Origin: Holosporales bacterium | GTDB lineage: Bacteria > Pseudomonadota > Alphaproteobacteria > UBA3830 > JAIRWN01 | Assembly: GCA_031267535.1 (NCBI GenBank) | Contig: JAIRYS010000002.1 | Location: forward strand, 4,326 to 68,325 | Reading direction: 5' to 3' | DNA length: 64,000 bases | Shown here: piece by piece, positions 1 through 64,000 of the stretch | Numbering within the stretch: the stretch's first letter is position 1 | How the letters are laid out: each line of letters opens with the position of its first letter | Position numbers and translations under genes: made by a program | Notes under the pieces: generated by a model | What the model saw: only the letters and a program-made list of their open reading frames with translations | The model's database searches: none | What the model was told of the DNA's origin: nothing

Positions 1-201
1 CTATATCGTTTTGTTGTTTATACCAACGCCGTGCAATTGTTTTTATGTTGGAATGAGGATGGTTTACTAAGTGTCGTCGAGCCGGCCAACAATTTGTGTA
101 ACGCTTGCCAAGAAATAGTGTCCGATTCTGATGAAATCGCGCTCAGATTAAAGATTATGAACGATATGTTAGGTAATCCTTGTTGCGATTACGACGAATG
201 A
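1..201 (+). CDS. 3' end of a hypothetical protein; the gene starts outside the window
   Basis: Frame 1 is open from base 1 to TGA at 199-201 (66 codons, ...NLCNACQEIVSDSDEIALRLKIMNDMLGNPCCDYDE). No recognisable motif. Confidence 0.3.
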   Translation, partial: LYRFVVYTNAVQLFLCWNEDGLLSVVEPANNLCNACQEIVSDSDEIALRLKIMNDMLGNPCCDYDE

Positions 202-281
202 CGCTGATTTGTACAGTTAATTCACATAGTTTATTGGTAAGCTGCATGCCGCAGTATTTGTGATTATGCGCCAATTTACGG

Positions 282-887
282 CTATTCTGGTAGTGGATGA
301 AGAGTGGCCATATGCTGAAGAGCCCCATCTTCTTTTTGTACAGTAACTAACTTGGACGTATTAGCTGTTGTAACCCCGTAAGTTTTCGTGCCGTTTGCTA
401 ACGTTCTAACAAAAAAACAATATATTGATCTATGATGCAACTTCCATGCTATGTCCCACCATTCATGGTGGTTCCTGTTTCGCACAGGGTCGCTAATTTT
501 TTCTATACTAAAAATGGCAACGCCGGAGATCGGATCCAAGTAGGTACATTGAGAGTGCGCTTCATTGCCGCGCTGTAATCCTCTGGCAATTAAACTTTCT
601 CCAGTTTCTCCATCACATGCCGCATGAGCGTTTTTTTGTAAATGATTGATTAATTTGCTGTATTTTTTGTCCCATTCTGATTCTGGCGGCATTTTTAGGT
701 TGGAAGTTGTTGCTAAAACCCTGAAAAGGCTTTCTTTGTGATTTATAATTTTAAATGAACGCGCCTGTTTTGGTGGTACGTTAAGGCTTGCCAAAAAGCA
801 CTCTGTCCTACTGGCGTCCGCTGTAAAACTTACAACACTACAGGCCAGAGCGAGCACAGACAAAAAAGATGTTAATTTATAACGCAT
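282..887 (-). CDS. Hypothetical secreted protein
   Basis: About 200-aa ORF. The N-terminus MRYKLTSFLSVLALACSVVSFTADA looks like a Sec signal peptide. ATG at 887; the track starts one codon earlier at TTG 890. No family recognised. Confidence 0.55.
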   Translation of the reverse strand: MRYKLTSFLSVLALACSVVSFTADASRTECFLASLNVPPKQARSFKIINHKESLFRVLATTSNLKMPPESEWDKKYSKLINHLQKNAHAACDGETGESLIARGLQRGNEAHSQCTYLDPISGVAIFSIEKISDPVRNRNHHEWWDIAWKLHHRSIYCFFVRTLANGTKTYGVTTANTSKLVTVQKEDGALQHMATLHPLPE

Positions 888-1039
888 CAAGAAATCACGA
901 TAAATTTAATTGGTTGATATTTAGTTAATTAAAAACATTTTTGACTTAATTTATATCTATAAACCTTGCCTAAAAATGCTGTACCTGCCCGTCAACTGAT
1001 TAATTTAGAAAAAAATATTCAATATGTTTCAAAAAGGTG

Positions 1040-1068
1040 TTGCAAAAAATTACACTAATAATTATACT
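1040..1068 (+). promoter_or_regulatory. Sigma70-like promoter of the LRR gene (TTGCAA-N17-TATACT)
   Basis: TTGCAA at 1040-1045, exact 17-nt spacer, TATACT at 1063-1068. It lies about 40 nt upstream of AGAGGAAAAG RBS + ATG 1108. Confidence 0.45.
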
Positions 1069-1605
1069 ATTATGCCATTAATGTTGACTGATATTAGAGG
1101 AAAAGTTATGAGAAGCATTATAATAGCATCAGCGGCGGTTGTGGCTGCTTGTTCCCGAGATCGCAAACTATGCGCGAACTAAGCCGGCTTTGCATGGTTG
1201 TGTAAATTTAGATGGAGTTTGTTATCACGAACAAAGCGACGGATCTTTTGATGTCGTTACAACGAAAATCTCCACCCCCTTCGATAAGTATCTTCTTTTG
1301 AGAGGGCCGATTTGTAGAGAAGGAAAAGCTGGCACGGTGAAACGTATTGTTAATGGCTCCCTCCGGGGTTTTATGTCCGCTAAGTCAAGTTGCGCATACA
1401 TTCCGGCAAGTGTAGAGGGACTAAACGATAGATGTTTTGATAAATTTCGCAATCTGGCTTGCATAGCATTTGAGTCCGGATCGCTCTTGAGAAGAATCGG
1501 CGATTGTGTCTTTTTAGACTGTACGAAGCTAAGTTTTATGTACATTCAGCAAAATGTTACGTCGCTTGAAAGACTCTGTTTTGGCAGATGTAGCGATTTA
1601 GGTAA

Positions 1606-1642
1606 CGTAACATTTGAGCGCGACTCGCAGTTGAAAGTGATC
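1606..1642 (+). repeat. Copy 1 of a 37-bp exact intragenic direct repeat
   Basis: cgtaacatttgagcgcgactcgcagttgaaagtgatc is identical to 1888-1924. A degenerate third copy starts at 2033. Confidence 0.9.
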
Positions 1643-1887
1643 GGCCCTAGTGTCTTTAGCGCCTGCGGTATGCCATTTGTGCACGTTCCGGAAAATATAA
1701 AAAGGTTCATCGATGGGTGTTTTAATGAATGCGGAATGTTTAGTCTCACATTTGAGCCAAACGCGTAATTGGAAACTGTCGGTCGTAAAACCTTTTTAGG
1801 CTGTTTCAATCTGGAATCTGTGCGCATTCCGGCAGGTGTAGGAAAGCTCGACGACGAGTGTTTTAGCGGATGCATCAGTCTGGCCAG

Positions 1888-1924
1888 CGTAACATTTGAG
1901 CGCGACTCGCAGTTGAAAGTGATC
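1888..1924 (+). repeat. Copy 2 of the 37-bp exact intragenic direct repeat
   Basis: Identical to 1606-1642 and offset by 282 bp (94 codons, two 47-aa double LRR units). Confidence 0.9.
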
Positions 1925-2442
1925 AACGGATCTACCTTTTCATACTGTTCCGATTTGCGATCCATGCGTATTCCGCCAAGTGTAGAAGTGTTCGACTATA
2001 GGTGTTTTGACGGATGCGTCAATCTACGCGAGGTAACATTTTAGCGCGACTCGCGGTTGAGACTTATGGGGACTATTCCTTATGAAGTTACGGTTATAGG
2101 TTGTCCTTTAGCCACACGAAGAAGGTAATATAAATCCAGCCAAGTTGGCTTAGTTTATAAATAGGGTTGACGCTTGGCATCCCTCAGCGTAACTACACAA
2201 AATCTCCAGCTGCTCTGCAACGGGGGGGCGCTCAAGTTGGTGGCAGATCATGCAAGACTTTATCAGCTTAGGTATAAACTAATATAGGCTCGTTAAACTG
2301 TGCGCCTGCAAGAAAGTGAAGTTTTGGTTCAAATTCGTCCATCCTAGAAAATCATGTTGAGGGATATCGTACTAATAATGGATGGATGCGCACTGTTTTG
2401 ATCTACGCTATCAAAGCAAAATCTATTATAAACCCTAAACGT

Positions 2443-3834
2443 CTATTCCAAAAAGGGAGGGTACTCAAAACTCCAACTCGTCGTGCCGTTCGGATTGTCT
2501 TTGACTGTAACGCAGAAGCGTTCTTTCAGTACGTCTCTAAGCTCGTCAGACTTCTGGAACTGTTTTTGGGCACGCGCCTTAATTCGCTCACTAATCAGGC
2601 CGTTGATTTCTTTCAGCTGGCCTTCTGTTACTTGACCTGCGCGTTTAGCGCCGATAGTGAAACCTAGCAGATGCATTGCTGCGCTCAAGCGCTGGATTAA
2701 CCCAGGATTCTCCTTCGGGTCACCACTTTGCCCAATTTGTTTGGCGAGTCCCACCATAAGCATAAGCGCTTTCGAAGTGTTGAGATCTTCACATAATGCC
2801 AGCATAATCGGATCGTTATGATCAAGCTCTTGATCGTCGTGCAGACTGTCTAAGCCGTCTGCAGCATTTGTCAGGCGATCAAAAGCGGCTTGCGCTTGCG
2901 CCAATCCACTGTCAGTCCAGTCTAGTGTTTTTGAATAATGTGTGGACAGTATGAAGTACTTCAGTACATTGCCGCTGTATTTCTTCAAAGCCGAGCTAAC
3001 TGTAACGATATTACCAAGGGACTTAGACATCTTTTTCCCGTCAACAAGCAACATGCCGTTATGCACCCAGTATTTTGCCATGCAAGACTTGCCCGAAGCG
3101 CACCGAGACTGCGCTATCTCGTTTTCATGATGCGGAAATATCAGGTCTTGGCCACCGCCATGAATATCAAAGGCATCCGATAAATATTTTGCGCTCATGG
3201 CAGAGCACTCTATATGCCATCCAGGTCGACCATATCCCCAAGGACTGTCAAAACCGGGATCATCGCCAACAGACGGTTTCCACAGCACAAAATCAAGCGG
3301 AGATTCTTTAAAAGGCGCGACTTCAACACGAGCGCCCGCAATCATTTCATCTGTATTTCTGTTCGACAGCTTGCCGTAAAGCGGGTCGCTGGAAACACGA
3401 AAAAGCACGTGATTTTCAGCTAAATACGCATGGTCCTTCTCTATTAGCTTTTGGATTATGTCTGTCATATCAGGGATGTGGTCGGTCGCACGTGGCTCAT
3501 GGGTTGGCGGTAAAAGACCAAGACAAGCCATCGTGTTTTGGTAATTCTTTAACGTTTCATCAGTCAGCCGCCTGATAGAAACACCCATTTCTCTGGCGCG
3601 ATTGTTAATCTTGTCGTCAATGTCCGTAATATTTCTTGCATATGTAACCTTAGGATAAAGGTGACGCAGAAGACGAAACAACACGTCAAACACAACCGCC
3701 GGACGCGCGTTGCCAACATGCGGCAAGTCATAAACAGTCGGCCCGCAGACATACATGCGCACATGACCGGGGTCGATTGGGGCGAAGGCTTCCGTCTTGT
3801 TGCTTAAGGTATTACGTATGGTCAGCTTGCTCAT
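2443..3834 (-). CDS. cysS: Cysteinyl-tRNA synthetase
   Basis: 463 aa. HIGH-type HVGNARP and KMSKSLGN motifs. 4-nt overlap with the upstream gltX. Confidence 0.95.
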   Translation of the reverse strand: MSKLTIRNTLSNKTEAFAPIDPGHVRMYVCGPTVYDLPHVGNARPAVVFDVLFRLLRHLYPKVTYARNITDIDDKINNRAREMGVSIRRLTDETLKNYQNTMACLGLLPPTHEPRATDHIPDMTDIIQKLIEKDHAYLAENHVLFRVSSDPLYGKLSNRNTDEMIAGARVEVAPFKESPLDFVLWKPSVGDDPGFDSPWGYGRPGWHIECSAMSAKYLSDAFDIHGGGQDLIFPHHENEIAQSRCASGKSCMAKYWVHNGMLLVDGKKMSKSLGNIVTVSSALKKYSGNVLKYFILSTHYSKTLDWTDSGLAQAQAAFDRLTNAADGLDSLHDDQELDHNDPIMLALCEDLNTSKALMLMVGLAKQIGQSGDPKENPGLIQRLSAAMHLLGFTIGAKRAGQVTEGQLKEINGLISERIKARAQKQFQKSDELRDVLKERFCVTVKDNPNGTTSWSFEYPPFLE

Positions 3835-5192
3835 TGCGCACCAGCTTGCAGTCGGGATTTTATTAAGTCTAATGACATAAGCTTCAGCATAGGCTTAAGC
3901 TCAGGTCCATGTTCTTGAGCAGTCAAACATAAACGTATTGGCGCGTACAGCTCGCGGCCGGATCTTTGGGTCTTTGATTTTATGTCGGCAAACCATCGTC
4001 CCCAATCCGATTGATAAGCGGAAGCGTTCCCTGTAAGCAAATCTAGGGCTGTTTTTAGTAAACTTTGGTCGGTTGAGGACATTCCGACTGGTTTGGCGAC
4101 GTTGCCGTATATAACATTCCACCACAATTTGGCCTCTTTAATCAGGGTTATGTTCCCGCGAATTAGCAACCAAAAGTCTTCGCCACCACCGTCCAGCCCG
4201 ACGGATTTAAGGCGTGATTCTGCGTCTTTATAAGACGTCTCAGATAAAAGGCTGTGGTTAAGCTTGTGTACCTCTTGATCATCAAACTTCGGCTCAGCTT
4301 TGCTGATTTTTGATATGTCAAAATCTTTAATCAAGTCGGTCATTGAGTTGCGAATTTCTATGGAATCGGAAGTCCCGAGTTTAGCTAACAAGCTGTTTAC
4401 CGCCATGGGTTCAATCCCTTCTTCTCGCCAGGTATTTATACTAAGCGCCGAAAAACGTTTGGAAAGTTCTTTGCCTCCTATATCGCGCAACAAGGGATAA
4501 TGACCAAACTTAATCGCAGATATATTCCCGCCAAGCGCTTTGTAAATATGCAGTTGTGACGCAGTGTTGGCTATATGGTCTGCGCCGCGGATTATGTGGG
4601 TGATTTGGCTGTTTATATCGTCAACAACCGATGCAAAAATATAGACAAAACTGCCGTCAGACTTGACTACAATCGGGTCGCTGGTGTTACCGGGCGAAAA
4701 TTCGATATGGCCATATATCATATCATCCCAAGACACGACGGCGTCCGCCAGCTTGAATCGCCAATGAGGCTTAATTCCACTCCGCTCAAGTTCTTTTTTC
4801 CTTACATCGCTTAGCTTAAGCGCAGATCTGTCGTATATCGGCGGCTTGCTGTTAGAAAGTTGAATCTTGCGCTTGAGGTCCAAATCTTCTTTGGATTCAT
4901 AGCACGGATACACCAGCCCCAGATCCTTAAGACGCCTAAAAGCGTTGTTGTAAGCGTCTATCCGGGACGACTGGCAAAATGTCTCGTCCCAACATATTTC
5001 AAGCCAGGAAAGGTCATTTTTTATCGCATTAGTATACTCCTCACGCGATCTTTCTTGATCGGTGTCGTCTATGCGAAGGATGAATTTTCCTCCGTGTTTT
5101 TTGACGAACAAATAGTTCAGTAATGCCGCGCGAATATTTCCTACGTGCAACATGCCGGTTGGGCTGGGGGCAAAACGGACTGTATAACTCAT
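3831..5192 (-). CDS. gltX: Glutamyl-tRNA synthetase, paralog 1
   Basis: 453 aa. RFAPSPTGMLHVGNIRAAL N-terminus and ELSKR loop. Forms an operon with cysS. Confidence 0.9.
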   Translation of the reverse strand: MSYTVRFAPSPTGMLHVGNIRAALLNYLFVKKHGGKFILRIDDTDQERSREEYTNAIKNDLSWLEICWDETFCQSSRIDAYNNAFRRLKDLGLVYPCYESKEDLDLKRKIQLSNSKPPIYDRSALKLSDVRKKELERSGIKPHWRFKLADAVVSWDDMIYGHIEFSPGNTSDPIVVKSDGSFVYIFASVVDDINSQITHIIRGADHIANTASQLHIYKALGGNISAIKFGHYPLLRDIGGKELSKRFSALSINTWREEGIEPMAVNSLLAKLGTSDSIEIRNSMTDLIKDFDISKISKAEPKFDDQEVHKLNHSLLSETSYKDAESRLKSVGLDGGGEDFWLLIRGNITLIKEAKLWWNVIYGNVAKPVGMSSTDQSLLKTALDLLTGNASAYQSDWGRWFADIKSKTQRSGRELYAPIRLCLTAQEHGPELKPMLKLMSLDLIKSRLQAGAQ

Positions 5193-5303
5193 ACGTTAAA
5201 GCCTGAACTCAGGCCAACTTATACCTAAAATAAGGCTTATTTTAAAATTGTTTCATAAACAAACTGTGACTATGCTGCTTGGTCAGACGCGTAAGGTGGC
5301 TTG

Positions 5304-6395
5304 ATGCGTATAGTTTTTGTTATCTCATCGCTTGGGTCAGGAGGGGCTGAGAAGGTCCTGTCGGGACTTGCCAACCGTTTTGTAACGAAAAACAATGAAG
5401 TATCAATTGTAACTTTCTCTCAAAAAGGCGCTGTTCCTTTCTATCCGCTTGATCCACATATAAGCCTAATACAACTGGATCAACTTAGAGAAGACACGTT
5501 TTGCCTAACGCGCTTAAAGAATATCGCTAAACGTATATTTTGCCTGAGAAAAATGCTGAAAGCCCTGGTTCCTGATGTGGTGATTTCTTTTATAGAGGTT
5601 ACAAATCTCACTGTTTTGATTGCCGGCATAGGCCTTAAGGCGCCAGTTGTTGTATCTGAGCGTACATCCATTAAAGATCATCAAATTCCAACGCTATACA
5701 AAAAATTACGCATGATTTTATACCGGAAAGCCGCTAAAGTCCTGACGCAAACTGAATCTAATAAACAATTGTTGAGTAATCTAAAGAATGTTCAAGTCAT
5801 ACCAAACGCAGTTACAGCCCCAAAACACCAGAAAAAACGCATGTGCTCTAAGGCAACAAACATCATCTCAACTGGGCGCTTGTGCCGGTCAAAAGACTTT
5901 GAGACTCTTATTAAAGCGTTTGCCGGCTTAGCGCCTCAATACCCCCAACTGAAACTGGCCATCTATGGCGATGGAGATAATAGAGCTAACCTTGAGAGCC
6001 TTATAGCTTCCTTTGGGCTTGAAGATAAGGTTTTCCTGCCCGGCGTTACTTCCGATGTGTACGGCGTTCTGCAAAAAGCGGATCTGTTTGTTTTTCCATC
6101 GCGATATGAAGGTTTTCCCAATGCTTTGTGCGAGGCTATGGCAGTCGGCCTTCCGGTTATAGCGTCTAATTGCCCAGGGAATATCGATGTTGTCAGAGAT
6201 AAAATCGACGGCCGACTCTTCCCGATTGGAAACGTAAATACTCTGACTGACCTAATGATTGAGCTGATTGAAGATTGCGAACAAAGACAACTCCTGTCCG
6301 ATAACGCACAACAAATAGTAACCAGATTTAATCCAGACGAGATATTTACGATGTGGGACCGGGTGGTTAACGAGGCCGCGAACCTTCGTAATTAA
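5304..6395 (+). CDS. GT-B (family 4-like) glycosyltransferase
   Basis: SSLGSGGAEK N-terminus and FPSRYEGFPNALCEAMAVGLPVIAS (EX7E region). ATG 5304 follows an AAGGTGG RBS; the track starts at TTG 5301. Confidence 0.85.
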   Translation: MRIVFVISSLGSGGAEKVLSGLANRFVTKNNEVSIVTFSQKGAVPFYPLDPHISLIQLDQLREDTFCLTRLKNIAKRIFCLRKMLKALVPDVVISFIEVTNLTVLIAGIGLKAPVVVSERTSIKDHQIPTLYKKLRMILYRKAAKVLTQTESNKQLLSNLKNVQVIPNAVTAPKHQKKRMCSKATNIISTGRLCRSKDFETLIKAFAGLAPQYPQLKLAIYGDGDNRANLESLIASFGLEDKVFLPGVTSDVYGVLQKADLFVFPSRYEGFPNALCEAMAVGLPVIASNCPGNIDVVRDKIDGRLFPIGNVNTLTDLMIELIEDCEQRQLLSDNAQQIVTRFNPDEIFTMWDRVVNEAANLRN

Positions 6396-7447
6396 TAGAG
6401 CGCTTTAAACGCTTGTCAAGCCGCCAAAAACACCAATCGCTTACGCCTGCATCAAATGCAGCCCGTATTTGCTGGTCAATTTGTTTATTGCCGTACTTTT
6501 GGTACGAATGAACGGGCAGCCAATTTGCAGTAAATCCCTGTAGGTAAGGGCGTATGACCGCTTTTGACTTATTGTTTTGCTTTTTGGCCTCGATCGCCTT
6601 TTGCAAAACTCTGTATACTATTTGGTACGGCTCAAGGTCCGGATGATCTATTCCCATTGAATTATCTCTATAATGAGACGGATAGATCATCGGACATATT
6701 ACATCCACCTTTTCCGATATAAGATTATAATCTTGGCCAATTCTCGCCGTAGCCTTAATGGTATCCTCGCCCAATGTGTCGGGAATAACACACCCAAACA
6801 CATCTACTGACACCTTAACTTTCAAGGATTTTAGCTCCTCCATAATAAAATCAAAGAACAATCCAATTATCTCTGTTCTTGAGGTTTTTTGCGCCAGCTC
6901 GCCATAGTCGGCCTCTTTATTTTCGAACGCAGAAAAACGTACGTAATCAAATTGTATCTCTAGAAAACCGGCTCTTGCTGCCGCCTTTGCTATATCTACC
7001 AAATATATCCAGTTTTTCTTTTCATAGGGATTTAACCAAACCATACCTTTCTTGTCCTGAAGGACGCTACCCCCCCCCCCCCCCTCCCTTGTTACGAACC
7101 GCAAGGCGCGGTATCAATCTGGCTCTGTAAGGATCCAAGAAAGCAACTATACGGGCGATTGGATATATTCTATGTTGCTTTAAAAGTCTGACAGCCGCTT
7201 TAACTTTGTCATTGCATATAATTTGGCCAAACTCATTTTTAACATCGACAACAACCGCATTGGCCGATACCTTTTTAGCAGTTGCGATTACTGAATAAAC
7301 ATCGTCTATCGAAGCAACGTATATACCGCGAATTGGTTCGCTTTCCAGCTTTCCGCTAGCTTGATCGTTTTTAGGTGCGCAGCAGAAAGTCAATACGGCA
7401 AAAATGACTAGTGTAAAACGATACGTTGGCATGTCACATTTTAGCAT
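6367..7447 (-). pseudogene. DUF4015 / GH-like putative polysaccharide hydrolase lipoprotein, frameshifted in a poly(G) tract
   Basis: Two ORFs (7067-7447 and 6367-7104) abut in different frames at the G15 run. Joined, they read ...AVRNK-GGGGG-SVLQDKKGMVWLNPYEKKNW...EIQFDYVRF, which is typical of the DUF4015 glycosyl-hydrolase-like domain. N-terminal signal MPTYRFTLVIFAVLTFCC. Confidence 0.75.
7070..7084. repeat. Homopolymer C15 on the + strand (G15 on the coding strand)
   Basis: Counted directly: c at 7070, ten c at 7071-7080 and four c at 7081-7084, followed by t and ccc. Confidence 0.95.
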
Positions 7448-7521
7448 AACGCACGTCTATGCACCAAGACAATGGCGTGATACCGTCGAATTAGAATAAT
7501 GGTTTATAAGCGCTAAATTTA

Positions 7522-9255
7522 GTGAGTAACGGACTTAATCAAATTAGGAATTTCCTATCAGAGGCCGATGTTGATGCGGTTATCCTACGTCATGGGGACG
7601 AGTATTTCAGTGAAGAAGTTCCTCCGCATTACCGGGTGTTCAGCTGGCTGACTGGATTGGATGTTTCTTACGGCCACATCATAGTTTCGCAGCAGGTCGC
7701 TGCGCTGTTCGTTGATGGACGATATATTTTGGCCGCTCAAGAGTTGTTAGACGACAGTATTTGGACTGTCTATAACATAAGAAAAAATTCCCCATTCGCC
7801 TGGATAGCGACCAATTTGATTGGCAAAACAGCTTTAGATCCTAAGCTTCATTCGATAAGTGAAGTTGAAAATCTGATACGCTCTGCCGGTGGAGAGAAAA
7901 AGATAACGCTAATTAACGACTTAGTTGATCGTTTTTGGAAAGACCGCCCGTCGCCGGAAACAAGTCGAATCTACGAGCATTCACTCGAATATGCTGGCGA
8001 AAGTTCTAAGTCGAAGCTTTCGCGAATCTCGGAGCGCCTGAATCAGCAACATTGCGAAGCTATTCTCATATCAGACCCGTGCGATGTGGCTTGGGTTATG
8101 AACGTGAGGGGACGCGATCTTAAGCACACGCCTGTAGCTTTTGCCAGAATGATAGTGTTTAAGGACGGTTCTTACAAAATATATACTGACGCGTCTTCCT
8201 CTGATTTAAAAACTTATCCCTCTGCTCAAATCCTGGCCGACTTGAACATCTTTAAGGGGAAGATACTAATCGACCCAAGTAATACCCCATACTCCATAAA
8301 AGCTCAGTTAAACCTTGCAGAAGCAGCATACAAGCCTTGCATAATCCAAAGTTTCAAAAGCATAAAGAGCGCAAATGAACTTGATGGAGCGCGTAAGGCC
8401 AACATATTGGATGGAGCGGCAATAACCTCGCTGTTGTTCTGGCTGCATCAAAAAATGGCCGACAATGCCGACGTTTTTGAAAAAGACGTCTCGGATAAAA
8501 TTGCTGAGTTAAGGGCTAAAAGCGACCTGTATGTTAGCGACAGCTTCTCTTGCATAGCCGCTTTTGGGAAAAACGCCGCAAACGTGCACTATAAAATTAC
8601 CGGCCGCGGAGAAAAGCTGTCTCGCGCCGGCCTTTTCCTTCTCGATACTGGCGGGCAGTACCGATGCGGCACGACGGACATGACTAGAACTATGTGCTTT
8701 AATTGGCCCGCTGTGGAGGAGCAAGACGCCTATACTCGTGTATTAAAGGGGCATATAGCTTTGGCCAGCGCTGTTTTCCCCGTGGGGACAACCGGATACC
8801 AGATTGATTGCCTCGCCAGGCAATATCTATGGCAAGTGGGGCTGGATTATGATCACGGCACAGGTCATGGCATAGGCAGTTTTCTTGGGGTACACGAAGG
8901 CCCGCAAAACTTCAGTCGAAAACCGTCAAGCGACAACGCCTTACAGGCGGATACTCTTATTACAATCGAACCGGGATACTATCTTAAAGACAGGTTCGGT
9001 ATACGGATAGAAAACACTAATCAGATAGTGAAACTTACAACTCAAGAAGACGGCGGAGAGTTTTTGACGTTTGCCGCCCTAACCGCGGCGCCAATGGACT
9101 TTAAGCTGATCATGCCTCCTTTGCTTAATGAGCATGAAAAGGTATGGCTTAAAAGCTATCACGAATGGGTTTTGAGAATGCTGACTCCGCTTCTTGATGA
9201 CGACGTCAAATCATGGCTGATAGAGCAGACTAACCCTTATTTTAATGTCTTGTAA
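7522..9255 (+). CDS. pepP: Xaa-Pro aminopeptidase (M24B, long three-domain form)
   Basis: 577 aa. C-terminal pita-bread motifs HGTGHGIG, IEPGYY and IRIEN. GTG start. Confidence 0.85.
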   Translation: MSNGLNQIRNFLSEADVDAVILRHGDEYFSEEVPPHYRVFSWLTGLDVSYGHIIVSQQVAALFVDGRYILAAQELLDDSIWTVYNIRKNSPFAWIATNLIGKTALDPKLHSISEVENLIRSAGGEKKITLINDLVDRFWKDRPSPETSRIYEHSLEYAGESSKSKLSRISERLNQQHCEAILISDPCDVAWVMNVRGRDLKHTPVAFARMIVFKDGSYKIYTDASSSDLKTYPSAQILADLNIFKGKILIDPSNTPYSIKAQLNLAEAAYKPCIIQSFKSIKSANELDGARKANILDGAAITSLLFWLHQKMADNADVFEKDVSDKIAELRAKSDLYVSDSFSCIAAFGKNAANVHYKITGRGEKLSRAGLFLLDTGGQYRCGTTDMTRTMCFNWPAVEEQDAYTRVLKGHIALASAVFPVGTTGYQIDCLARQYLWQVGLDYDHGTGHGIGSFLGVHEGPQNFSRKPSSDNALQADTLITIEPGYYLKDRFGIRIENTNQIVKLTTQEDGGEFLTFAALTAAPMDFKLIMPPLLNEHEKVWLKSYHEWVLRMLTPLLDDDVKSWLIEQTNPYFNVL

Positions 9256-9373
9256 AACGATTCCGCTGGCAGAGGTTATACAGCAAGTGTATATAGCAAT
9301 TCCCGGGATGATATTGCTCTTGTTGTTGATTGCAGGTATCATCCGGCCAATATAGAGTCTATCTTTGCGCATC

Positions 9374-10735
9374 ATGCCGTCAATGGAAGAAATTGTTTCG
9401 CTTTGCAAAAGACGGGGGTTTGTCTTTCAAAGCTCTGATTTATACGGCGGCCTACAAGGCGTTTACGACTTCGGTCCTTTGGGCGTTGAGCTGAAAAATA
9501 ACCTCAAGCAAGCTTGGTGGCGGGCTATGGTCTATATGCGCGACGATATTGAGGGCTTGGATTCTTCAGTTCTCACGCACCGTACGGTCTTAAAGCATTC
9601 TGGTCACGAGAGTACTTTCACCGACCCTATGGTCGATTGTAAGAATTGTAAATGCAGAATGCGCGCTGACCATCTGGTTGACGGCAAGTGTGATAGTTGC
9701 GGTTCAAAAAACCTCACCGAACCGAGAAATTTTAATCTTATGTTTAAAGCGAACTTTGGGCCTGTCGAAGATGGATCCAGCTATGTCTATCTGCGGCCGG
9801 AGACTGCGCAAGGCATATTTGTAAACTTTGGAAACGTGTTGGATTCCACGTCAAGGAAAATACCTTTTGGTATCGCCCAAATCGGCAAATCGTTTCGCAA
9901 TGAAGTAACTACCAAGAATTTCATATTTAGGGTTCGCGAGTTTGAGCAGATGGAGCTTGAGTTTTTTGTAAAGCCAGGCACAGATGAACAGTGGCATAAG
10001 TTTTGGGTGCAAGAAAGATTTAACTGGTGGTTGAGCCAAGGACTCAGCGCTGATAACCTGCAGCTTCAACCTCAGGGTAAGGCCGATCTGTCGCATTATT
10101 CCAAGGCTACTACCGATATACTGTACAAATTCCCCCATGGATTCGAGGAAATTGAAGGAATTGCGAACAGGACAGATTTTGACCTCGGGTCTCACTCTAA
10201 GAATCAATCTGAACTCAATTTACTTGCAAAAGTGCTCGAAAATAAGGACTCTAGCGCAAAGTTTTTGGCGCAAGACGGCGACTCCTCCTATGTTCCATTC
10301 GCGATAGAGCCGTCAGCCGGGCTTGACCGTGGGGTTTTGGCAATCTTAACCGAAGCATATAAGAAAGAGAGGTTGGAGAATGGACAGGAACGAATAGCGC
10401 TTAAGCTGAAGCCAAGTCTTGCTCCGTTTAAGGCCGCGGTTGTACCTTTGGCTCGCAACAATGATAAAATTGTTTCCAAAGCAAAAGATATCACGGAAGA
10501 ATTGCGTAAGACGTTAATTGGCCGCGTTAAGTACGAAGATACCGGAAATATAGGCAAAGCCTACAGACGTCATGACGAAATTGGCACTCCCGTTTGCATA
10601 ACAGTTGATTTTGATACATTTGAAGGCAGCCAAGAAACGGTAACAGTCAGAGACCGAGACTCTATGGAACAGCGTAGAATTCCTGTATCAGATCTAAAGA
10701 ACTATGTCGTATCTGTTGTATCCTCTGCAGTTTAA
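9374..10735 (+). CDS. glyQS: Glycyl-tRNA synthetase, single-chain alpha2 (GlyQS) type
   Basis: [38 protein letters not shown]-terminus, plus [15 protein letters not shown] and SAGLDRG. ATG 9374; the track starts at TTG 9365. Confidence 0.9.
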
Positions 10736-11200
10736 TTTGAGAAAATGGGAAGTGGATATACCCTGAACGCGCTAAGGAAAAGTAGGCCTCTTTACTTGGC
10801 TTCAAGTGTTCGTTTAACAGACGTTCAATTATTTGGGTGATTGCTTACGTAGGTGTTATCTGTATTCGTCTAATTTGATGTTCATTGAGATTCAAATGAA
10901 TTGATATGATATCATTATGATATTACCAATCAGTATTGAGGCTTATATGTTCAGGAAACCGCCGTTTCATATGACTTCGATCATTATCGATTGTGCTTAG
11001 AAAATTTGCATAATTTTGGGGCGGCTAGAGCATTATAATTTCAAAGTACACAGCGATATTCATCTAAGGAAGACCACAGGCGTCTGACAAAAACTGATTT
11101 GCATTTCCTAAATCCCTTCATACTTTACTTTATTATTGTCATAACCTTTGGTTAACTTAAATTAATCGTTCGATCTAGGCAGCTTAGATTTGTACCAAGA

Positions 11201-11971
11201 TCACATGCCTTCCAGCAGTTTATCTATGCCGGTTTTACGCTTTGGCGCTTGGGATACGCGGACTGAGTTAAAACCTTTAATGTTCGCATTTGAAACCACG
11301 GGATTCGGCTGTTTGCCGCTGTTGTAAACAACAATTTTACTTCTCCGCTCGTTCAGTAAAGGAATATAGGAAATTCTTCGAGGCAACTGACCGTATCCAC
11401 CGCTGGTTTTATGCCCCAAATAGTATGGATAGGGCTTGCGACGCCTGAGCAGAGCGGCTATGCGACTTTCTTCTGGTAGACATTTTACTTGAACACGGAA
11501 AACCCCTTTATTGTACCCCCTTAAGGCTTTGGCAACCCCTAAAGAGACGTCAATAATACGGCCTTTGGGCTTGAAAAATGGCCCCCTGTCATTCACCAGA
11601 ACTTTAAGGCTTCGCCCATTTTCTAAATTAGTAATCCTTACAACACAGGGCAGCGGCAATGTCTTATGCGCAGCGCTAAGTCTTCTGCAGTCGAACTTCA
11701 TTCCGCTTGCTGTTAAGTTGCCGTGCGCCTCGTGCCCATACCAAGATGCATATCCAACAGCGTTATATCTGTAGTGCATTTGTGGACGATATATGATTCC
11801 TCTGTTGATATAAGGCCGCTCGCTTCCCGCGTGCCAGGGGCCTTTCTTTGGGATTCTAAATGATCTGTACGATGAACATGAGGTAAGGATTAGAGCAAGA
11901 AAAATCGCTGACAAAAACAAACAGATATTAGACGTTCGTATTGATATCATTTTTCGTAAATACAAACACAT
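11201..11971 (-). CDS. rlpA: Septal ring lytic transglycosylase RlpA-family lipoprotein
   Basis: DPBB motifs GYASWYGHEAHGNLTASG...VLVNDRGPF. Lipoprotein signal ...LALILTSC. The start may instead be the ATG at 11950. Confidence 0.85.
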   Translation of the reverse strand: MCLYLRKMISIRTSNICLFLSAIFLALILTSCSSYRSFRIPKKGPWHAGSERPYINRGIIYRPQMHYRYNAVGYASWYGHEAHGNLTASGMKFDCRRLSAAHKTLPLPCVVRITNLENGRSLKVLVNDRGPFFKPKGRIIDVSLGVAKALRGYNKGVFRVQVKCLPEESRIAALLRRRKPYPYYLGHKTSGGYGQLPRRISYIPLLNERRSKIVVYNSGKQPNPVVSNANIKGFNSVRVSQAPKRKTGIDKLLEGM

Positions 11972-12015
11972 TATCCATGCTTAATCAAGCAAATTAATGT
12001 GCCAAATAGGCAAAG

Positions 12016-12324
12016 CTACTGCTGATTGCCAGCAATCAATTCAAGATCTTCTTTTGTGTAGTCCAGCTCGTAATTTTTCGCTGCATCAAAAACAGTTAGT
12101 ATGTTGTCAAAAATTGAACAATACCCGTCAGATACTGGAATCGTCTCGACTTCATTGCCATTTTTGACGACTACGTTGCCAGCGGTAATTTGAGCAAAAT
12201 AAGGCGCATGCTTTGCCAAAATACCAACTTGCCCCTCTGTTGTGGGCAGCAAAACCACAGAGGCCTCTCCCTCAAACACAGGCGCTTTATCACAGAAAAC
12301 CTGCACCGTAAAACTTTCGCTCAT
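12016..12324 (-). CDS. atpC: F1 ATP synthase epsilon subunit (short form)
   Basis: 102 aa. The pattern LLPTTEGQVGILAKHAPYFAQITAGNVVV matches the epsilon beta-sandwich. No atpD lies upstream. Confidence 0.8.
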   Translation of the reverse strand: MSESFTVQVFCDKAPVFEGEASVVLLPTTEGQVGILAKHAPYFAQITAGNVVVKNGNEVETIPVSDGYCSIFDNILTVFDAAKNYELDYTKEDLELIAGNQQ

Positions 12325-12415
12325 ATGCGCTGCTTGCTAGGTAATTGGGCTGATTATAAACTTTGATACACGTCTTATAAAGTGAAATTTGGCGCCTGTT
12401 CTTTTAAATCGCAAC

Positions 12416-13087
12416 TTAGAAATCCAAATCGCAGTAGTATGATGGAGGTGGAACAGCCGGCACATGATCATCCAAAATGGGCCTGAAGCTTGGCCGTGAT
12501 TTGACTTTTGCGTACCACTCCTTCACAACCGGATGCTTTGACCAGGATATTGCGCTTATGTAGTCCAAACAAGATATATGCCCAGCCGCTACCAGATCCG
12601 CAAGCGACAATTCTGTTCCTGCAAGGTAATTTCTGCCCTCTAACAAGCTTGTGATGTAGGCAAAATGCCGGTCCATGTTAGCATTGGCCCTTCTGATTAC
12701 TGATGAATCCGGGACGCCTTCATGCAGGTTGCGCTTCATAACCTTTTCGTAAAGCATCATATAAGAGACTTCGCTGTGGAACGTCTGATTGAACCAATCG
12801 CTTAGTCTGCGCACTTCAAGCATTTGCTGAAAATCTTGACCAATCAGCTTAGTTCCTGAATCATATTTCCGATTAAGATAATCAGCGATTGCACCATTCC
12901 CTGCAATAATTTCGCCATTTACGTCAACCAGAAGCGGAACCTGCCCGCTAGGATGTACGCCGATGAATTCCGGCCTGCGCTCCCAATATCTTTCGACAAT
13001 CAGGGCGCACTCAAGCATCTTTTCGCCTAGCACAAGCCGTACAGTTCTGCAAAAAGGACATAACCAATAATGATAAAGCGAACGCAT
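12416..13087 (-). CDS. Glutathione S-transferase / Grx2-like protein
   Basis: 223 aa. N-terminal thioredoxin-like fold with a CPFC motif and a C-terminal GST helical region (SLADLVAAGHISCLDY). Confidence 0.8.
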   Translation of the reverse strand: MRSLYHYWLCPFCRTVRLVLGEKMLECALIVERYWERRPEFIGVHPSGQVPLLVDVNGEIIAGNGAIADYLNRKYDSGTKLIGQDFQQMLEVRRLSDWFNQTFHSEVSYMMLYEKVMKRNLHEGVPDSSVIRRANANMDRHFAYITSLLEGRNYLAGTELSLADLVAAGHISCLDYISAISWSKHPVVKEWYAKVKSRPSFRPILDDHVPAVPPPSYYCDLDF

Positions 13088-13161
13088 TTCACATATATCG
13101 TACCTACTTAAGAATAAAGCAATGATATGCTAAAAGTATAATATTTGATTAAGCGTTTCAG

Positions 13162-13962
13162 ATGGATATATTACAAGCCATAATAACCGGCGCGATTCAA
13201 GGCATAACCGAATTCGTTCCAGTCAGTTCTTCGGCACACTTGGCAGGGTTGCCGTTGATTATGAAATGGTCAGATCCCGGCCATGCGGCAGATGTGTTTT
13301 TGCATTTTGGTTCGTTATTTGCTGTGTTTGTAGTGTTTTGGAAGGAGGTTGCGCTTATCTTAAAAGGCGCCCTGCACATCGTTACTCGTCAAGCCAGCGA
13401 CCAAAGAACGTATGCGCTGTCGCTGTTAGTAGCCAGCATCCCCACTATTGTGGTATTTGGCATTATCGAAATTTTCTTCCCGCTTAGAATAAATTCGCTG
13501 CTGTTTATTGCTTCAAACTCCATACTTTTTGGCGCGCTGCTTTGGTTGGCGGATCGCCAACCAATAAAACAACCAACGGATAAGCAAGTATCCTGTAAAG
13601 ACGCGCTTATAGTTGGATTTTTTCAAACATTCTCAATTATCCCAGGCGCAAGCAGGTTGGGGACATGCCTGACAGGTATGCGCATATTGGGCTATGACAG
13701 AATTACTTCTTTCAGATTCTCTGTTTTAATGTCGATTATTCCTGTTGCCGGGGCAGTTTTTATTAAAACCTTAAAGGTTTTATTTTCTTTTGTATATCTG
13801 TCTTTAGACGAAATGATGTTGTCGTGCTTAGTGGCGTTTGTCCTTGGTATGTTAACTTTAAAAATTGTGCTGGCATGGCTTAAAAACGGGTCATTTTTGC
13901 CGTTTGTCTTGTATAGGATATGCCTTGGGACAGCGCTTATCGGTTTTTGTCTGCTAGCATGA
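13162..13962 (+). CDS. uppP: Undecaprenyl-diphosphate phosphatase
   Basis: 266 aa, polytopic. Signature GITEFVPVSSSAHL. Confidence 0.9.
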   Translation: MDILQAIITGAIQGITEFVPVSSSAHLAGLPLIMKWSDPGHAADVFLHFGSLFAVFVVFWKEVALILKGALHIVTRQASDQRTYALSLLVASIPTIVVFGIIEIFFPLRINSLLFIASNSILFGALLWLADRQPIKQPTDKQVSCKDALIVGFFQTFSIIPGASRLGTCLTGMRILGYDRITSFRFSVLMSIIPVAGAVFIKTLKVLFSFVYLSLDEMMLSCLVAFVLGMLTLKIVLAWLKNGSFLPFVLYRICLGTALIGFCLLA

Positions 13963-14831
13963 AAAAAGTCAAGAAAGCAATATTCCCCGTCGGGGGCATG
14001 GGAACCAGGTTTCTGCCAGCGACTAAGGCTATGCCAAAAGAAATGCTGCCGGTTATTGACAAACCGCTTATCCAGTACGCTGTCGAAGAAGCGCTCGACG
14101 CTGGGATAGAGGAGCTTATATTTATAACTGGTCGAGGAAAAACCGCCATAGAAGACCATTTTGACTATAGCGTTGAGCTTGAGTCAATGCTGGCAGCCAG
14201 AGGGAACGCTCGGTTTATAGATGAGATCAACAAGCTTATCTTACCTGTCGGACGAGTATATTACGTAAGGCAGCAAAAACCGCTGGGGCTTGGACACGCT
14301 GTATGGTGTGCGCGAAATTTGATTGGCGACGAGCCGTTTGCCGTAATCCTAGCAGATGATCTTATCTTCGGCCAGAATTGCCTTAAAGAATTAATCTCAG
14401 CTTGCGATAATGGCAATGTAGTAGCTGTAATGCGCGTAGACCCTGAACAAGTCGACAAGTACGGCATATTAGATATAGACGCCTGCTCAAGCAACATCGT
14501 CAAAGCCAAAGGCGTAGTCGAAAAACCTAAGGTAGGGACAGCCCCGTCTAATGTTGCGGTAATTGGGCGTTATGTGCTTTATCCAGAGGTATTTCGTCAC
14601 TTGGAAAACGTAAACACGGGTATCAACGGCGAAATCCAACTAACGGACGCTATAAATTCTATGACGCCGACTACAAGCCTGCACGGCGTTTTCTTTTCCG
14701 GCACGCGCTTTGATTGTGGGACCAAGGAAGGGATGGTACAGTCCACCATATACGGCGCGCTCAACAGGAAAGAGCTGGCGGACAGTACGCTTAGCTATAT
14801 GGAAAGTGTCATGAAAACGGAGACAAAATGA
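13959..14831 (+). CDS. galU: UTP-glucose-1-phosphate uridylyltransferase
   Basis: MKKVKKAIFPVGGMGTRFLPATKAMPKEMLPV. The ATG overlaps the uppP TGA (ATGA). The track ORF starts earlier, at 13920. Confidence 0.92.
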   Translation: MKKVKKAIFPVGGMGTRFLPATKAMPKEMLPVIDKPLIQYAVEEALDAGIEELIFITGRGKTAIEDHFDYSVELESMLAARGNARFIDEINKLILPVGRVYYVRQQKPLGLGHAVWCARNLIGDEPFAVILADDLIFGQNCLKELISACDNGNVVAVMRVDPEQVDKYGILDIDACSSNIVKAKGVVEKPKVGTAPSNVAVIGRYVLYPEVFRHLENVNTGINGEIQLTDAINSMTPTTSLHGVFFSGTRFDCGTKEGMVQSTIYGALNRKELADSTLSYMESVMKTETK

Positions 14832-16135
14832 AGGTTACAATGGTTGGTACGGGCTACGTTGGCCTAGTTACCGGAACGTGCTTATCGTCTTTCGGGTTTG
14901 AGGTTATCTGCGTTGATAATAATAAGGCTAAAATTGAGGGGCTGGAAAAAGGGATAATTCCTATTTATGAGCCAGGGTTAGATACGCTGGTCGACTCAAA
15001 CCTTAAACAGGGACGCTTGAGCTTTACAACGGACCTAATCGGCGCAGTAAAGCAATCTGAAGTGGTGTTCTTGGCAGTAGGCACTCCAAGCAAGCAAAAC
15101 AGCGAAGAAGCTGATTTAACGTTTTTGTTTAACGCTGCAGAGGAAGTTGCTAAAGCTATAAATCACTATACCGTTATTGTGATAAAATCGACTGTGCCGG
15201 TTGGAACATGCCGCAGGATTAAAGATTTTATCAAAAAGACCAACCCTCAAGCTGATTTCGATGTAACTTCAAATCCAGAATTTTTGCGTGAAGGGTCGGC
15301 AATCGAAGACTTTATGCGCCCTGATCGCGTTGTTGTGGGCGCGGAAAGCGAGCGCTCGCGCCAAGTGATGGACGGCCTTTATAAACCTTTGTCCCTTTTG
15401 GAAACGCCCGTCGTTTTCACAACGCTTGAGACGTCTGAGCTGTCTAAATATGCGTCAAATGCCTTTTTGGCCACTAAAATCTGCTTCATCAATCAATTGG
15501 CCGATTTGTCCGAAAAATGTGGAGCAAACGTCCAGCATATATCAAAGATTATGGGGCTTGACCATCGTATTGGCAAAGAATGCTTACACGTAGGTCCGGG
15601 ATATGGCGGATCTTGTTTTCCAAAAGATACCATGGCGCTTAGCTTTTTTGCAAAAAAATTTGGCACGTCCGTAAGCATTGTTGACGCCGTGATTACGGCA
15701 AATAAAGACCGAAAGTTGCAAATGGCCAAAAAGGTGATCAGCGCCTGTGGCGGCAGCGTAAAAAACAAAAAAATTGCAATTTTAGGGGTTACGTTCAAGC
15801 CGGAAACTGATGACATAAGAGACGCGCCAAGTTTGGTGATAATTCCGGAACTTCAACGTGCTGGAGCATCTATACACGCTAATGATCCGGCTAGCCATGA
15901 GGCAGAGAAAGTTTTTAGCAACGTCACCTGGCGCCCATGTCCTTATGAAGCATGTGCTGGCGCGGACGCCGTCGTAATAATGATCGAGTGGAATCAATTC
16001 AGAAGCCTTGATTTTGCTAAGCTAAAGCAAATTATGAAAACACCTATAATGATTGACCTGAAAAACATATATTCTGTACATGAAGTCGAATCGGCTGGTT
16101 TTTTCTATGAAAGCATTGGTCGAGGCAAGGTATAA
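14828..16135 (+). CDS. ugd: UDP-glucose 6-dehydrogenase
   Basis: VTMVGTGYVGLVTG Rossmann motif and GGSCFPKD catalytic Cys motif. ATGA overlap with galU. Confidence 0.92.
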   Translation: MKVTMVGTGYVGLVTGTCLSSFGFEVICVDNNKAKIEGLEKGIIPIYEPGLDTLVDSNLKQGRLSFTTDLIGAVKQSEVVFLAVGTPSKQNSEEADLTFLFNAAEEVAKAINHYTVIVIKSTVPVGTCRRIKDFIKKTNPQADFDVTSNPEFLREGSAIEDFMRPDRVVVGAESERSRQVMDGLYKPLSLLETPVVFTTLETSELSKYASNAFLATKICFINQLADLSEKCGANVQHISKIMGLDHRIGKECLHVGPGYGGSCFPKDTMALSFFAKKFGTSVSIVDAVITANKDRKLQMAKKVISACGGSVKNKKIAILGVTFKPETDDIRDAPSLVIIPELQRAGASIHANDPASHEAEKVFSNVTWRPCPYEACAGADAVVIMIEWNQFRSLDFAKLKQIMKTPIMIDLKNIYSVHEVESAGFFYESIGRGKV

Positions 16136-16191
16136 GTTTCCCGGGCCGAACAATGTTTATACAAACATCTTGCCATATTATAAATAAAAAC

Positions 16192-16276
16192 TGGTGCGGT
16201 CGAGAAGACTCGAACTTCCACGAATTGCTTCACAGCGACCTCAACGCTGCGCGTCTACCAGTTCCGCCACGACCGC
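16192..16276 (-). tRNA. tRNA-Leu (anticodon GAG), CCA encoded
   Basis: Reverse complement: GCGGTCG-TG-GCG/GAACTGGTAGA/CGC-G-CAGCG/TTGAGGT/CGCTG, then a long variable arm (GAA-GCAA-TTC), then GGAAG/TTCGAGT/CTTCT-CGACCGC-ACCA. 85 nt, type II cloverleaf, folded by hand. Confidence 0.9.
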
Positions 16277-16397
16277 TTGACGACATTGGATAACAGAAAT
16301 ATCTGTAATCGACAATTGATTAATTCAGCTACAGATCAAGTTTCGTTTTGGCTTTGGCCAGAGTCTTGTATACTGCTGCAGGTCAGCCAATATAAAT

Positions 16398-17456
16398 ATG
16401 GGGAAAGGATTATATAACGTTGCAGTAATCGGTGCGACCGGGAATATCGGCTTAACAACACTAGATATACTGATTGAGCGTAGATTTCCTTGCGCCAATG
16501 TTACGGCCGTTGCCTCTGCCAGATCAGCCGGCGTTACGTTGCGCCTTTTAGATGGACGAGAAATTAAAGCTCAGCAAATTTCGCAGGTCGATTTCAATAG
16601 AGTGGATTTAGCGTTTTTTTGTGCAGGAAGCGCCGTATCGGCCGAATATGCCGCTCAAGTCGCGCAAAAGGGTTGCTTAGTTATCGACAAAACCTCATTC
16701 TTCAGAATGCGTGAAAACATCCCCTTAGTCGTGCCAGAAATAAACCTCGAAAGTATAAGCGACCACAAACAGCCATCAGGCGTCATTGCCTGCCCGAATT
16801 GCATTGCGATTCCACTGAGCATGACCTTGTCCGCCTTGATTAGGGGGGGATGCGGGATAAACAATGTTGTAGTATCGACCTATCAGTCAGTATCTGGCGC
16901 AGGAAGACAAGCGGTCGACGCCCTGAAATCGCGGACTTTAGCTGATTTAAAAGATGATTATATCTTGCCCGAAGGCTTAATTTCGCCTTTTCCCAGAGAG
17001 ATAGCCTTTAATGCGATACCCCAGATAGGAAATATATCTGCCTCAAACGCTTATGCAGATGAGGAAGACAAGATTATGCGAGAGGTTGCAAAGATCCTGG
17101 GACAAAGGAACCTGAATATATCGGTTACTTGCGTACGAGCGCCTACATTAGTCGGCCACGGCATATCGGTCTACGTTGAGTTGGACAAAACGGCCAGCCT
17201 GAAAGAGCTTGCGTCAACGCTTAGGCAATTCCCCAACATATCGTTCAGCGAAGGGGACGACTATGCCACCCCCGCCGAGGCGGCTGGTCGAGACGAGGTG
17301 TTTGTCGGGCGTTTAAGAAAAGCAGGCAGAGGATATTCTTTTTGGGTAGTTACTGATAATCTGCGCAAGGGCGCTGCGCTTAATGGAGTGCAGATAGCGG
17401 AGCAGCTGATAGCAATAGACCCCAGCTTAGATAGGTTTAAAGCAAATAAGACATGA
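16398..17456 (+). CDS. asd: Aspartate-semialdehyde dehydrogenase
   Basis: VIGATGNIG Rossmann motif and CPNCIAIP active-site Cys. ATGA overlap with kdsB. Confidence 0.92.
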   Translation: MGKGLYNVAVIGATGNIGLTTLDILIERRFPCANVTAVASARSAGVTLRLLDGREIKAQQISQVDFNRVDLAFFCAGSAVSAEYAAQVAQKGCLVIDKTSFFRMRENIPLVVPEINLESISDHKQPSGVIACPNCIAIPLSMTLSALIRGGCGINNVVVSTYQSVSGAGRQAVDALKSRTLADLKDDYILPEGLISPFPREIAFNAIPQIGNISASNAYADEEDKIMREVAKILGQRNLNISVTCVRAPTLVGHGISVYVELDKTASLKELASTLRQFPNISFSEGDDYATPAEAAGRDEVFVGRLRKAGRGYSFWVVTDNLRKGAALNGVQIAEQLIAIDPSLDRFKANKT

Positions 17457-18202
17457 AGGGCGATTCAACAATTATTGTAATTCCTGCACGACTGGCGTCT
17501 ACACGCTTGCCAAGGAAACCGCTGGCCGACATATGCGGTATACCAATGGTGGCGCGTGTCCTTATGCGGGCAAAAGAGGCGGATATAGCGGACGTTATTG
17601 TCGCTTGCTCTGAGCAAGAAGTCGCCGAAGTTGTAAGCGCTTATGGAGGGGCGCCAGTAATGACCAATCCTAATCTTTCTTCCGGCACGGACAGAGTATA
17701 TGCGGCTGTGGAATCTCTCGGCAAGTCGTACGGAATTGTCGTAAACCTGCAAGGGGACCTGCCAACTGTAGACAAAAGCGCCTTATCGTCTGTTGTTGAG
17801 CTGCTGAAGCAGACAGATGCAGATATGACTACGCCTGGGCTTATTATCGACAACGAAGATACAGATAGGTTTAATTCCCCGAACATAGTAAAAATAGCGG
17901 CGAGCATATCGCAAGGCCAAAAATCCGGCCGAGCGCTGTACTTCAGTCGTGCGCCGATTCCTTATGGAGATGGGCCGAAAATTCAGCACCTTGGGATATA
18001 TGCTTACAGAATCGATGCGCTAAAAAAATACACTTCTCTGCCGCAGACGTTTTTGGAGAAACGCGAGCGACTTGAGCAGCTTAGGGCTTTGGAAAACGGT
18101 ATGCAAATACAGGTCGCTATTGTGGACATGGCTCCAATTGAGGTGGATACTCGGCAGGATCTTGAGCAAGCGCGGGAATTCTATAAACACAATCAAGAAT
18201 AA
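17453..18202 (+). CDS. kdsB: 3-deoxy-manno-octulosonate cytidylyltransferase
   Basis: IVIPARLASTRLPRKPLADICGIPMV and NLQGDLP. Confidence 0.9.
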   Translation: MKGDSTIIVIPARLASTRLPRKPLADICGIPMVARVLMRAKEADIADVIVACSEQEVAEVVSAYGGAPVMTNPNLSSGTDRVYAAVESLGKSYGIVVNLQGDLPTVDKSALSSVVELLKQTDADMTTPGLIIDNEDTDRFNSPNIVKIAASISQGQKSGRALYFSRAPIPYGDGPKIQHLGIYAYRIDALKKYTSLPQTFLEKRERLEQLRALENGMQIQVAIVDMAPIEVDTRQDLEQAREFYKHNQE

Positions 18203-18203
18203 C

Positions 18204-19166
18204 ATGACCGACCTGGATATATTATCACAAGCAAAAAATGTTCTTAGGCAAGAGGCCGAGGGTATAATGCTGGCCGCTGAGAAGCTGGATGAAAATTTTT
18301 CTGCCGCTGTGAAGGCGATAATGAATACTGGCGGGCGGGTTGTCCTGACCGGTATGGGTAAACCTGGACATATCGCAAGCAAGATTGCGTCTACTTTAGC
18401 GTCAACTGGGACGCCGGCGCTGTTTGTGCATCCTGCCGAGGCAAGCCATGGCGATCTTGGCATGATCTGCCAGCAAGACACAATGGTTATGTTTTCGTTG
18501 TCGGGCGAAACCCTAGAGCTTATGAGTATGATAGAATACGTCTGCAGATTCGGGATAAAGCTTATCGCTATAACAGGCAACCAAGACAGCGCTTTGGCGA
18601 AATCGGCCGACATACTGCTTTTACTGCCAAAACTGTCGGAAGCGTGTCCAAACGGGCTTGCGCCAACGACTTCCACTACGGCTATGCTGGCTTTAGGGGA
18701 CGCGCTTGCTGTAGCCCTTATAAACTGTAGAAAATTTGATACTGAAAACTTTAAGTCGCTTCATCCTGGCGGAGCTTTGGGTAAGAAAATGCTGCAGATC
18801 AAAGACCTTATGGCAAAAGAAAATGCGCTGCCATTGGTTAAGAAAGAAACATTGATGAGTTCTGTTTTAATAGAGATGACGACCAAATCTTTCGGTTGCG
18901 TTGGAGTGACAGATGATAACGGTAAGCTTGTTGGGGTTATAACAGACGGAGACTTACGTCGCCATATGTCAGGCGATTTACTTAAGCTAAGCGCAGAGCA
19001 GGTCATGACCCAAGATCCAGTAACTCTGGATCAAAAAGTTATGGCGCTGAAAGCAGCAGACCTCATGAATACCAGAAAAATCACCGCTGTATTTGTGGTC
19101 AATGTATCGGGCAAGCCGATTGGTATTGTACATGTTCATACGCTGCTGGGGGCTGGGATTGTTTAG
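18204..19166 (+). CDS. kdsD: Arabinose-5-phosphate isomerase (SIS + 2 CBS domains)
   Basis: MTDLDIL... starts 1 nt after the kdsB stop. GRVVLTGMGKPGHIASKIASTLASTG. The longer track ORF (from 18072) overlaps kdsB and is rejected. Confidence 0.9.
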   Translation: MTDLDILSQAKNVLRQEAEGIMLAAEKLDENFSAAVKAIMNTGGRVVLTGMGKPGHIASKIASTLASTGTPALFVHPAEASHGDLGMICQQDTMVMFSLSGETLELMSMIEYVCRFGIKLIAITGNQDSALAKSADILLLLPKLSEACPNGLAPTTSTTAMLALGDALAVALINCRKFDTENFKSLHPGGALGKKMLQIKDLMAKENALPLVKKETLMSSVLIEMTTKSFGCVGVTDDNGKLVGVITDGDLRRHMSGDLLKLSAEQVMTQDPVTLDQKVMALKAADLMNTRKITAVFVVNVSGKPIGIVHVHTLLGAGIV

Positions 19167-19878
19167 GTTTTTGGCGTTTATATCTGCAGTGTGGGCAGCG
19201 CTGTGCAGCGCGGATAGCGGCTCAATCGACGTAAGTGCCGGAAGTGTCACGTTAGATCAGAGCGCTAAAACTGTATCGCTAAAAGATGGAGTCGTGGCTA
19301 AACTTGACGGCGGCCAAATTACCTCAAAAACAGCGGAGGCTCGTTTGAACGAGTCAGACGATGTATCAAACCCCAGCGAAGTACTGTTGAGCGGAGATGT
19401 AAGCGGGTGTTTGTCCGATATTGAAATGTCTGCGGATCAAGCGCAATACACTGTGCAGGACGGTTCTTTAGTGCTGTCAGGACGACCGGCCGTTGTAAAA
19501 ACGAAACGAGAAACGGTTTCCGCTGGCTCGATAACATTAAAAGGGCTTGTTGTTACCGCAGAAAACGGCGTTACACTAAAAAGCGCCAATCACACAATCG
19601 CAACTGAAAAGGCCATCGCTTATTTTTCAAGAACAAACGGTAAAGTATCGCTTAAAAGCGTAGTCTCAGGTGGTAAGGTGATCATAGTGTCTGCTAAAAC
19701 AACTTACACAGCGGATAAATGTGAATACAAAGATGGCGTGCTGTGCCTGGCAGGTAATGTAGTTATAAAAAGCGCCAAAAACTGTATTTTGGCCGATAGG
19801 GCTAAATTGAACACAACAACCGGAGTACACGTAATCGAAGGCGTAAACAGCCCCATTAGCGCGAGTTTGCACAAATAA
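19132..19878 (+). CDS. lptA: LptA/OstA-like periplasmic LPS-transport protein
   Basis: Signal MFIRCWGLGLFRFLAFISAVWAALCSA followed by repetitive beta-rich segments. Positioned between kdsD and lptB. The start choice is inferred. Confidence 0.6.
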   Translation: MFIRCWGLGLFRFLAFISAVWAALCSADSGSIDVSAGSVTLDQSAKTVSLKDGVVAKLDGGQITSKTAEARLNESDDVSNPSEVLLSGDVSGCLSDIEMSADQAQYTVQDGSLVLSGRPAVVKTKRETVSAGSITLKGLVVTAENGVTLKSANHTIATEKAIAYFSRTNGKVSLKSVVSGGKVIIVSAKTTYTADKCEYKDGVLCLAGNVVIKSAKNCILADRAKLNTTTGVHVIEGVNSPISASLHK

Positions 19879-20627
19879 TGGACAAAAAACCTCAGACCGG
19901 CTTAGTGGTCAACAAAATCTCAAAGACCATAGGTCTTCGCCGTAAGAAGAAGGTGTTGATAGATGAGCTTAGCCTTCAAGTTCAGCAAGGTCAAATCGTT
20001 GCTTTGCTGGGGCCTAACGGCGCAGGCAAAACCACCTGCTTTTCGGTTATATGCGGTCTGACTAAGCTAGATTCCGGCAACATATATATAAACGGACAAG
20101 AAGTAACGCGAATGCCGATGTATAAGCGCGCTCGGATGGGACTTGGATATCTTCCGCAAGAATCTTCTGTATTCAGAGGGCTTAATGTACAAGAGAATAT
20201 ACTGGCTGTCCTGGAGGCAATTGAACCTGACAAAGACCTCCAGCAACAAGAACTCGAAAGGCTTCTTGAAAGCTTTTCAATTGCCCACTTGCGATATAAC
20301 ACTTCGGTTACGTTATCCGGTGGAGAGCGCAGGCGTCTTGAAATAGCGCGTGCTCTGGCGACTAAACCGCAATTCATTTTGCTTGACGAACCTTTGGCTA
20401 GCATAGATCCAATCGCCATTCAGGATATGCGCACGCTGATTATGCAGCTTAAATCGGCTGGTATCGGGATACTCATCACCGATCATAACGTAATTGATAC
20501 GCTGAAGATTGCAGAATATGCGTACATAATGTACGAAGGGAAGATTTTAACCGAAGGCCCTACAAAAGAAATCATGAATGACAAAATCGCAAGACGTTTG
20601 TATTTGGGAAATGACTTTGATGCGTAG
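19878..20627 (+). CDS. lptB: LPS export ABC transporter ATPase
   Basis: Walker A GPNGAGKTT, signature LSGGERRRLEIARAL and Walker B ILLDEP. TAATG overlap with lptA. Confidence 0.92.
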   Translation: MDKKPQTGLVVNKISKTIGLRRKKKVLIDELSLQVQQGQIVALLGPNGAGKTTCFSVICGLTKLDSGNIYINGQEVTRMPMYKRARMGLGYLPQESSVFRGLNVQENILAVLEAIEPDKDLQQQELERLLESFSIAHLRYNTSVTLSGGERRRLEIARALATKPQFILLDEPLASIDPIAIQDMRTLIMQLKSAGIGILITDHNVIDTLKIAEYAYIMYEGKILTEGPTKEIMNDKIARRLYLGNDFDA

Positions 20628-20678
20628 CATAAAGTTCTGGGAACATGCGTGGTTAAGTAGTAAAAGGCACATTGTTAT

Positions 20679-21917
20679 ATGATTGAATTTGCCAAATCTT
20701 TGCTCAGGCCGACCTGGCGTAAAGTTTATCCAAAGATTCATAAATTCAAAACATCATTGAAAACGTTCAACGTTAGATTGGACAGATTGTTATGCGGTGG
20801 CGCCAATGGCATAAGAGCAGCGAAATACGCGGAGCTGATGGACGATTTTCTACTGCCTTCCAGACCGGCATCACAAAGTCCCCACACGGAGTTGCTTAAG
20901 GATTTTGATAAGCTGGGGATGAAGGTATTGCAAGATGATTTTCTGCAGCAAACTGAGTATTACAAGTATGCAGAAAAATGTATGCGTCTTACTGGATGCT
21001 TTTTCTATGATAGGCCAGACAAAATAAAAATATTGGCTGAGCGCTTTATCAGGCAGTATAAGGGTGAGGTTCTTGACCTCCCAAGACAGCCCGGGCAGAG
21101 TGATGCTGGACCTATTTGGCTAAGACCGATCAAATTCTCAAGCTACTACGAAATAATAGACGGCCATCATAGGGTTGCCAGAGCCATTATGACTGGGCAG
21201 AAAACGGTCCCCGCAATTCTATACGACGCCGTTCCAGTTCTAACCCCATTGCAGCAATTACTGCTGGATGTCATGTGGATTAGCAATCACAGATGGCTTT
21301 ACCAGCCGGTACATTCACCAGAAATAGAGGAGCAGTGGATTTTGGTGAGGAATTGCCAGGATAGACTTGATATGATGAATAATTTTCTGAACAGCAAGGC
21401 ATTTAATACAACAGGCGCCGGCTATCTGGACGTTGGCTCAAGTAATGGTTGGTTTGTAAAACAAATGGAAGACAAGGGCTTGCGTGCTTGCGGTATAGAT
21501 CGCGATCCGTTTGGCATTGAAGTAGGGTTTAGGATGTACGGCCTTAAGCCAGAGCAAATCGCCCATTCAGATATAGCTATAGGCTTGGGAAAAATGGTAT
21601 CGCGAGGCGATATGTTCGATTTTACATCATGTATGAGCATCATGCACCATTTTGTCCTGGGCAAAACTTCCTATACACCTGAGCATCTCTTAAAGTTGCT
21701 GGATAAAATCACCAAGCAAGTGATGTTTTTTGATACAGGTGAAGAACATGAGCAGGCTTTCGGAGAAACACTGAATGGTTGGAGTTCAGAGCATATTCAG
21801 AACTGGATATTGTCTAATTCTTCGTTTAAGGAAGTAATCCCTCTGGGACGAGATAATGACAGAAAACCTCCGTTTCAGGGCTACTATAACAGAACGCTGT
21901 TCGCTTGTGTTAAGTAG
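20679..21917 (+). CDS. ParB/Srx-like domain fused to a class I SAM-dependent methyltransferase
   Basis: 412 aa. YYEIIDGHHRVARAIMTGQKTVPAILYD (ParB-like DGHHR core), then YLDVGSSNGWFVKQMEDKGLRACGIDRDP (MTase motif I plus the acidic beta2 end) and FDFTSCMSIMHHF. Confidence 0.7.
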   Translation: MIEFAKSLLRPTWRKVYPKIHKFKTSLKTFNVRLDRLLCGGANGIRAAKYAELMDDFLLPSRPASQSPHTELLKDFDKLGMKVLQDDFLQQTEYYKYAEKCMRLTGCFFYDRPDKIKILAERFIRQYKGEVLDLPRQPGQSDAGPIWLRPIKFSSYYEIIDGHHRVARAIMTGQKTVPAILYDAVPVLTPLQQLLLDVMWISNHRWLYQPVHSPEIEEQWILVRNCQDRLDMMNNFLNSKAFNTTGAGYLDVGSSNGWFVKQMEDKGLRACGIDRDPFGIEVGFRMYGLKPEQIAHSDIAIGLGKMVSRGDMFDFTSCMSIMHHFVLGKTSYTPEHLLKLLDKITKQVMFFDTGEEHEQAFGETLNGWSSEHIQNWILSNSSFKEVIPLGRDNDRKPPFQGYYNRTLFACVK

Positions 21918-22328
21918 AATATATCATGTGCTTGACAGCGTCCAAACCATCAAAGCGCTGAGTTTAAGCTAAATGGCCAACACAGCATTCGGTAATACAT
22001 GTTCGTGATAAATTAGAGTTCAGATTTAACCTCTTATACTGCGCCAATAAAGCGCTGTGTAGCTATCCCACCGAGTTCACACACTGACCCCCAGCAACAC
22101 CTTGAGCGTATCAATCGAACAACCCCATGCGAATCGCAGTCACACGCCAGAAGACGTCAACCGGACTCTTGCTGGTTTTATTTGCCTTCACTGTGTAATT
22201 ATCAAAGCCAACAAAGCCTTGGCTCGGGATAAATAGCACTTTAGGCTCCGGGAACTCTGCTTCAAACAAAACGCAGGCTTTCTCTCCCGGACGTCTTGAG
22301 ATTTGTGTTTAGGTAAAATTTAGCTAAA

Positions 22329-24059
22329 ATGCAGCAAACAATTCCATTGATTATGCTGTTTTTTTTCTTACTTTGCGTTCTAGGGATACTTATCTGCATC
22401 ATATTTCATGATGTATCAGTGGTGTTTTTGGCTATTGAATGCGCATTACTTATATCGATCATTTTGATAGCGATCGGTTGGCGTAGGAATTCTTTAAAAA
22501 CATCAACCAATAAGCACAGCGCCTCTATACTGATTAGCCAAGAAGGCTTGTCAGGTAATATTTTCGATGATGCGCCCCTGGGCGTCATAGTAATTAATGA
22601 CCTAAAGGTTACCGCATACAACAAGGCTAGCAAAAAGATTGCAGGCGATACTTTAGTTGTAGGGAAAAGTGTGCTGGCGATAGCCGCTAAAGATAAGCAA
22701 GACGACTTTAAAACCGCCATTGACAATGCGACTACAAATGTTGTGGAGGCAACTGCTTTGGAATTGCCATTATCTGGTAAAGAAAACGGCTTTATTGTCG
22801 TGTACTTTCATAAGCTTCAGGCAAACGAAGCTGCAAGCGTTATTCTTTACGTTATAGACAGCACAGAGCGCAGGCAGCTGGAGCAAAAGGTTTCCCAATC
22901 GCAAAAGATGCAAGCTGTTGGCACGCTCGCAGGTGGTATTGCTCATGATTTTAACAATCTGCTGACGGCAATAATGGGCTATTGCGACTTACTTTTGGCA
23001 AGATTCCTGCCGAGCGATCAGTCTTTTAACGACGTTATGCAGATAAAACAAAACTCAAGCAGGGCGGCCAACCTGATCAAACAGTTATTGGCATTTTCGC
23101 GTCAACAGACGCTTCAGCCAACTACCATCAATGTTATAACTCAACTGTCTGAATTAAGTATGCTTTTAAAGCGCCTTATCGGGCCAAAGATTTCCTTAGC
23201 GCTGAACAGCGAAGCTGATTTCAATGGAGGTATTCAGATTGATAAAACCCAGTTCGAGCAAGTGATAATAAACCTTGTGGTCAATGCTAAGGACGCCATG
23301 CCAGATGGGGGAACCCTGACGATTACGGCTAGAAATGCCGCTTTAAGCAGTACTATTGACGGCTCAGTCGAAGCGATTCCTGCAGGCAAGTATGTCCTTA
23401 TAGAAGTAAAAGATACGGGTTTGGGTATACCTCGCGGACATATTTCCCATATGTTTGAGCCGTTTTTTTCTACTAAGTCCAAGGGAGCCGGCACCGGCCT
23501 AGGTCTTTCAACGGTATACGGCATAGTAAAGCAAGCGGACGGCTTTATTTCCGTTGAAAGCCAGATTAAGAAAAGCGCCACTTTTTACCTGTACTTCCCA
23601 TATCGTCAGCCGCTACAAGAAAGCGAAGTGGATGCGCGTCAAACTGCTGACAGTGAGAATGTGTTTGACCTGACTGGTCTTGGCAAAATTCTGTTGATAG
23701 AGGATGAAGACGCGGTCAGATTGTTTACCGCAAGAGCTCTGCGCGATAAAGGGTATCAGGTAATTGAAGCCTCAGATGGGGCTAAAGGTCTTGATTTGCT
23801 TAAGGGTAATCCGGATGTAAGGTTAGTTGTCAGCGATGTGATTATGCCTGTTATAGACGGCTTAGAATTCCTGAATCAGGTTAGGGGCGTTATGAAGCTG
23901 AGCGTAGATATTCTTTTCATCTCAGGCTATGTAGAAGAGACCTTTAGGACGAGGTTAAAGAGCGAAAGCAAAGTTCATTTTTTGCAAAAACCCTTCGGTA
24001 TTCAGAAGCTGGCCAGCAAAGTTAAAAGCGTGTTAGACGCGTCTTCTAAACCAACATAG
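22329..24059 (+). CDS. cckA: Hybrid sensor histidine kinase, CckA-like (TM-PAS-HisKA-HATPase-REC)
   Basis: Two N-terminal TM segments. H-box GGIAHDFNNLLTAIMGYCDLLL, N/G boxes (NLVVNAKDAM, DTGLGI, GTGLGLS) and a receiver domain (ILLIEDEDAVR...VVSDVIMP). Confidence 0.75.
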   Translation: MQQTIPLIMLFFFLLCVLGILICIIFHDVSVVFLAIECALLISIILIAIGWRRNSLKTSTNKHSASILISQEGLSGNIFDDAPLGVIVINDLKVTAYNKASKKIAGDTLVVGKSVLAIAAKDKQDDFKTAIDNATTNVVEATALELPLSGKENGFIVVYFHKLQANEAASVILYVIDSTERRQLEQKVSQSQKMQAVGTLAGGIAHDFNNLLTAIMGYCDLLLARFLPSDQSFNDVMQIKQNSSRAANLIKQLLAFSRQQTLQPTTINVITQLSELSMLLKRLIGPKISLALNSEADFNGGIQIDKTQFEQVIINLVVNAKDAMPDGGTLTITARNAALSSTIDGSVEAIPAGKYVLIEVKDTGLGIPRGHISHMFEPFFSTKSKGAGTGLGLSTVYGIVKQADGFISVESQIKKSATFYLYFPYRQPLQESEVDARQTADSENVFDLTGLGKILLIEDEDAVRLFTARALRDKGYQVIEASDGAKGLDLLKGNPDVRLVVSDVIMPVIDGLEFLNQVRGVMKLSVDILFISGYVEETFRTRLKSESKVHFLQKPFGIQKLASKVKSVLDASSKPT

Positions 24060-24126
24060 AGCCATTGACAGATTTGCGGATATATCTAAACTTAGCTGAG
24101 TTCGATCGGCGGAGGCTTATAGATTC

Positions 24127-25650
24127 ATGAAAAATCATTTTTACGTCACAACGCCGATATACTACGTCAACGATGTGCCACACATAGGACACGCCTATAC
24201 TTCGCTTGCCGCGGATGTAATTGCCAGATTTAAAAGAATGGATGGCTTCCAGGTCAAGTTCCTGACCGGCACCGATGAACATGGCCAAAAGATAGCCAGA
24301 GCCGCTGACAGGCAAAAAATGCCCCTTCAAGCGTTTTGCGATAAAGTGTCTCAGAACTTTAGTAATCTCAGCAAAGTTTTCAATCTGAGTAACGATGACT
24401 TTATAAGAACGACTGAGCCAAGGCATATAGCCTCCGCTCAAGCTATGTGGCAAAGACTTGAGGAAAGCGGCAATATTTATAAAGGAACATATTCCGGTTG
24501 GTACAGCACGCGAGACGAAGCTTTTGTAAGCGATGATGAAGTGGAAAATGGTCTCGCCCCCTCAGGAGCTCCAGTGGAATGGATGAAGGAAACTAGCTAT
24601 TTTTTCAAGCTGTCTGCCTGGCAGGATAAACTTTTAGAGTTTTACGAAGACAACCCCAACTTTATCGCGCCAAAGTCGCGCCGAAATGAAATCATAAGTT
24701 TCGTAAAGTCTGAGCTGAGAGATTTGTCGATTTCCAGATGCTCAATCTCATGGGGAATCCCGGTTCCTGGTGACAGCAAGTGTGTAATGTACGTGTGGAT
24801 CGACGCGTTGGCTAACTATCTTTCGGCGCTGGGATACCCTAAAATCGACGAGGAATTTAGTGCATTTTGGTCACAATCATTGCACTTGGTCGGAAAGGAT
24901 ATAATCAGGTTTCATGCGGTCTATTGGCCGGCTTTTCTTATGGCCGCCGGGCTTGATCCGCCTAAAAGGATATTTGCACACGGATGGTGGACCAACGACG
25001 GGCAAAAGATTTCAAAATCTCTTGGCAATGTGATCGACCCTTGTGATTTGGTGAATAGGTATGGTCTGGATCAAGTGCGATATTTCTTGATGAGAAATAT
25101 GCCGTTTGGCGAAGACGGTAATTTTTCTGACGCTTTAATAAGGGGGCGAATTAATCACGATTTAGCCAATGACCTTGGTAACACGGTTCAGCGCGTGCTT
25201 ACCCTTGTAAGCAAGTTTTGTCCAGACGGCGCCGCCTATAATGCATCCAATTTGACCACGGACGATAAAGCCTTGGTACATGCGGGATACAAGTATATTG
25301 ATGAGATTCGTCATATGATGGATGAGTTGTCATTCGAGCAAGCGCTCAGGGTAATTTGGGGCTTTATATGCGATATAAATAAATATATAGATACTCAGGC
25401 CCCTTGGGTATTGGCCAAAACTGATACTAAGCGGCTGGAAACAGTTCTTGCGGCGTTAACCGAGTCTGTGTTTTTGACGGCTCTGTATATAAGGCCTTTT
25501 ATGCCAGATACCGCCGATAAAATCTGTAATGCTCTTAACGTAAATTCTGATTTGCGCTTATATAATAGCATTGGCGTTATTAAAAGCTTCAGCGGACCAT
25601 TCTTTAAACCAGAAGCGCTGTTTCCCAGAGTACAGGACGTTACGTCCTAG
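24127..25650 (+). CDS. metG: Methionyl-tRNA synthetase (short form)
   Basis: TPIYYVNDVPHIGHAYT and KISKSLGN. 507 aa, with no C-terminal tRNA-binding appendix. Confidence 0.95.
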   Translation: MKNHFYVTTPIYYVNDVPHIGHAYTSLAADVIARFKRMDGFQVKFLTGTDEHGQKIARAADRQKMPLQAFCDKVSQNFSNLSKVFNLSNDDFIRTTEPRHIASAQAMWQRLEESGNIYKGTYSGWYSTRDEAFVSDDEVENGLAPSGAPVEWMKETSYFFKLSAWQDKLLEFYEDNPNFIAPKSRRNEIISFVKSELRDLSISRCSISWGIPVPGDSKCVMYVWIDALANYLSALGYPKIDEEFSAFWSQSLHLVGKDIIRFHAVYWPAFLMAAGLDPPKRIFAHGWWTNDGQKISKSLGNVIDPCDLVNRYGLDQVRYFLMRNMPFGEDGNFSDALIRGRINHDLANDLGNTVQRVLTLVSKFCPDGAAYNASNLTTDDKALVHAGYKYIDEIRHMMDELSFEQALRVIWGFICDINKYIDTQAPWVLAKTDTKRLETVLAALTESVFLTALYIRPFMPDTADKICNALNVNSDLRLYNSIGVIKSFSGPFFKPEALFPRVQDVTS

Positions 25651-25682
25651 AAACCGCGACTAACCCCCATGAAAGAAAAATC

Positions 25683-25711
25683 TTGAAATTTCACGCTTAA
25701 GGTTGTATAAT
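25683..25711 (+). promoter_or_regulatory. Sigma70-like promoter (TTGAAA-N17-TATAAT)
   Basis: TTGAAA at 25683-25688, 17-nt spacer, TATAAT at 25706-25711. It lies about 35 nt upstream of GGTGGA RBS and the thioesterase start. Confidence 0.45.
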
Positions 25712-25748
25712 GAGATAGCTTTTGTGAACATAATGATGGTGGATTTTG

Positions 25749-26186
25749 GTGCAAGACTTTTACGAAAAAGAGTTGCTTTCTAAAGTTATTGCTATGCCGG
25801 CTAACACTAACCCAAGCGGGAACATATTTGGCGGCTGGATAATGTCGCTTATGGACATTGCGGCTGGCAGCCTGGCCGGGCGTATAGCCAAAGGGGCCGT
25901 AGTTACCAAGGCGGTCAAAGATCTAACCTTTGATCACCCAATATTTGTGGGGGATGAAGTGTCGGTCTATGGCTCGGTTGCACGTATAGGAAAGACGTCT
26001 ATTACGCTTGATGTGGAGGTTAGCATCCGCCACAACTCGGATGAAGAGGTTCATCGGGCAGTCTACGGATCCTTTGTCTTGGTAGCGATAGACGAAAAAC
26101 ACAGACCAAGACAGATAACCGACAGCAAATTGAGAGGACCTTATTGCTCGGTAGTGAATGGATTTTCTCAACTCGTATACTCGTAA
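25749..26186 (+). CDS. Acyl-CoA thioesterase (hotdog fold, YciA-like)
   Basis: AMPANTNPSGNIFGGWIMSLMD motif. GTG 25749 is 5 nt after GGTGGA; the track starts at TTG 25746. Confidence 0.8.
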   Translation: MQDFYEKELLSKVIAMPANTNPSGNIFGGWIMSLMDIAAGSLAGRIAKGAVVTKAVKDLTFDHPIFVGDEVSVYGSVARIGKTSITLDVEVSIRHNSDEEVHRAVYGSFVLVAIDEKHRPRQITDSKLRGPYCSVVNGFSQLVYS

Positions 26187-26190
26187 GACG

Positions 26191-28368
26191 TTAATCCAAA
26201 GATACGCTATGTCCGGCCGCATCGATTATTTTTAGCGGCTTTTCGTATATTCCCAGGTTGCCGAATTTTCGAAGGAGTTTTGTAGTTATTGTGCGACCAG
26301 CTAAGGCGTCTGGGCGATTTGCGCCGGGCCTTAGATCGATCAGCAACTCTGTCTTAAGCAGCATATTAGATAACGTATCATCAGATATCTCTGAATCATG
26401 CGGAATAAGCAGCAGTTTGCCAAAATTCAGCAAAAAATAATCGCAAGTTTGTTTTTCAATTTTGCTGCATCCAACGCTAAGCGCCCAATGTTTCATCGTA
26501 TTCCTGGCGCGTATTTTGGTGTTAACGATTGCAGTGTCGCCAGAACGTATGGCAAAAGCCCGGCCATCGCTGTGTATAAATAAACAGGGCTTAGGCGATA
26601 CGGTATACAATCCAAGCGATAAGATGATACCCAATAGGCCGACAATTCGCCACTTTCGCCGCCATATGACAAGCCACAGAAATGAAAGGACAAAAATTGA
26701 CAGCGTGGTTTTTGTCGGTGTTGGGCAAACGATTTGGGATCCTGGCAGATTTGATACAAAATTTGCGATATTTATCAATTGTGCAATCGACCAATTAACA
26801 ACGTTGAAACCAATATTGGCCGCTGCCGACCACCAACACGATGCAAGCACAAACGTCAAGCCGGGAATAATGACAAACCCAACCAATGGAATTGCCAAAA
26901 CATTTGAAGGAATGCTGTTCAAAGTAAGCAAGTTGAAGAAATTAACCGTAAATGGAATAACGCTTAGAGAAGCGGCTGTGGTCGAACAGATCGTTGACAA
27001 AATATACACGCCTAATTTTGACGTTCGTTTTTCGCGGGAGCGGTTGAAAAAGTTCTTAATAAACTTGGTTTCGTACGTTGCTATCAGTGTTGCGGTTGCT
27101 GCAAATGACATCTGAAAACCAGGCAGGAAAATCGATTCCGGCGCAAAAAGTACGATAAGGGCGGCAGCAATGGCCAGCGACCTCATTGACAGAGGCTTGC
27201 GGTCTGTCAACACGCCCAAAATCACAATGAAATACGCCACCAGCGCCCTTGTAGCGGGGACTTTATTGCCAGATATAAACAAGTACGCTATCGCTGCAAT
27301 CAGCGAAATTACAGCGGCAATCTTCTTGGTGTTATATCTAAGCGTTATGATCGGGATCATGGCAAAAATCCACCTGAAAACTGTAAATATAACGCCGCCA
27401 AAAATGCACATGTGAAGGCCGGAAATCGCCAAAATATGCGCCATTCCGGCATTAGCAAAGCTACTTCTTATGTTCTGGTTCACCAGCGGGTCTCCGGTAA
27501 TCAGCGCACAAGCGATTGTGTACTGATTGTGATCTAGATGACGTTTAAAATAAGCGTTGATGGCCGATCTTACCTTGTAGATTAATGCTGTTGGCCTGTT
27601 GGTTGAGCAAGATATAACCTTAGGCGGCGAGAACAGTATGCCGTTTGCGCCGATACCCCTGAGGACGGCAATCTGTCGACTGTCAAAATCACCATAATAC
27701 TGAGGTCGCCGAAGCGAAAACAGCATGGCGTTGATTTTCGCCACGCTTTGCGGCAACAACTTGTCGTCCTCAACCATAAGGTCGCGAATGCGCCCCTTGG
27801 TCGTAACTTTAATTTTGGAATGAAGCAGAGCAGGTGGTATATCTTCATCATCGGATAACTCCTCCACCGTAGCGGTTAAAGCCGTGCTGTTAGAAGAATG
27901 ATCAATGTTGTTTATTCTGACCTTACATGACAGCGAGATAGAATCGGCAATCTCAAAAGTAAGATGGTTGCGCATTTCTGCCGCCAAAAAGCCGGCAGCG
28001 GTTGCCGCTAAGATTGCAAATGACTCAAGGTAAAGCTTTTTGACGATAAACAGGCATGTCACAAAAATAATCGCCGCCAAACAATAAGACGCTTTTTCTT
28101 GGCAAACAGCAATAATTACGCCGATTCCAATAAAAAGCGGAAGCCAGCAAAACCAGCGTCGCTTCTCTTCGATCAGATTGTTCCACAAGGTGTGATAAAA
28201 TGATAAGCTGCGCAATGTTGGGCTCGTATTGAGGGATCTTAAAGCGTCCAATGATATTGTCTGCGAGGTTCTGTGTCCATTATTACCAGGTTTGCGCCGT
28301 CTCCAACTGGTTTTTTGCATATCGGCGGAGCGCGCACAGCCCTGTTTAATTGGCTGTTTGCCAGACAT
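26191..28368 (-). CDS. comEC: ComEC/Rec2-family DNA internalization channel protein
   Basis: 725 aa, polytopic. MAHILAISGLHM competence-domain motif. The N-terminal 30 or so codons overlap divergent gltX2, so the true start may be internal (e.g. ATG 28320). Confidence 0.8.
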   Translation of the reverse strand: MSGKQPIKQGCARSADMQKTSWRRRKPGNNGHRTSQTISLDALRSLNTSPTLRSLSFYHTLWNNLIEEKRRWFCWLPLFIGIGVIIAVCQEKASYCLAAIIFVTCLFIVKKLYLESFAILAATAAGFLAAEMRNHLTFEIADSISLSCKVRINNIDHSSNSTALTATVEELSDDEDIPPALLHSKIKVTTKGRIRDLMVEDDKLLPQSVAKINAMLFSLRRPQYYGDFDSRQIAVLRGIGANGILFSPPKVISCSTNRPTALIYKVRSAINAYFKRHLDHNQYTIACALITGDPLVNQNIRSSFANAGMAHILAISGLHMCIFGGVIFTVFRWIFAMIPIITLRYNTKKIAAVISLIAAIAYLFISGNKVPATRALVAYFIVILGVLTDRKPLSMRSLAIAAALIVLFAPESIFLPGFQMSFAATATLIATYETKFIKNFFNRSREKRTSKLGVYILSTICSTTAASLSVIPFTVNFFNLLTLNSIPSNVLAIPLVGFVIIPGLTFVLASCWWSAAANIGFNVVNWSIAQLINIANFVSNLPGSQIVCPTPTKTTLSIFVLSFLWLVIWRRKWRIVGLLGIILSLGLYTVSPKPCLFIHSDGRAFAIRSGDTAIVNTKIRARNTMKHWALSVGCSKIEKQTCDYFLLNFGKLLLIPHDSEISDDTLSNMLLKTELLIDLRPGANRPDALAGRTITTKLLRKFGNLGIYEKPLKIIDAAGHSVSLD

Positions 28369-29676
28369 ATGGGCGGAAAGTTTCTGCTGCGCATAGAAGA
28401 TACTGACCGTGAACGTTCTACCCGAGAAGCTGTTGATGCGATTTTTTCTGGACTTAAGTGGCTTGGATTAAATTGGGATGGCGAGGCAGTGTTTCAGTTT
28501 GCACGAGCGCCTAAGCACCGCGAGGTGGTTGATGAGCTGCTAAAAAGCGGGAACGCTTACTATTGCTACTGTTCGCAGGAAGAATTAGCCGCAATGAGAG
28601 ACCAGGCCAAAGCTGCTGGCCTAGCGCCAAAATACAATGGGTACTGGCGCGACCGCGACCCTAAACTGGCCCCGGTTGATATAAAGCCGGTTGTAAGGCT
28701 TAAAGCTCCAGCCGTTGGGAAAACTGTCCTGAACGACTTGGTACAAGGAACGGTCATTACCGATAATAATCAGCTTGACGATATGATACTTCTGCGCAGC
28801 GATGGAACCCCAACTTATATGCTTTCTGTCGTTGTGGATGATCATGATATGGGCGTTACGCATGTGATCCGGGGCGATGATCATCTGACCAACACGTTCC
28901 GCCAGATCCAGATATACCAAGCCATGTCATGGCAAACGCCAGAATTTGGTCATATACCGCTTATACACGGGCCAGACGGAGCCAAAATGTCCAAAAGGCA
29001 TGGGGCTTTGGGGGTCGACGCTTATAAGGCTATGGGCATGTTGCCGCAGGCTATGTGCAATTATTTACTGCGTTTGGGCTGGGCGCACGGCGATGATGAA
29101 ATTATCCCGACCGAACAAGCCGTTCAGTGGTTCAACATCGAAGGCATAGGTAAGTCGCCGGCTAGATTCGATATGAATAAATTGTTAAGCCTGAACGCGC
29201 ATTATCTAAGGCAAACCGCCAATGACCAACTTGCCGATGAAATTTCCGAATTCCTGCCTAAAGATGTATCCGAAAAATTGAAAGAAGCCGGTTATCGGCA
29301 GCGAGCGGTCTCAGGAATGGACGGCCTTAAGCAAAGGGCAAAAACGCTTCTTGAATTGGCAGAAGGGGCAAAATTCTATCTGCTTGACGCGCCTCTGCCA
29401 ATGGACAGCGAACTAAAATCACTGCTGAATAAAGCTGAAAGCCAAGAAATTCTGGGAAAGTTAATTAAGTTGCTTGAATCCTTTGGTGAGTGGAACGAAA
29501 GCAGCTTGCACAGTATGGTCAAAGAGTTTTCTGAAGGCTTAGAGGTTGGATTGGGGCATGTGGCTAAACTGGTACGCGCAGCTTTGACCGGAAGCAACAT
29601 ATCACCCAGCATATTTGAGATAATGCAAGTTTTTGGCAAGCAAGAAACCTTAAGTCGCCTAAGAACAAAGTACTAA
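28273..29676 (+). CDS. gltX: Glutamyl-tRNA synthetase, paralog 2
   Basis: RFAPSPTGFLHIGGARTAL and KMSKR. GTG start. Confidence 0.93.
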   Translation: MSIITRFAPSPTGFLHIGGARTALFNWLFARHMGGKFLLRIEDTDRERSTREAVDAIFSGLKWLGLNWDGEAVFQFARAPKHREVVDELLKSGNAYYCYCSQEELAAMRDQAKAAGLAPKYNGYWRDRDPKLAPVDIKPVVRLKAPAVGKTVLNDLVQGTVITDNNQLDDMILLRSDGTPTYMLSVVVDDHDMGVTHVIRGDDHLTNTFRQIQIYQAMSWQTPEFGHIPLIHGPDGAKMSKRHGALGVDAYKAMGMLPQAMCNYLLRLGWAHGDDEIIPTEQAVQWFNIEGIGKSPARFDMNKLLSLNAHYLRQTANDQLADEISEFLPKDVSEKLKEAGYRQRAVSGMDGLKQRAKTLLELAEGAKFYLLDAPLPMDSELKSLLNKAESQEILGKLIKLLESFGEWNESSLHSMVKEFSEGLEVGLGHVAKLVRAALTGSNISPSIFEIMQVFGKQETLSRLRTKY

Positions 29677-29686
29677 CCAGCAAAAT

Positions 29687-30343
29687 ATGAACCTGGCAAT
29701 ACAGATTGTTATTCTGCTTTTTTCGATCATCATTCATGAAGTCAGTCACGGATTTGCCGCATATCTTTTTGGCGACAGAACAGCCAAGCTTGCCGGAAGG
29801 CTTAGCCTGAATCCCCTAAAGCACATAGATCCCATCGGCAGTGTAATTCTGCCAGCGCTGCTTAAATTAAGCAATGCAAGCTTCATTTTTGGTTATGCCA
29901 AACCTGTTCCAATCAACCCTGATCGCTTTTCCTCGTATAAAATGGGAATGATTTGTGTCGCGCTTGCAGGACCGCTTAGCAACCTTGTCTTGGCTGGAGT
30001 TTTTGCCGCCATGATTGGCATGTATTTCGATGAAACGAGCAATTTTTACATACACGCGCTTACAGGCGGGCTGGCGGTTAATTGCGCTTTGTTTCTGTTT
30101 AATATGCTGCCAATTCTGCCGCTTGATGGCGGAAGAATTGTTGTGGCCCTGACGCCGGCTAAAGCCGCCGAGACCTTATCAAAGACTGAGCCATTTGGCA
30201 TTTTGGTAGTTATGGGAATATGCATGTTAACCCCATATTTGGAAAGGGAATTCGGAATTCCTTTGGATTTTATGAAGAGAACGTTTTTCCCGGCGCTAGA
30301 GGCGTTATACATGTTTTTTATTAAACTGGCGGTTCCTATCTGA
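29687..30343 (+). CDS. Site-2 protease family (M50) membrane metalloprotease
   Basis: HEVSHG zinc motif within TM1, several TM segments and LPILPLDGG. Confidence 0.8.
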   Translation: MNLAIQIVILLFSIIIHEVSHGFAAYLFGDRTAKLAGRLSLNPLKHIDPIGSVILPALLKLSNASFIFGYAKPVPINPDRFSSYKMGMICVALAGPLSNLVLAGVFAAMIGMYFDETSNFYIHALTGGLAVNCALFLFNMLPILPLDGGRIVVALTPAKAAETLSKTEPFGILVVMGICMLTPYLEREFGIPLDFMKRTFFPALEALYMFFIKLAVPI

Positions 30344-30357
30344 TACAAAATAGTTCT

Positions 30358-31659
30358 ATGCACGACATAAAATTCATCCGCAGTTCTCCTGAGCAATTTG
30401 ATAAACACCTCGCGCGTAGAAGGGTTGCCGGCGTTACCGCTGCCGAAATTTTGGCCTTAGACAAACGCCACCGAGACTTTATTCAGCAAACTCAAAATGC
30501 TCAGCAAGAAAGAAACGAAATCGCACAGCAAATCGGGAAAATAAAAGCCCAGGATGGTAATGACAGCGAGGTTACAACATTGACGTCTCGCGCTTGTGAG
30601 GTTCGTAAGCAAATCGAAAGCTTAAGTAGCTTCTGCGCCGAACTGCAAACTGAGCTGGACGGCATACTTTCGTCGATTCCAAACATATTGGATGAGGGCG
30701 TTCCTGATGGAGTGGACGAGTCAAAAAATCGGATAGAACGGCACTGGGGTGAAATTGGACAGCTAGGTTTTGAACCAAAGCCCCACTATGACATAGGGGA
30801 GAAGCTTGGGTTAATGGATTTTGACGCTGCCGCCAAGATTGCCGGAAGTCGCTTCGTTGTGCTGAAGGGTGATCTTGCCAGGCTAGAGCGTGCTTTGGCT
30901 GCCTATATGCTGGACAATCACGTGTCCAAATTTGGCTACACTGAAGTCAGCCCCCCACTCTTAGTGAACTCTGATGCAGTGTATGGTGTTGGTCAGCTGC
31001 CCAAGTTTGCTGATGATATGTTTAAAACCCTTGATGGGCGCTGGTTAATTTCAACAGCAGAGGTATCTTTAACCAACCTGGTTCGTGAAAGCATCATTGA
31101 TGCGGATCTTTTGCCCCTAAGGTATACGGCCTACACTTCTTGCTTTCGCTCGGAAGCTGGCTCAGCAGGTAAGGATACTCGTGGGATGATTCGTATGCAT
31201 CAGTTCGGCAAGGTCGAGATGGCGTCAATCGTCAGGCCAGAGGAAAGCGTGCATGAGCACGAGCGTATGACCTCGATTGCCGAAGGATTGTTGCAAGAGC
31301 TAAATTTACCCTATCGAGTGGTATGTCTGTGCAGTGGCGATACTGGATTTTCTTCGCAAAAAACCTATGACATTGAAGTCTGGCTGCCAAGCTATGAGCG
31401 ATATCGTGAAATATCCAGCTGCTCGAACTGTGGCAATTTTCAGGCGCGCCGCATGAATGCTAGGTTCAAATACCTGGAAGGCGACCAAAAAAGGATCGAA
31501 TATGTTCATACATTAAACGGTTCCGGTCTGCCGATAGGACGCACCATGGTCGCCATCCTAGAAAATTACCAGCAGGCCGATTGTACGGTTGTAATCCCTG
31601 AAGTTTTACGCAAATATATGGGGAACGCTAAGGAGATTTCTTTACATGGCGGCAAGTAA
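30358..31659 (+). CDS. serS: Seryl-tRNA synthetase
   Basis: N-terminal coiled-coil arm. Class II motifs FRSEAGSAGKDTRGMIRMHQF and TLNGSGLPIGR. Confidence 0.95.
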   Translation: MHDIKFIRSSPEQFDKHLARRRVAGVTAAEILALDKRHRDFIQQTQNAQQERNEIAQQIGKIKAQDGNDSEVTTLTSRACEVRKQIESLSSFCAELQTELDGILSSIPNILDEGVPDGVDESKNRIERHWGEIGQLGFEPKPHYDIGEKLGLMDFDAAAKIAGSRFVVLKGDLARLERALAAYMLDNHVSKFGYTEVSPPLLVNSDAVYGVGQLPKFADDMFKTLDGRWLISTAEVSLTNLVRESIIDADLLPLRYTAYTSCFRSEAGSAGKDTRGMIRMHQFGKVEMASIVRPEESVHEHERMTSIAEGLLQELNLPYRVVCLCSGDTGFSSQKTYDIEVWLPSYERYREISSCSNCGNFQARRMNARFKYLEGDQKRIEYVHTLNGSGLPIGRTMVAILENYQQADCTVVIPEVLRKYMGNAKEISLHGGK

Positions 31660-32452
31660 AACTAAGCCCTCTGTTTCGGGTCTTAGAATACTGGTGTGTA
31701 ACGACGATGGGATTCAGTCTCAAGGGCTGAAAGTGCTGGAGCGCGTTGCAAAAACCCTTTCTCCTGATGTGTGGATTGTGGCTCCTGAATATGAACAGAG
31801 CGGTCGCAGTAATGCTTTAACTCTGATGGAGTCGTTAAGAATTCGGGAAATTTCCCCTAGGCGTTTTTCCACTAGCGGAACCCCGGCAGACTGTGTGATT
31901 TTGGCAGTCAACCGCATACTGTCGGACAAAAAGCCTGATTTGATACTAAGCGGCATTAATCATGGATCAAACATAAGTGATTCCGCTATAATGTCCGGCA
32001 CAGTTGGCGGCGCCAATATGGGGGCTCAACACCTTATAAAAAGCATTGCGATAAGCCAAGAATGCGGAAGAGGCGGGGTACCTAAACTGACCACGCCAGA
32101 GTATTTTCTTCCAGGTATAATCAAAAAGCTTATTTCATTTGACTGGTCTGAGCGGGTTTTTGTAAACGTAAACTTTCCAGACGCGCTTCCAGGAGCAGTA
32201 AAGAAGACGGCAGTGTTACCTCAAGGCTTTATTGGGATGGACTGGAATGTTGCTGAGCGATTGGATCCGAACAATAACCCGTACTACTGGATCAGCAGTC
32301 GTTGGCATGAGCTCAGCCGAAAAACCAACACGGATTCAGACGTTATGACGGACAGTTCTATTATAAGCGTAACGCCGATGATATCGACGTTTACGGCGGA
32401 TTCTTTCATGGATACTTTAAAAAAACACTTCTCAAATGCATATTGCGGATAG
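31646..32452 (+). CDS. surE: 5'/3'-nucleotidase SurE
   Basis: ILVCNDDGI N-terminal motif and SGINHGSN. Confidence 0.9.
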   Translation: MAASKTKPSVSGLRILVCNDDGIQSQGLKVLERVAKTLSPDVWIVAPEYEQSGRSNALTLMESLRIREISPRRFSTSGTPADCVILAVNRILSDKKPDLILSGINHGSNISDSAIMSGTVGGANMGAQHLIKSIAISQECGRGGVPKLTTPEYFLPGIIKKLISFDWSERVFVNVNFPDALPGAVKKTAVLPQGFIGMDWNVAERLDPNNNPYYWISSRWHELSRKTNTDSDVMTDSSIISVTPMISTFTADSFMDTLKKHFSNAYCG

Positions 32453-33392
32453 AGGAAATTCTGGTTGCGTCCTGTTGTTATTGCTAATCGTTTTAGCCGC
32501 ATCCGGATGCGCTAGACGCGAGGCTCCGGCCCCTATTGAATATGGAATTAAGAACGACGGCTTTGTTGATGATAATTACCAGGCGCAGCATCACCGAGTT
32601 GTTCGCGGCGATACAATCGTCAGTATTGCTAGACGATACGTGGTTTCCGTTGCCCAGTTAGCTGAATACAACAAGCTTACAAATATTAACCTAAAGATCG
32701 GTCAGATCCTTATGATTCCGCAAAGATCGGCGGCAGGAGCGGCGCCAGAAAAAGTTCAAGTTGTCTCGTCCGTACCTATCATAAAAAGCCAACAAGAAGG
32801 CAAAGAGGTTGAGTCAGCTCCGCGCAGTTTGTCATCGGATAGATATGCTGAGCAGTTGGTAAGGAGTAAACCAGCCAAAGCGTCTGATAAAGCTTCGCCT
32901 GAGGAGCTAGAGCGCAAGCTTGACGCACAACTAGCCAGTATAAAGGGCAAAAAGACGTCGCCTACGACAGAACCACAAAAGAAAAATGTCTCGCCTAAAA
33001 AAGTGGAATCAGGCCAAGTAACGCTTAACACGCCGTTGCAGGGTAAAATTTTATCTAAATACAAATCGTCGCTTGGCGATGGTTATAATGATGGGATAAA
33101 TATTGCAGCTAAGCTTGGTGCGCCGGTGAGGGCAGCCGGTTCTGGCGTTGTATTATTTGCAAGCGATCAGCTTAAGGCTTATGGAAACCTTATTCTTATT
33201 AAGCACAATGACAGCCTAATGACGGTGTATGGGCATTTATCTAAGATAGCCGTAAAAAAAGGCGCCAAGGTACATGGCGGTACAATAATCGGTTTGGTTG
33301 GCAAAAGCGGCAATGTATCTATCCCGCAATTGCATTTTGAGGTCAGGCTTAATAAAGTCCCTGTAAATCCAAGTAAGTTTATAAAGCAGTGA
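32436..33392 (+). CDS. LysM + M23 peptidase lipoprotein (NlpD/DipM-like)
   Basis: Lipobox LAASGC. LysM (HRVVRGDTIVSIARRY). M23 (HNDSLMTVYGHLS, PQLHFEV). Confidence 0.85.
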   Translation: MHIADRGNSGCVLLLLLIVLAASGCARREAPAPIEYGIKNDGFVDDNYQAQHHRVVRGDTIVSIARRYVVSVAQLAEYNKLTNINLKIGQILMIPQRSAAGAAPEKVQVVSSVPIIKSQQEGKEVESAPRSLSSDRYAEQLVRSKPAKASDKASPEELERKLDAQLASIKGKKTSPTTEPQKKNVSPKKVESGQVTLNTPLQGKILSKYKSSLGDGYNDGINIAAKLGAPVRAAGSGVVLFASDQLKAYGNLILIKHNDSLMTVYGHLSKIAVKKGAKVHGGTIIGLVGKSGNVSIPQLHFEVRLNKVPVNPSKFIKQ

Positions 33393-33417
33393 TAGGGCGT
33401 CATATCAACTGAAGCAT

Positions 33418-33741
33418 ATGCATAATGAATTTTCGGTTGTTCTGTCTACAGCGCAGTCTAAGCAGCAAGCCGAGCTTCTTTGCCATAAATTGCTGGAGCA
33501 AAATTTGGCCGCCTGTATACAGATTCACAGGACAAAAAGCTTTTATCTATGGCAGGGAAAGATAAAACAAGCCTGCGAGTATTGTTTGATAATCAAAACT
33601 AAAACGAACCTATTTAAAAAGCTGTCAACTGTAATAAAACAGCATCACACTTATGATATTCCTGAGATAATCCAACTTCCGCTTACCGACGGATTAAAAG
33701 ATTATCTGAATTGGATGCGAGGTGCAAAATATGGCTTTTAA
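33418..33741 (+). CDS. cutA: Divalent-cation tolerance protein CutA
   Basis: 107 aa. ...LAACIQI...SFYLWQGKI...IIKT...HTYDIPEII pattern. Confidence 0.8.
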   Translation: MHNEFSVVLSTAQSKQQAELLCHKLLEQNLAACIQIHRTKSFYLWQGKIKQACEYCLIIKTKTNLFKKLSTVIKQHHTYDIPEIIQLPLTDGLKDYLNWMRGAKYGF

Positions 33742-33791
33742 AGTCCCGAAGTATTACATATAATTCGTTCGAGTTTTTATGTAGGTGATAT

Positions 33792-34502
33792 ATGAATTAC
33801 AGATATTCCCGCTCTTCTGATGCAGCTGCGGTGCAAGGTGATTATGGCCTGCGTAGCTATATGGCGAGGGTTTATAACTATATGGCCGCCGGGCTTGGTA
33901 TTACCGGCGCAGTATCATATTTTGTTTATAATGTGCCAAGCCTGCTGTATACGGTACACACGTCTCCACTTAGGTATTTGTTTATGTTAGCGCCTTTGGC
34001 ATTGGTCCTTATGTTCAGTTTTAGGATTCACAAGATGTCTCTGTCTGCCGCTCAAGGCTGCTTTTGGGCCTATGCTTCACTGATGGGGGTAAGTCTGTCC
34101 TATCTGTTTGTATTATATTCGGGCGAAAGTATCACTAGAGTCTTTTTTATTACTGCAATCATGTTTCTTAGTATGAGTATTTGGGGACATACGACTAAAC
34201 GCGATTTAACAGAGTTTGGATCATTCCTCTTCATGGGATTGGTTGGCTTGGTCATAGCCTCGCTGGTCAATTTGTTTATGCATAGCTCTATGCTTCATTT
34301 TGTTACATCTGTTGTCGGGGTTTTGGTGTTCACTGGACTTACAGCATATGACACCCAGAAGATAAAGAGCGCCTATTACTATGGCAGCGGAAGTAGCGCT
34401 GAGGCGCTGGGTAAACAGGCGGTTTATGGCGCGCTGACGCTTTATCTTGATTTTATCAATATATTTATAAGCCTGTTGCATATTATGGGCGAGCGCAAGT
34501 GA
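33792..34502 (+). CDS. Bax-inhibitor-1/YccA family membrane protein
   Basis: 236 aa, about 7 TM segments. LRSYMARVYNYMAAGL N-terminus and C-terminal LYLDFINIF. Confidence 0.85.
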   Translation: MNYRYSRSSDAAAVQGDYGLRSYMARVYNYMAAGLGITGAVSYFVYNVPSLLYTVHTSPLRYLFMLAPLALVLMFSFRIHKMSLSAAQGCFWAYASLMGVSLSYLFVLYSGESITRVFFITAIMFLSMSIWGHTTKRDLTEFGSFLFMGLVGLVIASLVNLFMHSSMLHFVTSVVGVLVFTGLTAYDTQKIKSAYYYGSGSSAEALGKQAVYGALTLYLDFINIFISLLHIMGERK

Positions 34503-34520
34503 TGCGATTGGCATGCATAT

Positions 34521-34793
34521 ATGTTTCTATGGAAAAAGAAGTTTAAGGTCAATTGCGATCCGGAAAGCTATCTGGATTTCTGGCAAGATCGGATTGTAGA
34601 GTTGGCCCCGGAAGTTGCCCTTGGCGGGGTATGTGTGCTGAATTTTGACGTCTTTCCTAAAGAAATAGAATCTAAACTCAAATACAGTATCCGCAAAAGC
34701 TGTATTGATGCTGAGGTGCTTGATGAATGGATATACTTCGTCCGAGAGTGTTTGTCATCTAGAGCCGAATCCGATTCAGCTTTATTTGAATAG
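34521..34793 (+). CDS. Hypothetical 90-aa ORF, possibly the displaced N-terminus of the PhaC-like gene
   Basis: Overlaps the next ORF by 89 nt in a different frame. No motif recognised. Confidence 0.3.
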   Translation: MFLWKKKFKVNCDPESYLDFWQDRIVELAPEVALGGVCVLNFDVFPKEIESKLKYSIRKSCIDAEVLDEWIYFVRECLSSRAESDSALFE

Positions 34794-35958
34794 TATATTG
34801 TGTTCTTGGCATGCAGCTTTAAAAAGTATTAAAGACCCCATTTTTGCAAGTGAAGTTGGTTGCATATTCCCTGATGGGCGCGCCCCAGATAAGCTGAAGC
34901 AAGAAGTAGATGAGCTTATTTCGAAAAGGTGGAGTAAGTTTGTTTTAAGTATCACAAAATACGCCGAATATCCCAGAAATTACGTGCGCTTTTGCTCTAA
35001 AGAACGAAGACACAACGTATGGGAAGATAAGACTGCCAAAGCTTATTGCCTTAAGGATTTTCTGCCGTTTTTGCCGAAAGGCGTCATGCTTTTCATCAGC
35101 TCGCCTATGAATACCTCGTCTTTGTTCCATCTTCCTGCCATGACCTTAGCAAATGAAATGCAAAATACATCAATGATCTCTGTGTTTTTAGACTGGGGTG
35201 AAGAGGGATATAAGCATGATTATGATTTTTCAGAGTATGTAGAAAACATTCTAATGCCAGCTTATGTGGCTGTGTCTAATCGATTCGGCTTACCTGTTTA
35301 TTTAATGGGGCATCACATGGGATCAATTGCGGCTTGTTCGCTTAGCGTACTGTTGAAGAATGATGATAAGGCTAAGCCAGCTGGGACCGTTTTGATGTCA
35401 ATGCCATGGGACTTCAGGGATTACACCCGAACAGAGCAAAATGCTTTAGATCAAATCTTAATAGCTTACATCTTGCAAAAACTGGAGAAAGGAGAGCAAT
35501 TCTCTTTTTTGTTGCAGATACTGTTGAATTGCTTTTATCCGGGAAAGATATTTAAAAAAATTTGCAATTTTGCCGACGAGACGGATCAAGATAAAAAAGA
35601 GCTGTTTGTGCAGATTTTCGATTGGTTATGCGACACTCGTCGTCTGTCGAAAAAGTTTGCTATGCAATTTGTACTCGATTGGTTTAAAAAAAACAGCATC
35701 ATAAACAAAGAACTTTATGTTTGTGGGCAATTGCTTGACCCGAGGCGCATCATGAATCCAGTTCTTTTGATCAACCCGCTTCAGGATAAGGTCGTTCCGT
35801 ATACCTCATCGAAAAAGTTTATTAGGCAGCTGCGAGATTGTTCGCTTTTGTCCCCTGATACTGGTTTTTTTGGGGTTTTTGTTGATGAAAAGGCGAATGA
35901 GATGTTTGCTGATGGTTTCAGAAGCTGGATTATAAAAACGGGGATTGAAATTGTCTAA
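34705..35958 (+). CDS. PHA synthase (PhaC)-like alpha/beta hydrolase with a non-canonical active site
   Basis: ...VMLFISSPMN...ISVFLDWGEEG...VYLMGHHMGSIAA...PLQDKVVP...TGFFGVFV aligns by eye to class III PhaC blocks (DWGYP, GxCxGG, QDHLVP, GGHIG). Confidence 0.7.
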   Translation: MMLRCLMNGYTSSESVCHLEPNPIQLYLNSILCSWHAALKSIKDPIFASEVGCIFPDGRAPDKLKQEVDELISKRWSKFVLSITKYAEYPRNYVRFCSKERRHNVWEDKTAKAYCLKDFLPFLPKGVMLFISSPMNTSSLFHLPAMTLANEMQNTSMISVFLDWGEEGYKHDYDFSEYVENILMPAYVAVSNRFGLPVYLMGHHMGSIAACSLSVLLKNDDKAKPAGTVLMSMPWDFRDYTRTEQNALDQILIAYILQKLEKGEQFSFLLQILLNCFYPGKIFKKICNFADETDQDKKELFVQIFDWLCDTRRLSKKFAMQFVLDWFKKNSIINKELYVCGQLLDPRRIMNPVLLINPLQDKVVPYTSSKKFIRQLRDCSLLSPDTGFFGVFVDEKANEMFADGFRSWIIKTGIEIV

Positions 35959-36673
35959 AATCGCATTGGTAACCGGCGGCGTGCGTGGTATTGGCGCTGA
36001 AATCGCCGTTGTTCTTAAAGCGGCCGGTTATTGTGTTTTATCCACCTATAACGGAAACGACGCAGCGGCAGAAAAGTTTAAATCTGCACATAATATTCCT
36101 GTTTTTAAATGGGATGTTGCTGATTTTACTGCTTGCGGCGACGGGGTTAGAGCCATTGAAAACGCCTTTGGCCCTGTAAATATCCTCGTGAATAACGCTG
36201 GCATCACTCGTGATTGCATGCTGCACAGGATGGATATACAAAAGTGGACGGACGTTATTTCCACCAATTTAAACTCTGTCTTCAACATGTGCCGTGCGGT
36301 TATACCAGGGATGCGAGACAGAAACTTCGGCCGTATAGTCAGCATAAGTTCGATTAATGGCCTTAGGGGGCAAATAGGACAAACTAACTATGCAGCGGCA
36401 AAAGCCGGCATTATCGGTTTTTCTAAAGCCCTGGCGCTTGAGTCTGCGCGCAATAATATAACCATTAATTGCGTTGCCCCGGGCTATATAGAGACTGACA
36501 TGACAAAAGCGATTCCCAGTGACGCAATAGCTGCAATAAAAGCTCAAATTCCCTGCGGACGGTTGGGCGACCCACGTGAAATTGCAGATGTCGTCAAATT
36601 TTTGGTAAGCGACAGCGCCAGTTACATCACAGGCGCAACAATAAGCGTAAACGGCGGTCAATATCTTTGCTAG
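35945..36673 (+). CDS. phaB: Acetoacetyl-CoA reductase (SDR)
   Basis: IALVTGGVRGIG, NAGITRD and YAAAKAG (YxxxK). TTG start overlaps the end of the PhaC-like gene. Confidence 0.9.
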   Translation: MKLSKIALVTGGVRGIGAEIAVVLKAAGYCVLSTYNGNDAAAEKFKSAHNIPVFKWDVADFTACGDGVRAIENAFGPVNILVNNAGITRDCMLHRMDIQKWTDVISTNLNSVFNMCRAVIPGMRDRNFGRIVSISSINGLRGQIGQTNYAAAKAGIIGFSKALALESARNNITINCVAPGYIETDMTKAIPSDAIAAIKAQIPCGRLGDPREIADVVKFLVSDSASYITGATISVNGGQYLC

Positions 36674-36845
36674 GCTTAATTTAGAAATCGACTGACTAAC
36701 GTAAAGTCTACTTGCCAATCTTTTTATGTTGTTATTTTTTCTCGGACGTGCTAATTTACTCAGGCTCTTTGTTTTTGATTCGTGTCGCTTGACTCTTTTA
36801 TCAATCTATCAAACGGGCAGGTTTTGTTTTTAAGGATGTGTACTA

Positions 36846-37136
36846 ATGAATAAGATTTATATTGGCAATATGTCGTATAATACCACGGAAAATGATCTTA
36901 CTAGCTTGTTTGGACAGTGCGGTAACGTAGTAAGCGCTACGGTTATAAAAGATCGTTACACTAGCAGGTCGAAGGGGTTTGGCTTCGTCGAGTTTGACAG
37001 CAATGACTCGGCCAATGCAGCAGTTGAGAAATTTAACGGCTATGATTTGGGCGGACGCCAGCTCCGGGTTAACATCGCCACCGGCAAGCCTGAAGGCGGA
37101 GGCGGCAACTTTCACAGAGATAACAGGCGCGCTTAA
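36846..37136 (+). CDS. RRM-domain RNA-binding protein with a Gly-rich tail
   Basis: RNP2 IYIGNM and RNP1 KGFGFVEF. Tail GKPEGGGGNFHRDNRRA. Confidence 0.85.
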   Translation: MNKIYIGNMSYNTTENDLTSLFGQCGNVVSATVIKDRYTSRSKGFGFVEFDSNDSANAAVEKFNGYDLGGRQLRVNIATGKPEGGGGNFHRDNRRA

Positions 37137-37165
37137 GCCTTAGTATTTAATACATGCATAAAAAA

Positions 37166-37194
37166 ACCGCTGCTGCTGTAGCAGCTGTGGTTTT
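37166..37194 (+). terminator. Rho-independent terminator candidate
   Basis: ACCGCTGCTGC-TGTA-GCAGCTGTGGT stem (one mismatch, one G-T wobble) followed by TTTT, 30 nt after the RRM gene stop. Confidence 0.55.
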
Positions 37195-37309
37195 GCTTGT
37201 ATGTGTAGATACTGTGTAATTCTACAGTCATGCAGCTTTAATCTACTGGCGATAGTAGTTTTTTAAGCGCTTGCATAGTACAATCCTCGTCAAGCGCTGA
37301 GGTAATTGT

Positions 37310-39946
37310 GTGTTTTTGCTAGATACCATAAGGAAAATCGTTGGTTCCCGGAACGAGCGCGTTATCAAGCAATGCAGAAAAACTGTGCGGGCGATAAATG
37401 CGCTAGAGCCGGAAATATCGAAGCTCAGCGACGATGACTTAAAGAATAAGACAGCAGAATTCAAAAAGCGCATCGGGGACGGAGAAACGCTTGAGAACAT
37501 ATTGCCGGAAGCTTTCGCGGTTGTGCGAGAAGCGTCGATCAGAACGCTGGGGATGCGGCATTTCGATGTTCAGCTAATCGGCGGAATGGTCCTGCATGAA
37601 GGTAAAATTGCTGAGATGAAAACAGGCGAAGGCAAGACCCTTGTCGCTACGCTGCCGGTATACCTTAATGCGCTGACAGACAATGGCGTGCATGTAGTTA
37701 CCGTAAACGACTACCTAGCCAGAAGGGACGCCCAGTGGATGGGCAAGGTTTATGAATTTTTGGGGTTAAGCGTTGGGGTCATCGTTAATAGTCTTAACGA
37801 TTCTCAGCGGCGTGACGCCTATAATTGCAATATAACTTATGCCACTAATAACGAACTGGGGTTCGATTATCTGCGCGATAATATGAAGTTCTTCAAGAAC
37901 GATTTTGCGCAAAGACCGTTTAGCTATGCCATAGTGGACGAAGTCGACAGCATCCTGATAGACGAAGCTCGAACTCCGCTTATCATATCTGGTCAAGCAG
38001 AGGATTCAACTGAGCTGTACAGGCAGGCCGACAAACTGATTCCTTCGTTGTCGAAAGACGATTATGAGGTAGACCTTAAGCAAAGGCAGGTCACGCTTAC
38101 CGAAGCGGGCAATGCTCACATAGAGGATATACTCAAGCACAGCGGCTTGCTGAAATCAGAAAACCTCTATGATTTTAGTAACATGACCGTAGTTCATCAC
38201 TTGAATCAGGCGCTTAAGGCGCATTTTTTGTTTCGTAAAGATGTGGACTATATAGTCAAAGACGGAAAGATCATAATTATAGATGAGTTTACCGGACGCA
38301 TGATGGAAGGGCGGAGGTATTCTGAGGGGCTGCATCAAGCTCTGGAGGCTAAAGAAGGGGTCAGGGTAGAGATGGAAAATCAAACTCTGGCGTCGATTAC
38401 GTTTCAAAATTTCTTTCGTACATATCCAAAACTGGCTGGTATGACCGGTACGGCGGAAACAGAAGCTGCCGAGCTGATGGACATATATAAGCTTGATACG
38501 ATTGTTATTCCGACTAATGTGCCTGTTCAGCGTAAAGACCTAGATGACGAGATATATCGCACTGAAGGCGAAAAGTTTAAAGCTATCGTAGATTTAGTGA
38601 AAGAGTGCCAGTCCCGCAAACAGCCGGCGTTGATCGGAACAATAAGCATCGAAAAATCCGAGCAATTATCCCAGCATCTTAAGAAGGAAGGGATAAAACA
38701 TAATGTGCTAAACGCTCGTTATCATGAAATGGAAGCTCAAATAATCGCCGAAGCAGGTCGACCTGGGGCCGTAACCATTGCTACCAACATGGCTGGACGA
38801 GGTACCGATATAAAACTGGGCGGAAACCTTGAGGCGCGGATTGGTACTGAACTGGCAGGTATAGAAGACCCAGATATCATCAGGGAAAAAACGCAGCAGT
38901 TCGCCGACGAGCTTAAACACGATTTTGAGATAGTAAAACAAGCCGGCGGGCTTTACATAGTTGGTACAGAGCGCCATGAAAGCCGAAGGATTGACAATCA
39001 GCTGCGCGGCCGTTCTGGTCGACAAGGCGACCCCGGGGTTTCAAAGTTCTTTCTGTCGCTTCAGGATGATCTGATGAAGATATTTGGCTCGAATAAACTA
39101 GACAAGGTGTTACAGCGCCTTGGGTTAGAAGAAGGCGAGGCCATTACCCATCCTTGGGTTAATAAGGCGGTTGAAAAGGCTCAAGGACGGGTTGAAGCGA
39201 GAAACTATGACCTACGTAAGCATCTGCTCAAGTACGACGACGTAATGAATGATCAACGGAAGGTAATTTATTCGCAACGTAAAGGCCTGATACTAGATGC
39301 TGATCCAGAGGTATTGAAAGAAGAAATTTTTGATATGCGTACGGAGGTAATCGATAACCTCGCGGAGCAATACATGCCGGTTTCGCTTCCGACAGATCAG
39401 TGGAATTTAGATGGTCTGGCCGAGGAATTTAACAATATCTTTGGCGCTTCGATGAAAGTCTCCATGTGGAAAGCAAGCCCTGAAGTTTCGCGCGATGTTA
39501 TACATAAACAGCTAACTGACGCTGCCGAAGTCGCTTATCAGGAAAAAGAAAGCCGTTATACGCCGGAGGTTATGCGTCAGGTCGAGAAATCAGTCATGCT
39601 GCAGGTTATCGATCAGCACTGGAAAGAACACCTGCTCAGTCTGGACTGGCTGCGTCAAGGAATTAATCTGCGCGCCTATGGACAGCGCGATCCGCTTAAC
39701 GAATATAAAACAGAGGCGTTTAATATGTTCGAGCTGATGTCAAACGCCATACGCTCAGACGCTGTACGTGTTATCAGCAAAATAGAGCTGTCTAATACTG
39801 AAGCTTTGAACGAATCTGCCAAAATCTCAACCTCTGAAGATACTGCTGGAATTTCACGGGCCAATTCAGCCCAGAATCTGTCAAGAAACTCCCCCTGCCC
39901 ATGTGGCAGTGGCAGAAAATACAAACACTGTCACGGAAAAATCTAA
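37310..39946 (+). CDS. secA: Preprotein translocase ATPase SecA
   Basis: 878 aa. [26 protein letters not shown] and a C-terminal zinc motif [17 protein letters not shown] start. Confidence 0.97.
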
Positions 39947-40226
39947 GTCTGTGTAGCTGAGAACCAGATTTTTGCTGTAACGTTGATACAGCAGCGTAAA
40001 AATCAACTAAGCTTGATCGAAGAAATCACTAAGGGTTTCGAGTTGCCGCCTTAGTGAGGCAAAAATACCTTGACTGATTGGTTAAAAAAGACAATCACTG
40101 ATATAGCCCAGTAGAGTTGTTGGGACAAGCGCCGAGTTTTTTTAAGCGAATGACTTCCGGCATTTGATTTTAGCACAAGTCTTGATTGTTTAGGATCAAA
40201 TCTGGAATGTTGATTAATTACTGGTA

Positions 40227-41471
40227 CTATTTTCCCCAATTTGCTGATGATTTTTCACCGATTCTAAATTTTTTATCTATGACCTTGACCACACAGCAAT
40301 CGGACCAGACATTCAGCGATGTTTCCACCATATCGATTATTGCATAAAAAGGAAGAATCAGCCAAAGAATATCAATAGAAATATCCATACTAATCAACAG
40401 GCTCATACTCAGAAAAAAGCATCCCATAGGAACGCCGGCATTTCCGATAGCGGCGATGGTGGATATAAAAATCCACTGCAGAAGCGTAAATAAATTACTT
40501 TCGATTCCATTGTTTTGCATGACGTAGATAACGGTGGTAAAGATAAACGCGGCGCATCCGTTCATATTAATTGCGGTGCAAAGCGGAAATGCAAATCTGC
40601 TGATTTCTCGTGATACTTTTAAGTTGTTTTCCGCCGTTTCCATCGTTATTGGCAATGTTCCCACCGACGATTTAGAGAAAAAGGCCACCGACAACGCTGA
40701 AAGCATGGCCTTCAGCGTGGCTAATGGATTTATTTTATGCGCCCACAGGAATATTGGCAGCACAAAAATTCCCTGCACAACATTGGACAAAAGTACCACG
40801 GCCAGATATCCGCCCAGTCCCTGCAGGTTGGTTCCATTCTTCAGCTGCCCAATGGCGATGGAGATAAATCCAAACAGAGCCAATGGAAGCGCTTTCACCA
40901 CCCATCCAATGATGATTAAAAACAGCCCCTGGATCATTTTAAAAAAAATATTCAGCGACCGAGATTCATTTATTGGCATATGCCTGACGGCGATTCCAAT
41001 GACAATGCCTATAAAAAGAGCGCCCATTACATTATGTTCTAAAAATGGAGACAATATGTTGGATGGAATAATGCTTAGTACATAATTCGCATACTTTCCG
41101 TTCTGGATAGCATCAATGGGATTGCCGCTGACTGCTGAAGTAATATTTGCTGGAGAAATTAACAGATACAGAATGCACGCTACAGAGGAAGCAATCACCG
41201 TTGTTCCTACGGTGTACAAAAGCGTATGTTTTCCAATTTGTTTCAATTGAATGTTACCGCTCTGCTGAGATATTGAGGCAATCACCGCTACAGCGATTAT
41301 TGGCAGACTCATGCATTTGAAAATCTTTATAAAGATACTTGATATAAAATCAGATATCGGCAGCATGAAATCTGCGTACCCGCATATACATCCTAAAATG
41401 ATGGCGAGGGCGTACAGCATCCCATTATGTTTCGCAAGTATTTTTATTTTTAAAAAATCACTCAATAACAT
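40227..41471 (-). CDS. Dicarboxylate/amino acid:cation symporter (DAACS, GltP-like)
   Basis: 414 aa, polytopic. FSKSSVGTLP (HP1-like) and AINMNGCA (NMDG-like) motifs. Confidence 0.85.
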   Translation of the reverse strand: MLLSDFLKIKILAKHNGMLYALAIILGCICGYADFMLPISDFISSIFIKIFKCMSLPIIAVAVIASISQQSGNIQLKQIGKHTLLYTVGTTVIASSVACILYLLISPANITSAVSGNPIDAIQNGKYANYVLSIIPSNILSPFLEHNVMGALFIGIVIGIAVRHMPINESRSLNIFFKMIQGLFLIIIGWVVKALPLALFGFISIAIGQLKNGTNLQGLGGYLAVVLLSNVVQGIFVLPIFLWAHKINPLATLKAMLSALSVAFFSKSSVGTLPITMETAENNLKVSREISRFAFPLCTAINMNGCAAFIFTTVIYVMQNNGIESNLFTLLQWIFISTIAAIGNAGVPMGCFFLSMSLLISMDISIDILWLILPFYAIIDMVETSLNVWSDCCVVKVIDKKFRIGEKSSANWGK

Positions 41472-41626
41472 AGTCGCATTCTCGGAAAACTGATCAAATT
41501 TTTCTGCATCGGTAGAATTATCAAGATAGCAATTCCTAATAGACTGGCAATTAAAGGTATGGAGATTTTCAATAACGCGACAGTAAAGTCACAGAATTCA
41601 ACATTTCCAAACTCTTGCTTTAGCAT
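41462..41626 (-). CDS. Candidate 54-aa single-TM small protein, translationally coupled to the symporter
   Basis: AAGAGAAAGA-ctaa-ATG gives MLKQEFGNVEFCDFTVALLKISIPLIASLLGIAILIILPMQKNLISFPRMRLCY. Its TGA overlaps the symporter ATG by 10 nt. It falls below the 60-aa track cutoff. Confidence 0.25.
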   Translation of the reverse strand: MLKQEFGNVEFCDFTVALLKISIPLIASLLGIAILIILPMQKNLISFPRMRLCY

Positions 41627-42502
41627 TTAGTCTTTCTCTTAAACTTCACAAATATAGTATTTGAGCATTGAATTACAAGACTCTACTGAATATGTTTTTG
41701 CTTTTGTTGCGACGTGTATCATATCTGTGTTTGTAGAAAATTCTTCATAATCTGCACTACATCTTTGAGGCCACGTCTTATGCCTTCTTTCCTCAAGCAT
41801 TTAGAACTACAGCGCTTACGCCCTTACACAAAACTCTATCCTTGTGGCTTCATGAAGATCTCACACCGTCGCCTGATCTTAGACCAGATCTCAGGGAATT
41901 TGAGGTATTGGAAGCTTTTTAGGACTACCAGACTGAATTAAAATGACGTCAAGGCTAAGTGGTATGGGGGTAAATTCGTGCGCTAAATTAAACAATGTTC
42001 GAGACCTAAATTACCCGCCATCAATCGACGAGCAGCTTTTTATTTTAGTTTTATCCAGGGATGGGCTTTTTATTGAATTGATCCTGTTACATCACAAAGT
42101 CCATCCCGCTATCCACCACCAGTTATTGTGTTTATAAGAGGTTTCGTGTATATACAATACACATAAGCTTTAGCTTTTCGGCTGTTTTCAGCAATATATT
42201 ACGGCACATTAAAACTGGTAAATAACGGTGCGCACCTCATGCAAATTTTGGCAAATAATATTCCCGAAGACGTTGACGAGACGGGCTTTGCGCCTAGCAA
42301 TATCGCCTCATACCGCATAAGAAGAGGCGAAATAAAAAGCGCCGACACAATCATCTAACTTACAACCCTTTCCACTATGTTTGGCCAAGACAATCTGAGG
42401 TTGCAATTATTATTGTGATGCCACTTGGGGTTTATAGCAAATATTCAGCCTGCATGTGATACTCCGCTTCAAGTTTTTACAGTTTTGATTTTTTTAAAAT
42501 GC

Positions 42503-42913
42503 ATGATGCATATTGATAAAGACGTAAATAAGCATATAGGAAATCAATTAAGGCTGCGCCGACAGCTTATGGGACTGAGTCAAGAGAAGCTGGCAGAAAA
42601 GTTGGGGATTACGTTTCAGCAAGTACAAAAATACGAAAAGGGCGTTAACAAAATAAGCGCAGCCAGACTGCTTACTATAAGCGAGATCCTGAATACGAAC
42701 ATGGGCTATTTTTTCGAAGGGTTTGATAACAGCTCTGATTGCTCCGAGTATTCCCTGGAAGAAGACAGCGCCATATATGATGAAGATGTTTTTTCTAAAA
42801 AGGAAACATTAGATCTGTTGCGAGCGTATTATATGATAGGGAACGTCCAGATACGCAAGCATGTCTTGGACTTGATTCGTGCAATACCAGAAATTAACAA
42901 TCTTAGCGCTTGA
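42503..42913 (+). CDS. XRE-family HTH transcriptional regulator
   Basis: LRRQLMGLSQEKLAEKLGITFQQVQKYEKGVNKIS (HTH_3). ATG 42503 is chosen inside the longer track ORF (42425). Confidence 0.8.
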   Translation: MMHIDKDVNKHIGNQLRLRRQLMGLSQEKLAEKLGITFQQVQKYEKGVNKISAARLLTISEILNTNMGYFFEGFDNSSDCSEYSLEEDSAIYDEDVFSKKETLDLLRAYYMIGNVQIRKHVLDLIRAIPEINNLSA

Positions 42914-43100
42914 GCAAAATGCTTGTCGCAATAGCCCTTTAATTCTTACAGGGTAAAACGCTAATACCTTATAATGCGCTCGCAACCAAGTACTCACGTC
43001 TGGCTGCGTATCTAAGCTTCATGCATTCCAGATGAGCAAACAGCCAATCTCCCGCTGTTATCTTTAAAGTTCAAGAGCAAACACAACCCTAACGCACCGC

Positions 43101-44609
43101 TTATTTAGCTATAGCGTCTGGTCTGTTAGCGGTTATAGCGGCAAACTGCTTACTTAGACCGTATACAGCAACGATCCACATGCAAGCAACAAATAAGAAA
43201 ACAATGCCGATAATTGGCGACAGATCAAACAGCGTCCAGCCCGGAAACAAAAACAACAACAGTTGTTGAATCGCTGCGCCACCAGATTTACCGAAGCGGC
43301 CGCCGACCACTTCAACTGCCGCTTTGCCTTTAATCTTTAGCTCATCGTCCAGCGGGATGTACGACATTTCCTTGGTTGCGTCAAACAGTGAATACTTTGT
43401 GGATTTCGCCAAAACATTTTGCGCAAAGCCTATATAAACCGCCAGCCCAATTGGTGCAATTGTTAGCCCGGCCAGCATAGGGTCGAGCAGGTATCCATAC
43501 ACTACAAAGAAGAAAAACAGTACGCCTGTTACCGCTATCATAACCGGGGTGACTACAGCGCTAGTGAACCAGCTGAATCGGCGAACAATGTTCATGCCGA
43601 TAAGCATCATAACCAAAGCTGCAGTGCCTGTATACATCTGCAAGCGTCCCATGATGGCGTTATATTCAGTGCTGTGCGAGCAGAAAGCACGCATACGGTC
43701 TTTCCAGATGCCTTCAACCAAGTTTATGCTTACGCCATAACATATGATCAGCAGCACGATATATCCCAGATATTTTGACGTAAATATGTACTTAAAGCTT
43801 TCGCCCAAAGACATTTTAGCTTTCTTCTTTTTTGTTTTGCCTGCATTAGCCTCTGGATCATAGAAACGCTTATCGGTTAGAACGTTCCTCTCCATCCACC
43901 AGTATATACACATAATTATGACGCAAGACGAAATGACAAAGATCATGATGCTGTGAAGAGAACTGTCCCAAGCCGCGATGTTTTTGCCGCTGCTGGAGAG
44001 CTTGACTACAAGATTGCCGGCGGCTATTGCGCCAAAGTTACTGAAAAAACCAAACATACTGTAGAAACGTCTAGCTTCCTTCAGATTGGTAATCTCATTT
44101 GCATACTGCCAGAACATGAGCGATATCATCACGCTGCCCCAAAGCTCCGCCATTATATAAAACAAGGACAGCGTCCAATTGCCGGCAATCAACAGCAGCC
44201 ACCTGAATCTAGGCCAAGACGCTATAACGGCAGTAAGATCCGGATGCAAAGCATCTCTGTTGGGATACAGGAAAGACACAAACAATACGAGGTATAGAGC
44301 AAAAAAAGAGGTTACTGAATAGAACAGCTTTGGACGGTCTAAGACATTAGCCAGCTTCGAATAAACCAACATAAATATGACCGCGCTGGGCAACACGGCA
44401 AACAGCTTAAGGGCGCTTATGATTTCAGCTCCACAAAGCGGAACTATCAACGCGTCTTTCGTACAGCGCAAGGTGCTGTAGTTAAAGACGATAAACAGCA
44501 TCATAAAAGCTATTGGCAAAAATTTCTTAAGTTCAAAATTGTGTATAGGCCAAAGAATCGAACGGAAACCCTTAAACTCAGCTTCCTGAGCCTTTGCTGC
44601 TTTAGACAT
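43101..44609 (-). CDS. tlc: ATP/ADP translocase (TLC-family nucleotide transporter)
   Basis: About 500 aa, 12 TM segments. ILWPIHNFELKKFLPIAFMMLFIVFNYSTLRCTKDALIV. ATG 44609 is preceded by AAAGAGGGA; the track starts at 44633. Confidence 0.9.
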   Translation of the reverse strand: MSKAAKAQEAEFKGFRSILWPIHNFELKKFLPIAFMMLFIVFNYSTLRCTKDALIVPLCGAEIISALKLFAVLPSAVIFMLVYSKLANVLDRPKLFYSVTSFFALYLVLFVSFLYPNRDALHPDLTAVIASWPRFRWLLLIAGNWTLSLFYIMAELWGSVMISLMFWQYANEITNLKEARRFYSMFGFFSNFGAIAAGNLVVKLSSSGKNIAAWDSSLHSIMIFVISSCVIIMCIYWWMERNVLTDKRFYDPEANAGKTKKKKAKMSLGESFKYIFTSKYLGYIVLLIICYGVSINLVEGIWKDRMRAFCSHSTEYNAIMGRLQMYTGTAALVMMLIGMNIVRRFSWFTSAVVTPVMIAVTGVLFFFFVVYGYLLDPMLAGLTIAPIGLAVYIGFAQNVLAKSTKYSLFDATKEMSYIPLDDELKIKGKAAVEVVGGRFGKSGGAAIQQLLLFLFPGWTLFDLSPIIGIVFLFVACMWIVAVYGLSKQFAAITANRPDAIAK

Positions 44610-44727
44610 TTGTCCCTCTTTTGAAAGTACCAAAATGTATACAACCCATCATAAACTTTTGCAACCCCATTTTCCGATAATGTCACACAAACCTAGCTAC
44701 AAAGCCAATTGCCTTATTTCACGCATT

Positions 44728-45579
44728 CTACCATCCAAACTTCTCAGCCAGATATGTCGGCAAAAAGCCATATTTAGTCTGCATTTTGTCAAACCACAGC
44801 GCCCCTAACGTTTTCTCAAGCTCCCTAGCTGACAAGCCGGTTTTTACAAGCGCTGAGTCTATAGAAGCATTTTTTGCGCCTAAAATATCGGTGTCCATAG
44901 AGTCGCCGACCATTATGCGTCTTGGCCCTAATCCAAGCGCATCTAGGCGTTCGAATACTCTGTTGTAAATAGATTTATGAGGCTTGCCATAGAATCTGGC
45001 CTCCCCGCTTAGCTCGTTAGTATATCTATCGGCAAAAAAGCCGGCGCAAAGCATTTTTGTGCGGCCGCGTAAAGCGATTCTGTCTCCGTTTAAACAAAAC
45101 ATAGGTAGTTTTCTAGAAGCGGCCTTTTGCAAAATTCTCATAATTTCAGTATCAGAGTCACCTTCTTTTAGGTTTGATGAAATTGCTATCGCGCCCGCTT
45201 GCATGATGTCATCTGTAAGTTGTATTGCAGTATCGCTGAACATGCTTTTACCTCCATCAGAATAGAGGTGATACAGTCTCTTCTTTGGATTATCGGCAAA
45301 AAAAATCAAAATATCTGCTGTCGCCGCATCGCCGGACGTTTGTATAAAAGTGACGCACGAAATATCTAACCCGCTGTCAGCAAGAAACTTATATATAAGC
45401 GATTCCGATCTGGACGCGTTGGTTAAAAGTACGATGTGTTTACTGCGAGTCTTTATTTCCTTCAGGCAATCATTGACGGCTGGGAATACGCTAAGTCCGT
45501 CGTATAACACGCCCCACACATCAAGGATGAAAACGTCATAATTATCGCAAATATCACGGACGCCGCCGATGGCTTTCAT
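44728..45579 (-). CDS. HAD-superfamily class IIA hydrolase
   Basis: FILDVWGVLYDG N-terminal motif, LLTNASR and MVGDSMDTDILGA. Confidence 0.8.
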   Translation of the reverse strand: MKAIGGVRDICDNYDVFILDVWGVLYDGLSVFPAVNDCLKEIKTRSKHIVLLTNASRSESLIYKFLADSGLDISCVTFIQTSGDAATADILIFFADNPKKRLYHLYSDGGKSMFSDTAIQLTDDIMQAGAIAISSNLKEGDSDTEIMRILQKAASRKLPMFCLNGDRIALRGRTKMLCAGFFADRYTNELSGEARFYGKPHKSIYNRVFERLDALGLGPRRIMVGDSMDTDILGAKNASIDSALVKTGLSARELEKTLGALWFDKMQTKYGFLPTYLAEKFGW

Positions 45580-45630
45580 TCTAAACCGCTCCTTGGGATT
45601 TGGACGAATGGGGTGGAGACTAGCATGAAT

Positions 45631-46380
45631 CTACTTTTTGCTTAAAAACTGTTTCATAAGACGATTCTTGTCCGACGACGAAAGCAGACTGTAAAACATT
45701 TGTCGCTCTAAAGCCATACCTTGAGCAAGCGTTGTTTCTTGCGTTGCTTTTATGGCCTGTTTTGCCATGATCAGCGCTGATTTTGGATTTGCGCTAATCT
45801 TTTCCGCTATATCAAATGCGCCTGAGATTAGTTCAGAACCTGGAACTACTTTAGCCGCTATTCCGTATTCAAGCGCTTGGGCAGAGCTGATAAACTCGCC
45901 TGTCATGCACATAACGCTCGCTATCTGGCGTCCTGTAAGCCTGGTAAGTCTTTGGGTTGCGCCCAGGCCGGGAATCATACCGAACTTTATCTCTGGTTGG
46001 CCGAACACAGCGGTATCGCTTGATATTATAACATCGCACATAAGCGCAAACTCTAGCCCAGCGCCTAAAGTATATCCTGATACCGCGGCTATAACAGGGA
46101 TTCTACATTCGGATAGCCGTTCCCACTCTTTGCTTATAAAATCATCGGCAATGGCCTGTTGAGAATCCATCTTCAGAGCCTCTTTCAAGTCCAATCCAAC
46201 AGAAAAAGCCTTATCTGTTCCGGTAATTATAACAACCTTTATGTTGGGATTTTTTTCTAAGTCGCAAAGGCAGCTGTTAAGCTTTTCGATTAACCCCTGA
46301 TTAACTGCATTGAGATGCGGAAAATTCAGCCTGATCATGGCGGCGTTGCCGGATATTTCCGTCGTCAGATACGCTTTCAT
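45631..46380 (-). CDS. Enoyl-CoA hydratase (crotonase family)
   Basis: VIITGTDKAFSVGLDL and GYTLGAGLEFALMCD. ATG 46380; the track starts at TTG 46389. Confidence 0.88.
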   Translation of the reverse strand: MKAYLTTEISGNAAMIRLNFPHLNAVNQGLIEKLNSCLCDLEKNPNIKVVIITGTDKAFSVGLDLKEALKMDSQQAIADDFISKEWERLSECRIPVIAAVSGYTLGAGLEFALMCDVIISSDTAVFGQPEIKFGMIPGLGATQRLTRLTGRQIASVMCMTGEFISSAQALEYGIAAKVVPGSELISGAFDIAEKISANPKSALIMAKQAIKATQETTLAQGMALERQMFYSLLSSSDKNRLMKQFLSKK

Positions 46381-46529
46381 TACCGCCAATACTACCTATA
46401 AACATAAAGCATGTTAGTTTAGGCTTGTTAAGAAGGGGTTAAGCCATTACTACAATGACAATATCGCGTTGAGATAAAATGAAAATTGTGCAATAAAAGC
46501 AAGTCTTTGGTGTTTATGGTGATTAGTAA

Positions 46530-47516
46530 GTGCTGTATGAAACAAAGTTAAGCGCCGCGTCTCAAAAAATCGCAGAGGCTCTGGCTCCATCAGAAAATTT
46601 TACGTATGAAACGCTTAAGGCCATATACGACGACCTGAAGGCAAGCGGCCACAGTATAGAGATTGCCAGGCAGACTGCCAATCAGTTTTTCATTGATCAT
46701 GCTTGCGAAAAATTGCCCGTCAAAGAAATAAAGGATTTTGATGTGAAAGATGTAAACGGAAATCATGAAATTCCTAATCGTCTGTATTCCATCGATGACA
46801 GCAATGATATTTTGATGTTTATCCACGGTGGCGGATGGATACAAGGTAATTTAGAAACTCATGACAGTCTCTGCAGACTGTTGGCCGTCACACTTAAAGT
46901 CAATGTGTTGTCGGTAGGCTATAGATTGGCGCCAGATACTTTGTTTCCTGCTCAGTTGGATGATTTGTTGGGCGCGTATGCGTGGTGTGCGGATAAGACA
47001 GGGAAAAACTCAAGACTAATCATTGCGGGCGACAGCGCCGGCGGAAATCTGTGCGCTGCATTATGTTTGAAATTACATGACATTTTGTACGACAGAAAGC
47101 CTGATGCGCAAATTTTGTTTTATGCGCCGCTGACGAACAATTTTGAATCTCCATCCTTCAATGTTTTCAGGCGCGGGTATGGGCTTACCGGAGACTGGAT
47201 AAAATATTATATTTATCTATACACAGGAGAAAAATTGAACAATTCTGAGCGCTCTAATGACAAGTATTTATACCCAGGCTTAGCCGAGGACGCCAGCGTT
47301 TTTCCTAAAACCGTTGTTGTCTCTGCGGGGCGTGATGTTTTGTTAGATGGGCAGCTGGAATTTGTCAGCAAACTTGAAAGCGCCAATGTGCCGGTTCAGC
47401 ATATAAAGATAGATGAAGCTGTGCACGGCTTTATGAACTATGGCAGAGAGTTTGCAGAGGAAGCGCTGGAGGTCTTGTCTCAGGTTTCGCAGTGGCTAGA
47501 AAAGCAGCTTGGCTAA
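46530..47516 (+). CDS. Alpha/beta hydrolase fold-3 esterase (HSL family)
   Basis: HGGGW oxyanion motif, GDSAGGNL nucleophile elbow and C-terminal HGF. Confidence 0.85.
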   Translation: MLYETKLSAASQKIAEALAPSENFTYETLKAIYDDLKASGHSIEIARQTANQFFIDHACEKLPVKEIKDFDVKDVNGNHEIPNRLYSIDDSNDILMFIHGGGWIQGNLETHDSLCRLLAVTLKVNVLSVGYRLAPDTLFPAQLDDLLGAYAWCADKTGKNSRLIIAGDSAGGNLCAALCLKLHDILYDRKPDAQILFYAPLTNNFESPSFNVFRRGYGLTGDWIKYYIYLYTGEKLNNSERSNDKYLYPGLAEDASVFPKTVVVSAGRDVLLDGQLEFVSKLESANVPVQHIKIDEAVHGFMNYGREFAEEALEVLSQVSQWLEKQLG

Positions 47517-48736
47517 TCAGTCCGACGGATTTTATGTTTAAGCGAAGCGACTAACTTTCTTATAATGTCCAATGGTTTCCGGGAGAATGATGGTATTTTG
47601 CTGGCTTTTTGCCAGTTTGATTTTCTTCTAAACCAAGCTGTATCGATATCGTTTGTAAACAGCCAAGCATGGGCTTGGTCGAATCTGGGAGCCGAGAAGC
47701 ATTCTGGACGGTTGATTAAGTCTTCATAGGCATGTACGTAATGCTGTATCATTTGCGAATCAGACCAATGTTTTTCCATCCATTTGCGAGAATAAGCCCC
47801 CAAATACTCTCTCAGCGGTTTATCTTCCACCAAACGCTTGATGGTAATATCTAAATCTTCCAGCTGAGTATTAATGATTGGTATTTGCGAAACGGCGCTG
47901 GTAACTTCATGGATCGTGGAAATTGTCCTGCTATCTAGATACGCAAGGGTTGGTTTGCCTTGAGATAAACCTTCCAGCGTCGATAAGTGGTAGCTTCCAG
48001 TCACAACTTCGTCAATCACAATATCAGACGTTTGTTTTTTGGTGAGAGTTTCCGAGTGCGGACGGCGAGCTATGCATTCAAATTCGAAATTAAGCTTTTT
48101 TTGCAGCCTTTCGATAATCTTAATGGTTTCAAATGCGCCTTTGGTATTCCAGCGACTTTCCCATGCAGATCTCATGCTGGTAGGCGAGAAAAAGATTTTA
48201 CACGGCGCTTCGGTGTCTTTGGCCGTGCTCGCAAGATAATCTTGGTCAAAAATCGGGACTATATTTGGGACGATACGGGCGCGCGGATAGTACCTTTCAT
48301 GAAACTGAGCCAGTACAAGCTGAGCGACCGGATCATTGATTATTTCCCGCTGACTGATTCCCCAGGTTTTGGCAAGCTTTCCCGGCTCTGTGTGGAATTG
48401 ACGAATTAGGCGCTGACCTTTTTTTATATATTGATTGAAGTCTATCCCAAATTTATTTTGACTAAGGTCGATCCAGTTATGCAAGTGAACGATATCCGCT
48501 GTTTCCAACAGTTTAAGGATTTCCGGTTGATTTTTTGGCCACAAAAGGTCTTCTTGAAACACTCGGGTTTTATAAGCCAGGGCGTCTAGATTGACGAATC
48601 GGGCGTTTACCGTTGTGTGTTTATTTAGCGCATTTATAATTCTGATTGGCGAGCCCGCAAGCGGAGTGTATGAGAAATGCAGTACGCTTAGTCTACTCAC
48701 ACTGCACCGGCTCGTCTTCACCTTCGTCAAATTCAT
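47513..48736 (-). CDS. Divergent GT-B-like glycosyltransferase (hypothetical)
   Basis: 407 aa. [25 protein letters not shown] resembles the GT1/GT4 C-terminal E..G...EA...G.P block. The 5' end overlaps the gyrA 3' end by up to 44 nt. Confidence 0.55.
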
Positions 48737-51392
48737 TCAGCTTGATTGCGGATACGACTTTTTCGTTAGGGTCTATCCTAAATACAATCACGCCTCTGGT
48801 GTTACGTCCAGTTATGCGTATGTCAGTTACAGCCGAGCGAATAAGCTTACCTTGGTCAGTGATTAACATGATATGATCATCGTCGTTTACTGGGAACGTA
48901 GCGACAACACAACCATTTTTCGGACTAACCTCAATATTCTTAATGCCTTGAACACCGCGACTTGTCGTTCTGTAAGCATAAGACGAAGTGCGCTTGCCGA
49001 ACCCTCGCTCAGTAACGGTAAGAATCGATTGGTCGTTAACCATCATTAGGTCAATCTTGTCCTTGGACGTAGCGATTTCCGGCTCGCGATCTGATTCGCT
49101 TTCCGATTCCGAATCGCCCTCAACCCGTCTAGACCAGTTGTAATATCTGATATAGTCATCTCTTTCCTCTGTTGTGGCCGGGAAACTGTTGATGATTGTC
49201 ATAGATATCACATGGTCGTCTTTTTTAAGCCTAACGCCACGCACGCCATTAGAACCATGACCGGCAAACACCCTTAATGCGTCAATCGGGAACCTGACAC
49301 ACATACCCTTATAGGTAGCCAACATCACGTCAACATTATCTTTGCAAGCGGCTACAGATATCAACTGCTCGCCTTCATCCAACTTCATGGCGATTCTGCC
49401 GTTGGTTCTAATCTTCAAAAAATCCGCCATTTTGTTTCTGCGGACGTTTCCTTTAGAGGTTGCGAAGATGATGTTTAGGCTTTCCCAGCAATCCTCATCC
49501 TTAGGAAGTACCAAAACGGTGGATATTGTTTCGCCATCAGACAACGGGAACATGTTGACCATGGCCTTGCCGCGCGATTGAAGCGTTCCCTGCGGCAGAG
49601 TATAGGCTTTGGCTTGATACACGATGCCTTTAGATGAGAAAAACAAAACCGGCGTATGTGTATTGGCAAGGAAGATATCTTGGGCAAAATCCTCATCGCG
49701 CATAGCGATACCGGCACGACCCTTGCCGCCCCGTTTTTGAAGCTTGTATTGTGCAAGCGGCACGCGTTTTATATATCCTGCCTCGCTGACAGTTATAACC
49801 ACATCTTCGCGCTCGATTAGATCTTCGTCATCAATATCTATCTCGCCTTCTTCGATAGAAGTCCTGCGCTTATCAGCAAAGTTATCTTTTATTAAGGTTA
49901 ACTCGTCTTTGATAATCTGAGTAACCCTTGCCGGCGATGCCAGAATATCTAAGAGGTCGGCAATACTTTTGATCAAAGCTTTCAGCTCGTCATCAATTTT
50001 CGTGCGCTCTAGACCCGTCAGCCTTTGCAATCTGAGGTCTAAAATCGCTTGAGCCTGACGTTCAGTAAGCTGGCAAATGCCATTCTCGACCACATTTCCG
50101 GCGTCATCAATCAACTTGATAAGGTCTAAAACATCAGTAACGGCCCACTTTCGCGATAACAAGCGCTGCTTGGCGTCTTGGGCGTCTTGACTGCTTTTGA
50201 TAAGGGCTACAACTTCGTCAATGTTGGCAACCGCAAGGGCCAGACCGATGAGTAGATGAGCGCGATCTCTGGCTTTATTAAGCTCAAATTGCGTGCGCCG
50301 AACAACAACTTCCCGCCTGAAGCTCAAGAAGGCCACAAGCACTTCTTTAAGCCCCATCTGGACAGGCAGCCCATTATGCAAAGCCAACATATTAACGCCA
50401 AATGACACCTGAAGCTGCGTATGTCGGTACAGTTGGTTCAAGATCACCTCTGGCGAGGCGTCTCTTTTAAGCTCTATAACCACTCTAACGCCTTCGCGAT
50501 CAGACTCATCGCGCAGATCTGATATGCCTTCTACCGTTTTATCGTTAACGATTTCAGCTATATGCTCTACCAGGCGGGCTTTGTTAACCTGATACGGGAT
50601 TTCGGTTGCGATTATTGCAAACTTGCCGCTTCTAATCTCTTCAACATGGGTTTTGGACCTGACCGTAACTGCGCCGCGGCCACAGCTGAAATAGCTGTAT
50701 ATTCCGCTGCGACCAATTATTGACGCGCCTGTAGGGAAATCCGGACCGGGGATAATTTTAATAAGCTCGCTAACATCAACGTCTGGGTTATCAATTACCA
50801 CATGACAAGCGTCAATCACCTCGCCCAAGTTGTGCGTTGGGATATTTGTCGCCATACCAACCGCAATACCGCCTGCGCCATTGACCAACAGGTTCGGAAA
50901 CCTGGCCGGCATTAATCTAGGCTCGACCGTAGACCCGTCATAGTTTGGTTGGAAATCGACTGTATCGAAGTCAAGGTCCTCGAATACGCTGTGCGAGATT
51001 TTTGAAAGCCGCGCTTCTGTGTAACGCATGGCAGCGGCAGAATCTCCGTCCATCGATCCGAAGTTTCCCTGCCCATCGATAAGCGGAGAGCGCATAGAAA
51101 AATCCTGCGCCATACGAACCATAGAGTCATAGATAGGCGCATCGCCATGCGGGTGATACTTACCCATCACATCACCAACTATCCTGGCGGACTTTCTGTA
51201 CGGCTTGTTATAGTCGCAACCACCTTCCTTCATTCCGTATAGGATTCTTCGGTGCACGGGCTTTAAGCCGTCGCGCACGTCAGGCAAAGCTCTTGCGACA
51301 ATCACACTCATCGCATAGTCGAGGTATGACCTCTTCATCTCAGCATCTAACGGAGCTAAAGTGACGTCCTTATCTTCTGTTTCTGTTGCCAA
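48693..51392 (-). CDS. gyrA: DNA gyrase subunit A
   Basis: 899 aa. [24 protein letters not shown] and [10 protein letters not shown] (active-site Tyr). TTG start 6 nt after GAGGA. Confidence 0.97.
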
Positions 51393-51439
51393 AATGGTTC
51401 CTCTAATATGCTAAATGCCGAAGCGCTGGGTGCGAGGCG

Positions 51440-51898
51440 TTAAAATGGGATATCGTCGTTAAGATCCTGAAAAGGATCGGATCCGCCAGACGCAATATCG
51501 CCTGCGGGCGGCGTTGTCGAATCGCTTTCCGGGGAAGCTCCGGCAGGCTTGTTATCCAGCATAGTTATTTCCCCTCGAAAATTTGAAATCACAACCTCTG
51601 TAGAGTATCTATCTACGCCCGAGGTATCTTGCCATTTTCTTGTCTGCAACTGCCCTTCGATGAAAACCTTCGATCCTTTATGTAAATATTTTGAGGCAAT
51701 TTCAGCGAGGTTTTGATTGAAAATAACCACTCGGTGCCATTCCGTCCTGTCCTTGCGCTCGCCAGTGGTCTTATCTTTCCAGCTTTCCGACGTCGCAAGC
51801 CTTAAGCTGACAATCTTAGCGCCATCCTGACTTACGCGGATCTCGGGATCGCCGCCCAAATTGCCAATTAACATCACTTTGTTCAAACTACCCGCCAT
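51440..51898 (-). CDS. ssb: Single-stranded DNA-binding protein
   Basis: OB-fold N-terminus [19 protein letters not shown] and acidic tail DDIPF. Confidence 0.95.
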
Positions 51899-51949
51899 AA
51901 TTAACTCCTAGGCATTAAAACCACAGCAAACACACATATACGCTTACCC

Positions 51950-52450
51950 TTAAGCGACCTTAAGAGAGCCTTCCAAACGCTGAAAGGCCGCACCTTCATC
52001 TAAACCTTCTATCGCCGCATACTCGCCGACCAAACGCTCTAAAGCCAATTGATACATCAAACGCTCGCTGTAAGACTGCTTGCCGCCGGCGCCAGAACGA
52101 AACAGGTCCCTAACAACTTCTGCTATCTGAACAACGTCGCCTGAGTTTATCTTGGATTCGTACTTAACGGCTCGACGACTCCAAAGCATACGATTGATTT
52201 TGCCCGGCTCTTCTAGGACTTGCACAGCCTTCTGCATCTGCTCGCTTGAGCACAGCGGCCTAAGCCCTACTGAACCGGCTTTGCTTACCGGCACTCTAAG
52301 CTTCATACTATCCTTGTCGAAAGATATAACAAGAAGCTCCAGGATAGCTTCGTCTATGGTTTGTTTTTCGATATCGATTATTTTTCCAACGCCATGAGCT
52401 GGATAAACTACTGATTGTCCGACCGAAAAACGCTTGCTGCTAGCTGCCAA
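51950..52450 (-). CDS. carD: CarD/CdnL-family RNA polymerase-binding regulator
   Basis: FSVGQSVVYPAHGVGKI. TTG 52450 lies 5 nt after AAGGTGG; the track starts at GTG 52459. Confidence 0.88.
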   Translation of the reverse strand: MAASSKRFSVGQSVVYPAHGVGKIIDIEKQTIDEAILELLVISFDKDSMKLRVPVSKAGSVGLRPLCSSEQMQKAVQVLEEPGKINRMLWSRRAVKYESKINSGDVVQIAEVVRDLFRSGAGGKQSYSERLMYQLALERLVGEYAAIEGLDEGAAFQRLEGSLKVA

Positions 52451-52568
52451 GACTACCACCTTTTTAGAAAAGACTTTCTGCTAGTTCAGTAGAACACATT
52501 CTGCTATCCTTTTCAAGGTTTGTGAAGCGAGTTGCGCTTAAAATTCTCTCAGCTTTCTTGAGGACGTT

Positions 52569-53318
52569 ATGGCGGATGAGAGCACACGGATAGAAAGAAC
52601 CTCGGTTGAATCGTTTGACTACATGCTGGGGCAGGTCATGCCCGTGCTGGATCATGGTTTCATCCGCGTAATAGACTATATGGGCGACGATGCTTCAATT
52701 GTGCAAGCAGCGCGGGTCTCTTACGGTAAAGGGACTAAGCAATCGAAGCAAGATGCCGGATTGATCGATTATCTTATGCGTAACGACCACACTTCACCGT
52801 TTGAGATGTGCGAGATTAAGCTACATATCAAAATGCCGCTGTTTGTCGCCAGACAATGGCTTCGCCATCGAACCGCCAGCGTTAACGAATATTCTGCCCG
52901 GTATTCCGTCTTAAACGATGATTTTTATGTACCTGACGCCAGCCGTATATGCGCGCAGTCTCAGTCCAACAAACAAGCTAGCGGAGAAGCTCTGCCTTTG
53001 GACGTAACCAAACAAGTTATTGATACCATAGAATCAGTTTCAAGGTTTGCTCATGATAAATATAAAAAGTTGATTGATTTAGGTTTAGCCAGGGAAGTCG
53101 CTCGCAGTATTATACCTTTAAATACCTATACCGAGATGTATTGGAAAATCGATTTGCACAATTTACTGAGGTTCGTAAGGCTTAGAAATTCTTCTCATGC
53201 GCAGTACGAGATAAGGGTTTATGCCGAAAAAATTCAAGAACTTCTAAAGGCTTGGGTGCCGCATGTTTATGAGTCTTTTATGAAACACAAAATGTGTGCT
53301 GATGAAAAATTAACTTAA
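52569..53318 (+). CDS. thyX: Flavin-dependent thymidylate synthase
   Basis: ThyX motif RHRTASVNEYSARY. Confidence 0.93.
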   Translation: MADESTRIERTSVESFDYMLGQVMPVLDHGFIRVIDYMGDDASIVQAARVSYGKGTKQSKQDAGLIDYLMRNDHTSPFEMCEIKLHIKMPLFVARQWLRHRTASVNEYSARYSVLNDDFYVPDASRICAQSQSNKQASGEALPLDVTKQVIDTIESVSRFAHDKYKKLIDLGLAREVARSIIPLNTYTEMYWKIDLHNLLRFVRLRNSSHAQYEIRVYAEKIQELLKAWVPHVYESFMKHKMCADEKLT

Positions 53319-53345
53319 TTTTTATGAAAATTATGTTATTTCGAC

Positions 53346-53374
53346 TTGGTGATGTTTGAGATTTGTGATATAAT
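53346..53374 (+). promoter_or_regulatory. Possible extended -10 promoter (TTGGTG-N17-TGaTATAAT)
   Basis: TATAAT at 53369-53374 with TG at 53366-53367. It ends only 10 nt before ATG 53385, which would imply a near-leaderless mRNA, so confidence is low. Confidence 0.3.
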
Positions 53375-53384
53375 ACTCAGTGTT

Positions 53385-54002
53385 ATGAAAAGGTTTAGTT
53401 ACATCGTTTGGTTAAAAGTAACTGTTGCCGCCGTTCTTGGCTTTACGGTTGAGAATGGGATGTCGGCTGCCCCTTATGATGTAAATCTAGTTTCAGTTGA
53501 ACAGGCTCGTGACGTCCAAAGTAAGCCTAAAGGTAAGAAGAGCAACAAATTCGGGTTGTCGTGGTTGAGTGCAGCCGGTGCGTCAGTAAAGGACGACGCG
53601 GGCATGTTTATAGGTGGCGACATTTCTTTGAGGGTCGCCCCATCGGACAATCGTATAACGCTTTTAGACAGCAGGCAATCAAGGGACTTAAAACTGCAAA
53701 GTGGATCAGTTGTATCTAAGGTTGTTTTCCCTTTTAGCCCGCACTTTTCAGCTTCTATCGGGGCGGACACTGAATTTGTAAGGCTAGATGCTGTCGATCC
53801 TCAGATTAACTTGCTACACAGCAGAAACCGGCTAAGATACGGACCTAATATGGGCGTGGGATTATCTTTTGGATCATTGACCGTCAAGGTGTCTTATTCG
53901 CGTATGTTCCCGCTTAAAAAGATGAACGGCTTATCTTCGTCGGATCAATATATGCGACGTGGAGAGAACAAGTTTGGTTTGTCTGTGTTGATGGGATTCT
54001 AA
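53385..54002 (+). CDS. Small beta-barrel outer-membrane protein
   Basis: Signal MKRFSYIVWLKVTVAAVLGF...GMSA. Alternating beta-strand pattern. C-terminus ...FGLSVLMGF ends in Phe. Confidence 0.65.
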   Translation: MKRFSYIVWLKVTVAAVLGFTVENGMSAAPYDVNLVSVEQARDVQSKPKGKKSNKFGLSWLSAAGASVKDDAGMFIGGDISLRVAPSDNRITLLDSRQSRDLKLQSGSVVSKVVFPFSPHFSASIGADTEFVRLDAVDPQINLLHSRNRLRYGPNMGVGLSFGSLTVKVSYSRMFPLKKMNGLSSSDQYMRRGENKFGLSVLMGF

Positions 54003-54112
54003 AATATTTCAGCGTTTTTTTATCGCGTGACTGTTGCATTATTTCGACAGTATACTTCTCGTGTCTTTCCGACAGTAATGTCAGTCGTTTATAATGCTTC
54101 GGCGTAGACCTC

Positions 54113-54736
54113 ATGATGGATAATTTAGATATAACCCTGTTTGAAAATGACCTTCCGTCTGGGCTTGATCTTGGGGACGAGATAGCCGTTGACAGCGAAG
54201 CTATGGGGCTTAACATACACAACGACAGGCTGTGTCTTGTGCAAATCGCCAACAGCGCCGGCAAATGTTTTCTGATAAAAATCGACAGTCCAGTTAAACC
54301 GGCCCCAAATCTTACCGAAATTTTGCGTTCACAAAAACTTACCAAAATCTTTCACTTTGCTCGCTTTGACGTAGCTTTACTCAATAAAACTTTCGCCGTC
54401 CAGGTAAACAATATATTCTGCACTAAGATTGCCTCGAAATTAGCCAGAACCTTTTCAAGCAAGCATGGTCTTAAAGATTTATGCCGAGATCTGCTTGATG
54501 TTGAGCTTTTAAAACAAGAGCAGACCTCAGATTGGGGGGCAGACAAGTTAACCCGAAAACAGCTTAAATATGCTGCCAGCGATGTGTTATATTTGCATCA
54601 ACTTAAAGCAAAATTGCTGAAAATGCTGATACGCGAGGACAGGGATAAATTGGCTTACGATTGCTTCAAAAGCCTTAGCACAATCTCTGAGTTGGATATA
54701 TTAAACATAAATCCCGACGCCTTGTTTTCTCACTAA
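54113..54736 (+). CDS. 3'-5' exonuclease, short RNase D family
   Basis: DEDD motifs IAVDSEAMGL, FHFARFD and YAASDVLYLH. Confidence 0.8.
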   Translation: MMDNLDITLFENDLPSGLDLGDEIAVDSEAMGLNIHNDRLCLVQIANSAGKCFLIKIDSPVKPAPNLTEILRSQKLTKIFHFARFDVALLNKTFAVQVNNIFCTKIASKLARTFSSKHGLKDLCRDLLDVELLKQEQTSDWGADKLTRKQLKYAASDVLYLHQLKAKLLKMLIREDRDKLAYDCFKSLSTISELDILNINPDALFSH

Positions 54737-54879
54737 GATAGCGTTGCGAAATTGACCAGAATATTACTCAAGCTTAGAATGCCTCACAAAACCCACACAT
54801 CTTAGCTTTCGTTGCCCTGCTCTTATTAAATTACAAGTTTTTTTAACAGTGCTTGTCAGAGAGAATTAAAAGGCTGTAA

Positions 54880-55710
54880 TCACTGCGCGGTCCAACCTCC
54901 GTCGATAACCAATGAGGCCCCTCGCATTTGATCAGCTGCTGGGCTGCACAAGAAAAGCACTGCCTGCCCGATTTGTTCCACGGTCACAAACTGTTGAGAC
55001 GGATGTTTTTCCGAAACCAGAGCCGATTTCTCATCTTCAATCGTAGCGCCTTTCTGTTCTGCTCTATCTGAGATTTGCTTTTCTACCAAAGGAGTTAACA
55101 CCCATCCCGGACATATAGCGTTGCAGGTAATATTGGTTTGCGCTGTTTCGAGAGCCACTACTTTTGTGAGTCCTATAACTCCGTGCTTTGCAGCCACATA
55201 GGCTAATTTATCAACGGAAGCAACAAGCCCATGCGTGGATGCGATATTTATGATTCGTCCATGTCCTCCTTCTCTAAAGATAGGCAGCGCATGCTGTATA
55301 GCAATAAAAGGCGCGGTTAAATTGACGGCAATAATATCGTTCCACTTTTCAATAGGCATTTTTTCGATCGGAGATACATATTGAATTCCGGCGTTGTTTA
55401 CCAAGACGTCCAGTCTTCCAAATGTACTCACGATTGCTTGGAACATGCTCGCAATCTGACGGGGATCTTTCAGATCGGCGTTGATGTAGGTCACCCTCGT
55501 TCCAAACGTGGAAACCTGCGTGACAGCGCTATCCACGTCACCAAAGCCATTTAATACGATACCATAACCGCCTTTGGCCATTTCCATTGCAATACCAAGG
55601 CCTATTCCGCTTACAGAACCGGTGATGAGAGCAACTTTTCTGCCAGCCAGCGCAACATTAAAACTTAGAAATAGTGAAAAAAACAGAACAAACGTCTTCT
55701 TCATTCGCAT
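54880..55710 (-). CDS. bdhA: 3-hydroxybutyrate dehydrogenase with a hydrophobic N-terminal extension
   Basis: KVALITGSVSGIGLGIA...NAGIQ...YVAAKHG...ICPGWVLTPLVEKQI...VIDGGWTAQ. Preceded by MRMKKTFVLFFSLFLSFNVALAG. GAGG sits 8 nt before ATG 55710. Confidence 0.9.
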   Translation of the reverse strand: MRMKKTFVLFFSLFLSFNVALAGRKVALITGSVSGIGLGIAMEMAKGGYGIVLNGFGDVDSAVTQVSTFGTRVTYINADLKDPRQIASMFQAIVSTFGRLDVLVNNAGIQYVSPIEKMPIEKWNDIIAVNLTAPFIAIQHALPIFREGGHGRIINIASTHGLVASVDKLAYVAAKHGVIGLTKVVALETAQTNITCNAICPGWVLTPLVEKQISDRAEQKGATIEDEKSALVSEKHPSQQFVTVEQIGQAVLFLCSPAADQMRGASLVIDGGWTAQ

Positions 55711-55844
55711 TGACTTGGCCTCGTAAAACACATACTCGACTAGATAACACGGCTGTTTATTAAAACCAACGCTTAAATGAGATAGCCCTCGCTTTTCAGT
55801 GGCAGCCTATGCCGATCTCTCCACAGGATTATTTTTGGAAAAAT

Positions 55845-55873
55845 TTGACAATAAACTGCAAATGTTGTATACT
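55845..55873 (+). promoter_or_regulatory. Near-consensus sigma70 promoter (TTGACA-N17-TATACT)
   Basis: TTGACA at 55845-55850, 17-nt spacer, TATACT at 55868-55873. It lies 12 nt upstream of ATG 55886 of the decayed SBP gene. Confidence 0.5.
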
Positions 55874-55885
55874 GAGAATCAAGTT

Positions 55886-56206
55886 ATGAAAAAACTGTAA
55901 TAGTTATCGCGGCAATCGTCGTATCTGCAGTCCATTGCCGCTGAAGCGCAAAAGACGAGTATCCCAGTTTTCGATTCGGAAGGCCAATCGGTCAGGAGCG
56001 GTCTGGCTCTGGCAAGCTTTGATGTGAACTATGAGTCGGTTGGCAGGAATGCCGGCAGGCTTGTCGCCAAACTGCTGAGAGGCGCATCTGCTAAGAGCCT
56101 TTCGCCCGTTTTCCCAAAAACTGAAGACCACAAATGCTTCATTAATAAAAAGTTGGCAAAAAAGTTTGTGATTCAAATTCCGGAGAACGCCACCGTTGTA
56201 GAGTGA
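55886..56206 (+). pseudogene. Remnant of an ABC-transporter substrate-binding protein (ABC_sub_bind-like)
   Basis: ATG-AAA-AAA-CTG then TAA-TAG. The same frame continues: LSRQSSYLQSIAAEAQKTSIPVFDSEGQSVRSGLALASFDVNYESVGRNAGRLVAKLLRGASAKSLSPVFPKTEDHKCFINKKLAKKFVIQIPENATVVE. Only the C-terminal ~100 aa of a protein I estimate at ~320 aa remain. Confidence 0.7.
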
Positions 56207-56236
56207 CGAAATGATGAAAGCTACCGCTTAAATAAG

Positions 56237-58639
<2,403 letters not shown>

Positions 58640-58664
58640 CTATAGCAAAACAGAAAGGCAGGGT

Positions 58665-58686
58665 GGGGGGATTCTGCCCCCCCCCC
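58665..58686. repeat. G6-ATTCTG-C10 inverted homopolymer pair in the gyrB upstream region
   Basis: On the + strand, gggggg at 58665-58670, attctg, then c x10 at 58677-58686. On the gyrB strand this reads G10-CAGAAT-C6, 35-56 nt upstream of the ATG. Confidence 0.9.
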
Positions 58687-58828
58687 TTTACACAGGCCGT
58701 ATTATGGCCTCTGCGTGTCATAAAGTAAATGCTATTTCTGCCGGACTGTTAGTCAAAGACTGTAGCAATCATCTAGCTTTAGCCATAAGACGTTTGGTTG
58801 TTTAAGTCAGAAAGGACGACCATAATGC

Positions 58829-59620
58829 TTAATCTACACTTGGCGCTGTTCCTAATTCTCCGCTAGAAACACGAACATTCGCTTCGGCATTCAGCAGATC
58901 CTTTCGTACTCGGTCTATTTGACCTCGTAGAAGCACACCAAAGAGGTTGTGCTCATGTTCATATTTTTCGAGCAAAGTTAGCGATTTTGTCTTTCGTAAC
59001 ATTTCTATTACTTTTGTCTTTGCCATTGGCGTGCTTGTAGCGCCACTAGAGTCAGGTAAGGCGACAAAGGCAAGAACCCCAGAACAAGGATTCCTAAGCT
59101 TCCTATCTTCAGGGTTCCATACCAACAGTCACGTTTTGATATTATTCTCGAAAGGAGCAACATCGCTGGCGATCTTTCTGTATTCTAATGCGCTAAGTAT
59201 AAACTCACTATCGCCGTACAATGCCCCGAACATATCAATCACATCGGGATTATCTCTCCCTATATGTAATTCAATTAAATGGCTTTTGACGTCACGAAAT
59301 ATATCACCAACTTCTGGATTTGAAGTCACGAGATGTTCGTAGGGCCACTTGTTGCATGTAAGACCAAGCGGAAGAAAATGTCTCCTATCAATCACGTGTT
59401 TAACTCTGTCAAAAGACGCACCAAGATATAATGTTTTTTTGTCTAACGCGGGAGGCAATAAATCAAGTAGACCAAAGACAACCTCCGCTTTTAAGGTCGC
59501 CGGTGTTTTTGTTCTCCCTCTCATCGTCCTTGCCCCTTGTGCAGGGGCAATTGACTGCAGAAGAACGCATCCAAATACAGCCGCGTGACAAAAAAACTTA
59601 TTCATAATCAAATCTATCAA
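58829..59620 (-). pseudogene. Hypothetical secreted protein interrupted by one in-frame TGA
   Basis: ORFs 59129-59620 and 58829-59125 are in the same frame (...ENNIKT-TGA-LLVWNPEDRK...). N-terminal signal-like MNKFFCHAAVFGCVLLQSIAPAQG. No family recognised. Confidence 0.5.
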
Positions 59621-59692
59621 AACTAATATCTTCTAATATAAACAGTTTTTCTTGCCTTTTGCAACTTTTTTTGCAAAAGGCAGTATTTTGTT

Positions 59693-60799
59693 TCATATAT
59701 TGAAGCGAAAGTGCATGATATCACCGTCTTTCAGGATATATTCCTTTCCTTCCAGACGAACTTTACCGGCGTTCTTAGATGGCAACTCGCCGCCAAGTGA
59801 TACATAATCATTGTAGGCAACAGTTTCGGCGCAGATAAACCCACGTTGAAAATCAGTGTGAATAACGCCGGCCGCTTCTGGCGCCTTGGCGCCGCGCTTT
59901 ATAGTCCATGCGCGCGATTCTTTCTCGCCAGCGGTAAAGAACGTGATTAAATCAAGCAGCTGGTACCCTTCGTGTATCATACGCGACAATCCGGCTTCAG
60001 TCAGGCCAATGGATGCAAGATATTCATGCTTTTCATTATCGTTGTCTAGAAGTGCAATCTCGGCTTCTATGGCTGCGGAAACGACAACGAGTCTGCTATT
60101 TTCTTTCTTGACCAGCTCTGCGACTTGTGCCGTAAACTTATTCCCAGATAAAATTTCGCCTTCTGAGACGTTACATACATAAAGCACAGGCTTGCTGGTC
60201 AATAACTGCAATTCCTTAAACAGTTTGATTTCTTCCAAATCATTTAAGGTAATTTTTCTGGCCGGGATTGATTTTGCCAGGCTATCGATTGCTCTGTCTA
60301 CTAAACTTAAAGTTAGGCCAATCTCTGGCCCCTTGTCTATACGGTGTTTTTTCTCTAAAGCAACCTTACGTTTTTGTAGACTGTCAAGGTCGGCGAGCAT
60401 TAGCTCTGTCTCGACTATCTCGGCGTCACGGATCGGATTGATTGAACCTTCCACGTGGGTGACGTCATCATCCTCAAAACACCGCAGAACATGAAGAATG
60501 GCGTCTACTTCCCGAATATGCCCCAGAAACTGATTGCCCAGCCCTTCGCCCTCGCTGGCTTTTTTGACCAGCCCCGCGATATCCACAATTTCCAGCTGAG
60601 CGTTAATTTTTTTTGCTGAATGAGCCAGCTCGGCCAACTTATCAAGACGCTGGTCAGGCACGTCAACTAGGCCAATATTTGGGTCAATCGTACAAAAAGG
60701 ATAGTTAGCTGCTTGGGCGGCTGCTGTTTGAGTAAGCGCATTAAACAACGTCGACTTGCCTACGTTAGGTAGACCAACAATCCCGCAGTTTAGTCCCAT
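59693..60799 (-). CDS. ychF: Ribosome-binding ATPase YchF
   Basis: GIVGLPNVGKST P-loop and C-terminal HTDFQRGFI. Confidence 0.95.
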   Translation of the reverse strand: MGLNCGIVGLPNVGKSTLFNALTQTAAAQAANYPFCTIDPNIGLVDVPDQRLDKLAELAHSAKKINAQLEIVDIAGLVKKASEGEGLGNQFLGHIREVDAILHVLRCFEDDDVTHVEGSINPIRDAEIVETELMLADLDSLQKRKVALEKKHRIDKGPEIGLTLSLVDRAIDSLAKSIPARKITLNDLEEIKLFKELQLLTSKPVLYVCNVSEGEILSGNKFTAQVAELVKKENSRLVVVSAAIEAEIALLDNDNEKHEYLASIGLTEAGLSRMIHEGYQLLDLITFFTAGEKESRAWTIKRGAKAPEAAGVIHTDFQRGFICAETVAYNDYVSLGGELPSKNAGKVRLEGKEYILKDGDIMHFRFNI

Positions 60800-60801
60800 A
60801 A

Positions 60802-61395
60802 TTATTTGGCCTCGGCGGCCGTTTCCTTGACAACGCTAACCAGCGCAGGACGCAGCAATCGGTCATGTATAATATAGCCAGTTTGGAACACTTCCGCTAT
60901 TTGCCCTGGTTTAATATTGGCATGTTCGACCTCGACCATAGCCTGGTGATGCGCTGCGTCAAAGGCGTCGCCAGGCGCAGCTTTTACCGGCTTAACGCCA
61001 TGGCGCTCAAGAACGGCCATAAGTTCTTTTTCGGTCATCTTTATTCCCTCAATCAGGGTTTTACCGCCGGCGTCTCCGGCTGCGGCAAGCGCTCTTGAGA
61101 AATTGTCCAACACCGGAAGAAGGTCGTGTGCAAACTGGTTTAAAGAATGTTTGATCAGATCTTCTTTTTCGCGTTGAAAACGCTTCTGCAGATTTTCATT
61201 TTCGGCCATGGCGCGCAGTAACGAATCCTTCAGTTTTGACTGTTCGTCCTGCGCCACCGCAACCTCTGCCGCTTGCTCAACCGTTGTTTGCGTCTTTGCA
61301 TCATCGACGCATGGTTCAGCCTTTGCTTCAAAAAAAGAATCGTCTGAATCTTTCTTAGCGCTTTCAGCATCGCTACTCGAGCGTTTTTCACTCAT
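60802..61395 (-). CDS. grpE: Nucleotide exchange factor GrpE
   Basis: Acidic N-terminus, coiled coil (ENENLQKRFQREKE) and C-terminal GYIIHDRLLRPALV. Confidence 0.92.
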   Translation of the reverse strand: MSEKRSSSDAESAKKDSDDSFFEAKAEPCVDDAKTQTTVEQAAEVAVAQDEQSKLKDSLLRAMAENENLQKRFQREKEDLIKHSLNQFAHDLLPVLDNFSRALAAAGDAGGKTLIEGIKMTEKELMAVLERHGVKPVKAAPGDAFDAAHHQAMVEVEHANIKPGQIAEVFQTGYIIHDRLLRPALVSVVKETAAEAK

Positions 61396-61414
61396 AATTG
61401 CCCTCTTATTTGCT

Positions 61415-62455
61415 CTAAAACATCTTTTCTACTATCCGAGCCGTAAAATCCACCAAAGGGATTATTCGACCATAATTTATACGCGAAGGACCGACAACGC
61501 CGACCGCGCCAATCATCTTTGACCCCGGCACGACGCATGGCGCGATTATAACCGAACAGCCAGATATATTAAAAAGCGAATTCTCTGATCCGATGAATAT
61601 CTGTACCCCTTCGGCGGCAACTACCAAATCCAGCAATTGCTTTATGGTTTCTCTGGTCTCAAGTGTGTTGAACAGTTGGCGCATTTGCTCCAGTTCGTCG
61701 GCCTTTTGCACATTGTTCAGAAGGTTAGACCGGCCCCGTACGATATAGCATTCGTTATTATAGCTTGTATGGGACTTCACCGCCAAGCCGCTTTCCAGCA
61801 CACGCATGGTTAGTTCGTTAAGGTGCTCTCTTTGTGCCTCTATGCCGTTTTGCACAAGCCATTGCACCTCAATCAGCGTACGATCGGTAATGATGTGGTT
61901 AAGGAAATTGCTTGCCTCGTTCAGTATTGAGGGGGTTATCTCAGCCGGCGTTTCTATAACTCTGTTCTCAACCAAACCGTCCGAAGTAACAATGACAATT
62001 AAAGCCCGCCTTGGCGCAAGGTAAACAAATTCAATATGTTTAAGATTTGAATCGCCTTTAGGGGCAATTACCAGACTGGCGCACTTGGTTAGTCCAGATA
62101 AACTGTGGGCAATTTCCTCTAGAATATCAGGAACCGACTTACCGATAATAAGCGTTTTATGTTCTATCGATTCTCTTTCGTCTATGGTTAGGTTGCCCAC
62201 TTCAAGCAACGCATGAACAAACATCTGCAGGCCCTCGTTGGTTGGGACTCTGCCAGCCGAGACATGAGGCGCGTACAACAATCCCGCTTCTTCCAGGTCC
62301 GACATAACGTTTCTTATGGTCGCTGGCGACAGAGTAATGCCAATACTCTCGGACAGTGTCTTGGACCCTACAGGCTCGCCAGTTTCGATATACATGTCGA
62401 CAAGACGCTTGAACACCTCTTGTGCGCGCTTATCTATATCAGACAGATAGATCAT
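61415..62455 (-). CDS. hrcA: Heat-inducible transcription repressor HrcA
   Basis: Winged-helix N-terminus GEPVGSKTLSE...SPATIRNVMSDLEEAGLL. Forms an hrcA-grpE operon. Confidence 0.92.
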   Translation of the reverse strand: MIYLSDIDKRAQEVFKRLVDMYIETGEPVGSKTLSESIGITLSPATIRNVMSDLEEAGLLYAPHVSAGRVPTNEGLQMFVHALLEVGNLTIDERESIEHKTLIIGKSVPDILEEIAHSLSGLTKCASLVIAPKGDSNLKHIEFVYLAPRRALIVIVTSDGLVENRVIETPAEITPSILNEASNFLNHIITDRTLIEVQWLVQNGIEAQREHLNELTMRVLESGLAVKSHTSYNNECYIVRGRSNLLNNVQKADELEQMRQLFNTLETRETIKQLLDLVVAAEGVQIFIGSENSLFNISGCSVIIAPCVVPGSKMIGAVGVVGPSRINYGRIIPLVDFTARIVEKMF

Positions 62456-62525
62456 AAAACTCGTGACTTTATAAGCAACGCAAGTATATATTCATCGTCG
62501 GCAAATATAAAGAGCAGGACAAAAC

Positions 62526-63245
62526 ATGGCCCGCAATAATCGAGGTGTGGCCGAGCTTAGGCCGATATCTTTCGAACCGAATGTAATGAAACATCCGGAA
62601 GGAAGTTGCCTTGTGAAGTTTGGCGACACCCATGTCATGTGTACCGCTTCGGTTGAAGAAAAAGTGCCTGTATTTCTAAGAAATAAGGGGCAGGGATGGA
62701 TCACAGCGGAATACTCTATGCTGCCCCGCGCGACAAATACCCGCACAGAAAGAGAGTCCGCCAAAGGGAGATTAACTGGTCGAACCCAAGAGATTCAAAG
62801 ACTGGTTGGCCGGGCGCTTAGGTCTGCGGTTAACCTTAAAAGCCTGGGCGAAAGGCAAATACATATAGATTGCGACGTTATCCAGGCCGACGGAGGAACC
62901 AGGACCGCTTCAATTTGCGGAGGCTATGTTGCTTTGGCTTTGGCGTGCAAGAAATTAATGGCCCAACATACCATTCGCCAACCGCCTTTGTTGGACAGCG
63001 TAGCGGCCGTCTCCTGCGGCATAGTAGGAAGCGTTGCTCTTGTGGATCTGGATTATGAAGAGGACAGCAACGCTTATGTAGACGCTAATTTTGTCATGAC
63101 TGGGGTCGGAAAGCTTATAGAAGTTCAAGCAACCGGCGAAGGCGGCGCTTTCACAAGCGATCAGATGAATAATCTGCTGCTAATGGCCTCAACGGGCATT
63201 AAAGAGATCACTCGCAAGCAAATCGAAGCGCTGTCGATGTTTTAA
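62526..63245 (+). CDS. rph: Ribonuclease PH
   Basis: GSCLVKFGDTHVMC, TAEYSMLPRAT and DCDVIQADGGTRTA. Confidence 0.95.
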   Translation: MARNNRGVAELRPISFEPNVMKHPEGSCLVKFGDTHVMCTASVEEKVPVFLRNKGQGWITAEYSMLPRATNTRTERESAKGRLTGRTQEIQRLVGRALRSAVNLKSLGERQIHIDCDVIQADGGTRTASICGGYVALALACKKLMAQHTIRQPPLLDSVAAVSCGIVGSVALVDLDYEEDSNAYVDANFVMTGVGKLIEVQATGEGGAFTSDQMNNLLLMASTGIKEITRKQIEALSMF

Positions 63246-63321
63246 AGTTTGACGACCGCGCTCAAGCCTACCAGGTGTGTTTTTTCGAGCTGCGCGTGTT
63301 TGATTGTCCGACTGCAATAAC

Positions 63322-63356
63322 AAAGAGCGAGCTTTTTCAGGGAAAAAGCTCGCTCT
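63322..63356. terminator. Bidirectional hairpin terminator candidate
   Basis: Perfect 16-nt arms AAGAGCGAGCTTTTTC / GAAAAAGCTCGCTCTT around AGG. It sits between convergent rph and the amidase gene. Confidence 0.6.
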
Positions 63357-63394
63357 TATGGCGATTAAAAGCTAGTTATTCAACTAACTTATAC

Positions 63395-64000
63395 TTACTC
63401 TGAAGACGCCTCCCCTCTTCTTACCAGGGCGTCTAACTTAACCATAACCTGAGGTAACTCAGGTTTACTGGAAATTAGAGCAGACCAGCTGGAACCAAAA
63501 CGCTCGCCCCCACATTGTAACTCATTCAGCTTGTATACATGCCACAAAAGCTGCAGTTTAAGCGGATCAGTCACGTCTGGTGACAGCTCATCCTGTAAAA
63601 AGTGGAATTTATACGCCCGAACGATATTAGGCCCGGATCCTTCATAACCAAGCGCCATGATAACACGTACGCTAGTTTCTTCTGTCATTACACGACAAGC
63701 TTCTGCCGCTACATAACGACCTTCCTCTATATCCGTCAGAGCTGAAGGAAAGAAACCAGGATGAAAACCAGCAGAGAATCTGGAATAAATGCCGAACCAG
63801 TCAAACATTGGACCGGGATCTATGGCTCCTCCTGGACGCAAATCAGACTGCCCTAACACATTACATCCGGGAATACCATACCTAGCCTGCAGCCCACATA
63901 TAAGCCCTGCAGCTGCATCAAGCTGCGCCGGGGGATAAACGTACCAAAAATTCGGATCTCCTGGTACTTGTTGTGGCACGCCAAAAACTTCGAACGCCTG
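63395..64000 (-). CDS. AmpD-like N-acetylmuramoyl-L-alanine amidase, C-terminal part plus an extra domain; the 5' end lies outside the window
   Basis: ...GQSDLRPGGAIDPGPMFDW resembles the amidase_2 end motif. The frame stays open to the window edge. Confidence 0.65.
   Translation of the reverse strand, partial: QAFEVFGVPQQVPGDPNFWYVYPPAQLDAAAGLICGLQARYGIPGCNVLGQSDLRPGGAIDPGPMFDWFGIYSRFSAGFHPGFFPSALTDIEEGRYVAAEACRVMTEETSVRVIMALGYEGSGPNIVRAYKFHFLQDELSPDVTDPLKLQLLWHVYKLNELQCGGERFGSSWSALISSKPELPQVMVKLDALVRRGEASSE

What the first reader, a model, noticed from the sequence alone, without database searches (positions are those of the whole stretch)
7070..7084. A G15 homopolymer frameshifts a DUF4015/GH-like surface-polysaccharide hydrolase gene: candidate slipped-strand ON/OFF switch
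- **What the sequence shows:** an uninterrupted run of 15 C (G15 on the coding strand) lies exactly where two minus-strand ORFs (7447-7067 and 7104-6367) change frame.
- **Frame logic:** upstream the gene reads AAG GGA (GGG)x5 TAG. Downstream the conserved part resumes as GGT AGC GTC (SVLQDKKGMVWLNPY...). A tract of 14 or 17 G (length = 2 mod 3) would give one about 360-aa lipoprotein-type protein with an intact GH-like domain. At 15 G it is OFF.
- **Why it stands out:** a 15-nt G run is very unlikely by chance in sequence that looks moderate in GC (about 40-45% by eye, not computed). The gene is convergent with, and overlaps by 29 bp, a GT4 glycosyltransferase.
- **Interpretation (inference):** long G/C tracts in surface-structure genes are the classic contingency-locus mechanism in Neisseria, Haemophilus and Campylobacter. 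I am not aware of this being a typical feature of reduced intracellular alphaproteobacteria.
- **Alternative:** a homopolymer sequencing or assembly error.
Basis: partly seen in the sequence, partly recalled or inferred. Interest (0 to 1): 0.55.

Follow-up and report, generated by a model that had tools for sequence, protein, structure and literature searches.

The report
Poly-G frameshift in decaying hydrolase gene
A run of 15 G really does break the reading frame of an otherwise well-preserved sugar-cleaving lipoprotein gene in an intracellular Holosporales-like bacterium, but the sister genome carries its own separate frameshift, so this looks more like a dispensable gene being lost at a mutational hot spot than a proven on/off switch.

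Summary
C15 lies at 7070-7084 (G15 on the coding strand). Chance expects about 2e-5 such runs per window. The tract sits exactly at the frame change between ORFs 7447-7067 and 7104-6367. With 14 or 17 G the two ORFs fuse into a 359/360-aa protein that matches DUF4015 (PF13200) end to end (E 1e-78) and models as a confident TIM barrel.

The tract is lineage-specific. None of 120 homologs has a Gly run at this position, and the syntenic sister genome (76% aa identity) reads KESGK there. The sister's gene is also broken, by an independent 1-nt deletion outside any repeat, 45 nt upstream and in the opposite direction.

dN/dS of 0.22-0.30 says the gene was constrained for most of the divergence, so both lesions are recent. 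Each copy has also lost one family-invariant residue. The window copy has in addition a non-canonical lipobox. Nearby there is a truncated Fic gene, plus two ORF pairs split by in-frame stops that are candidate pseudogenes.

Best reading: a slippage hot spot has inactivated a dispensable gene. Reversible switching is mechanistically plausible but not shown. No reads or second strain were available, so tract-length variation and a ±1 miscall remain untested.

The parts
7070..7084 (-). Uninterrupted G15 homopolymer (five in-frame GGG codons), a lineage-specific expansion. It is 10 nt longer than the corresponding sequence of the sister genome.
7067..7447 (-). 5' ORF (126 aa from the ATG at 7447; the start conserved with the sister genome is more likely the ATG at 7432). 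It encodes the signal peptide and the first strands of the DUF4015 barrel, and ends ...NKGGGGGG-TAG.
7067..7069 (-). TAG stop reached in the upstream frame immediately after the G tract.
6367..7068 (-). 3' part of the DUF4015 gene in the +1 frame (SVLQDKKGMVWLNPY... to the stop codon). It retains 29 of the 30 near-invariant family residues in this segment.
7382..7393 (-). Lipobox region L-T-F-C, with Phe at position -1. Orthologs have L-T-S-C or L-S-S-C, so the window's version is non-canonical.
   Evidence: read against the established lipobox consensus [LVI][ASTVI][GAS]C
6406..6426 (-). Degenerate post-beta8 motif: W-R-L-D-K-R-L instead of the family's W-N-P-x-x-x-Y. It carries a 3-nt deletion and has lost a Tyr that is invariant in 114 homologs (Y347L).
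5301..6395 (+). Convergent GT4 glycosyltransferase. It is intact, overlaps the DUF4015 3' end by 29 bp, and the pairing is conserved in the sister genome.

Best explanation
The G15 tract is a real, lineage-specific homopolymer expansion. It lies in the codons of a beta-hairpin turn of a DUF4015 TIM-barrel, GH-like lipoprotein gene, in an obligate-intracellular Holosporales-type bacterium.

At the recorded length the gene carries one nucleotide too many. Translation stops at the TAG right after five GGG codons, leaving a 126-aa N-terminal stub. The catalytic barrel, with no signal peptide of its own, is not made.

The most likely biological meaning is non-adaptive. The gene has become dispensable in this clade and has recently been knocked out at its most mutable site, as part of ongoing reductive evolution.

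A 15-G run is expected to slip during replication, so the frame can in principle flip back (14 or 17 G = ON). A low level of full-length product could also arise by +1 ribosomal slippage at GGG-TAG or by transcriptional slippage.

Shown: the tract, the frames, the domain, the lack of conservation, the independent lesion in the sister genome, and the selection signature. Inferred: slippage, reversibility, leakiness and dispensability.
For: - **Tract and frame logic** are confirmed.
- **One gene, not two.** The joined product is a single DUF4015 domain. It models as a TIM barrel with mean pLDDT 89.6, and the Gly run lies in a lower-confidence loop.
- **No conservation of the tract.** None of 120 homologs has four or more consecutive Gly. 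The spacing between the conserved N/D-K dipeptide before the hairpin and the Trp of the WLNPY motif after it is 12 residues in every homolog inspected (Holosporales and Firmicutes). It is 13 in the sister and would be 16 here with 14 G.
- **Independent lesion in the sister.** The locus L001 is syntenic (gltX-GT4-DUF4015-pepP-glyS, 83% nt identity over 8.6 kb). It has no tract (AAA GAG AGC GGT AAG). Its gene is split by a 1-nt deletion in non-repetitive sequence 45 nt upstream, which needs a -1 correction. That is a separate lesion in the opposite direction.
- **Selection signature.** dN/dS is 0.30 (N part) and 0.22 (C part). Neighbours give 0.19 (GT4) and 0.03-0.10 (housekeeping genes), at dS about 0.55-0.85. 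The gene was therefore constrained for most of the divergence, with recent relaxation.
- **Extra blemishes.** Each copy has lost one residue that is invariant in 114 homologs: the window Y347L, with WNP changed to WRL and a 3-nt deletion; L001 D68N. The window's lipobox has Phe at -1 where orthologs have Ser.
- **Decay elsewhere in the window.**
  - A Fic gene is reduced to its first 46 codons by a deletion of about 900 bp.
  - Two ORF pairs are separated by single in-frame stops, making them candidate pseudogenes.
- **Assembly quality.** Five A8/T8 runs lie inside intact ORFs, so there is no systematic homopolymer error.
Against: - The ORF is otherwise remarkably intact. It keeps 37 of 38 near-invariant residues, has no further stops or frameshifts, and its dN/dS is far below 1. 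That pattern also fits a functional gene caught in the OFF phase.
- A pure, uninterrupted 15-G tract in a gene for an exported polysaccharide-active protein is what classical contingency loci look like.
- Among 114 homologs, 17% also deviate at one or more near-invariant columns, so one such change is weak evidence of decay.
- The exact tract length in a metagenome assembly may be off by one. If so, the gene is simply intact.
- The L001 lesion could itself be an assembly error, although it is not in a homopolymer.
Confidence: 0.45

Rival explanations
1. Selected contingency locus. The poly-G tract is maintained because stochastic, reversible ON/OFF switching of this exported GH-like lipoprotein benefits the symbiont, for example by remodelling an envelope or exopolysaccharide seen by the host. 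The assembly caught the OFF phase.
For: - The G15 tract lies inside the ORF, and length changes toggle between a full-length and a 126-aa product.
- The rest of the ORF is intact and constrained: dN/dS 0.22-0.30 and 37 of 38 near-invariant residues kept.
- The tract sits in a loop or hairpin turn where extra Gly residues are plausibly tolerated.
- The product carries an N-terminal signal peptide of the lipoprotein type found in its orthologs, belongs to a GH-like fold class related to the PgaB C-terminal domain and Cwp19, and is paired with a GT4.
- One such locus per 64 kb is not below the density seen in organisms that use contingency loci (my own knowledge of Campylobacter).
- Titles and abstracts listed give precedents (abstracts read, main texts not):
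  - poly-G phase variation in obligate intracellular Chlamydia (PMC4514472, PMC4488443);
  - slipped-strand mispairing in a secreted glycosidase, Gardnerella NanH3 (10.1101/2020.09.16.300947).
Against: - No length polymorphism has been observed, and no second strain was found.
- The tract is absent in the sister genome and in every homolog.
- The sister has irreversibly frameshifted the same gene, which shows the gene can be lost.
- The window copy has a non-canonical lipobox and has lost an invariant Tyr.
- No other coding G/C tract lies in the window; the C10 at 58677 is a hairpin arm.
- No report of phase variation in Holosporales was found.
Confidence: 0.25
2. Homopolymer length miscall. 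The true tract is 14 (or 17) G, the gene is intact and ON, and the apparent frameshift is a consensus error of sequencing or assembly at a very long G run.
For: - This is the only lesion in an otherwise intact, constrained ORF.
- The source is a JGI metagenome assembly.
- A length error of ±1 at homopolymers of 15 is common on all platforms (established knowledge).
Against: - Five A8/T8 runs inside ORFs are all in frame, so the assembly has no general homopolymer problem.
- The sister's independent frameshift shows that inactivation of this gene is biologically plausible.
- A miscall would not remove the tract itself. Both flanks are colinear with the ortholog, so a hypermutable run of about 14 G or more is real either way.
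Confidence: 0.2
3. Programmed or tolerated recoding. The gene is expressed despite 15 G. The route would be +1 ribosomal frameshifting at the last GGG codon, with the TAG stop in the A site and an SD-like G-rich stretch upstream (geometry like prfB), or RNA-polymerase slippage producing 14-G transcripts.
For: - The sequence geometry fits. In GGG-TAG, a +1 slip re-pairs on GGT and then reads AGC GTC, giving exactly the 14-G protein.
- GGG is the rarest Gly codon. No GGG-GGG dicodon occurs in 9,936 codons of 19 other genes.
- A low level of ribosomal frameshifting in a G run that compensates a 1-G indel is documented for herpesvirus thymidine kinase (review PMC5009743).
Against: - The site is not conserved in any ortholog. 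That fails the usual criterion for programmed recoding.
- The sister's lesion needs the opposite shift and has no slippery site.
- Transcriptional insertions in E. coli and Buchnera prevail in A and T runs (abstract of PMC5574713).
- The efficiency is expected to be low.
Confidence: 0.07

Closest known systems
Poly-G/C contingency loci of Neisseria, Campylobacter, Helicobacter and Bordetella (slipped-strand mispairing inside the ORFs of surface-structure genes)
   Same: A long uninterrupted G tract lies inside the ORF of an exported, carbohydrate-active protein. Tract length modulo 3 decides between a full-length and a truncated product.
   Different: No tract-length polymorphism is documented here. 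The tract is not conserved in the nearest relative. Only one coding tract is seen in 64 kb. The host is an obligate-intracellular Holosporales-type bacterium. The gene shows mild signs of decay, and its ortholog is independently inactivated.
Homopolymer-associated pseudogenes and 'rescued' frameshifts in reduced endosymbiont genomes (Buchnera and Blochmannia poly(A) tracts; cited in PMC5009743)
   Same: A frameshift at a homopolymer in an otherwise conserved gene of a host-restricted bacterium undergoing gene loss. Low-level rescue by polymerase or ribosome slippage is possible.
   Different: Those cases involve A/T runs in very AT-rich genomes, and some are conserved across lineages. Here the run is G15 in a 45% GC genome and is confined to one lineage.
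Gardnerella NanH3 sialidase poly-C slipped-strand mispairing (bioRxiv 10.1101/2020.09.16.300947; title and abstract only)
   Same: A homopolymer of C/G inside the ORF of an extracellular glycoside hydrolase.
   Different: In Gardnerella, length variation was demonstrated experimentally. Here it could not be examined.
PgaB C-terminal domain (GH153 PNAG hydrolase) and Cwp19 (GHL10 peptidoglycan hydrolase), the closest characterised folds to DUF4015
   Same: A (beta/alpha)8 barrel. Foldseek gives probability 1.0, TM about 0.60, over roughly 360 aligned columns.
   Different: Only 11-13% sequence identity. The substrate and activity of DUF4015 are untested. The only solved DUF4015 structure (4s1a) is an uncharacterised fragment.

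Membership tests
SSR-driven phase-variable (contingency) locus | A simple-sequence repeat long enough to be hypermutable (G/C run of about 8 or more) within the ORF or promoter | tested here: met
   G15 at 7070-7084 inside the ORF
SSR-driven phase-variable (contingency) locus | A change in repeat number switches between full-length and truncated product | tested here: met
   8, 11, 14 or 17 G give a 357-360-aa ORF; 13, 15 or 16 G truncate it
SSR-driven phase-variable (contingency) locus | Tract-length polymorphism within or between populations of the same strain or species | not testable with these tools
   No reads are available. No second contig of this strain was found in the metagenome or genome collections or the exact-protein index. 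The protein search found no in-frame variant at 90% identity or more.
SSR-driven phase-variable (contingency) locus | The repeat is retained at the same site in related strains or species | tested here: not met
   The sister genome L001 reads AAA GAG AGC GGT AAG. L002 and all 120 homologs lack any Gly run.
SSR-driven phase-variable (contingency) locus | The remainder of the gene is intact and under purifying selection | tested here: inconclusive
   dN/dS is 0.22-0.30 and 37 of 38 near-invariant residues are kept. Against this, there is Y347L, WNP changed to WRL, a 3-nt deletion, and Phe at lipobox position -1.
Frameshift pseudogene in a reductively evolving genome | The reading frame is disrupted relative to intact homologs | tested here: met
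Frameshift pseudogene in a reductively evolving genome | Independent inactivation or loss in related lineages, and other decaying genes nearby | tested here: met
   L001 carries a 1-nt deletion at a non-repeat site. The window has a Fic remnant. Two ORF pairs split by in-frame stops are candidate pseudogenes.
Frameshift pseudogene in a reductively evolving genome | Relaxed selection (dN/dS approaching 1, multiple lesions) | tested here: not met
   dN/dS is 0.22-0.30 and each copy has only one frame lesion. This is compatible only with very recent inactivation.
DUF4015 (PF13200) GH-like TIM-barrel family | Profile match above the gathering threshold over the whole domain | tested here: met
   265 bits against a cutoff of 27; residues 45-342 match profile positions 10-308 of 313
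DUF4015 (PF13200) GH-like TIM-barrel family | (beta/alpha)8 barrel fold | tested here: met
   AlphaFold2 model with mean pLDDT 89.6 and pTM 0.87. Best PDB matches are 4s1a, PgaB C-terminal domain and Cwp19.
DUF4015 (PF13200) GH-like TIM-barrel family | Glycoside hydrolase activity on a defined (surface) polysaccharide | not testable with these tools
   No characterised member was found
Bacterial lipoprotein (SPase II substrate) | Lipobox [LVI][ASTVI][GAS]-C after a hydrophobic signal segment | tested here: not met
   The window has L-T-F-C, with Phe at -1. L001 (L-T-S-C), L002 (L-S-S-C) and other Holosporales homologs are canonical.
Programmed +1 ribosomal frameshift (prfB type) | The shift site and in-frame stop are conserved among orthologs | tested here: not met
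   Orthologs have no tract and no stop at this site

The most novel reading that the evidence does not exclude
This is a genuine, selected contingency locus in an obligate-intracellular Holosporales symbiont. A poly-G tract, newly evolved in a tolerant hairpin loop, stochastically switches an exported envelope or exopolysaccharide hydrolase ON and OFF, partnered with a GT4. That would give bet-hedging at the host interface, in a bacterial order where I found no report of SSR phase variation.
Probability: 0.22. Interest if true: 0.55.

Novelty: new member of a known kind. Interest (0 to 1): 0.32.

Why it matters
If the tract does vary in length within populations, it would extend classical slipped-strand phase variation to protist-associated Holosporales. 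It would also point to a DUF4015 hydrolase and GT4 pair as a host-interface determinant, and give the uncharacterised DUF4015 family a phenotype handle.

If it is decay, as I think more likely, it is a clean snapshot of convergent, very recent loss of the same accessory envelope gene in two sister endosymbiont lineages. In one of them the loss happened at a self-generated mutational hot spot. That is useful as an annotation caution (call it a pseudogene or a variable-length tract, not two genes), but it is not surprising.

Tried and rejected
- **Search for a second copy of this strain, to compare tract lengths.**
  - The protein-pattern scan of metagenome contigs found nothing.
  - The exact DNA-flank scan gave one unrelated chance hit, L083.
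  - The genome-contig scan gave only relatives at 42% identity or less, mostly Firmicutes.
  - Exact-protein look-ups of the window's own C-terminal ORF, GT4 (two alternative starts) and pepP were all 'not on record'.
- **Conserved recoding site, considered and rejected.** The two lineages need opposite shifts (+1 here, -1 in L001), and L001 has no slippery sequence. I corrected this after re-deriving the frames (note 2).
- **Poly-G as a dark-cycle or assembly insertion, considered and rejected.** Both flanks are colinear with the ortholog across the tract. Only the exact length is uncertain.
- **Split gene making two functional polypeptides, considered and rejected.** The 3' part lacks a signal peptide, and one DUF4015 profile hit spans the junction.
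- **Other searches.**
  - NCBIfam has no model for this protein.
  - Rfam and tRNA scans found nothing relevant.
  - The promoter and terminator scan around the gene did not exceed the shuffled controls.
  - Searches for DUF4015 function and for Holosporales phase variation or homopolymers returned nothing informative.

Full report
**1. The observation**

The + strand carries an uninterrupted C15 at 7070-7084, which is G15 on the minus (coding) strand. The window is 44.9% GC. Apart from this tract and a C10 at 58677-58686, no G or C run exceeds 7. Base composition predicts about 2e-5 runs of 15 or more per window.

Two minus-strand ORFs, 7447-7067 and 7104-6367, overlap exactly at the tract. 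The upstream frame reads AAG GGA (GGG)x5 TAG. The conserved downstream sequence (SVLQDKKGMVWLNPY...) is one base further on. In-silico tracts of 8, 11, 14 or 17 G give one ORF of 357-360 aa; 13, 15 and 16 G do not. The recorded allele therefore has one nucleotide too many and needs +1 or -2.

So is the 29-bp convergent overlap with a GT4 glycosyltransferase at 5301-6395.

**2. What the gene is**

- **Family.** The joined 359-aa product gives one continuous DUF4015 (PF13200) match: residues 45-342 on profile positions 10-308 of 313, E 1e-78. NCBIfam has no model for it.
- **Fold.** With a 60-sequence alignment, AlphaFold2 gives a confident (beta/alpha)8 barrel, mean pLDDT 89.6 and pTM 0.87. The Gly run falls in the one internal 10-residue block where confidence dips (mean 79, against 96-97 on either side), between short hairpin strands that precede the strand at residues 136-138.
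- **Nearest structures.** The best PDB matches are:
  - an uncharacterised DUF4015 fragment (4s1a);
  - the PgaB C-terminal PNAG-hydrolase domain and the Cwp19 peptidoglycan hydrolase (TM about 0.6, 11-13% identity);
  - the cortex-lytic enzyme SleL (TM 0.50, 11% identity).

'GH-like, acts on an envelope or exopolysaccharide' is therefore a reasonable inference. No activity is known for the family.

Orthologs begin with a signal peptide and a canonical lipobox: L-T-S-C, L-S-S-C, L-A-A-C.

**3. The organism**

- The window encodes a TLC ATP/ADP translocase at 43101-44633. This is a hallmark of obligate intracellular energy parasites.
- The closest named homologs of the DUF4015 protein come from Holosporales MAGs.
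- Coding density is 88%.

**4. Comparison with relatives, the key evidence**

The protein search returned the window's own 3' ORF (P0001) and a 76%-identical 247-aa protein (P0002). It returned no in-frame variant of the window gene.

P0002 lies on a 94-kb JGI contig (L001) that is syntenic with the window: gltX-GT4-DUF4015-pepP-glyS, with the same 29-bp overlap and 83% nt identity over 8.6 kb.

- **L001 has no G tract.** The site reads AAT AAA GAG AGC GGT AAG (N K E S G K).
- **Its gene is nevertheless also split.** A single-nucleotide deletion in non-repetitive sequence (GATCCTTCCA-CGCTAG, against the window's GATCCTTACAGAGCCAG) lies 45 nt upstream of the tract position. It calls for a -1 correction.
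- **The two sister lineages therefore carry independent frameshifts in opposite directions.**
- **A more distant relative is intact and tract-free.** This is L002, 56-60% identical.
- **No homolog has a Gly run.** None of 120 homologs has four or more consecutive Gly.
- **The hairpin has a fixed length elsewhere.**
  - The spacing between the conserved N/D-K dipeptide before the hairpin and the Trp of the WLNPY motif after it is 12 residues in every homolog inspected.
  - It is 13 in L001.
  - It would be 16 here at 14 G.

The tract is thus a 9-nt (in-frame) plus 1-nt expansion specific to this lineage.

**5. Selection and decay signals**

Pairwise Nei-Gojobori estimates, window against L001:

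| Gene | dN/dS |
|---|---|
| DUF4015, N part | 0.30 |
| DUF4015, C part | 0.22 |
| GT4 | 0.19 |
| gltX | 0.10 |
| pepP | 0.08 |
| glyS | 0.03 |

dS is about 0.55-0.85. The gene was under purifying selection for most of the divergence. If constraint was lost, that happened only recently, in both lineages.

Of 38 columns that are at least 97% conserved in 114 other homologs, each copy keeps 37. The window has lost a 100%-invariant Tyr (Y347L), within a reworked WNPxxxY-to-WRLDKRL stretch that includes a 3-nt deletion. L001 has lost a 100%-invariant Asp (D68N). This is only mild evidence, because 17% of ordinary homologs also deviate at one or more such columns.

With L002 as outgroup, lineage-specific replacements are balanced: 22 in the window against 19 in L001. 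The window's lipobox has Phe at -1, where relatives have Ser, Ala or Gly. This violates the established consensus.

Elsewhere in the window:
- A Fic gene that is intact in L001 is reduced to its first 46 codons by a deletion of about 900 bp.
- Two ORF pairs are separated by single in-frame stops, TAA at 1766 and TGA at 59129, making them candidate pseudogenes.

The genomic background is one of ongoing gene loss.

**6. Artefact?**

The tract itself is not an artefact, because both flanks continue colinearly with the ortholog. Five A8/T8 runs lie within intact ORFs, so there is no general homopolymer problem. A ±1 miscall at 15 G cannot be excluded without reads, and none were accessible. Every attempt to find another contig of this strain failed.

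**7. Mechanism**

*Shown:* at 15 G, translation ends after KGGGGGG. The barrel-encoding remainder has no signal peptide of its own.

*Inferred from established knowledge of simple-sequence repeats:*
- A G15 run will slip at high frequency during replication, so the frame can toggle.
- The ON product would carry 3-4 extra Gly in a hairpin turn. From barrel topology, that turn is on the alpha-to-beta (non-catalytic) side and is probably tolerant of the insertion.

*Also inferred: leaky expression is conceivable.*
- Each GGG codon can re-pair perfectly in the +1 frame.
- The last GGG faces a TAG stop, behind an SD-like G-rich stretch. A +1 slip there yields exactly the 14-G protein.
- GGG is the rarest Gly codon, and GGG-GGG never occurs in 9,936 other codons.
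- Low-level compensatory frameshifting in a G run is documented for herpesvirus thymidine kinase (PMC5009743).
- Transcriptional insertions in bacteria prevail in A/T runs (abstract of PMC5574713), so RNA-level rescue is less certain for G.

**8. Weighing the readings**

Four things favour recent, non-adaptive inactivation of a dispensable gene at its most mutable site (confidence about 0.45):
- the lack of conservation of the tract;
- the independent and irreversible lesion in the sister genome;
- the small additional defects in both copies;
- the decay visible nearby.

A selected switch remains possible (about 0.25), because the ORF is otherwise very well kept. A length miscall, with the gene simply intact, gets about 0.2. 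Programmed recoding is unlikely (about 0.07), since the site is not conserved. These readings overlap: whatever the true length, a tract of about 14 G or more makes the frame unstable.

**9. Comparison with what is known, and novelty**

The locus works like the poly-G contingency loci of Neisseria and Campylobacter. It also resembles homopolymer frameshifts in reduced endosymbionts such as Buchnera and Blochmannia.

It meets the structural criteria for a phase-variable locus (tract, frame toggle). It fails the conservation criterion, and the defining criterion of length polymorphism could not be tested.

Precedents exist for poly-G variation in obligate intracellular Chlamydia and for slipped-strand mispairing in a secreted glycosidase, Gardnerella NanH3 (abstracts read, main texts not). 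I found none for Holosporales.

Verdict: a new member of a known kind, of modest interest (0.32). It would rise to about 0.55 if length variation were demonstrated.

Noticed in passing
window 58661-58686: This is the only other long G/C run in the window. A C10 (58677-58686) pairs with GGGTGGGGGG (58661-58670) across a 6-nt loop. On the minus strand the hairpin is followed by a T-rich tail and lies 46 nt upstream of the gyrB start (58630). It looks like an intrinsic terminator, or a structure in the gyrB leader, rather than a coding-phase switch.
   Followed up: partly
window 10947-11200 vs L001 1084-2240: L001 has an intact 322-aa Fic-domain gene between glyS and a DPBB lytic-transglycosylase-like gene. 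The window keeps only the first 46 codons (72% identity). About 1,025 bp of L001 correspond to 122 bp here, which indicates a deletion of about 900 bp in the window's lineage.
   Followed up: yes
window 1139-2044 (+): Two adjacent BspA-type LRR_5 ORFs (1139-1768 and 1769-2044) are in the same frame, separated only by a TAA at 1766-1768. This is probably one gene with a nonsense mutation.
   Followed up: partly
window 58829-59620 (-): ORFs 59129-59620 and 58829-59125 share a frame, separated by a TGA (59129-59131) plus one codon. Neither has a Pfam match. This could be a second nonsense pseudogene or a readthrough.
   Followed up: partly
window 43101-44633 (-): A TLC-family ATP/ADP translocase (E 2e-177), a marker of an obligate intracellular, energy-parasitic lifestyle.
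   Followed up: partly
window ~39000-41000: GC skew is positive up to about 40 kb and negative after it. Gene orientation converges at the same place (mostly + strand before, mostly - strand after). This pattern resembles a replication terminus.
   Followed up: no
L001 5990-6004: The sister genome's DUF4015 ortholog carries a 1-nt deletion in non-repetitive sequence, which creates a TGA at 6002-6004. It also has D68N at a residue that is invariant in 114 homologs.
   Followed up: yes
L002 1-1575 vs window 12416-14831: L002 is the contig with the intact, 56-60% identical DUF4015. It shares a GST-BacA-NTP_transferase block with the window, but the DUF4015 gene sits elsewhere, next to fabH and a radical-SAM gene and without a GT4 partner. 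The GT4 pairing is therefore not universal.
   Followed up: partly

Follow-up and report, generated by a model that had tools for sequence, protein, structure and literature searches.

The most likely product of one gene in the 64,000-nucleotide stretch of Holosporales DNA analysed here (the window) is an enzyme of bacterial surface-polysaccharide synthesis that is widespread and uncharacterised. The protein joins an N-terminal ParB/Srx-like module to a methyltransferase homologous to that of WbdD, the O-antigen chain terminator of E. coli O9a and K. pneumoniae O3 (PDB 4azs, 4azw and 4uw0). WbdD is a kinase/methyltransferase that caps the O-antigen with methyl phosphate (PMC3482155). We put at roughly even the chances that the window protein is a WbdD analogue, in which the ParB/Srx module would phosphorylate a glycan and the methyltransferase would methylate that phosphate. 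A bifunctional phosphotransfer-plus-methylation enzyme had been suggested in an earlier note on this DNA, and the combination of a WbdD-homologous methyltransferase with a SerK-type DGHHR motif makes it the best-supported reading, the kinase activity being its predicted part.

The coding sequence occupies positions 20679..21917 of the forward strand, is complete from its ATG start, and specifies 412 amino acids (GenBank MDR1365509.1), exactly as the earlier note had it; all the peptides quoted there are present in the translation. In GenBank the product is auto-annotated as a 'ParB/RepB/Spo0J family partition protein'. The full-length AlphaFold model is confident (pLDDT 94.2, pTM 0.87). The dN/dS value of 0.043 between the gene and its orthologue in a second Holosporales MAG indicates that the window gene is functional.

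The methyltransferase half of the protein is unambiguous. It covers residues 202-412 (21282..21914, + strand) and is a class I SAM methyltransferase of the WbdD type. The Rossmann methyltransferase originally recognised from YLDVGSSNGWF and CGIDRDP is thus present, with these motifs at residues 249-259 and 271-277 and the stretch DFTSCMSIMHHF at residues 314-325. An hhalign comparison with WbdD-type O-antigen chain-terminating methyltransferases, represented by a profile built from stand-alone methyltransferases of 220-250 aa, gave a probability of 99.0% (E 3.3e-18, 196 columns). When the family profile was compared with the PDB, WbdD matched at E 1e-9 and the runner-up methyltransferase at 7e-5. 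Methyltransf_23 was matched by 33 of 36 members, and by the window protein at E 0.01, below the curated cut-off.

Foldseek likewise ranked WbdD first for the methyltransferase half, followed by MePCE. MePCE/Bin3 is the eukaryotic RNA-capping enzyme that methylates the gamma-phosphate of 7SK RNA (PDB 6dcc and 5una). Although MePCE too methylates a phosphate oxygen, no sequence-level relationship to the family was detected, and MePCE has no kinase partner. These rankings also bear on the highly improbable reading that the protein methylates small molecules or natural products (quinones, for example, as UbiG does) and has nothing to do with glycans. Some members match the UbiG, ChlM and RquA models weakly, the fold matches include UbiG and ToxA, and some members carry the JGI label 'benzoquinol methylase'. 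However, WbdD lies 4-5 orders of magnitude above UbiG at the profile level, in addition to the 99% profile-profile probability, and the generic methyltransferase matches are all far under their curated cut-offs.

By alignment, all six WbdD residues that serve SAM binding or phosphate methylation are conserved in the family, as Y208, R229, D274, H323, H324 and R405; conservation was assessed in 206 full-length homologues. Y208, the equivalent of WbdD Y16, lies in L207-Y208-Q209-P210 (21297..21308, +), in which Y208 is conserved at 88%, Q209 at 100% and P210 at 99%. In WbdD, Y16 is essential for methyltransferase activity and the Y16F mutant is inactive (PMC3482155). The segment R224...D228-R229 ('VRNCQDR'; 21348..21365, +) contains the R36 equivalent, R229, and both R224 and R229 are conserved at 95%. 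Motif I (YLDVGSSNGWF; 21423..21455, +) aligns to 'VLDLGCAQGFF' of WbdD, with D251 and G257 invariant. It is followed by G272-I-D274-R-D276 (21492..21506, +), where D274 corresponds to D82; D or E occupies this position in 99.5% of members, and D276 is conserved at 96%. R36 and D82 are SAM ligands in WbdD (PMC3482155). H323-H324 (21645..21650, +; 91% and 88%) are the equivalents of H132/H133, which bind phosphate in WbdD and are essential for phosphate methylation (PMC3482155). Finally, R405 (21891..21893, +; 92%) corresponds to R203, which like Y16 and the two histidines is essential for phosphate methylation and which the authors of the WbdD study singled out as conferring the use of a phosphate nucleophile (PMC3482155); hhalign pairs 'YGR-TLFAC' with the WbdD-type 'xxR-PLF', and the R203 position was set by counting from Y16 in the homologue P0260. 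Because methyltransferases with substrates other than phosphate can have the His-His pair too (PMC3482155), the case for a phosphate substrate rests mainly on R405 and Y208.

These residues bear on a rather unlikely alternative, in which the methyltransferase is the sole catalyst and the ParB/Srx module a non-catalytic nucleotide or phosphate binder. The module might then be an ATP/CTP switch that gates the methyltransferase, or a grip on the diphosphate of an undecaprenyl-PP-glycan or the nucleotide of an NDP-sugar, and methylation might be of a sugar hydroxyl, as for O8-type WbdD, or of a phosphate that a different enzyme has added. The O8 enzyme does methylate a hydroxyl without any kinase (PMC3482155), but R203, H132 and H133, which distinguish the phosphate-methylating from the O8 form of WbdD, are conserved in the family.

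The N-terminal half begins with a basic amphipathic helix at residues 2-28 (20682..20762, +; DSSP on the model), which has a net charge of up to +6 and a hydrophobic moment of 0.41-0.51. Its sequence varies across the family, and it may mediate peripheral membrane association. Residues 29-200 (20763..21278, +) form a module with a ParB/Srx-like fold and a large helical insertion at about residues 47-127; L38, G40, S61, P68, Y94 and G106 are conserved positions. When the AlphaFold domain model of residues 1-205 (pLDDT 94.2) was searched against the PDB with Foldseek, the top 50 matches were all members of the ParB/Srx superfamily (ParB, Srx, KorB, Noc, SerK, PadC or SbnI). The match probabilities reach 0.99, with a best E-value of 0.014 over 60-90 aligned columns, which is marginal. 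The earlier note had set apart an N-terminal region of about 140 aa without recognisable motifs. This description holds only in part, as the region is not a separate domain: strand 30-33 and the helical insertion join the ParB/Srx core, and the three together make one confident module.

The ParB/Srx core comprises residues 144-186 (21108..21236, +), arranged as strand, strand, P-motif helix and strand; the matches to the ParB_N, parB_part and SerK profiles fall in this segment. Pfam ParB_N (PF02195) matches at E 0.047 with 14.2 bits, below its gathering score of 26.3, and reaches E < 0.01 in 1 of 36 members. NCBIfam SerK (NF053625) matches residues 144-183 only, at E 0.0015 and 17.7 bits against a cut-off of 380, and SerK residues 52-89 align to the core with E 0.03-0.07. 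Sub-cut-off matches recur across the members for parB_part (9/36), SerK (8/36) and SbnI (1/36). The sequence scores thus fall under every curated threshold, and we regard the modelled fold as a divergent, real member of the ParB/Srx group, the assignment that profile HMM searches and structure prediction were to probe.

Within the core, the segment YYEIIDGHHRVARAIMTGQKTVPAILYD (residues 157-184) contains the P-motif D161-G-H-H-R165 (21159..21173, +), which is of the GxxR type and occupies the position of ParB 'GERR' and sulfiredoxin 'GCHR'. Among the 206 full-length homologues, D is present in 86%, G162 in 98%, H or N at the third position in 55% and 33%, H164 in 96% and R165 in 91%; GxHR is intact in 85 of 87 genomic loci. 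This conservation, together with the fold matches, bears out the earlier identification of DGHHR as the core of a ParB/Srx fold, and GHHR stands where GERR had been found missing. The GxxR P-motif (Box II) binds nucleotide phosphates, and an R-to-A control has been reported (PMC12704722).

The motif is the same pentapeptide as residues 69-73 of SerK, to which it aligns. SerK and SbnI are free serine kinases of the ParB/Srx fold (PDB 5x0b and 5ujd), and SerK is a proven kinase. Both show that a protein of this fold can phosphorylate a hydroxyl group, and at the sequence level the best match of the family is to their strand-strand-helix core with the shared DGHHR. The resemblance extends over about 40-60 aligned residues, whereas the family has a helical insertion of about 80 residues and lacks the SerK C-terminal domain, and its predicted substrate is a glycan rather than free serine. 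That the P-motif is the DGHHR of the kinase SerK and not the switch-type GERR argues against a methyltransferase acting as the sole catalyst, as does the absence of the HTH or dimerisation domain expected of a clamp-type switch. In favour of that alternative, most proteins of the ParB fold serve as scaffolds or as switches that bind NTP, which need not mean catalysis (PMC12704722). Position 42, a tentative candidate for the counterpart of the catalytic Glu30 of SerK, is poorly conserved (E 62%, Q 17%, D 7%; Ala in the window protein), and the two loci with a degenerate P-motif, L029 and L067, keep all the methyltransferase residues. Both observations also count against the WbdD-analogue reading.

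The ParB-like module raises the further possibility, effectively refuted by our analysis, of a DNA-related protein, such as a protein of partition or of the nucleoid, or a ParB-DNA methyltransferase carried by mobile elements. The GenBank name points this way, as does a weak match to TIGR00180 parB_part, but this match scores 14.9 bits against a cut-off of 58.45, and the protein has no HTH, GERR, dimerisation domain, adjacent parA or DPPY motif. A search for parA among the neighbours of the gene found none. Membership of the ParB-N6/N4 DNA-methylase type had already been doubted for want of a (D/N/S)PP(Y/F) motif, and this doubt is upheld: the window protein contains no such motif (the nearest is KPPF at residues 397-400), PF01555 is unmatched, and the family gave no match in 50,697 phage records or 72,556 plasmid records. 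BFVD structures match the methyltransferase half only, and the genomic context, described below, is consistently that of polysaccharide synthesis. A 2025 survey of the ParB-CTPase fold does list ParB-Methyltransf_23 fusions as phage-enriched, predicted DNA methyltransferases (PMC12704722). Its tested proteins include a ParB-SAM-methyltransferase fusion that bound ATP in vitro via the GxxR arginine, and 'bactMethyltransferase23' from Alphaproteobacteria bacterium UBA3002 (GCA_002346425.1, DDZS01000068.1 gene 24) (PMC12704722); either may belong to the present family. The family resembles these fusions in combining, at the Pfam level, a ParB-like module with Methyltransf_23, and one tested protein likewise comes from an Alphaproteobacteria MAG, but the family is chromosomal, glycan-linked and without counterparts in the phage and plasmid records. 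GenBank is wrong to call the product a 'ParB partition protein'. We also considered and rejected a role as an anti-phage defence component: PADLOC was empty for the window protein and gave a weak generic methyltransferase match (mad2, E 9e-5) for one homologue.

Grouped at 50% identity, the family forms at least 147 clusters, and its hosts are Proteobacteria, Acidobacteriota, Planctomycetota, Nitrospirota and many Actinomycetes. It is uncharacterised, not the common, already characterised family allowed for in the earlier note. Gene neighbourhoods were compared at 87 genomic loci, and the counts are lower bounds because naive ORF calling in high-GC loci produced antisense and merged clusters. 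Neighbours include GT2 glycosyltransferases in at least 37 of the 87 loci (19 taxa), Wzz in at least 23, initiating Bac_transf enzymes in at least 11 and GT4 in at least 11, as well as a flippase-type protein in at least 21 (Polysacc_synt was matched in 2 of 3 sampled). One or more of GT2, Wzz, flippase-type, Bac_transf and GT4 genes occur in at least 61 of the 87 loci. Some members are themselves fused to GT2 (two proteins), GT25 or Wzx-type flippase domains (MatE, Polysacc_synt_3). These fusions and neighbourhood counts favour a role in glycan synthesis over the small-molecule methyltransferase reading, for which the few loci without glycan genes nearby, such as L003 of Methylocystis, could be cited. 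In close relatives of the window protein, a nucleotide-sugar module (NTP_transferase, 4,6-dehydratase and DegT) always lies downstream, which would be compatible with an NDP-sugar substrate for a methyltransferase acting as sole catalyst.

The occurrence of kinase genes argues for the WbdD-analogue reading. At all four viral contigs that encode stand-alone methyltransferases of the same clade, an APH-family kinase gene adjoins and overlaps the methyltransferase gene. By contrast, where the two modules are fused (about 85 loci), only one genome has an APH kinase within 10 kb, and that kinase has a methyltransferase partner of its own; the APH HMM behind this count was built from four sequences, and divergent kinases could escape it. 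This complementarity, in which the stand-alone form always has a kinase and the fused form has no alternative one nearby, counts for the kinase reading and against the methyltransferase as sole catalyst. The complementarity predicts an APH kinase near the two loci with a degenerate P-motif, but the APH HMM found none nearby, and this counts against the WbdD-analogue reading.

In the reaction that we propose, the ParB/Srx module of a cytoplasmic, two-module, glycan-modifying enzyme would bind a nucleotide, most likely ATP, through the DGHHR P-motif and transfer a phosphate to a sugar hydroxyl on an undecaprenyl-diphosphate-linked glycan. The WbdD-type domain would then methylate this phosphate with SAM, and the glycan would bear methyl phosphate as a substituent or cap; this second step, whose chemistry we infer, is supported by homology and by the active-site residues. 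What the product does may differ between lineages. A Wzt with a Wzt_C domain is encoded directly upstream in Acidobacteria loci (L025 and L026), and three further phyla-level groups (L014, L029 and L067) encode Wzt-like ATPases. In O9a, Wzt_C is the domain by which the terminal cap is recognised (PMC3482155, PMC11231755), and in lineages where the gene follows such a Wzt the product would be a terminal cap that licenses export. Most loci have Wzx flippases rather than Wzt, and in these commoner clusters the enzyme would decorate the repeat unit.

Like WbdD, the family thus has a homologous methyltransferase (WbdD residues 1-210) in one polypeptide with a second, here predicted, activity, encoded by a gene of polysaccharide clusters and in some lineages beside a Wzt with the cap-binding Wzt_C domain. 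Unlike WbdD, the partner module is an N-terminal ParB/Srx module and not a C-terminal eukaryotic-like protein kinase; Pfam searches and the model revealed no APH or Pkinase domain in the window protein, whose chain ends with the methyltransferase at residue 412. All characterised terminators have been described as having a coiled-coil molecular ruler and a membrane- and polymerase-recruitment region (PMC11231755). The family lacks both this ruler and the C-terminal recruitment region, and DSSP finds no long helix at the C-terminus of the pLDDT-94 model; the missing ruler counts against the WbdD-analogue reading. Moreover, most members lie in Wzx-flippase and not ABC-transporter clusters, and many are from Gram-positive Actinomycetes. 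There is experimental precedent for a swap of the kinase module in methyl-phosphate terminators, in ORF6 of K. pneumoniae O7 (PMC11231755). Some members of both the O7 ORF6 family and the present one are fused to GT2. The O7 kinase, however, is AmiN/APH-like, with a protein-kinase-like fold, its methyltransferase is closest to CgnL, and the protein has a coiled coil and a carbohydrate-binding module but no ParB/Srx module.

In the window, the upstream neighbour on the same strand is lptB (ABC_tran; 19878..20627, +), which ends 51 bp before the gene. No promoter-like or terminator-like sites were found in this 51-bp gap, and the two genes are probably co-transcribed. The gene order asd-kdsB-kdsD-lptA-lptB recognised earlier is confirmed, as part of the string uppP-galU-ugd-asd-kdsB-kdsD-lptA-lptB. 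Downstream, the expected non-coding gap of about 410 bp measures 411 bp (21918..22328), contains a single weak terminator-like hairpin at 22159-22177 and precedes a hybrid histidine kinase gene. The idea that this gap is the decayed nucleotide-sugar module of the relatives was dropped, as no similarity and no gene remnant could be detected. No Wzm/Wzt ABC transporter with a cap-binding Wzt was seen within the window. The suspected link to LPS/Kdo genes holds for the two Holosporales MAGs, the second of which (L096) also has the gene beside lptB, but not elsewhere, where the gene sits in general polysaccharide clusters. We therefore rejected an LPS/Kdo-specific function as a general property of the family: relatives at about 50% identity lie away from lptB, and Gram-positive hosts are numerous. 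In the Holosporales endosymbiont, the gene would have moved to its place as the last gene of the kdsB-kdsD-lptA-lptB operon, and its target there may be an LPS-linked glycan or core.

A stronger form of our proposal, which we advance tentatively and consider somewhat doubtful, is that the ParB/Srx module is a true kinase of lipid-linked glycans that has displaced the unrelated protein-kinase-like domain of WbdD, that the family installs methyl phosphate on surface polysaccharides across many phyla, and that the Holosporales LPS is methyl-phosphorylated. We know of no carbohydrate kinase with the ParB/Srx fold, and the literature that we found contains no characterised methyl-phosphate-adding enzyme for a Wzx-dependent pathway; both points, like the sub-threshold sequence scores and marginal fold E-values of the ParB/Srx module, also count against the WbdD-analogue reading.

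Our analysis corrects a systematic mis-annotation, as 'ParB partition protein' or 'benzoquinol methylase', and gives a functional reading to the ParB-Methyltransf_23 architecture, whose members had been assumed to be DNA methylases (PMC12704722). The proposal is directly testable in cultured hosts, including Pimelobacter simplex ATCC 6946, Thermomonospora echinospora DSM 43163, Actinomadura and Nocardioides spp. If it is true, the catalytic range of the ParB/Srx fold, which spans CTP switches, sulfiredoxin and serine kinases, would extend to glycan phosphorylation, and the family would provide the first sugar kinase with this fold. Methyl phosphate on surface glycans is known from a few enterobacterial O-antigens; to our knowledge, no enzymatically encoded methyl-phosphate modification has been described for Wzx/Wzy-dependent glycans or in Gram-positive Actinomycetes. 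The modification would then reach beyond ABC-transporter pathways to include Wzx/Wzy-dependent glycans, and methyl-phosphate glycans would be far commoner, occurring in Acidobacteriota, Planctomycetota, Nitrospirota, Actinomycetes and intracellular Alphaproteobacteria.

The 412-aa window protein is encoded by an open reading frame at 20679..21917 (+) with an ATG start, and its translation contains every peptide quoted in the earlier note: DGHHR (residues 161-165), the methyltransferase motif I YLDVGSSNGWF (residues 249-259), GIDRD (residues 272-276) and SIMHHF (residues 320-325). It also lacks (D/N/S)PP(Y/F) and GERR, as stated there. The gene indeed lies directly past lptB, 51 bp downstream and in the same orientation; the interval holds nothing that resembles a promoter or a terminator. 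The gene is the last of the string uppP(bacA)-galU-ugd-asd-kdsB-kdsD-lptA-lptB. The non-coding gap on its 3' side, previously put at 410 bp, measures 411 bp and precedes a hybrid histidine kinase. An identical protein from a Holosporales MAG is deposited in GenBank (MDR1365509.1) under the automatic name "ParB/RepB/Spo0J family partition protein". Membership tests placed the window protein among neither ParB partition proteins, SerK equivalogs nor ParB-DNA methylases.

The survey of phyletic distribution proposed in the earlier note reveals a conserved two-module family rather than a one-off fusion. A word-indexed search returned 141 relatives of full length, with identities as low as about 33%, and HMMER, run exhaustively against 1.84 billion representatives, gave 431 matches at E ≤ 0.001, 147 of them at E ≤ 1e-30. 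Conservation spans the whole 412-aa architecture, including the N-terminal region. Among GTDB species genomes, the family occurs in Francisellaceae, Gammaproteobacteria, Acidobacteriota, Planctomycetota, Nitrospirota, Lentisphaerota and Bdellovibrionales, and in many cultured Actinomycetes (Actinomadura, Nocardioides, Spirillospora, Thermomonospora echinospora, Pimelobacter simplex and Nonomuraea); it was not found in 50,697 phage or 72,556 plasmid records. The two Holosporales orthologues share 90% identity with a dN/dS of 0.043, and the gene is thus under strong purifying selection.

The C-terminal half of the protein is a WbdD-type methyltransferase. Single-sequence searches gave weak matches only. 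A profile of 36 family members matched the methyltransferase domain of WbdD, the kinase and phosphate methyltransferase that terminates O-antigen chains, at E 1e-9 (next solved methyltransferase, 7e-5), and this match reaches N-terminal of the Rossmann core through an invariant "LYQP...VRxCxDR" segment. The full-length AlphaFold model (pLDDT 94.2, pTM 0.87) retrieved WbdD first and MePCE next in Foldseek, both phosphate O-methyltransferases. Profile-profile comparison with stand-alone "O-antigen chain-terminating methyltransferases", gathered with a WbdD fragment, aligned residues 202-412 over 196 columns (probability 99.0%, E 3.3e-18), and membership tests likewise place this domain with WbdD.

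In WbdD, methylation of the sugar-3-phosphate requires each of Y16, H132, H133 and R203, and R36 and D82 are SAM ligands; the hydroxyl-methylating O8 enzyme has no equivalents of R203, H132 and H133, although the His-His pair is also present in some methyltransferases with substrates other than phosphate (PMC3482155). Over 206 family members, the equivalents of the catalytic residues in the window protein are conserved at 88% (Y208, for Y16), 91% (H323, for H132), 88% (H324, for H133) and 92% (R405, for R203, whose position was derived by residue counting in a homologue with 65% identity), and those of the SAM ligands at 95% (R229, for R36) and 99.5% (D274, for D82; D or E). The phosphate-handling site is therefore conserved, and this half of the protein probably acts on a phosphate, methylating it.

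HMM searches and structure prediction uphold the earlier assignment of a ParB/Srx fold to the N-terminal half, but as a minimal core. The ParB_N, TIGR00180, SerK and SbnI models independently match the same 40 residues, every score falling below the curated cut-off, and the serine kinase SerK is the only PDB match of the N-terminal profile (E 0.03-0.07). A model of residues 1-205 alone (pLDDT 94.2) has exclusively ParB/Srx proteins as its top 50 PDB matches (ParB-CTP complexes, sulfiredoxin, KorB, Noc, SerK, PadC and SbnI), over just 60-90 columns and at E ≥ 0.014; membership tests agree on this fold. The module comprises a strand (residues 30-33), a helical insertion (~47-127), strands at 146-151 and 157-161, the P-motif helix (163-171) and a further strand (176-181). 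The P-motif, DG(H/N)HR, is well conserved in the 206 members (G 98%, H164 96%, R 91%), is intact at 85 of 87 genomic loci and, as DGHHR, is identical to that of SerK, a proven kinase. It also fits the GxxR definition; nucleotide binding depends on the arginine of that motif (PMC12704722). The same study reports ATP binding by a ParB-SAM-methyltransferase fusion, and an Alphaproteobacteria MAG was the source of one Methyltransf_23 fusion among the proteins tested, neither of them necessarily a member of the present family (PMC12704722).

The methyltransferase half is encoded alone on four viral contigs (31-35% identity, residues ~201-412), and on all four the 203-222-aa gene abuts or overlaps a gene for a conventional APH-family kinase (Pfam APH E 1.8e-21 for that of L092). 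An HMM built from these kinases found none up to 10 kb away from the fused form, save in one genome, where the APH kinase has a methyltransferase of its own as partner. Methyltransferases of this clade are thus always accompanied either by a conventional kinase, encoded next door or, as in WbdD, fused, or by a ParB/Srx module. The Klebsiella pneumoniae O7 terminator gives experimental proof that methyl-phosphate cappers can differ in their kinase module, although its kinase is still APH-like (PMC11231755). In the gammaproteobacterial locus of family member P0056 (L001), a gene pair for a separate methyltransferase (302 aa) and an APH kinase (319 aa) at 5422-7286 lies 3 kb from the family gene, within one polysaccharide cluster, which may hold two methyl-phosphate systems. 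On the viral contigs, the pair occurs with GlcNAc-type glycosyltransferases (L092 6225-10492), with three open reading frames that look like 2OG oxygenases and one SDR-like (L093 5094-9367), and with one resembling a cytochrome P450 (L095 5785-9778), which suggests that viruses encode the modification of glycans with methyl phosphate. Among BFVD structures, the best matches are methyltransferases of giant viruses, a fusion to a glycosyltransferase included.

The ParB/Srx module could accordingly stand in for the conventional kinase, supplying the phosphate that the methyltransferase would then methylate; we give this role about an even chance. Counting against it are the marginal ParB statistics, the Ala of the window protein at position 42, the candidate place for a catalytic base, and the degenerate P-motif of two Wzt-adjacent members. 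The main rival is that the module only binds a nucleotide or diphosphate as a switch or substrate handle, and we regard it as the less probable reading. The degenerate motifs belong to a subclade (proteins P0066, P0070, P0072, P0074 and P0080; loci L029 and L067, from Thermodesulfovibrionales/Nitrospirae) in which the arginine of the P-motif is lost (DGTHS, EDAHN and similar) and the active site of the methyltransferase retains all its residues; the two loci, L029 and L067, lie directly downstream of a Wzt-like ABC ATPase, with no APH kinase nearby.

The family resides in glycan clusters. Within ±9 kb of the gene at 87 loci, neighbours include GT2 (37 loci, 19 taxa), Wzz (23 loci, 12 taxa), flippase-type proteins (21 loci, 12 taxa; two of three sampled match Polysacc_synt), initiating Bac_transf (11 loci, 10 taxa) and GT4 (11 loci, 7 taxa), and at least one of these neighbours is present at 61 or more of the 87 loci. 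Fusion partners in longer members are GT2 glycosyltransferases, in two proteins, a GT25 LPS glycosyltransferase, flippase domains of the Wzx type (one protein with MatE, one with Polysacc_synt_3) and malectin/PKD domains. Member P0134 (993 aa) carries C-terminal ATP-grasp and low-molecular-weight phosphotyrosine phosphatase domains, a further link to phosphate chemistry. A Wzt-type ABC ATPase gene is immediately upstream at five loci from four taxon groups, with a recognisable Wzt_C domain at both Acidobacteria loci; in the WbdD paradigm, Wzt_C binds the terminal cap and licenses export (PMC3482155; PMC11231755). Two features count against the proposed phosphorylation and methylation of a glycan: most family contexts are Wzx-dependent, and the window protein has no coiled-coil ruler. 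A 684-aa sulfotransferase-domain protein (L080 7941-9995) is a recurrent immediate upstream neighbour, also found at 11 other actinomycete loci of Nocardioides type, which suggests that their glycans bear several anionic decorations.

Co-occurrence with LPS/Kdo genes, raised in the earlier note, holds in part. The lptB adjacency recurs in a second Holosporales MAG (L096), with different downstream genes, but not in close relatives at 49-58% identity (Paracaedibacteraceae and one Francisellaceae MAG), where the gene is flanked by nonulosonic-acid genes on the one hand and a conserved NTP_transferase, 4,6-dehydratase, DegT, ketoisomerase and GT2 module on the other. In L096, a PIN/PhdYeFM toxin-antitoxin pair (4736-5366) is inserted between ugd and asd, where the window has a 262-bp gap only (16136-16397). 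Directly upstream of the gene in the closest relatives (L009 6183-7997, L010 6334-7989) is a 551-604-aa protein for which the precomputed annotation gives Pfam PF27859 (LIC12162), whose name comes from a Leptospira gene of a family of unknown function; our Pfam scan of the L010 copy gave no match.

Elsewhere in the window, a GT4 glycosyltransferase (5301-6395 (+)) is 47-51% identical to the GT4 of polysaccharide clusters in the Paracaedibacteraceae and Francisellaceae relatives and adjoins a DUF4015 'putative glycosyl hydrolase' (6367-7104 (-)); glycan genes appear scattered in this reduced Holosporales genome. A TLC-family ATP/ADP translocase (43101-44633 (-); Pfam TLC, E 1.9e-177), a hallmark of obligate intracellular bacteria, fits the Holosporales origin. 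Class I tRNA synthetases of the Glu/Gln type (tRNA-synt_1c) are encoded at two separate places, 3831-5192 (-) and 28273-29676 (+), the latter alone having a recognisable anticodon-binding domain. A BspA-type leucine-rich-repeat protein (1139-1768 (+); LRR_5, E 2e-17) is a possible host-interaction factor of the endosymbiont.

In the literature searched, the family is nowhere described as a glycan enzyme, and the architecture is mentioned once, as a presumed DNA methyltransferase (PMC12704722). Unlike the whole WbdD terminator, the window protein has neither a protein kinase domain nor a coiled coil. We rate it as a putative glycan capper that would unite kinase and methyltransferase steps and use a non-homologous module for nucleotide binding; the kinase step is predicted, and the substrate would be a lipid-linked glycan.
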